Shown: piece after piece, positions 1 to 36,973 of the stretch
Layout: every line of letters starts with the position of its first letter
Numbering within the stretch: the first letter of the stretch is position 1
Assembly: GCA_020536535.1 (NCBI GenBank)
Contig: JAHLWZ010000550.1
Span: 1-36,973 of the forward strand
Direction of reading: 5' to 3'
Length of the DNA stretch: 36,973 nucleotides
From: Pelomyxa schiedti
Taxonomy: Eukaryota > Protista > Evosea
Made by a program: the position numbers and the translations under genes
The notes under the pieces: model-generated
What the model saw: only the letters and a program-made list of their open reading frames with translations
Database searches by the model: none
What the model was told of the DNA's origin: nothing

Positions 1-596
1 CCAAGTTGCCTCCTCCTTGAACATACTGTTCCCAGACGCATTAATAATAAAAACAACCAACAATGCCTCAGCACCTTGGCAGTGATGATGGGGTCAGAAT
101 TGAACTTGATGGGGAGGGGAGAATTTCTCAGATACGCAGCATCAAACGTCCACAGTATTCGTTTCACCTAACGCGATTGGGCATAATTGGTCGCCGTCGC
201 GGCAACAACCAACCAAACGATATCGACGCGATCGTGAAACTTGAAAGGGGGAGGGCCTGAGCAGCGGTGCGGGGTTGATATAATGCGGCGGTTGCTGTTG
301 TGGTTGGCGATTGTGGGATTGGCCAGTAGTAGCAGTGACAGTTACTATAGTAATAGTGACAGTGACAGTGATAGTGATGGACGTCATGCAATGATGCCTG
401 GGTTCCCCATGCACGTGTCAGTGCCTGTCATTTCAGTGGTAGTCTATCACTAACTTATTCATCTACAACCTATGTTGTTGTTGTTGTTGTTATTATAATT
501 GCTGGATTTGTTGTCATTGCCAATGTGTCTCGTTTAACTCTTCAGTGCGAAAAAGAAATCATAACTACACGTAAAATAACGCTTTAAACGTTAAAG
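1..596 (+). repeat. Near-identical duplicate of 31281-31863 (upstream region, exon 1 and start of intron 1 of the TMEM184-like gene); probable alternative haplotype or mis-scaffolded copy
   Basis: Direct comparison shows the same sequence with 4 substitutions and 3 short indels in simple repeats (AACC, AGTGAY, GTT). Both copies end in ...aaacgttaaag immediately before a 100-N gap. Confidence 0.95.
283..438 (+). CDS. Partial: exon 1 copy of the TMEM184/OST-alpha-like gene (signal peptide + Ser/Asp tract), cut off by the gap
   Basis: MRRLLLWLAIVGLASSSSDSYYSNSDSDSDSDGRHAMMPGFPMHVSVPVISV, which matches 31559-31708 apart from one extra SD unit. Confidence 0.6.
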
Positions 597-696
597 NNNN
601 NNNNNNNNNNNNNNNNNNNNNNNNNNNNNNNNNNNNNNNNNNNNNNNNNNNNNNNNNNNNNNNNNNNNNNNNNNNNNNNNNNNNNNNNNNNNNNNN
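597..696. other. Scaffold gap (100 N)
   Basis: Run of exactly 100 N. Confidence 1.
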
Positions 697-3600
697 TTTT
701 TCGTCTTGTGGGCCTAAACTCAACACCGCCTTGCTGAGGTCGCAGTGCCCCCTTTTGCAAGGTAACATTTGCTGGTGGGTGCGCCCAAATCACAGAGAAA
801 CAGAGACCCAGAGATATCATCATCGATTGGAGTGGTGGTTGTTGGCTGACTTCTGTGGCAAATGTGAGTCGTTTTGAAGAGCAGGGAGAACAAAAACGCA
901 CCATTTTTGTTGGAGAGGTTGATTCCTCGTTATTGCATATGCACTCAATTGGGCAGAGGTTGTATGTAACACAGAGTAGAAGGGTAATTTATGGCCGGCA
1001 TCGGCATTGGCACTTCTTTGGGTGGGTAAGTAATACTCCAAAAGGAAAGGGAGAGTTGGGCATGCCCATAATCTCGTTCTCAGCCTCCTGAGCATTCATT
1101 CCCTGCCTGTTTGTCTGTGCTTTTTCGTCTTGTGGGCCTAAACTCAACACCGCCTTGCTGAGGTCGCAGTGCCCCCTTTTGCAAGGTAACATTTGCTGGT
1201 GGGTGCGCCCAAATCACAGAGAAACAGAGACCCAGAGATATCATCATCGATTGGAGTGGTGGTTGTTGGCTGACTTCTGTGGCAAATGTGAGTCGTTTTG
1301 AAGAGCAGGGAGAACAAAAACGCACCATTTTTGTTGGAGAGGTTGATTCCTCGTTATTGCATATGCACTCAATTGGGCAGAGGTTGTATGTAACACAGAG
1401 TAGAAGGGTAATTTATGGCCGGCATCGGCATTGGCACTTCTTTGGGTGGGTAAGTAATACTCCAAAAGGAAAGGGAGAGTTGGGCATGCCCATAATCTCG
1501 TTCTCAGCCTCCTGAGCATTCATTCCCTGCCTGTTTGTCTGTGCTTTTTCGTCTTGTGGGCCTAAACTCAACACCGCCTTGCTGAGGTCGCAGTGCCCCC
1601 TTTTGCAAGGTAACATTTGCTGGTGGGTGCGCCCAAATCACAGAGAAACAGAGACCCAGAGATATCATCATCGATTGGAGTGGTGGTTGTTGGCTGACTT
1701 CTGTGGCAAATGTGAGTCGTTTTGAAGAGCAGGGAGAACAAAAACGCACCATTTTTGTTGGAGAGGTTGATTCCTCGTTATTGCATATGCACTCAATTGG
1801 GCAGAGGTTGTATGTAACACAGAGTAGAAGGGTAATTTATGGCCGGCATCGGCATTGGCACTTCTTTGGGTGGGTAAGTAATACTCCAAAAGGAAAGGGA
1901 GAGTTGGGCATGCCCATAATCTCGTTCTCAGCCTCCTGAGCATTCATTCCCTGCCTGTTTGTCTGTGCTTTTTCGTCTTGTGGGCCTAAACTCAACACCG
2001 CCTTGCTGAGGTCGCAGTGCCCCCTTTTGCAAGGTAACATTTGCTGGTGGGTGCGCCCAAATCACAGAGAAACAGAGACCCAGAGATATCATCATCGATT
2101 GGAGTGGTGGTTGTTGGCTGACTTCTGTGGCAAATGTGAGTCGTTTTGAAGAGCAGGGAGAACAAAAACGCACCATTTTTGTTGGAGAGGTTGATTCCTC
2201 GTTATTGCATATGCACTCAATTGGGCAGAGGTTGTATGTAACACAGAGTAGAAGGGTAATTTATGGCCGGCATCGGCATTGGCACTTCTTTGGGTGGGTA
2301 AGTAATACTCCAAAAGGAAAGGGAGAGTTGGGCATGCCCATAATCTCGTTCTCAGCCTCCTGAGCATTCATTCCCTGCCTGTTTGTCTGTGCTTTTTCGT
2401 CTTGTGGGCCTAAACTCAACACCGCCTTGCTGAGGTCGCAGTGCCCCCTTTTGCAAGGTAACATTTGCTGGTGGGTGCGCCCAAATCACAGAGAAACAGA
2501 GACCCAGAGATATCATCATCGATTGGAGTGGTGGTTGTTGGCTGACTTCTGTGGCAAATGTGAGTCGTTTTGAAGAGCAGGGAGAACAAAAACGCACCAT
2601 TTTTGTTGGAGAGGTTGATTCCTCGTTATTGCATATGCACTCAATTGGGCAGAGGTTGTATGTAACACAGAGTAGAAGGGTAATTTATGGCCGGCATCGG
2701 CATTGGCACTTCTTTGGGTGGGTAAGTAATACTCCAAAAGGAAAGGGAGAGTTGGGCATGCCCATAATCTCGTTCTCAGCCTCCTGAGCATTCATTCCCT
2801 GCCTGTTTGTCTGTGCTTTTTCGTCTTGTGGGCCTAAACTCAACACCGCCTTGCTGAGGTCGCAGTGCCCCCTTTTGCAAGGTAACATTTGCTGGTGGGT
2901 GCGCCCAAATCACAGAGAAACAGAGACCCAGAGATATCATCATCGATTGGAGTGGTGGTTGTTGGCTGACTTCTGTGGCAAATGTGAGTCGTTTTGAAGA
3001 GCAGGGAGAACAAAAACGCACCATTTTTGTTGGAGAGGTTGATTCCTCGTTATTGCATATGCACTCAATTGGGCAGAGGTTGTATGTAACACAGAGTAGA
3101 AGGGTAATTTATGGCCGGCATCGGCATTGGCACTTCTTTGGGTGGGTAAGTAATACTCCAAAAGGAAAGGGAGAGTTGGGCATGCCCATAATCTCGTTCT
3201 CAGCCTCCTGAGCATTCATTCCCTGCCTGTTTGTCTGTGCTTTTTCGTCTTGTGGGCCTAAACTCAACACCGCCTTGCTGAGGTCGCAGTGCCCCCTTTT
3301 GCAAGGTAACATTTGCTGGTGGGTGCGCCCAAATCACAGAGAAACAGAGACCCAGAGATATCATCATCGATTGGAGTGGTGGTTGTTGGCTGACTTCTGT
3401 GGCAAATGTGAGTCGTTTTGAAGAGCAGGGAGAACAAAAACGCACCATTTTTGTTGGAGAGGTTGATTCCTCGTTATTGCATATGCACTCAATTGGGCAG
3501 AGGTTGTATGTAACACAGAGTAGAAGGGTAATTTATGGCCGGCATCGGCATTGGCACTTCTTTGGGTGGGTAAGTAATACTCCAAAAGGAAAGGGAGAGT

Positions 3601-4226
3601 TGGGCATGCCCATAATCTCGTTCTCAGCCTCCTGAGCATTCATTCCCTGCCTGTTTGTCTGTGCTTTTTCGTCTTGTGGGCCTAAACTCAACACCGCCTT
3701 GCTGAGGTCGCAGTGCCCCCTTTTGCAAGGTAACATTTGCTGGTGGGTGCGCCCAAATCACAGAGAAACAGAGACCCAGAGATATCATCATCGATTGGAG
3801 TGGTGGTTGTTGGCTGACTTCTGTGGCAAATGTGAGTCGTTTTGAAGAGCAGGGAGAACAAAAACGCACCATTTTTGTTGGAGAGGTTGATTCCTCGTTA
3901 TTGCATATGCACTCAATTGGGCAGAGGTTGTATGTAACACAGAGTAGAAGGGTAATTTATGGCCGGCATCGGCATTGGCACTTCTTTGGGTGGGTAAGTA
4001 ATACTCCAAAAGGAAAGGGAGAGTTGGGCATGCCCATAATCTCGTTCTCAGCCTCCTGAGCATTCATTCCCTGCCTGTTTGTCTGTGCTTTTTCGTCTTG
4101 TGGGCCTAAACTCAACACCGCCTTGCTGAGGTCGCAGTGCCCCCTTTTGCAAGGTAACATTTGCTGGTGGGTGCGCCCAAATCACAGAGAAACAGAGACC
4201 CAGAGATATCATCATCGATTGGAGTG
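697..4226. repeat. Tandem array of a 424-bp unit, about 8.3 apparently identical copies; left end truncated by the gap
   Basis: Identical ORFs recur at exact 424-nt offsets (855, 1279, 1703 ... 3823). Identity ends at ...atcgattggagtg (4226). Confidence 0.98.
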
Positions 4227-4267
4227 TGGTTTACCACAAATACTTTTATTCTTTCTTTGTGTTGTAA
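697..4267 (+). CDS. Possible spliced tandem-repeat protein (103-aa unit), 5' end missing
   Basis: Removing two GT-AG segments per unit (e.g. 1026-1083 GTAAGT..CTCAG and 1113-1169 GTCTGT..CGCAG) leaves 309 nt with no stop. The frame leaves the array as ..DIIIDWSVVYHKYFYSFFVL and stops at TAA 4265-4267. Splice sites were chosen post hoc. Confidence 0.3.
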
Positions 4268-6235
4268 GTATTGTGGTAGTACTGAGTTAGCGGTTACCTT
4301 TTGACTGATTCTTTCCGAAACAGCGCCTCTTCTCCGAGCACCATCACTTGGATTTTACCGTACTGATCGGAAAAAAGACAACAAATTGTACAGCAGGGTG
4401 CTGAGGAAGTGGGTTACGGATTGTGGGTTGGATGGTTCGTCGCGGAAGACCTGGTTATTGTGTTGGGATCTCGTTCGTGTTACGTGTCACCACGTGCGGT
4501 GCTGTTATGTGATGCCAATGTGGAGTGTAGTATCTCGAACCGTGGTTGACGTGGCACCCTCGGCGTGGTTGCGCGATCTGCGTTATTCGTCAGTGCGTAA
4601 GCGTCGTGGTGCTAAACGAACAAAAAAGAAGGCGGGGAAGGGAAAAAAGCGGGGGAAAAAAAAAACGAAGGTACAGAAAGGTGTGTAGCGGTACCTGTTG
4701 GTTACACCGTCACCATGTGTGCGAAAAGCGATCTCCCGTTCGTGTCGTCGGTCGTGCCGGCACGCGTGTGTTTTGGTTGCCTTGATTTTTTTTTTGTGTC
4801 TGGTTTAGTTTTTTTTGAAGGATCTGGGGTTTTCTGTTTTACCTGCAACTGCAACAATTGCTTCGGTCCGGTGTATAGGCGCAGAGACTGGCTCTAGGAC
4901 TCGCCCATACAGTGATGGGCTTCCACTTCCCCTTCCCTCAGACTATGGGACCAAGGGCCCGAGACTGACACACAGAAGTCTGGATCTGCCGTCGAAATAA
5001 CTTAGAAGTTTCGGCTTGCAGATGGCAGTCGGGCTTGTTGTTACGTGACAACGTCGGGACGATGGCGCAACACCCCGGCGACGGTGACAAGTGAACCCGC
5101 GCGTGTAGTCGTACTCGTACTAGTAGCGGTGCCACACAAGAACGATGCAGCTGGGGGTGAGTTCGTTCCAAAGGTGCACCCCTGACACTGGCCTGCTGGT
5201 AATAAGGCAACCCGTAGTACTGTCACGGCTCGGGCGTGGGCCTCCTCGCCATCGCGTCCATTATAGGATCTCGCAGCTGCAGACCAGCCACAGCGGCACG
5301 CACCTCTTCAGGGAGTGCCTGGGGCCGCTGTGGCGGCTCAGGCACCCCGCTAAGAGTGGGGAAGAAGGTCGTTGTATGTTTGTTTGTGCCGAGTTGAGGC
5401 CACACGTGAGCACCAACAACCAGAGACGTTCTATTGCGATAATTGCTGATGGCGATAGATGCCCAAACACCACTAATCACCACATTTTTTTGTGGGACGA
5501 TACAACACCAAAGCGCGACGCAACATTTGCGATTTTTCGATCAATATTTTTGCCGAAACAGCCTTTTCTGCTAAATAGTAATTTGTGAACGAAGCGACAG
5601 TGGCCGCCGCAGCGCACTGAGATAATGGTGGTGGTTAAGGTGGAGACCCAGTTTGGGAAGGGCCTTCAGACAGTCCTTGGTTGGGCTAATCTCCCAATCC
5701 ACTCAATCTCCTTCCTTCCTTCCTTCCCCTTCCTTCCACCACCCCCTGAGAGATGATGAGAGCGTTCTCGTTGATGACTACTAGAGTATATAACTACAAA
5801 ATAGTGGCTTTGCCCGCAACAAAGAGAGAGGTGCGGTCTCTCCCCTCCGTTCGATTTATTGCGATTTATGTTGTCGAGAACAGAACTAACCACTCCCGAC
5901 CACAACCATTCGCCTTGGTTTTTTTGTTGCACCACAAACAACACTCACAGGCGCGTTGTTGGCCTTCGCAAAACGAAAAACCGATTATTCGATAATCGAA
6001 ACAACCGGTTCAAAGACAACAAAATCCACCAACTGTTTCAACACAGACACTCACACACAATTTGTCAGCCTCCCATGCCAAGTGCTGGCTGCCACCCCTT
6101 GTGTCAGCCCCTATCAAACGATTTGCTGGTGGAACACCCCAGCTGGCTACTGTTTTAGGGGAAGTCTAATGCAAGAACATGTTTGTGTTTTTCGTACGGC
6201 GGTCTGTGGTGTTCAGTCCTTGCTGCTCTGGATCA

Positions 6236-7723
6236 TCAAGAGGATGTTGAAGATGGGGGTGATGAAGGTGATTCATTGTTATTGTTGTAATCGTCTTCGT
6301 GGTTGTTGTTGCTGGTGTTGTGGTGTTGGGTTGCGTTCTTGTTGGGGGCATTTTGGGCAGCACCAACACTGGTTTTGTTGCTGTTGTTGCTGTTGTCAAC
6401 AGAAGAAGCCGGCTTCTTTTGGTTCACTACATTGTCGCACCAACGCAAGACACCCCTGGTCATTTCAGTGCGCATCCAGGCTCTCTTGAGCTCCATGTAC
6501 AGTGTCACAAAGGCCTCCTCCGTTGGTGGGACCGACCCCGCGCCCATGGCTGACATCGGCATCTGTGCCGCTGTGACCTGTTCCTTGGCGTGACAAAGCG
6601 CCACCTCGACCCGGTGCATTGGAATGTCAATCTTCTCGGCGGCGGCCCTCGCCTCCCTGGCCAGCTGCCCCTGCCTCACCAAGTCCACCGCGGCGGGTCT
6701 GGCCCTGCCACAACAAGGGGGGAGCTGCGTGACTGCCATGAACCCCATCATGTTCATCAACTGCGATGTGGAGTCTGTTGCTGTTGGCGGCTGCGGGGGT
6801 GGCGGCGGTGGGGGTGGTGGAGGCGGCGCGGGACTGCGGGAAGGAGTGAGAGCTGGGGCCACCACCGCCACGGCGGAGGTGGAGGAGGAGCACGCTGTAG
6901 GGGTCTGGAGGCGGCGGGGGGCGGCAGGAGGAGGCATAGCGAGACCCTGCTGGGCCACCACGGCAGAGGGCGAGGGGGCATGCACATCCGCCTCCCCATC
7001 CTCAGAAACAACAACAACGGCACCATCATCATGGGCAACTGCCTGTTGGTGTTGTGGTGGTGCCTGTTGATGTTGCTCCAACTGCTGCTGCTGCTGCTTA
7101 TGTGCTGTTGTTGCTGTGACGGACCGGCGTCGTTTGTGTGCTGGTGCTTGTGCAGACTCGCGGTTAGGGCCTCCCTTGCTGTTGCGGTTGTTGTTGTTGT
7201 TTGTGGTGGTGGTAGTGTTGCTGCTGCTTGTGCTGTTGGTGTTGGTTGTGGCGGATGTGGTTGCGGATGTGAATGTGGATGTGGTCTGGGGCACCGCGAT
7301 GCGGTCCGAGTTGGCATCTACCCAGCGCTTATCGGGCGCGACGCTGCGGTACTCCCTGCCACCCAAGTCACCGTCGACAAGAAGCAACACAGGGACGCCT
7401 GCCTGGGCGCCGGCGTCGCGCGGGTTGGCGCACTCGACGATGAACGAGGCGCTGGGGTCGGTCAGCGTCGGGTGGAAGCAGGTCAGTCCAACACTGCGTG
7501 ATTATGGGATGGGGGTGAGAGGAAGGAGGAGGAGGCAACACAAACAACACAGCACGAAGGAAACATACACATTGGCCAGACGAGATCGGCGGACTGCAGC
7601 CTCGACGTCCTCTGGTCTTGTGCCAACCGCAACTTTGCCGCTGACGTTCTTGTACAGGAGGCATTTGTTGAGGTTAGAGGCCGCCAAGTTGGCTGCGGGG
7701 AAGTGGTGCTGTGGTCCGTTCAT
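6236..7723 (-). CDS. Uncharacterised protein, orphan family member A (N-terminal RRM-like domain, T/N/Q/P low-complexity linker, C-terminal helical domain)
   Basis: ATG at 7723 (MNGPQHHFPAAN..). Phase-2 intron 7494-7568 (GTATGT..CGCAG) joins exon 1 in frame to the 384-aa ORF ending at 6236. Similar to the two other family members. Confidence 0.75.
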
Positions 7724-7971
7724 TTTTTCTTGAGAGTCGTGTTCGTCTCCGGTTAACTTGTTATTAACGAGAAAGTGCTTCGTCATCATCAGATTCTCAG
7801 TGATGAAAAGCGAACCAAATTGGAATTTTTCCTCGGAAATTGGATTACCGAAACGCCTTGGAAACCAGAGCTTATTCTGGTTTTTTTTCCTTGAGTTGGT
7901 GAAAACGGCAGTGTGTACAAGTGGTGATTGTTGTGAGGGATGGTTTGCCTGGTTGTGTGTGACCTGTGCGT

Positions 7972-9299
7972 TCAGGGATGAAGGCTCCCCTTTTCGCCCC
8001 CTGCTCTGGTGATCGTGGTGCTGCTTATGGTGCACTCCCTGAGTTTGGCACATTCCTCGTCCTCGGGAACTTCTGGGATTGAGATGCCATGAGCATGCAT
8101 CACTGCCTCGAAGCTGTTCAGAACCTCGCGAAGGGTCCTTGATTCCAGCTGGGAATTCTCCAACGCAATGCGGATGTTTGTTCCCAAACACTTCTGGAAG
8201 CACTGTACAACGCTCTCATCTGGCATCCAGCCACAGTGTAGACCAGAGACGTAACCAGCCAACTGTGCTGCAACTGTCCAATCCTCGGCAAGCTCACGTG
8301 CTGTGATAGACACCCTGCTATACGTGGCCCTTACTACATCTCTTATGGCTGACATCATTTCCGCTTTGTTTGATTTCTCCCTCGCTGATTCCTGTTGACG
8401 TTGCTGCGTCATCCCCGATTCCACACAGGCGGCACCACCATCACCACCATGAGGCTGTGCTTCTTCATCACAAGATGCACCATCTTGAGAGAGGAGGGAT
8501 CCACAAGCACCAGACCCAGAGAAGCTGTTGCTGGGGGGACTATTGCAGGCACTGTCACAACCAGATGATTCTTCAGTGGCGGGATAATCGGCACCGCAGT
8601 CCTGCAATATGCCCTCGATTTCGCAACCGAGACCCCTGAGTTTCCTGATGAGCCTGCTGAATGAACGTGGCTGCTGCTGCTGTTGTTGTTGTTGCTGCTG
8701 TTGGTGCTGTGAGGGTGGTGGTGGTTGTTGCTGAGGGAGGGCCGGCGGAATCGGAGCCATGGCGGCTTGGTTCAGGAGGTATTGAGTGCCCCTCGGAACG
8801 AACGGCTGATGGCTCCCGACCCAATCAGCAGTGAGGAGGTACGCCCGCCTGCATCCCTTGATTGGCCCCACCTCCAACGCCAGGTCGGCCTCGCCGCGGC
8901 TGTTGTACTCGGCAACCACGCTGTATTCATTCTCGCCATACATAGGCAGATACAGGTTGAGTCCAATGCTATTGTGGTTGGTTGGTTGGGTGTGAACGAA
9001 GAGGGTGCGGTACTGTGAACAACACACACACACACACACACAGCACTCGCGGATCACACGAAAAGAAAGAACGACGACGAGGACTGTCCTCCCACAATTG
9101 CGTACGGCGGGAATGAACCCACGAGGAGCGCATCTTGCACCTGTCGGACGGACACCGAGTCGCCCCTGAACCCTTCGTACACGACGCAACTCTCCATGTT
9201 GCTGTCGTGCACGTTGACCGGGACGAAGGCAAATGGAGTCACCTCCTGGTCCTCGCCCACGTGGCGGTTGTTGCGGTTGTTCCTGTTGCTGGTGGCCAT
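7972..9299 (-). CDS. Uncharacterised protein, orphan family member B (RRM-like domain, polyQ/Ser linker, helical C-terminal domain)
   Basis: ATG at 9299 (MATSNRNN..). Phase-2 intron 8969-9105 (GTACGC..AATAG, contains a TG microsatellite) gives ..GSFPP-IGLNLYLP.. in frame with ORF 7972-9189. SVVAEYNSRGEADLAL resembles RNP1 plus helix 2 of an RRM. Confidence 0.75.
9022..9042. repeat. (CA)n microsatellite inside the intron of family member B
   Basis: acacacacacacacacacaca. Confidence 0.9.
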
Positions 9300-9481
9300 T
9301 TTTATGTTGTATGTGGTCAAGTTGAGGAAAGATCTGAGTTCGATTGATGCTCTGAGGAGAGGGGCAGTTCGCACTCAGTGAGGTTATCTATGCCCATAAT
9401 GCCAGGAGAGCAAAACCTGGGAAAAAAAACCTTTTTTTTGCTTGGTTCCTGCATAGGGTTGTTAGCTGCTGTTGCTGGCAG

Positions 9482-12400
9482 TCACAGAGTTGTGGTGGTG
9501 CTTGTTGTTGCTGGAGGAGAGGGGGAGGAGGAACACTGCTGCTGCACTGTTGTGGCTCTTCGAAGGAACAACTTGAGGTCATTGAGGGGGTCCTTGCCTG
9601 TGGCTTCTGGCGGCGCGGTCACCTGGCCCAGCTTCTCCCGCTCTTCCAGCTTGTGAAGGGCACACTGAGGGCGCGTACCCAGGTGCGAAACAACTCCATT
9701 GTTCTCGGTGACCGAGGCCTTCTTGAAAAACTCGGCAGCGGCATTCCTGACATCGGTGGAGTAACTGGAATCAAGAAGTGCAAGAACCGGGTCAGGTCCA
9801 TCTGATGGCCAAAGGTGCAGCCTTGAATGGAATGAATGCGGGGAAAAAGAAAGGGAAACCAACCTTGCTTTGGTGTCAACCTCCATGATGTGCGTCAGCA
9901 TGCGGAGCAGGCGAGCTGTGTTTTCTTCATGTTGTGTATTCAAGAAAAGTGTTCTGGAAGGAGAGAGGAATGTCATGTGAGTGAGCGAGGGGGGTCATCG
10001 AGTTTAAAGACATACGGCAGTATCACTGATGACACGAGTACGAGGCTCAGAGTCCGATCACTTTCCGTGATTCCACCCGCGGTGGTAATGCCTTCAAGGG
10101 TGTCGAGGCAGGTGTTGAAAATTTCGCCGCTGGCTGTTCCAATTGCCTGAAACAACAGAAAGGAAAGATAAGAAGGGATTGGCGGCAAAGGAAATCCAAA
10201 ACCTGGGCCATGAATTCAATGACGGCTGCAGTTGCCGTTTCGCTGCCTTTGCACAGGCACCGGACTATATGTTTAACATCATCAGCACTGATTTTTGGTC
10301 CGAGACTTGACAGAAGATTCACGAGGAACTGCGTTTTTTATTTTGTTTGTGTTTAAATTTTTTGAGGAGAGAATTGGTCTCACCTTCTTCTTTACAACCG
10401 CAGTTGGATGTGACATCAAAGCTTCAAGTGCAAAAAGATATACGAAATCACCCTGAGGGTCGCTGCCCAATTGGCCGCTCATGGAAAATAACATCTGAAC
10501 AGTTTGCCTTCCGCAAAAGATCCGCCTCTGTGTAAATTGTTTCAGCGGGTTGAGTTCAACAACAACAAAAAAAAAAAAAGCAAAAACCTACTCCTTTTTC
10601 GTCCAGCCCATCAGCTGCAAAGTCGAAGATGAATTTGAAGTACTGCGAACACCATGATTGTTTACCCTGTTTCACGAGCTCTTTTACTTGAGCGGGATGC
10701 ACTAAAGTAAGCACAAGATCGATTAAATGGAGGGTTCCAAGGCCCATCTCCTTTTGTTGGGGAAGAGTTAAAACAAAAAGGAATGCATGGGCATCAAGGA
10801 AGACGCACCGGATTTGACGTATTCAAACAATTTGGTGTCTCTGACTTCGCCGCGGCAGTCACAAGGAATTTGACAAATCCCATGTAAGCAGCATCAGTGT
10901 TATTGCTCAATTGTAGAGTATATGCGTTGTCTTCTTCTATTCTAGAGTTGATGGTCTCCGGTATCTTCACGCCAGAGTTTGAAACCTGCGGTTGCTGAAG
11001 CTCCTCTTCCTGTGTGCTGCCACACTTTTCATAGAACAGGATGTATGCAGTATCTCTAGAGAAGGGAAAAAAAGGATGTGTTATAATTACTGTTCACAAG
11101 GAAGAAGAAAGGGTAACACACCTTGGAATGAACATTCCGTTTGTGGTTTCTTTCCATCCTCCAAAGCATGTTTCTGATAGTTCCTGAAAAAAATCGTTAA
11201 AATAATGGAAGCCCACAGTCACATTACATACTGCAATATTGAATGGCTTCACGGTGTTGTCATTAAACAGTAGCCAATTTCCCTGTGATGAATCTTGTTC
11301 TCGAATAATGCTGTAGTAGTGACCTTCATTTGGCGTGTCACCACTGTGCACTATCACCCCAACTAGGCGATACAACACAGCACCAGGTACATGGATTCCC
11401 ACTGGACTCGTGGTTGTAGATGCTTCTTCTTCAGCAACAGCAGCTGCTGTGCTATGCGCTGCCTTTGTATCCCATAATCCTCGGAGGCAGAGTGAGTCCT
11501 TGGTGGTGAATGGAGCCATGTCAAGTTCCATCGGGACTTTGAACTCGTCGTGGAGCTTCATCTGCTTTTTGCCTGAGCTTGTAAACCACTCACAGTGCAG
11601 GATGAGAGTGGCAGGGAACTCCTCCAATGAGTAGCCTTTGAGTGCGTCGACCTTGTTGAAAGTGAAGGTGCGTAGTTTGTTAATTCAATTCAAAACAACA
11701 ATGAAGTAGACACGAACCAGTTTATTGCAGGTATTGCATTGGTACCCAGTACCACCTTCAACTTCATTTTCGTTCACAGAGATATTGGCAAGGCTAAAGT
11801 ACTTGGAGAGTGACACCGCGGTAGTGGCCATGTCACGCACTTCCAGTTGAAGTGCGTAGAAGGGCCAATGTTGATCCGAGGTTTTCTCGCACACTTTGCA
11901 TTTGATACGTTGGCACTGCTTTCCTCCAAAACACTCGTGGAGTATATCCTACCAATGACAGTCAGCAAAAGTGAAGTTGGTTGTATAATATTGTATGTTT
12001 TTTGTTTGCATGTTTGTATGTGATGTATGTAAGTGGATTAATTAAAGAAGTGATTATCCACCGAATTATTCGCAGCTTTTATCTCAGCAGTTAGACCATC
12101 ACGAAGTTGAGTGAAGAATTCATCAACATCCATCTGCCTAGACAAGTCTATGGGAATCCCACTTTTCCTGAGGGCATTGCAGAGCCCTCTTGGATCAATG
12201 CACTCCCTCCCACTTTTCATAAGTCCACCAAAGAGGAGTTGCACCTGGTAGAGTATGGAATCATCCAGTGCCTCTTTCGACGAAGGAGGCAGCTTAGACT
12301 CAAGAATGCTGTACTTTTTGTTTTTGTTTTTGTTTTTACGTGCGTGAGAGGTGAGAGTAGACCACTGGGAGGTGGATGGCACTTCATTACTAACCTGCGT

Positions 12401-13622
12401 CTGAATGGAACATTCATGTATAGCTGTTGCACCAATGCATTTATGTAGCAAGTGGCTCCGAGGTTACAAAGCCCCACATAGGTGTTAGAAGAAGACTTCA
12501 ACTTCAGTGGCGAATTCTCCCATATAGGCCTGTGTACAGGACTGTTTTGTTCAATCACAAGATCAATAACTTTCCACAGGCTGGTCGGTCTATCGCCACA
12601 CAAAAGGCCCACCAGGGAAAGTGCAGCCCGGCGTAGTGTAGGTGTCTGATGAGTAAATAAATAAATGATTGAAAGATAAAGTTCTGGTACGTTTCCAGAT
12701 GAGAGATCATCACCAATATTTGATTTCCTTGATACACAGTATTTCTTCCAAACTTCATCAATCAAGCGGGACCTTTTTGATCAGACAGACTGTTGTTAAT
12801 ACAATAATAGTTCCTTAGTATCTATAGCTGTGAAGGGAAACAGGGTGTGTTTATTCTATTCTATATATCTACGAGGGTCTGGGCTGGTTTTTACCGGACA
12901 AGTTCTGCATTGTCAGTCTCGCCGATTTGGTTAAGGTTATGGAGTTCTGCGCGACACAAACTCATGATGGAATTTGAACACGCCCCCTCTCCCACACCCA
13001 TTCCCTTTCCTTCTGCGTACCCCAATAGCTGCCGCTCAACCTCGCCGATGATAGTGGGTGTTTTCTTTGCCCACTTGGGTGGCGCTGGGAGCACCGCTAC
13101 GCTGCCCCCCCTCGCCGCGGCCGGCATGCTGCCGGTGCCCCCCCTGGCAGCCGCTGGTTCCCCCCCCCTGGGGTGTTTTTGTGCCGTTTGCCAGCAGCTG
13201 CTGCAGCTGCGATTGCTGTGCCGCTTCAGTGGTAGCACCACCGCCCCCTCCGGATCACCCACGTCGCCCTCGCCCTCCTGCTCCTGGTCCGGACCCCCAT
13301 CGCGGTGCGCCTCGTGCCCACGGCCCTCCCCCCCCACGCCGCTCACTGCAGCGTCCTCTTCGTCCTCGTCCTCGTCATCTTGGTCCACCACGTGGCCCGG
13401 CGCCCGCTCCCGCTCCCGCGCCAGTGCCCGTGCCTCCCGGTAGTGGTGCTCCGCCCTCGGGGGTGGTGGGGCCGTTGCGCCACCCTCGCCCCTGCCTTCC
13501 CTTGTCGGTGCCGCCCCCATCCCCCCATGAGGCCCATGCACGCTGCTGCTGTTGCCGGCCGTGCTGGCGCCCCCCTCGGCGTGCTGCGGGAACCTAACGG
13601 GCACGAACCGGTTGTAGGGCAT
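9482..13622 (-). CDS. Ubiquitin carboxyl-terminal hydrolase (USP, peptidase C19; USP9/24/34-like), multi-exon
   Basis: Cys box YVGLCNLGATCYINALVQQLY, QMDVDEFF, Zn-finger YQCNTC, His box YRLVGVIVHSGDTPNEGHYYSII..WLLFNDNTV. GC-rich first exon (MPYNRF.., 13622) joined by intron 12773-12894 to give ..ELVRSRLIDEVW... Ends are approximate. Confidence 0.92.
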
Positions 13623-13691
13623 TGTGCGTGGCCGCACTTTGTGAGTGTGAAGATAAAAAAAAAAAAAAACATACATCAAGCCCCCTACGAT

Positions 13692-13713
13692 GACGACGAC
13701 GACGACGACGACT
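13692..13713. repeat. (GAC)n trinucleotide repeat in the short divergent intergenic region between the USP gene and family member C
   Basis: gacgacgacgacgacgacgact, preceded by a poly-A run. Confidence 0.85.
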
Positions 13714-13746
13714 ACAGTGTCCAACGATACAGTGGTCCTCAACAGC

Positions 13747-14826
13747 ATGAACCCATTTGACGAGGCGGATATCACGGGCAGGGCGAAGTTCTGCCGTGTG
13801 TTCTCGGGTCTCGGCCTAAACGTCCCAACAGACGTGTTCGAAGCCGTGGTCACCTCCACGTTCGTTGCATCTGTGTGAGCCGTTTTATTCTTCTTCTTTC
13901 TGGTTTCCTTCTCTACCCTTTTCATTCTCTTTGTAATCGTAACCATCGCAGTGTTGGTGTGTCGCTGTACACACCTGTTGCGGCTGGTACTGGGCTCTCT
14001 GGTTTCATCTTGGAACTGATGGATGAGCCACCAGGCTCCCTGGCAATCACAATCAATGGCAAAACCTACGTTGGCTCGAAGCTGAGCATGGAATGGCTCC
14101 AGAATAACCGCAAATGGTTTTTTGTACCCCAGAGCCCCCCACACAATGGGACCGAACCCGACGGCTGTGGATCCATCCTCTCCGAAGCGCCGTCTGAGCC
14201 ACCAATGCCGAGGCCGAGGAAGCCCATCAACCTCCTTCCTGTCAGTGACTCTGTGCTCCCCAACAACGATGACGATTGTACCTCTGTTTCACGCCCAAGA
14301 GGATCATCTGTGCAGAATCTCTTGCAGCAACTTCACAACGCCCTTCTCATGGAAGCACGCTGCAACGCATCAGCGTTCCAGGTGTGCTACACCCCACCAA
14401 ACCAACCCACCCACCCTTAGTCCTTATCTAAATAACCAACCATTGAAGGAACCAACATCAGAGACCACACAGGGGGGCCCAGAGGCACCGCCCCCCTCGA
14501 GCCGCGAGGCTGAACTCAACGCGGCAATGAGCACCTCCAGCAGCACCGCGTTCAAGGCAATGGACATTCTCGCCAAGGCAGTTGCAGAGGGCACAGAAGC
14601 TGCCCAGGTCATGATGTCCACGTGGGAGCGCCAGCAGCGCCGTGGGGAGAAGGACGTTTCCGGCGACTTCAACCGAGCACGCAAGGCGTGGGCGGCTGCC
14701 TTGGCTGCATTCCACAGTGCCTGCCCTCTCATGAATGCAGTCATGCGCCGATTCCTTCTGGCTGACAACGAACCCAAGTATCCCGACAAGGACCACAAGG
14801 CCACCGATGGTGATGGCGGTGAATGA
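13747..14826 (+). CDS. Uncharacterised protein, orphan family member C
   Basis: ATG at 13747 (MNPFDEADITGRAKFCRVFSG..). Phase-2 intron 13875-13951 (GTGAGC..CGCAG) and phase-0 intron 14382-14448 link three ORF segments in frame. Stop TGA at 14824-14826. Similar to members A and B. Confidence 0.75.
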
Positions 14827-15656
14827 GGGTCCCCGAGTCTGCGCAGTGGCGTGACGCCAAAACGCAAAGCAGCCAGAATGGCCCATGAATGTAGTAGTAC
14901 ACAACGCCAGCACCGAAACCAAAAGTTCGTTTGTTGGTAGTTAATACTTTGATGATTCGAATCCCAGAGTTCACGGAAAATGGCACTGGAGTTGCTGGGC
15001 GGGGGCGCGGTGGCGGGTGTTACAATTGCATGTGTATTTGTGGCGGGGGTGTTGTTTACTGTCATCGTCAATGTTGGCAGTAGGTGTTTTGGTGACAGAA
15101 AGTGTGTAACTAACAATCAATCAAGTTTTGTGTCTAACACAAAGGGCAGAAGAAGGAGGAGCAGCGCATGTGGCAAACTGCTGTTTGATAATGATGGACA
15201 CAAACCACGTGGCTGTGGGCAGGTCCGCCTTCTATGCCTCGTAGTACTTGGCCCTCCAGTGGCCTTCGAAATTTTTGCACTCGCTGTGGGTCTAGTACTT
15301 GGCCTTGGTCTGTATTCGTTTTTTTTTCTGTTGTTTGGCTTTGTTTGACTTAACAACAAATTGCATAGCGCCACAAACAGTGGGGATGATGATAGCAGTG
15401 ACCGTTGGGGGAACATTGGGCTTCAGTTGTTGCTGTAGTACTCTCACACTTTGGCTGATTTGGAATGGACTGGATTGGGAAAAGGAGGTTGAATGTCAAC
15501 AGTGTTGAGTCCGGTTATGCACAGGAATGGGGTAAATGTAAAATAAAAAGAGGGTGTAACCCAAAATTCTTGGTTCCAACCATGTGACATTTCCTGTTGT
15601 ATACATGATGTACAGACTTTGCTTGCCATGGGCAGCTCTCAGTATGTGGGAAGTTT

Positions 15657-18600
15657 TTATGTGTCCTCCGGATCAAGGAAATCGTCAAATGACGAGGATG
15701 AATATGAGGAGGATGAGTAGGATGAATTGGTGGATTGTGATGGAGTGGGTGATGGTGTGGTGGACCGGGAGAGGGATGGTGATGGGGATGGTATTGGTGC
15801 TTTTGGTGATGGTGGTGGTAGGCCCAGAACGGAGAGAACTTGGACCGCTATTCCCCGTACTAGGTAGCTGCAGTCATCTGTCGCTAGCTCTGTGACAGTG
15901 GTTTGGAGTTGCTGCAGTGTTGTGGCTGGAATGAAGGAGGATAGCTGAGAGATAACGGAAGTGCTGATCAGGGATGGTGAAGGAGGTGGTGTTGGTGCGG
16001 GTTTCTCTGTTGCAGGGGTGCCGGTAACTGGTTCTTGAGGCTGTGGTGACTTGCTCTTTGCACAGTTTAGCAGTATGAGCAGTATTTTCAGGAGAGTGAC
16101 CCGGCTGAACGGATTTGGGTTCGCAAGTAGCGAGCAAACAACGGGAATTGTGCCTGTTAATCTTGTTTAAACTCCTTAATGTGGAAATGCCAGTACCAGC
16201 ATTGATGAGTCCTTCCGCAAGTCCAGGGCAGCTACTGATTATATTTTGTAGGGGAGTAAGAACTTTCGAAAAGTATCTATCCAACGTGAGTTTGAGAGTA
16301 CGTTGGTAACAAAAGGTATGCACTTCTTTGGCCCATGGATCTCAAATGCCGATTTGAAAATATTTACATGAGAGCTTGACTCGATAAGAGGTCTGATTCG
16401 GTTAGAATCGTGATTGAGCCATCCTGCTACACAGTCACAAGCGTCACCGTACCTTTGATCGGCATGTTAACAGTCGTCATAGGTGGGTGAAACATACCAA
16501 TTTTTGTCAAGGATAAGCTGCAAATATTGCTCGAAGCTGTTATTTTCCCACAGCATCTCACGGGACTGGGGTGAGGCCCACAGTAATTTAAATAACAGTT
16601 GAAGAGCCAATTCCTAATTCAGAAAGTCGGGATATTGAAATATTGGAAAATGTACAGAGCATCCCACCTTTAGCGGGGAGTTGACTGTGATTGTTGAATG
16701 GAGGCATGGGATTAAACCGGCAGCGGCAGCACGTGTAAGATTGGTGGAATTCAGGTTGCACAAATTATAGAGTATATGAAGTGCCTGATTATGCAACTCC
16801 TTTTTTATATTATTTTCAAAAAAAAGAAAAAATTATTCGAGTAGTGACCTTACCCAAACTTTGTCAATTGTAGGGTCATTAAGCCGTAGTAAAAGTACAA
16901 CCGTTTCAATTACACAGGCAAGGGATTCCCGTGTTACAGGATCAGCAGATAAGTTTTGAGTGACCTTTAATGGATAGTGAGCTCTCTCCTTGTATCACCG
17001 GAAAACCTTCATGAGTTTGAGTAAAAAATTCCTCTGATCCAAAATTGTTGCGTTTGGGAAGCCAAGAAGTTTCACCAGTGCTGTTGTTAGGTTGGTTTGA
17101 TTTCAAGACTTGAAGTGTTATACTAGTAAGGTTAGAGTCTGTGCAAAATGTTGCTTTTACAACTGCATTGAAGCTCGAGAAGAAGAATAAAAGATCCACA
17201 ACTTTATTGGCCAGCCTAAGAAAGCTATCAGTACACTACTTGAAGGTTTTTCATACCTTAGGTTCTCTTCTAAATGATCTGTAAATATTTGATGAAGTAT
17301 TTGAAATAGGGTTGCTGTAAAATTGTACTTGATGAATATTTGGCATAAAGCGCTCTTTGGTGTTGATGCCTGTTTGGTGTTGGTTTACCCTAAGTAATTA
17401 ATGGCGAAATACCGGCAACTTAAATACGGAGCAGATGCAATCAATCGCATGGCTTACAATATCTTTCTCCGTGTGAAGGTTGCACAGCAAGAGGGAGCAC
17501 AATACTTCCGGACCTCTGGAAGCAAGTAAGATTGAGATGTTGTCAGGAAACTCACCCGCAGCTCAAGAACAACTTCAAGGTGTTTTTTGAAGTGCATAAC
17601 TGAGACACTGTTTTTCGTAAGGCTACAAAGGTAATAACTACTACTTACCAAAGCTTGCTGCTTCAGTCTTAACGGCCATGGAGCCATTCATTGCAAGTGC
17701 ACTTATAATGGGTATACCACCAAGAAGACAAATTGCAGCTTTCGGAAGTTAAATCGGACTTACAAGAGAGTGTGAAGATACATAGGGTTTCCTTGTGAAT
17801 CCGCACGCATGTATTTAGAAGATGAAGTAAGCCACAAACTACTCTATCATGTTGGCCTCGTAAAGAAGGTGTTGGTGTTTGTTGTAATGTACTAAGAATG
17901 GGTATGATTGGAACTTGATCCTCTAATTTAATTGGGTATCTTACAGTAGTAAAGGGAAAGATGGCTAAAAAGAAACATCATAATAGGATACACCCCAGCA
18001 ATTGGGCCAGTACTTATTAAAAGATAAACTTCGGCAGGGTTTGACTCGAATAAATCACTCTAGATACATAAGATAAAGAGATATGGAACTCTTCACACAC
18101 CAAGGTATTACACGCTTTCAGAGTGAGCTCGCAGTCAGATGATCTTAGTGCTGCAATTTGATCCATAATTTGATTGACTAATCTGTCTCTTCGCACTACG
18201 CGGGTTTGCTCAGCGGAGCCCATGTCGTCATCCCAGTCAGGCTCGTCATCCATGGCAGGCATTTCTTTAAGCCTTAATTTCAGTGTCCCAGTGGAAGGAG
18301 TGCCACTGTCAAGCTTATTGCTGGGGGAGACAACAAGTCCATCCCAGTCATCATTGTCGTCGATTGCAGGATTCGATACAACGGTGTGATGAACGGGACT
18401 CATGGTAATAGCCACAGGTTCTTTTTCAGGTTATAAGCGCAATACTTGGGGATTAGTACTCAACCATCAAAGTCATCCCAGTCATCTTCCGAATCTGAGG
18501 CAAGTTCCACTGGTGCCCAAGCACTTGGCACACTTGGTGCATCTAAAGGAGTTGAGGAGAAGGGAACCTAGGAGAAAAAGTGGCACTTGGTCGGGCCAGA

Positions 18601-20380
18601 AGTTGATCTTTCGATCCCGAACTTCCAGACGCTCTCAAGTTGGACCGGGATGATGACGGAGTTTTCACTTTTGTTGGTTTCTTTGTGGACATTGAAGTTG
18701 CAGTTGCAGGTGAACTCTTGGACGGAGGATCCTTTTTCCTCATGCCACTCTCCTTTCAATAGTGGGAATGCATTACAGAAAATTGAAGCTACCTTTCCAG
18801 AGAGTTGATTGTAGTCCAGAATCTCTTGGGTCATTTGGGAAATGTCAATATCTGCCTGCATGGGTGTCACCAAACTTTGATTTCAAAGAGGTATACCTTC
18901 TTATTTCGAATGTTGTGGCATATCCATGGATGAAGTATTAGTTGGTCAGCTGGAAGTCTAAGGTTTTCATCTTTTTTGAAACAGTGCAGTAAAAAATCCT
19001 CCATGGCCTGAGGGATGATTTTAGTTTGTTAAGACGAGTGTATAAATAAAAGAGTGCTACCAGAGAAATATTTGACGGGAATGGTGGGTGGTCATCCATA
19101 ACAATCCTATTATCGTATCATTAAAAAAGACATTGAAAATAAATAAATTACCTGTACATTGCAGCTTGCATTGGGCAGTCGTGATAAGGTGGATCTCCAG
19201 TTAACAATTCTATGGCAATTTAATTTGGATTTCATTTTGGGCACAAGTACCAATGATTGTACTCCCTAGGGACCAGATGTCACATGCACTTGTAGGGGTC
19301 TGCATCTGTACTACTTCAGGGGCCACTGGTTTTGCATGAGCAATGAAGAAACGGTTAAAAGTTGTGCGCACTCCAACAAGGTGTGCCAGCAATGATATCC
19401 TCAGTCGCAGCTTTTGAAAGTGTATTTTGCCTCATTGCCACTCCAAAATCACTCAACTTGACAGTTCCCTTTGTTGTCAACAACAGATTTGCACCTATAG
19501 AGAAGACAGGTGTGAACAAATTTCCATTGACCATAGCGAATAAGAAAGAGCAGAGTCCAATATGATACCTTTTACTGGGGAAGGGAGGACATGTAAGTGT
19601 CAAGCCAATTTGAAAAAAGGTTTCATTTCCATACTATCTCTGTGAATGACTCCTTGCTCGTGAAGATAAGCTAGCCCCTCTAGGACTTGCGAAACATATG
19701 TGCATACAATATTTTCTGGTAAAATTCCGTAGCGCTTCACTATTGATGAAAGTGAACCGTTTTCTATATATCTATTTTTAGGGGATTATTTTCAAGTTAG
19801 TAGTAGCTTTCCATACTCCATGACTATATAAATGTGAGTGTCTGAAGAAAGGTGCTCTATGTATTTGACGACGTTCTTGTGAGCCATGCAGCGCAGTGTA
19901 TCAATTTCAGTCTGTTGGTTTATTGGCGAAATTAGACTTGGTTATGCATGTTATGAGTACCATCAAAGACTCGGAATGAAACCTTCTGCTCAATTTTTTT
20001 ATTGCTACAAAAAAAATTAAGGGTAGAGGAGTGTGAAAGCGCCAAACCAACAAAGTCCCCTTTAGTTTTCCTCAAAGACTAACCGTGGCAATAAGAATAA
20101 AACTGTAGTGTAACAAAAAGGACTTATACCTTAAACACCACGCCAAAAGAGCCTTTCCCAATAATTTCCAGCATTACCTAGAAGTGAAAAGTGGTCACAA
20201 ACAGCAAGCACTACCGCGAGTATATATAAAAATGCCAAACGGCAGCGTCCCACTACTTACATAGTCCTGAAAGGACTCCTTGTCGTTGAGTGTGTGTTGT
20301 TGCGGCGTCTGCGGCTGTGCCATCTGTCCCACTGTCGTACCCGTCACCGTCACCGTAACCACCGCTCCATTCGTGGACAT
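15657..20380 (-). CDS. STE-group Ser/Thr kinase, Cdc7(S. pombe)/SepA/MAP3K-epsilon type, with C-terminal ARM/HEAT-like repeats; multi-exon
   Basis: Spliced motifs [80 protein letters not shown]. Acidic D-W-D linker. Helical repeats such as [30 protein letters not shown]. Stop TAA 15657-15659. Confidence 0.9.
19569..19574 (-). other. 6-nt micro-exon (TAAAAG) of the kinase
   Basis: Flanked by CCCCAG| and |GTATCA. Required to complete HRD-I-K-G-AN. Confidence 0.88.
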
Positions 20381-20797
20381 CTCCGCCCCCACCACGCGTA
20401 CACACGTATTTTTTTATTTGTTTTCTTTTTGATCTTCGATGTTTCGGCTCTTTGACAAGCCAGGGGATCTACAATCTGCCAATCAACAAAAAGGACTTTG
20501 TTTTCTTTTTCACGTGAAAGAAGCCAAGGTGAACCAGGCACGAGGCTCCAAAAAATACTACCCTGGATTTAGATCCAGGGGAAAGCGTGAACGGAGTTGG
20601 GTGTCAGCAATCTTGACCCATCGCTATATCGCTCATTAGGACAAGAGTGTCACCCCGGACGCTGGATGGATACTGTTTGTATCGTGCCACCGGTCGAGGA
20701 ACACCCGGCCTATGTCCCAGAATATTGTGGGATCTACAATCACAATCTACACAAACCTGCAGTTGCGTTTCGGTTCAATATCGGCACCGGTACGCAA

Positions 20798-23201
20798 ATG
20801 AAGCGTAGAGGAGCGTCCAAGCTACATGTAACCGCAAGCCCTGTTGTTCCGTCTACAACTCGAGCCGCCAAGGCCAAACCTGTCGCGGTCAAGCCCGAGC
20901 AGCAGCCACCCCACGAGGACGACGAGGACGACGAGGACGAGGACGAGGACGAGGCACCCGACGACGACAATGACGAAGAAGCAGAGAGGGAAACCGGGGA
21001 CCCGGTCGTAGACCCAGACAGCGACGGGAAGGAGGAGGCCGACAGCGACGAAGAGGAGGAGGACGAGGAGGAAGAGGAAGAGGAGCAGGAGCAACAGGAA
21101 GAAGATGACGAGGAGGAGGAGGAGGAGGAGGAGGAGGAGGAGGAAGGGGAAGACGACGACGGGCAGGGAGTGTACGCGAGCATGGTGCCAGTCCGCGACG
21201 AGGACGACGCGAGGGCGGGCAGGGCCAGCGCGAGTGACGACGAGGAGGAGGGAGAGGGGGAGGCGGGGGGGGAGGAGGCGGCGGACGGTGGGGAGCTGGA
21301 GGTGGTCGTGGGGCGGGAGGGGGCCGGGGTCACCACTGCCGACGCGGCGGCAGCGCGGGCGAGGGAGGAGGAGATGCGGGCGCGGCGGGCGGTGCTGAGC
21401 CGCATGGGGGAGTCCTTCGTGAGCGAGCCCCACGTGCTCCTCGTGGCCGGCACCTACGAGCACCAGCTGTTCGGATTCGCGGTTTCGCCCGATCTGCTGC
21501 AGTCTACCCAGCCTCAGTCCGATTCTGATACCAATTCTGGCTCTAGTACAACCAGTTCCACGAGTACTGGAAATAGTGCCGCCGCTTCTACTACGACTTC
21601 GAAAAGAGGCAGTGGAGTTGTTGTGAAGACTGAGGGGGATAGTGTTGTGGTGAAGACTGAGCCTGGAGATAAGATTGACCCGGGAAAATCTGTGAACAAA
21701 GGTGGCAAGAGTGCTGCCGCCAAGTCACCAAGTGCTGAACTCTCCCCTTCGAGTAAGCTTTTTGACTTGGGCCTGGAACGAGCTGGTTGTGAAGCTATTG
21801 TTCCGGCCTTCGCTTTCGTTGCTCATCTCGGCTGCGTTAAAGCACTAGCTTGTTCCAAGTCGGCATATGTCACTGCCTTGACCGAGAAAGCACCCGCTCC
21901 CAGTAAATGGATCGAGAGGTCGTTGTTGGTCAGCTCTGGAAATGATGAAACAATCAACGTGTATGACTTGAACAGGAGGGTACAAACTTCGACTCTTTAC
22001 CTGCACTCTGGTATTTCATTCTCTTCTACTTGGTTTGGGGAATGCCAGAAGCTCACACAAATATTCAAGGAGGGGTAACTTGCTTGGAATGGCATAAGGT
22101 CCATGTTTTAAGTGCCTCTACTGATGGATCCATCTGCGTGTGGAGAACCTCTGATTGGGAATGCATGAAGACCATCAAGGCACACACGTAAGAGTCTTGC
22201 TGGATATCTTCCCACTACTTAGTGCTTATTTAGGGGCGGAGTAACGGCTTTGAGTATACATCCATCAGGGAAACTGGCCCTATCAGTTGGATCAGATAGA
22301 AAATTAAAACTTTGGGATCTCCTACTGGGAGTCAAGATACATGCCTCTAACCTCAGTTTTGGTATGCCACAAACCATTTTGTGCAACTAACTTAGATTCC
22401 TTCAGACGCTGAGTTACTCCAATGGGCCCCAAAGGGGGAGAATTTTATCATGTCATACAAATTACACACGGCAATTTATAACATGGTAATATTGGTGTGC
22501 CTTTCTTGCCGGTCTTATCGGTTTTTTAGGATCTCAAAGTGGTCAAATTACTGCAGTACGAGTCACCTGGGCGTGCCTGCGCATTCTTCAGCGAAAAAGT
22601 AACTCAAATTAATTCTCTGCTCTCCCATATATATATAATGCTTTCTGTAGGAACTGATATTGGGTCATGAAAACGGAACTCTGAGTGTTTGGGACATCAC
22701 AACCGGTGAGAAAACCCGTACATTTAGCAGGACACCAGCCAGCCGGTATGTTTCACTCTCACATTATTCCCCTCACCACGCTCACTGGTACTCAGTATCA
22801 AAGGCATTGCCCTCATATCCGCGGACCACATTGCCACGGCTTCCTCTGATGGAACCATTGCCATATGGAATGTGAAGGAATCATCGGAAGTACTGAGCTT
22901 CCCCACACGGGCCCGGCTCACATGCCTCATAGCTGCGCAAGTCACAGCCAGTAGCACAAAGAGGGAGCGAGTGCAGGCCGAAGGCAAGCGACTGGCCACA
23001 GTGAAGAAGCTGAGCCAAAAATTCGACCAGTTGGACAAGAAAGGACATGTATCAAAGACTGATGCTGTTTGGATAAGAAAAAGCAAACGACTCCTGAAAC
23101 AGAATCCTAACACTGCTCCGGCTGACAAAAGGCCACCACCAACACAGCAACAACAGCAACCAAGTGCAAGTAAGAAGCCAAGAGTAAACAAGAAGCCATA
23201 G
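20798..23201 (+). CDS. PAK1IP1: PAK1IP1/Mak11-like WD40 60S ribosome biogenesis factor with a long acidic N-terminal extension; multi-exon
   Basis: LLVAGTYEHQLFGF, FVAHLGCVKALA, LVSSGNDETINVYDL, LSASTDGSICVW, SIHPSGKLALSVGSDRKLKLWDL, TRARLTCL, and a basic C-terminus. Confidence 0.88.
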
Positions 23202-23286
23202 GAAAGTAAAAAAACAGAAAGCTATCAAGGGAAAAAGAGTTTTTTTTTTTACATAGTACTAACAGTATTTCAGATGTTGGTTGGTT

Positions 23287-26200
23287 TCAGAAGTCAACAG
23301 AGATATCCGCGGTTGATGAAGGTGTTGTGGTTGTTGCTGTTGCCGTTGCTGTTGTTGCGGCTGTGTGCGGTTGTTGCGGGGATGACTGCGGGGCAAAGAT
23401 GACAGAATCATCCCCATTCTGGTCCGTGATTCTTTGTTGGTTGTGTGTAGTTGTGGATGCGGCGCTGTGTGTTCTTGTTGCTGGAAGTGTGGGTGTTAGT
23501 TGTTGTTGTGTATTGGCACCGCTTCCTCCTTGTCTTTGTGCCAGATAGTTTTGCAATCCAAGGTTGACTTGCGGTTTCTGTGAAGCGAGGAGCGTTGGTG
23601 ATAGCGAATTTGTTGCTGTAGTGGTCGGTGTGTTAGGGAAGGTGGTTGTGGCAGGGGTTGTTGTTGGAGCCGGTATGGCCGCGGCTGTAGCCATCGGTGT
23701 TGGTGAGGCTGATGAGTGTGTTGGAGTTACAGTCCGCTGCGGAGTGGGAAGCAGCCCTTGTGGGAGTGGTGGGGAGGGATTGGCAACAGGGTGTGCTGTT
23801 TGGGATGGGGTGGTGTTGAACGGTAGGGACCGCTCTGGTGGTTGGGGTTGCGAAACTGCTTGTGGGGTATTGCCCACAAGTTGTTGTGGCTGGGGATCCC
23901 GCTGGTTAGTTTGCGGCTGGGGTTGGAGGTGGCGTTGCAATTGCAACGGTGCTTGAACGCGGGTTTGCATCATTTGTTGTTGTTGGGGAGTTAGTTGTGG
24001 TTGGGAAAACGTCTGAGGTGGAGATTGAGTTGGTTGTGGTGTGTGATGAGGTTGTGGAGGACTTGTTGTGGGATAGAGCTGTGTCTGTGCCTGGGATGGT
24101 CTTTGGTCTGGAGCTTGAGTTGGAATTTGATTTCGTGTTGGTGTTGAGCTTGGTGGTGCTAGGGTAGGTGTCGGTTGGGTTGGAGCTGGAGTAGGAGTTG
24201 GACTGAGTGGCTGTGCTAACGGCGGAACATTTGTTGGAGTGGTGATTGGTGTTAGTGCAGGCACTTGAACCTGAGTTGGTTGTTGGGCTTGCGGGCGGAA
24301 ATTTTGCAGAGGTTGCAATGTTGTTGGAACACTGGACAGAGGTCTTCGCGCTCCTATTTGCGATTGCATCTGATTATTCAATGTAGGTTGTACTTGTGGT
24401 GTAGGCTGCAATTGCACCTGTGGCCGGTTGGTTTGGCAAGTAATGACGACTCGATTTGGTTACATACTTGACTTGTAAGCTGGAAACTCATTTGCAGTTG
24501 CTGTTGCAGAGATAACTGCGGATTCTGAGTGCCTGGTGGCTGGGCAGCACCTCTAGGGTTCGCCAGATTTGGGGAAATCAACTACACGTAGTGAGTCACC
24601 ATATATAAAAGACTGTTCCAAACTTGATTTGCATCAGTCGCACTCCCTGGGTTCATCTCTAAACCTGTTGTTGGATCGTTCATTCCTAACGAAGAGTGAG
24701 TTTATGTAGACGGACTACGAACCAACCAAAAGTGTTTGGGCGCAGAGGTGCAGCTGTTACGGCAGCACGAATGGAATCTAAGAGACTTGAATATGTAGAT
24801 GGTGGGTTTGGGAATATTCAAACCGGCAATTGGCGCTCTTGCTTGTGGGACAAGAGAACTCACTCTAACAAGACTTAAAATGAATGGCATAAAAGATGTT
24901 GTACCCATCAGTGGCATCAGGGTCGTGTGTCTCAATTAAAATTGTTGGCGTTGTTTCACTACAAGTTGTCTGTGGCTAGTTGGATTTCATGAGAATAAAG
25001 GTCAGGAATACCTGATCAGGCGCAAACTTTTTAAAAGTGCATTTTGTTGATTCCCAAAAAGCCCTGGACAGCTCCGTCGAATGAGTTATGCATTCAATAT
25101 TGCTGGTCCACCTTAAAAAAAGTCAGGGAAATTGGTGGTGTGCCTGCATACGTTGATTTTGGATTGGCAAATGGAACCTCTTGGGTCTTGGATTGTTAAA
25201 GGAACTCAAAGTTTGTAAAAAAACACACAGGAAAATATCCAGAAAAAGGAGCCCATGATGGCTTTCTTGCAATATTCCACTGTGCCAGTTTCTCTGTAGC
25301 AACTCCAATAGCAGATTTATCAGTTTCAGTTTCTAATAATAGTTTGAGAGGAGCGAATTTTCCGGATGCACATACGTGCAAGGTGGGTGGCTATCTGGTT
25401 AAGAGAAAGAACTCCTTGAGTAACCATCAGGAAAAGAGGTTTCCCGTCAAATTGTGAATTTTGTTGTGGCGCAGTGGATATGGCTGCACTAATGCTAGGC
25501 TTTGTGTGCTTAACAGGTAAGTTCGGGTTATCTTGGGTGTACTTAAGAGTGCTTGCTGCAACAAATTTTACCTTTAAAAAAGGTCACATTCAACTTGAAA
25601 AGAAAGGGAAATTTTACTTTTGGACAAAGGAAAGGATCTTGGGAATGAATTCTCGCGAGTGCGGAAAGTTCAATGTGCTAAACTAATCTTAGGGAGAGAA
25701 CTTCTTCTGCACAGCACATACAGGATACGTTCCTGTTCTACTGAAGCCAACATGCTTCCAGGACCGATTAGGTGTGAACGCTGTGGAGTGTGTATAGATT
25801 TGTACAGGTCCTCCAGATGGGTACACGGCGAATATATCTTGGTCTTTGTTACAAAATACACTTTGAAAGGAAAACCTCACGTGAAGTCCCATGTGTAGAA
25901 CTAGCAATGAACCAGCGGGAATCGTCATTGAATGCCATATCTTGAACTACTGCAGCACTGACTCCACGATGAAGGGTGTAACTATACGTGTCAGGTTATA
26001 CCTCCAAACAGAATTGGAACAACATGCGCTGTGGTTTCTCTTGAGTAGATGTAACTCTATACACATGGAAAGAACGGCATTCAACGTCAGCCGTAACAAG
26101 CTTTGGTTTTTAAGAAAAGGTCAATGTGAGACAAAGCAAGAAAGATGAGAAAGGAAGCGAACCAACGTTCCACTGGGATCCCAGTTTAGTGAAGACAGAG

Positions 26201-27739
26201 GTCGAGGATGGGCGTAAAATTGACTCACTGTCTTCTTTGATATTATGTCTAAAATGACGACCTATCACAGTAAGTGAGACCAAAAATATTGAGATAGACA
26301 CACAGATCCGCCAGCAGAGTTGTCTTGCTGTTCAGCAGTTGCAACACCCGCAGAAGTTTGAACAGCAGTACTTCCTTGAGGTTCTTCTGGAGTTTCGGAT
26401 GAATACCCTAGAATAGAGTAAACTGACTTCCCTGCCAGGTCACCTAGTAGCAAAAACATAAACAAAGGACGCGTAGAGTACTTCAAACCAATGAAGTAGG
26501 CTCCTTTCACAACATCTCTGGCAATTTTTCCGATTTTGTCTTCCATTGGGGGTTCTTCATTTTCAATAGCTTTATTACCAGCATATCTTGATCAAGTTAG
26601 GTCAAACCAGAAAGTAGAGCATGGCTTACGCAAGCCACCGATCACTCAGTGCCAGTACTTGTCCATTGGCGGGACATGGGAATGTTGGCAGTTCGCCTAT
26701 TTGCTGAAATGTGGAAGGGTCTATCAACAATAATTTCAGTTGGAGTGCCTAAGAATGGTCATATCTAGTACGCAACTCTTTTTTTGCTCACTATGATAAA
26801 AATGTGCTTCGAGCAGTAGATATTATATATTTCGTCATCCAAAGAAAAATCTTTCACGGTTTGGCCAGTCTTGAGTGAGAACAGTCTGAGTTGTTTGCAG
26901 GGAAACCTCGTTAATGCTGCAGTTGGTGTTGTTGGTCTTTCTGTATCATATGGCAATTTTTCTCCCATTCTACAACATATTCAGTTTCAGAGAGGTGCAG
27001 AAAAACTTACACTAAAGCTATTGCAGGCCTGGCATCGAAGAGTGGGTAACCAGGGGTTTCCGGTGTCACTGGAATTGGTAGAACCTTTGGGCGAGCTGTT
27101 GGTATGGAATAGGCTGACAGAGGGGCTACCTTGGCACACTTTACAGCTGCCTCTCTCTTCGAGCATATTTCCACCACGCTGTTCAAGTTCTCTATGTCCC
27201 AAACCTGAAATCCAGTTGTGTACCCAACTATCAAACAAGGGTGCCTGTTGAAATTTGGGTAGTGCAACACCTCTTTTTTTTGTGTTGATAACAAAGGCAC
27301 CCACCAACCTTACCTTAGTACAGGAGTGAATTCTATGTAGTCGAAAGAGGCCCACATCATGGTCTCTGGAGAGTCAGCATTTGGTGTGGGTGTAGACTTG
27401 GACTTTCCCAAATAAGAGTATATGCTACCACTAACTGCACTCAAATACGTTGTTGGAGCCTCAGTCCTATTCCCAACCTCAGACAACTTATCCACAACAT
27501 TCAAAAGCAAAAGGGAGAAAAGAGAGGGGATAAAAAAAAAACAAAAAAAAAACTTGTGACAACAAACAAATACGAGGAGGAAATTGTGGGAGTGGTGGAA
27601 TCGCGTACTTTACAGGGACGCTCTCGGCGACCCTAGGTCCCGTCGGCGTCATCCCATAACCGCCTCCCACCATGGCTGCTGGGGCACCACCCCCGCCCCC
27701 CACGTATCCCATACTACTCGGTGTCGCCACCCCAGTCAT
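23287..27739 (-). CDS. BCAS3: BCAS3/ATG18(f-h)-like WD40 propeller autophagy protein with a long Q/P/T-rich C-terminal tail; multi-exon
   Basis: MWASFD, LIVGYTTGFQVWDI..VVEICSKRE, LRLFSLKTG, LNWDPSGTLLVTA, YTLHRG..AVVQDMAFNDDSRWFIASSTHGTSHV, WTSNIECITH. The Q/P/T ORF 23287-24417 starts at a CAG acceptor and appears to be the last exon; that link is less certain. Confidence 0.82.
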
Positions 27740-27944
27740 CACCCCCTCTTCGTGTGTGTTTTTCGCGGGTTTGATTGTTTGATTTTCGAGGCCCAAGTTG
27801 GATCAGAAGGAAGGGATGGGTCCCATAGGGCAGTTTGGGACCTTTTTCTTTGGGGATTTTAGGCAGTGCAGTCCAGGGCAATCTAGGGGCCAAACTCTTT
27901 TTGTAACTCTGGTTTTTTTTTGTGTTTCGTTTCGGCAATGCTGA

Positions 27945-30900
27945 TTAGGGTGACTGTGCGATTGTGTGGGCAGCTGTGAGGTCATTTGGGTTATTGATAA
28001 GGTATTCCTCAATGGCGGCTGTGATTTCCTCTTGTGATGACAGCTTCCTGTTGTGATACAGCATGTGATCAATGGCCGAGTAGTTCTGAATCATTCTAAC
28101 CTTGTCCGCTGCCAATCTGCGGGAATGTGAGCAAGGAAATCGCAGAATGGAATTTGGGGGTGTTACTTTGCTGTGAAACCCAAGAATTCATGCACCAGGA
28201 TTGGCATTTTGAAACCCCGGACCTGAAGTTCTATTAGGAGGAGTGAAGGAATGTGAGGGTGATGTTTTACTTTGACATGACTGATAGCTCGCCATGCAAA
28301 TGTATCATTGTTATTTCGGGAACAAAAATCCCTGATAGAATCGGATACCAGAGCCGAAGTGTGCAGGTCCTTATTCAACGATTCTAATCTGCTCGCCAAG
28401 TTTACTGTGTTTCCTTTTGAAATTGGGTAAGGGAATGCCTTTATATGTGGAAGCTCACCAAGTACTGTGAAGTTGAGCCTTTGACTTGATCTGGAGAAAG
28501 ATCTTAAACCCATAAAATTTTGGCGCATTAAAATAAATACCCCACATTCCCGGCATTTACTTCCCCCGAATGAAGCTTAAAAATACTGGTTATCAAGCTT
28601 GTAGAGGGGAGATGAATAGCTTACTCCGATGCGAATCCGCATTGACGGGTAAGACTTGACCTGAAATATTGAATTCAACCTATCCATGTCTGCCAATATC
28701 TCAGCAGCGGCACGGCAAGCTTTCATTTCAGAGTTGGGATCAACAACAGGACAACCCCACAGTGCCTGAAGTGTATTTTAGTGTCAGTTCAATTCGCACG
28801 AACCTTTCACACCATAATTGCATCTCCAATATACTTGTAGGTACAGAATGAGTAAGCACCAATTTAGGGCGAGAGCTTACCTTATCAATGCAACCATCGT
28901 TCTTTGAAATGATTGTGGAAAATGATTCAAACATGGTGGAAAGGATGTCAATGACACATTGGGCACCATACTGTTCCATGTTTCGAGTCTGAAGATCGGT
29001 GGTGAGTCGTGGTTGGAAAGATGGGAACCAACAAAGTCTACAATGTCGAGGAACATCACAGTGCAGTGCATCTTGGTCACCCCAACAATGGGTTTCATGT
29101 GGTTCTTGCAAAGGTAGCTTCCAAGATTTAAAACGAACGGATATCAATTATTTGAGGTTCTTACCGAACAACTTGAGTTGGAACGTATCTGTAAAACACT
29201 TTAGAGTACAAGAAGAATGAAAGAAAGAATCGTACTGACTGAAAGACTCCAATGCGGATTGCATGCTCAACACTTCGGTGTTCAACTGCACAAGATCAGT
29301 AATAAAGGGAGATCCAGTATGAAAACTACCGAGTCGATTTCTCGCAACAAACTGGTTCTGAGGCTGCTGCTCTCACACCTGGGTCGTATTAAAAAGGAAA
29401 AAAGAAGGTTGAATCACACCTCACTAACTGTCCGCTTGAAACTTTTTTGAGTTTGCTTATAACCGCAGAGAGTGCTCGCGCAAGCACTAATGATAAAGTA
29501 ATGCTGATCATTACTGCTAGGACTGCCATGGCGACTTCCACGCCCAGAACAAGCCATAGGGAGAAATAAGCGTCATCTACGGCTATGGATTGTTCCTCTT
29601 GAATTTCGCACATAAAGTCCTTTCACATATTAGGTTGATAAGGAGTTTAATTTGAGAAAAACATTCTCTGGGGTGACCAAGAATAGCCACAAGATAAGCC
29701 CTCCACTTGCAGTGATGGGAGCTACGTCCACAAAAGTCAGACCTCCGTCATCCGCAGTCATAGTGAAATGGCTTTCACTTGGTGTGGACCCAGTTTTGTT
29801 CACCCACTTGAAGATGTAAAGATAGGAATGCCAGTCAAAGGGACGAACCTTTTCAGTAGCCACTTTCACAACATCATTTGGACAAGTCAAGGCAAAAATA
29901 TCTTTGCCAGACTCTGTCAGAATTGGAATGCCAGTAGTTCCAGCAACTATTTTGAGCGATTCGTTCTCCAACAGGAAAGCGAGACCGTGCTCCGTAAGGT
30001 TGAAGTTCTTGAAGAACTCCTGCAAGAAGATGGTGCTGTATGTGACCTGAATGACAACAGGTACTGAGAAAGGCGGCCTGAGTGTATACCCTATAAGTCT
30101 GCCATCTTCTGGATTTACTGACATCCAAACTGATGTCCACGATCCATTCCGCGCTGAGAGTCCACTTTGCCTTTTTGTAATGATTTTAGCCTAGCCGATA
30201 TGTTTTGAGGACTGGAAACAGACCACCAATCTCTCGAGGTGAGGTTGTAATTCGGGATGGGAATTTCCCTTTCCGTGGTCGGCACTCCATTGCGAATATG
30301 AAAGAAGGATATATTGGAATCCACACAGCTATCGTACATTCCCCACGTTAGTTGTCGGTCAATGTAAAAATGTTCTCCTTGACTGTTCACCCATCCAACA
30401 AACTATTTGAGCATCACCACACTCAATGAAAAAATTGCTGATACAAACCAAGGTATTTATAGCCGAGAAATGCTTGGATATCCCACGGAATGCAGACTGA
30501 AACATCGTGCAATCTGTGTGCAGAGGAACTGCAGAAGTATATGCATATTCGGGAACTGAAAGTTGTGCCACGTATGCCACTGTGGGAGGGAGGCTCATGT
30601 GGAATGATATTGCTGATACACTCTTTTCAACCAGAAGATTTCTGTACACGTCCATCTCCTAAGTTTCTCAGGGTAAATAAAGTTGTAGGTTAATTTTATC
30701 GAAAACCTTGGAAATACTGTCTGAACATGTTCCGGAAAGAGAACGGAGGGAGGAAACCCATAATGAAGTTGTGGGTGCTAGGCTGACAACAACAATGATC
30801 AAAACTATCAGAGCAGCCACCACTGGAATCACAGTCATCAGTGAGCACATCCCAGCAAGTTTACTGCGAAAAGGGAAAAGCAAAAAAGTCAGTCCATTGG

Positions 30901-31029
30901 GACTAAAATACTACATGAATACCTCCTCCTTGACTTGGCCAAATTCGAGTCAATTGGTTTACCAATTCCATTCAAGTGAATACTTGAACTGACTGCTCCA
31001 TCCCCGCCATTCCCATCCCCACATCCCAT
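27945..31029 (-). CDS. Membrane-bound class III adenylyl cyclase (TM - Cache-like extracellular domain - TM - cyclase); multi-exon
   Basis: TVMFLDIVDF, GCIDKYIGDAIMALWG, MRIRIGLHSGEVNAGNVGSSQRLNFTVLGNTVNLASRLESLNK, VKVRGFKMPILVHE. Two hydrophobic helices (IPVVAALIVLIIVVVSL; LWLVLGVEVAMAVLAVMISITLSLVL). Cache-like YNLTSRDWW. Stop TAA 27945-27947. Confidence 0.92.
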
Positions 31030-31558
31030 AGTTGAGCTGTCTGACACTTTGTTCTTTTTTGGGTTGACACACCCGCAGGCACTCAATGCCACTTCAAATG
31101 TTTTTAAAACCCACGACATGCCACTTCAGTCCTTGTCCTCCACTTCCCCTCCCTTAACACTTCTTTAGGCTTTGTTTGGGTTGTAGACACATCGAGACAT
31201 CCCCATCACGTACCTCAACATCACCTAATTTTTGTGACAAGATCACTGACAGTCTGTTACAAGAATGGAGAACATCTTAACCAAGTTGCCTCCTCCTTGA
31301 ACATACTGTTCCCAGACGCATTAATAATAAAAACAACCAACAATGCCTCAGCACCTTGGCAGTGATGATGGGGTCAGAATTGAACTTGATGGGGAGGGGA
31401 GTATTTCTCAGATACGCAGCATCAAACGTCCACAGAATTCGTTTCACCTAACGCGATTGGGCATAATTGGTCGCCGTCGCGGCAACAACCAAACGATATC
31501 GACGCGATCGTGAACCTTGAAAGGGGGAGGGCTTGAGCAGCGGTGCGGGGTTGATATA

Positions 31559-33521
31559 ATGCGGCGGTTGCTGTTGTGGTTGGCGATTGTGGGATTGGCC
31601 AGTAGTAGCAGTGACAGTTACTATAGTAATAGTGACAGTGACAGTGATGGACGTCATGCAATGATGCCTGGGTTCCCCATGCACGTGTCAGTGCCTGTCA
31701 TTTCAGTGGTAGTCTATCACTAACTTATTCATCTACAACCTATGTTGTTGTTGTTGTTATTATAATTGCTGGATTTGTTGTCATTGCCAATGTGTCTCGT
31801 TTAACTCTTCAGTGCGAAAAAGAAATCATAACTACACGTAAAATAACGCTTTAAACGTTAAAGNNNNNNNNNNNNNNNNNNNNNNNNNNNNNNNNNNNNN
31901 NNNNNNNNNNNNNNNNNNNNNNNNNNNNNNNNNNNNNNNNNNNNNNNNNNNNNNNNNNNNNNNTGTTGTTGTTGTTGTTATTATAATTGCTGGATTTGTT
32001 GTCATTGCCAATGTGTCTCGTTTAACTCTTCAGTGCGAAAAAGAAATCATAACTACACGTAAAATAACGCTTTAAACGTTAAAGCTCCAAACTGACCTTG
32101 TTTGTGTTGTTGTGTCTGATGGATTCCTTTTGGAAAGCTCATGGTGACATCTTTGATAATATGTGGCATTGTGGTTATTATGCATAGTGTCAACTACGTG
32201 CACCCAATCACGCAGAGGTTCCTTATCAGAATAGTACTAGTTGTGCCCGTTTTTTCTATTCTCAGCTTCTTGACGTGAGGATCCTTTTCTTAAAAGACAA
32301 GTTGAAGGAATAACCTTAATATAAGCCTTTAGGTTCATTTTGTGGGAGTTTTCCCCCTTCTTCAACGTGGCGCAGGATCTATATGAGGCATACGCTCTTT
32401 TATGCTTGTGCGTTTCAGAAATCTCTTTATTTGTTGACGTTTTGTTCAGCTTCTCTCTGCTTGTGGCATACTGCGGGGATGTCAAGTGCCTATCCACTTG
32501 CTTGGCCGATAAACTAGCTCCTACGTTTAAGTGCTGTTGTTGCTTTACATTGACAACGCCAACACCCCCTCGTTTGGTGCGATTCGCAAAGATTTCCATC
32601 TTTCAGTTTATGATAATGTATCTCTCTCCTTCTACTGTCGTGCTCTAATTTCTGCTAGAAAACCCCTTATTAGTGTAGCTTCTGTGGTTTTCATGTTCGT
32701 GTTTCCACTCCGGAAGTTGGAAGTCGCAATGCGACTGGCGGCACTGGCCTCTCTGATTTTTGCCATGTGGACCCTGTTAATGTTTTTTAGAGTGATATCA
32801 AAGTGCCTGAGTGGACTCAACACACTTCAGGTTACTTCTTCCCAATTCCAAAGTGGCCCTGACTTTTCTGCAGATATTCCTGTGGCTTAAAGGCCTCATA
32901 TTTCTACTTGTTGTTCAAGAGGCAGTTGTTGACATGGCATTCCAGCGAGGCTTGATCATGGGTAACAGCTTATTTGCAGCCGGTGCCCGTGCCCGCCGGT
33001 TCGCCGCGTTCCTGTGCCTGATTGAATGCCTTGCATTCAGCATAGCCGCACCGATTGTGTTCTCTTACAAGATGTACAAGGAGAAACGCCTACGCGGTGA
33101 TGTTGCTCCCTCTGTTCTCCGAGGCCGGGGGCTGACAGCCCGGGTTCTGATATTGGAATGCCTCAAGGATGTATCCCTACTCTGGATTCTGAGCGGCGGA
33201 GGGTGCCCCCATCCCAAGCCACTAGACACACTCGGCGGCACAGCCAACACCAGTGCCCTCATCGAAGCCGGCCTATCCACGTCCGCATCAGAATCATCCG
33301 GAAATGGTGGAATCGGCGGAATATCCATATCAGTGATTCCCGGCTCCCCACCACCACAACATATCAAAAACAATGCCACACCTGGTGTGGTGGAATCAAT
33401 TCCATCAGAGCATGCACCATCACCACCCCCTACATATTCCAATTCCCATTCCGAACCAACAACTACAACAAAAGCAACGAGCACTACAACCACAACTACT
33501 AGTACCGATTCTAACCTCTAA
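31559..33521 (+). CDS. TMEM184/organic solute transporter alpha (Solute_trans_a) family protein; multi-exon, intron 1 spans the gap
   Basis: NYVHPITQRFLIRIVLVVPVFSILSFL, FFNVAQDLYEAYAL, AKISIFQFM, FLWLKGLIFLLVVQ, FLCLIECLAFSIA. Intron 31709-32137 restores the TM1 sequence VSVPVISV-LMVTSLIICGIVVIMH. S/T/P-rich tail. Confidence 0.85.
31864..31963. other. Scaffold gap (100 N) with overlapping flanks
   Basis: 31743-31863 is repeated at 31964-32084, so the two contigs overlap and the gap is probably spurious. Confidence 0.95.
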
Positions 33522-33604
33522 AATGTAAAAAAATGGGATCAAGAACCCATCAAGTGAATGCTTTTTTTTTTAAGGTAGAATTCTCCGGCATGTGCTTTGG
33601 AAAC

Positions 33605-36591
33605 TCAACGGAAACTGCCATCAAAACCTTCAAAGCCGGTAGCAAGTAGTAGTGGGTAGTATGTTTTCTTCTCTACTTTGCTGCACCAATTCCATGAACT
33701 GGTAAGCCGGCCATCAACACAGGAACCTTGGGTATGGATATAAGTAATTTGTTGTAATATTAGAGGGTGCAAAGAGTGGATGAGTTGGTACCTCCATCAC
33801 TTCCACTGCCGTCAAAGCCGCTTCTGAAGAAGTCTCTCAGAATGAACTTCCGGGCTACGTCGGGACCACCAGCAAGTTGTATGAGCTTATTTGTATGAGG
33901 ATTGGCACTGAGAAGGTCAAGCCGTTCTACTACTCTGGCAATTGGGCCCAGGATACGAGGGACTTGTGTGTACTTATCTTGCAAGAGTTAATAAATACTG
34001 GGCAAGCAAGGTGGACGATACCGATGAAAAACAGCGCATTTGGAACATCCCGATCACCAAGGTGAACAACAGAAAGTCCAACCCATCCAGAAACTCTTGA
34101 TTGAACCTACTTGCCAATAAGTCTTGAGTGAGAATCGCAGAACTCACCCTTCCAAGAATGGAGGACATGGCCCTACTGATATTTGGTGCTGGTTGCACTC
34201 TGTTCATTCCCTGGCCAGTGTTACAAAGTCTGTACCCTGCAGGAGACAACAAATCCTCATCCGCTAGAATCCACAGTTTGAACATATTGTGCTGTACCTA
34301 CTTGGAGTAAGGTTTTAATAAGATTCTGGACTGACTACCTCTCTCCATAGCATCATCGATTGCTTGACAAATCTATACTGGTCGGAGTGCGAATGGCTAA
34401 GGTGTGAGCCTTCCATGCCACACTGAATTTGTAGATCTTCAGTTGCCTCACTTGGAGAGTGTGCAGGAAAGTATTTCTCAAGGTAGTGGATCATGCGGTC
34501 AACAGGATCACGGTTAGTAACAAGGTAAGCATTAGCATCAGCCAAAGAATCAAGTGCCAGTTTCAGGTCGTCAACAGTGAGGCTGGGGTAATACAATGTT
34601 AACAGTTATAGCTACCACTACAACAAACCTGGCAGAACAGTGTGTGGCACATAAAGTGTTAACAGCTTCTGTTTTCATTGCTGCCTCGGCGTCTAAGACT
34701 TCTCTTGGCTTGGGAACTCCATCCAGGCCAATCTGAAAAATATTGGTATGCAGAGAGTTGCAGGGTATGTTACTTGGCTGATGGAATGAGTAGCTCTTCT
34801 TAATAACTCCAAGTTGTCAATTGAGGTGCCGTTAACGGACACTGAACAGTTACCTAACACTCCCAATGCGCCATGCTGTTGCAGGAATGCGTGCACAGTG
34901 CGAATAGGTTTAACAACAGAGAAATTAAGATTGTGCGGGCAGACAGCGTCCTGGAGGAGATGCATCAATTTTCCATAGGTAGTTCGCATTTTGTCAGGGT
35001 TGAGAATTTTAAAGCGGCGGCCGATTTCGAAAATCTGAAAAAGATGTAGGCACACAGAGATAATGAAAGTTTATATACATCTTGGAAAAAATCAGCATTT
35101 TCCTTGAAGGCCTTACGAACAACATTGCGGGCTGCTGTATAGTCACCTGCCAAGTAAAGACCACAAGCCAGAGCCAGAACTTCCATTAGTTGCTGGGAGA
35201 TAATCTTATCTTTCTCCCAGCCTTGGGCTCTCCATCCATAGTCGTCACCTGCAACCTAGGTGGATGAAATGTGTGTTTTAAGGACAAAAGGAGGAGGGGT
35301 TGCATACGTCAACGTGGTCTGTGTACTCACTTATATCAAGAACACCTAGAGATTTTTAATTTTGTAAATTGGTACAAGTATCTTGGTGCACACCCTCAAG
35401 CATTCCAAGTAATCGTCTTTCCTTCTCAACAAGCCTTACTGGCACCCATTTGCTCAGTTCCACCATATCAACATTTGTTTCTGTCTAGGTGCTGTAAATT
35501 TTGGTTCGCAGACAAATTGGCTTGTTACCATGTCAACATGCTTGGGGAAACGTGGGCTGTTCTTTTTTACTGTATGTGGCTTGATCTTTGAAGCAAGAGA
35601 CCAAGGTGTCAACCAGGACGGCTTGTTGTCAGAATCACTCTCCGTTTCACCACTTTCGTCACCTTCCTCATTTTCGTCATCTTTAACAGCACGAGTTGCC
35701 TCAGGAGCAGGGGGCGGTAATGGAGCAGTGGGAGGAGTAGAAGAGACCTCAGTGGGTGTTCCTTCTGATTGCCTTGATGGCGAGTCCGCATCCTGGTACG
35801 CTGAAACGAGTTGTGTAATTACTGCAGGATTGGAGCCGGTTACAGTGGATGTTGCTGGGGTAGTCTCTGTTGTTGCAGTTGTGGAGGCCGCGGAAGTCGG
35901 GGTTGTGGTGTTAGATGGCTGGTCAGTATTCAGCTTTGGTTTCTTCTGACGCTGGGGGCGTTGTTGCTCCTGCTCTGCCTGCGGGAAAATTAACAGTTAA
36001 TAGATGCAAGTGAAAGCTCACAAGAGCAGCATTAAGGTTGTGGACGAAATGTTCAGTGGTGCCCTCGATGAACTTCGGGTCAATAGCATGCAAAGACAAG
36101 TCTACACCTGAAAGTGGGCGACGTGTATGTGTTGCCCTGTTTCCCTTTCGATGTTGGAACCTAAAGCATAATCCTACAAGAAAAAAAAAAAAAAAAAGCG
36201 AAACGAGTGAGAAACGCATAGAGACTACACGAGCCCTTAGGGGGCAACAACAAAAAAAAAAAAGGAAAAAAAACAGAAAAAAACCCAAAAGAAGAACCAA
36301 AAAGGTAAAGGCAGAGGTTAGATGCGCACCGCAGAACTTGTCGCCGCCGCACTGGTCACACACCACAGCCGCCGGCACGTCCTCGCACTCCACGCAATAC
36401 TCGACAACCGGCGCCGACCCATCAACCACCATCATCGACGTTCCCCTCGTGGTCCCGGTGCCGTTATCGGCCCCGGTGCTGGTGCTGGTGCTGGTGCTTG
36501 TACTTGTACTTGTACTACTCGCCGTCGTAGTACTACTGCTACCAGTCGCCGTTGGCGACAAAGTGGTCTCACCACCGTTCTGGGAGGACAT
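33605..36591 (-). CDS. UPF0652/DUF2009 family protein with an N-terminal B-box-type zinc finger; multi-exon
   Basis: [147 protein letters not shown]-stop. Confidence 0.9.
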
Positions 36592-36916
36592 GTGCGTGCT
36601 GTGATCAATATCGTCGGTTGCGGGTTGGTTTGTCGGTGTCGCAGGTGGCGGCTTGTTGTTGTTGCTGCCCAATTAATTAATTAATGGAACTGTGTGTTCC
36701 CAAGTAGGAAGAAGTGATGGAGTATCGCGACGAGTTATTAAACACGAAGAGAAACTTCTTCACTAGCCACCAGTTAACCTCTGACAAGAGCTGTCTAAAC
36801 ACCAATGTTGTTTGCATAAATGCTGTGGAAGATCTAGTGATTGGTCTCTAAAGAAAGAGGTTCGGGGGGGCCATGTCACACAGTCACACACACTAGTGTG
36901 GTGCCATGGCAGTAGT

Positions 36917-36973
36917 ATGATGAGAGGGGGGCACGGGCACGGGCGCAGGCACAGGGGAGTGGTGGTGGTGGTG
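36917..36973 (+). CDS. Possible 5' end of a further gene, truncated by the window edge
   Basis: ATG followed by an open GC-rich frame MMRGGHGHGRRHRGVVVVV, which resembles the start of a signal peptide. Only 19 codons are visible. Confidence 0.25.
   Translation, partial: MMRGGHGHGRRHRGVVVVV

Follow-up and report, generated by a model that had tools for sequence, protein, structure and literature searches.

Three neighbouring genes of Pelomyxa schiedti, here called A, B and C, are well supported by comparison of their spliced sequences as old, highly diverged paralogues. Each carries an intron of the same phase at the same position within an N-terminal domain, and in each that domain is followed by a low-complexity linker and a helix-rich C-terminal part. 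As judged from a model of moderate confidence, we lean slightly towards an RRM-like fold for the shared domain.

Gene models and a shared intron position

Coordinates refer to the window, the whole stretch of DNA that was analysed (36,973 nucleotides of contig JAHLWZ010000550.1). A (6236-7723) and B (7972-9299), both on the minus strand, form a tandem pair; C (13690-14826, plus strand) is inverted and lies beyond a ubiquitin-hydrolase gene. Re-reading of the DNA bore out the peptides quoted in the original prediction and all three of its intron coordinates, together with its placing of a phase-2 intron in the codon before a [VI]G motif: in A, B and C the codon immediately 5′ of [VI]G is split after its second base. 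The gene models are as follows.

7569..7723, minus strand: A exon 1, opening with the ATG at 7723; 51 codons and 2 bases that encode the first half of the shared domain
7494..7568, minus strand: A intron, 75 nt, GTATGT..CAG, phase 2; in-frame stop if kept
6236..7493, minus strand: A exon 2, 418 codons and a stop; encodes the rest of the domain, the linker and the helical C-terminal part
9106..9299, minus strand: B exon 1, from the sequence, the NCBI protein and the exon-wise profile
8969..9105, minus strand: B intron, 137 nt, GTACGC..TAG, phase 2; holds a (GT)n microsatellite
7972..8968, minus strand: B exon 2, 331 codons and a stop, completing a protein of 396 aa; RNA contigs
13690..13874, plus strand: C exon 1, from the sequence, the exon-wise profile and the NCBI protein
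13875..13951, plus strand: C intron 1, 77 nt, GTGAGC..CAG, phase 2; NCBI protein equals the spliced model
13952..14381, plus strand: C exon 2, encodes the rest of the domain and the linker
14382..14448, plus strand: C intron 2, 67 nt, GT..AAG, phase 0; annotated form
14449..14826, plus strand: C exon 3, encodes the helical C-terminal part of the 330-aa protein

Retention of the shared-position intron results in an early stop in any of the three genes. In length and boundaries these introns, read from the sequence, resemble the seven introns that RNA confirms in the neighbouring USP gene; those measure 42-113 nt and run from GT to AG, and two of them end in AAG. C intron 2 has no counterpart in A or B and offers an alternative in-frame CAG acceptor at 14472. 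A search of Rfam gave no match within the window.

Splicing B and C as modelled yields exactly the NCBI hypothetical proteins Pelo_6942 (P0001, 396 aa) and Pelo_6944 (P0002, 330 aa). Queried with exon 2 of A, neither of the two NCBI-derived databases searched returned a protein, and A is therefore probably unannotated. Its exon 1 likewise corresponds to no database protein and to no RNA contig, and is matched by the exon-1 profile in the search of the organism's own genome. The spliced A model comprises 470 aa, with a long, low-complexity linker rich in T, N, Q and P.

B is transcribed: RNA contigs from X1 and X3 lie on 7913-8831, in B exon 2. Among the RNA contigs of three single-cell transcriptomes, none crosses the A or the B intron. 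The same transcriptomes contain no RNA contig on 6100-7900, where gene A lies; neighbouring genes are covered. For A, we infer expression.

Evidence for common ancestry

Pairwise identity among the three proteins is low, at 21-29%, and pairwise phmmer comparisons are non-significant at proteome scale (E 2.7-83). Similarity nevertheless exceeds chance in the shuffling test proposed with the original prediction: Smith-Waterman shuffles gave p values of 1e-3 for A-C, 8e-3 for A-B and 2e-2 for B-C. Leave-one-out HMMs, in which each protein was scored against a profile of the other two, returned 19.6 bits for A, 11.4 for B and 4.8 for C, scores reached by 0/5000, 0/5000 and 14/5000 shuffles, respectively. 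At proteome scale (Z=20000), A matched the HMM of B and C with an E-value of 8.5e-4. These alignment and shuffle statistics used the spliced A protein, and database and genome searches with A were run exon by exon.

In MAFFT and in unforced local alignments, the three split codons fall in a single column. Since the introns coincide in alignments that were not forced to align them, and since profiles recover the family members, the common ancestry claimed by the original prediction is well supported. The architecture is also common to the three genes, with an N-terminal domain of ~105 residues (about positions 5-118 of A, 22-128 of B and 20-124 of C), a low-complexity linker and a helix-rich C-terminal part. 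The C-terminal parts themselves show no significant leave-one-out similarity (-0.0 to 1.1 bits, equalled or exceeded by 556-1503 of 5000 shuffles), and in Smith-Waterman shuffles only the B-C pair reaches p 0.014. A common C-terminal helical domain was considered and is not supported, the leave-one-out scores lying at shuffle level.

Two other accounts of the three genes have to be weighed. That the resemblance arose by chance, three unrelated low-complexity genes happening to carry an intron close to short motifs that look alike, is very improbable. It would fit the non-significant phmmer values, the low identity and the high intron density of the P. schiedti genome, 7.4 per gene (PMC8887013). 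Dividing the leave-one-out E-values by 20000, however, gives per-sequence p values of ~4e-8 for A and ~1e-5 for B, and the shuffles that match C correspond to ~3e-3, in a relevant search space of only a handful of neighbouring genes; moreover, intron column and phase are identical, the architecture is equal and the genes are adjacent. The other account accepts the kinship but holds that A is decaying or has fallen silent, being either a pseudogene or an open frame persisting in GC-rich repeat DNA, with two functional members left. This we regard as possible, if doubtful. The empty RNA coverage of A and the absence of its exon 2 protein from NCBI-derived databases favour it, as does the nature of the region, which is of low complexity and 55-59% G+C, several of its reading frames being open over long distances. 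Yet the 470-codon spliced frame of A is intact, with a start codon and good splice sites, its domain scores highest of the three in the leave-one-out profiles, and weakly expressed genes escape the Logan contigs of small single-cell libraries.

A family so far restricted to one species

Two exon-wise profiles and a single-protein search of the organism's own genome found exactly A, B and C, with no fourth copy. The genome-wide profile-HMM search suggested with the original prediction thus yielded three members only. In a word-indexed search of 5.8 billion proteins, B and C retrieved only themselves; A retrieved nothing, low-complexity candidates swamping the list. An exhaustive profile search of 1.84 billion proteins, with a profile built without A exon 1, detected no relative of the family. 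Its sole extra match, a 2395-aa bacterial LapA-repeat adhesin (P0003), extended over 35 columns, repeated five times, with an hhalign probability of 25%, and was rejected as a chance match.

Metagenome contigs scanned with B alone contained no relative, and exact-sequence contig look-ups with B and C returned no record. Pfam, queried with every exon piece and with B and C at full length, returned nothing beyond low-complexity noise (TFIIA, DUF2802). A sequence search of the PDB produced two unrelated weak matches with B alone and none with C alone. By these sequence comparisons P. schiedti is so far the only known source of the family. The description of the genes as orphans assignable to no known family therefore agrees with what was found in the own genome, the protein databases and the metagenome contigs, where no characterised family was matched.

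Fold of the N-terminal domain

An RRM-like fold, as put forward in the original prediction, met with a divided outcome. Support came from the structural neighbours of the C model and from the register of PDB profile matches; Pfam, hhalign, an RRM HMM and the missing RNP1 aromatic residues spoke against it. In the alignment of A, B and C the first strand is RNP2-like (hydrophobic-[YF]-x-[NG]-hydrophobic, with the Y/F conserved), the beta3 strand ends in hydrophobic-hydrophobic-E, and an invariant Trp stands directly past the last strand. The same alignment has no aromatic residue at RNP1 position 3 (S/S/G) or position 5 (I/V/I).

Pfam reported no RRM family (PF00076 or the RRM clan) at E up to 10. 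Comparison by hhalign with 14 Pelomyxa RRMs was non-significant (P 0.03, probability 1.7%, 16 columns), as was that of the Pelomyxa RRM HMM with A, B and C (p 0.03-0.29). The Pelomyxa RRM profile did match locally at the expected spots, on beta1 in A and on alpha2-beta4 in C. In a profile search of the PDB, three of the six sub-threshold matches were RRMs, in register along the entire domain including the Trp after beta4; the best was hnRNP F qRRM1 at a sub-threshold E of 0.36, and the RRMs of TIA-1 and TIAR were also present.

AlphaFold modelled the C domain with a pLDDT of 70.4 and a pTM of 0.63, one of five models being confident, and rendered as a strand the segment expected to form helix alpha2. 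The B domain reached a pLDDT of 43 and was unusable. The fold check envisaged earlier gave a mixed picture: the C model has RRM neighbours at middling scores, and the B model failed. For this moderate C model, nearly all of the VIA top 50 were RRM, qRRM, xRRM or UHM domains; the best, ESRP1 qRRM2, scored Z 6.5 over 92 residues, a value inside the range that the tool reports for models without a true match. Foldseek also listed RRM-type neighbours, at E of 0.68 or more. TM-scores of the C model against RRM proteins in the Atlas were 0.50-0.55, and they spanned 0.41-0.55 across the fold searches. ESM Atlas features of the C domain gave no usable match.

Origin and possible function of the family

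The account that we regard as probable on the whole combines local duplication, a single species-restricted family and an RRM-like N-terminal domain. A, B and C would descend from old local duplications of one gene. All three retain one architecture: an N-terminal alpha/beta domain encoded by two exons, whose phase-2 junction falls after the first helix and before the strand that follows it; a long linker of low complexity, presumably disordered; and a C-terminal part rich in helices. The domain would most likely have a non-canonical RRM-like (ferredoxin-like) fold and, lacking the RNP1 aromatics, would be closer to a quasi-RRM, xRRM or UHM than to a classical RRM. It may act as a binding module, either for RNA through its loops or for a peptide partner, and the disordered linker would tether this module to the C-terminal helices. 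Putative nucleic-acid binding is a tentative proposal that we infer purely from this reading.

A competing reading keeps the three genes as real paralogues but denies their domain an RRM-like fold: the domain would be a ubiquitin-like beta-grasp module, with a possible link to the ubiquitin hydrolase gene located between B and C, or would have a fold peculiar to the lineage. We find this reading rather doubtful. Its chief support lies in the ESM-feature neighbours of B (TDP-43_N, GRHL1_C, PB1, ubiquitin-like GT-1, CIDE-N, Par3 N-terminal and DWNN), all of them ubiquitin-like folds with scores of 0.80-0.87, no feature score of B exceeding 0.89. The order of elements (a short strand ahead of the first long one, followed by a helix and strands) is compatible with a beta-grasp, every sequence test against RRM failed, and the gene between B and C is of the UCH family. 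All the feature scores of B nevertheless fall below 0.9, in the zone that the tool treats as leads only, and C gave no usable match. The C model, the single usable 3D model, has RRM/ferredoxin-like neighbours, and neither of two PDB fold searches included a ubiquitin-like chain in its 50 listed neighbours; of the sub-threshold PDB profile matches, RRMs were part and none was ubiquitin-like, and Pfam gave no ubiquitin-like match. Unlikely, in our estimate, is that the domain is not a diverged RRM but arose and diversified inside the Pelomyxa lineage as a new small alpha/beta family. Were this so, three copies would be evolving so fast that their mutual detection is nearly lost, and the family would offer a rare chance to trace the recent birth of a domain, with a dated intron.

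What is gained, for the only genome of Pelomyxa, is a probably unannotated gene and a kinship among three 'hypothetical' genes that otherwise tell little. The case also illustrates that homology missed by six-frame or exon-wise searches can surface through a conserved intron position. If a quasi-RRM-like fold holds true and relatives are absent elsewhere, the family would show how much an RRM-type domain can diverge in a protist lineage that evolves fast. Failing that, it joins the many lineage-restricted families of eukaryotes that have been little sampled, and no question of long standing rests on it. For a poorly sampled protist such as Pelomyxa, an anaerobic amoeba, the family is interesting yet fairly ordinary.

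Comparison with known RRM types

With classical RRMs (RRM_1, PF00076) the domain shares the predicted order of strands and helices, the RNP2-like strand and the end of beta3, and B has a helix of the E-A-D-L-A-L type after beta3. It differs in carrying S/G and I/V instead of aromatics at RNP1 positions 3 and 5. The methods used here easily find at least 87 ordinary RRM matches in the genome, and A, B and C are not among them.

Domains of the xRRM/UHM type (La C-terminal RRM, Tetrahymena p65, PUF60, Tat-SF1) were among the neighbours of the C model at Z 5.0-5.7, a likeness that depends on this single model of moderate confidence. The UHM R-x-F motif and the xRRM signature residues were not found in the A/B/C domain. 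A helix past the last strand is typical of xRRMs, and in A, B and C it bears the invariant Trp.

Quasi-RRMs (hnRNP F/H, Glorund and ESRP1; for example PDB 2db1, 2hgl, 5uzg and 7vki) headed the structural neighbours of the C model, with Z of 6.5 and 6.4 over 80-92 aligned residues. The two groups differ in several respects: the sequence score of the A/B/C domain against quasi-RRMs is not significant, the qRRM loop-1 motif R-G-L-P-[WFY] is absent from A and B and reduced to G-L in C, and qRRMs occur in tandem, whereas A, B and C combine one N-terminal domain with a disordered linker and helices. No qRRM-type gene was present among the RRM loci fetched from Pelomyxa. The A/B/C domain and quasi-RRMs are alike in being without the classical RNP1 aromatic residues, and hnRNP F qRRM1 aligned with the family along the whole domain, including an acidic residue-Trp-Val after the last strand.

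Gene models and introns of three neighbouring genes

Pelomyxa schiedti, the source of the contig under study, is an anaerobic amoeba. Its gene models come from Augustus and were refined by PASA/EVM on the basis of single-cell transcriptomes, and its intron density is high (7.43 per gene) (PMC8887013). Three of its neighbouring genes, termed A, B and C, had been predicted from sequence to be paralogues with an intron at a common position in their N-terminal domain.

Features of genes A, B and C and of the intervening hydrolase gene
6236-7723, minus strand: gene A; spliced model 7723..7569 + 7493..6236, 470 aa
7494-7568, minus strand: gene A intron, 75 nt, GTATGT..CAG
7972-9299, minus strand: gene B; spliced model 396 aa
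8969-9105, minus strand: gene B intron, 137 nt, GTACGC..TAG
9482-12800, minus strand: multi-exon ubiquitin carboxyl-terminal hydrolase, between B and C (Pfam UCH, E 4e-20); presumably Pelo_6943, by locus-tag order
13690-14826, plus strand: gene C; spliced model 330 aa
13875-13951, plus strand: gene C intron, 77 nt, GTGAGC..CAG
14382-14448, plus strand: annotated second intron of gene C, AAG acceptor

A word-indexed protein search with gene B exon 2 returned a single protein, 100% identical ("hypothetical protein Pelo_6942", NCBI, 396 aa), and the C-terminal exon of gene C, used as a query, matched Pelo_6944 (330 aa). Both proteins are identical to the spliced B and C models that we derived from the DNA. 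The predicted intron coordinates proved exact when read from the DNA. All three introns are of phase 2, the exon stopping after the second codon base, and the split codon stands immediately before [VI]G in 3/3 genes, as predicted. Retention of its intron creates an early stop in A, B or C. Spliced RNA contigs showed seven introns in the hydrolase gene (42-113 nt, GT..AG), two of which end in AAG. Compared with these confirmed introns, those of A, B and C look typical in length and boundaries, as does the AAG acceptor of the second intron of C. The gene B intron contains a (GT)n microsatellite at 9013-9052, which the comparison with sequencing runs passed over as a repeat.

Annotation and expression

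The gene A protein was not found in either protein database, though A exon-2 residues formed part of the query, suggesting that gene A is probably an unannotated gene. The opposite strand carries a long open frame of 303 aa (6590-7501) that overlaps gene A and might have misled gene prediction.

Three single-cell RNA runs and one DNA run from the genome's own study were compared with positions 6100-12099. RNA contigs were detected on gene B exon 2 and its 3′ UTR (7913-8831) and on the spliced hydrolase gene; in this interval, none of the three RNA runs gave contigs on gene A or across the gene B intron. The deposited annotation is the basis for the splice models of genes B and C; that of gene A is a prediction from the sequence. 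A contig of RNA run X1 (depth 6) carried an extra G after 8532, inside the low-complexity linker of gene B, which was missing from the contig of RNA run X3 and from the DNA run. The additional base would shift the gene B frame; it might represent an allele, or arise from slippage or an assembly error.

Common ancestry of the N-terminal domains

Pairwise identity among A, B and C is just 21-29%, and pairwise phmmer comparisons were non-significant at proteome scale. Smith-Waterman alignment of the N-terminal ~120 residues against composition-preserving shuffles gave p values of ~1e-3 (A-C), 8e-3 (A-B) and 2e-2 (B-C). Leave-one-out HMMs recovered A from B+C with 19.6 bits (E 8.5e-4 for 20,000 proteins; 0/5000 shuffles as high), B from A+C with 11.4 bits (E 0.24; 0/5000) and C from A+B with 4.8 bits (14/5000). 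Since the candidates are immediate neighbours, only a few genes make up the true search space. Together, the leave-one-out and shuffle values establish that the N-terminal domains are homologous.

The common intron position provides independent support for shared ancestry. The three split codons share one column in unforced local and in MAFFT alignments alike. Had the introns been gained independently, we infer a chance of about one in 300 that two would fall at the same nucleotide of a ~330-nt domain, and a far smaller one for three. These comparisons support the predicted paralogy of A, B and C.

The three proteins have a real common architecture, consisting of the domain, a low-complexity linker and a helix-rich tail. 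For the C-terminal helical parts, leave-one-out HMMs scored only -0.0 to 1.1 bits, with 556-1503/5000 shuffles as high, and the shuffle test gave p 0.014 for B-C only. These values do not support homology among the tails.

Apparent restriction to Pelomyxa schiedti

Six-frame searches of the P. schiedti genome (52 Mb), in which the queries were B by itself and profiles of A, B and C built exon by exon, found exactly three loci, A, B and C themselves. When 1.84 billion representative proteins were searched exhaustively by HMMER with a profile of B, C and the exon-2 part of A, the only matches were B, C and one bacterial protein of 2395 aa. This protein is a LapA-repeat adhesin in which 35 columns matched, in five repeats, with an hhalign probability of 25%; we treated the match as due to chance. 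A metagenome scan with gene B gave no match. These searches support the predicted status of A, B and C as a lineage-specific orphan family.

Fold of the N-terminal domain

As predicted, the proteins matched no known family: with E values of up to 10 allowed, Pfam still returned none, whether for the separate exons of A, B and C or for the complete B and C proteins. The original prediction also proposed an RRM-like domain, and here the evidence is divided. AlphaFold, run on the three-row alignment, produced a moderate model of the C domain (pLDDT 70.4, pTM 0.63; one of five models only) and a useless one of the B domain (pLDDT 43). Foldseek of the C model against PDB gave nothing significant (best E 0.68), its weak top rows being RRMs and geminivirus Rep. 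In a Foldseek-independent VIA search, the best 50 matches to the C model were almost all RRM-type domains, led by ESRP1 qRRM2 (92 residues) at a Z of 6.5, which is inside the tool's reported range for models without true matches, and Glorund qRRM1 (Z 6.4), together with Pub1, Raver1, p65 xRRM, PUF60 UHM and hnRNP H/F qRRMs. A shape search of the ESM Atlas retrieved RRM proteins at TM 0.50-0.55. The sequence profile gave six sub-threshold matches among PDB sequences, 3/6 being RRMs; the first, hnRNP F qRRM1 (E 0.36), aligned in register along the full length of the domain, each strand with its counterpart, and the conserved Trp past the last strand was included.

Other results are neutral or speak against such a fold. 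In comparisons with 14 ordinary RRMs from the P. schiedti genome, hhalign with the three-member alignment gave P 0.03 for a 16-column match at beta3-alpha2, and 3-29% of shuffles matched the scores of A, B and C with an HMM of these RRMs. The RNP1 aromatic positions of RRMs are occupied by non-aromatic residues in the A/B/C domain, and in the C model the segment expected as helix alpha2 appears as a strand. Language-model features leaned weakly to ubiquitin-like domains for B (scores of 0.89 or less) and gave nothing for C. Weighing these results, we consider an RRM-like fold of non-canonical type (quasi-RRM, xRRM or UHM-like) plausible but unproven, the chances being roughly even, and the family is not filed as an RRM member.

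The Y/F of the first strand and an invariant Trp past the last strand are conserved in all three domains. The N-terminal domain may be a small binding module, connected to the helical tail by what would be a long disordered Q/P/T/N/S-rich linker. If quasi-RRM-like, it might use its loops to contact RNA, or recognize a peptide partner, instead of binding via the classical sheet surface. Overall, A, B and C represent a lineage-restricted family of modest interest and no new kind of system.

Other features of the window

The segment that separates gene C from the 5′ part of the hydrolase gene (12847-13690) is 63% G+C and has long open frames on both strands, such as 12891-14144 (minus strand, 417 aa). 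It may include the first exon of the hydrolase gene, a shared region of divergent promoters, or both. Pfam gave no match for the frame at 12891-14144, nor for two further long open frames at 20597-22078 (plus, 493 aa) and 23287-24417 (minus, 376 aa). An Ostalpha solute-transporter fragment was detected at 32811-33521, and a weak B-box match at 35923-36672.
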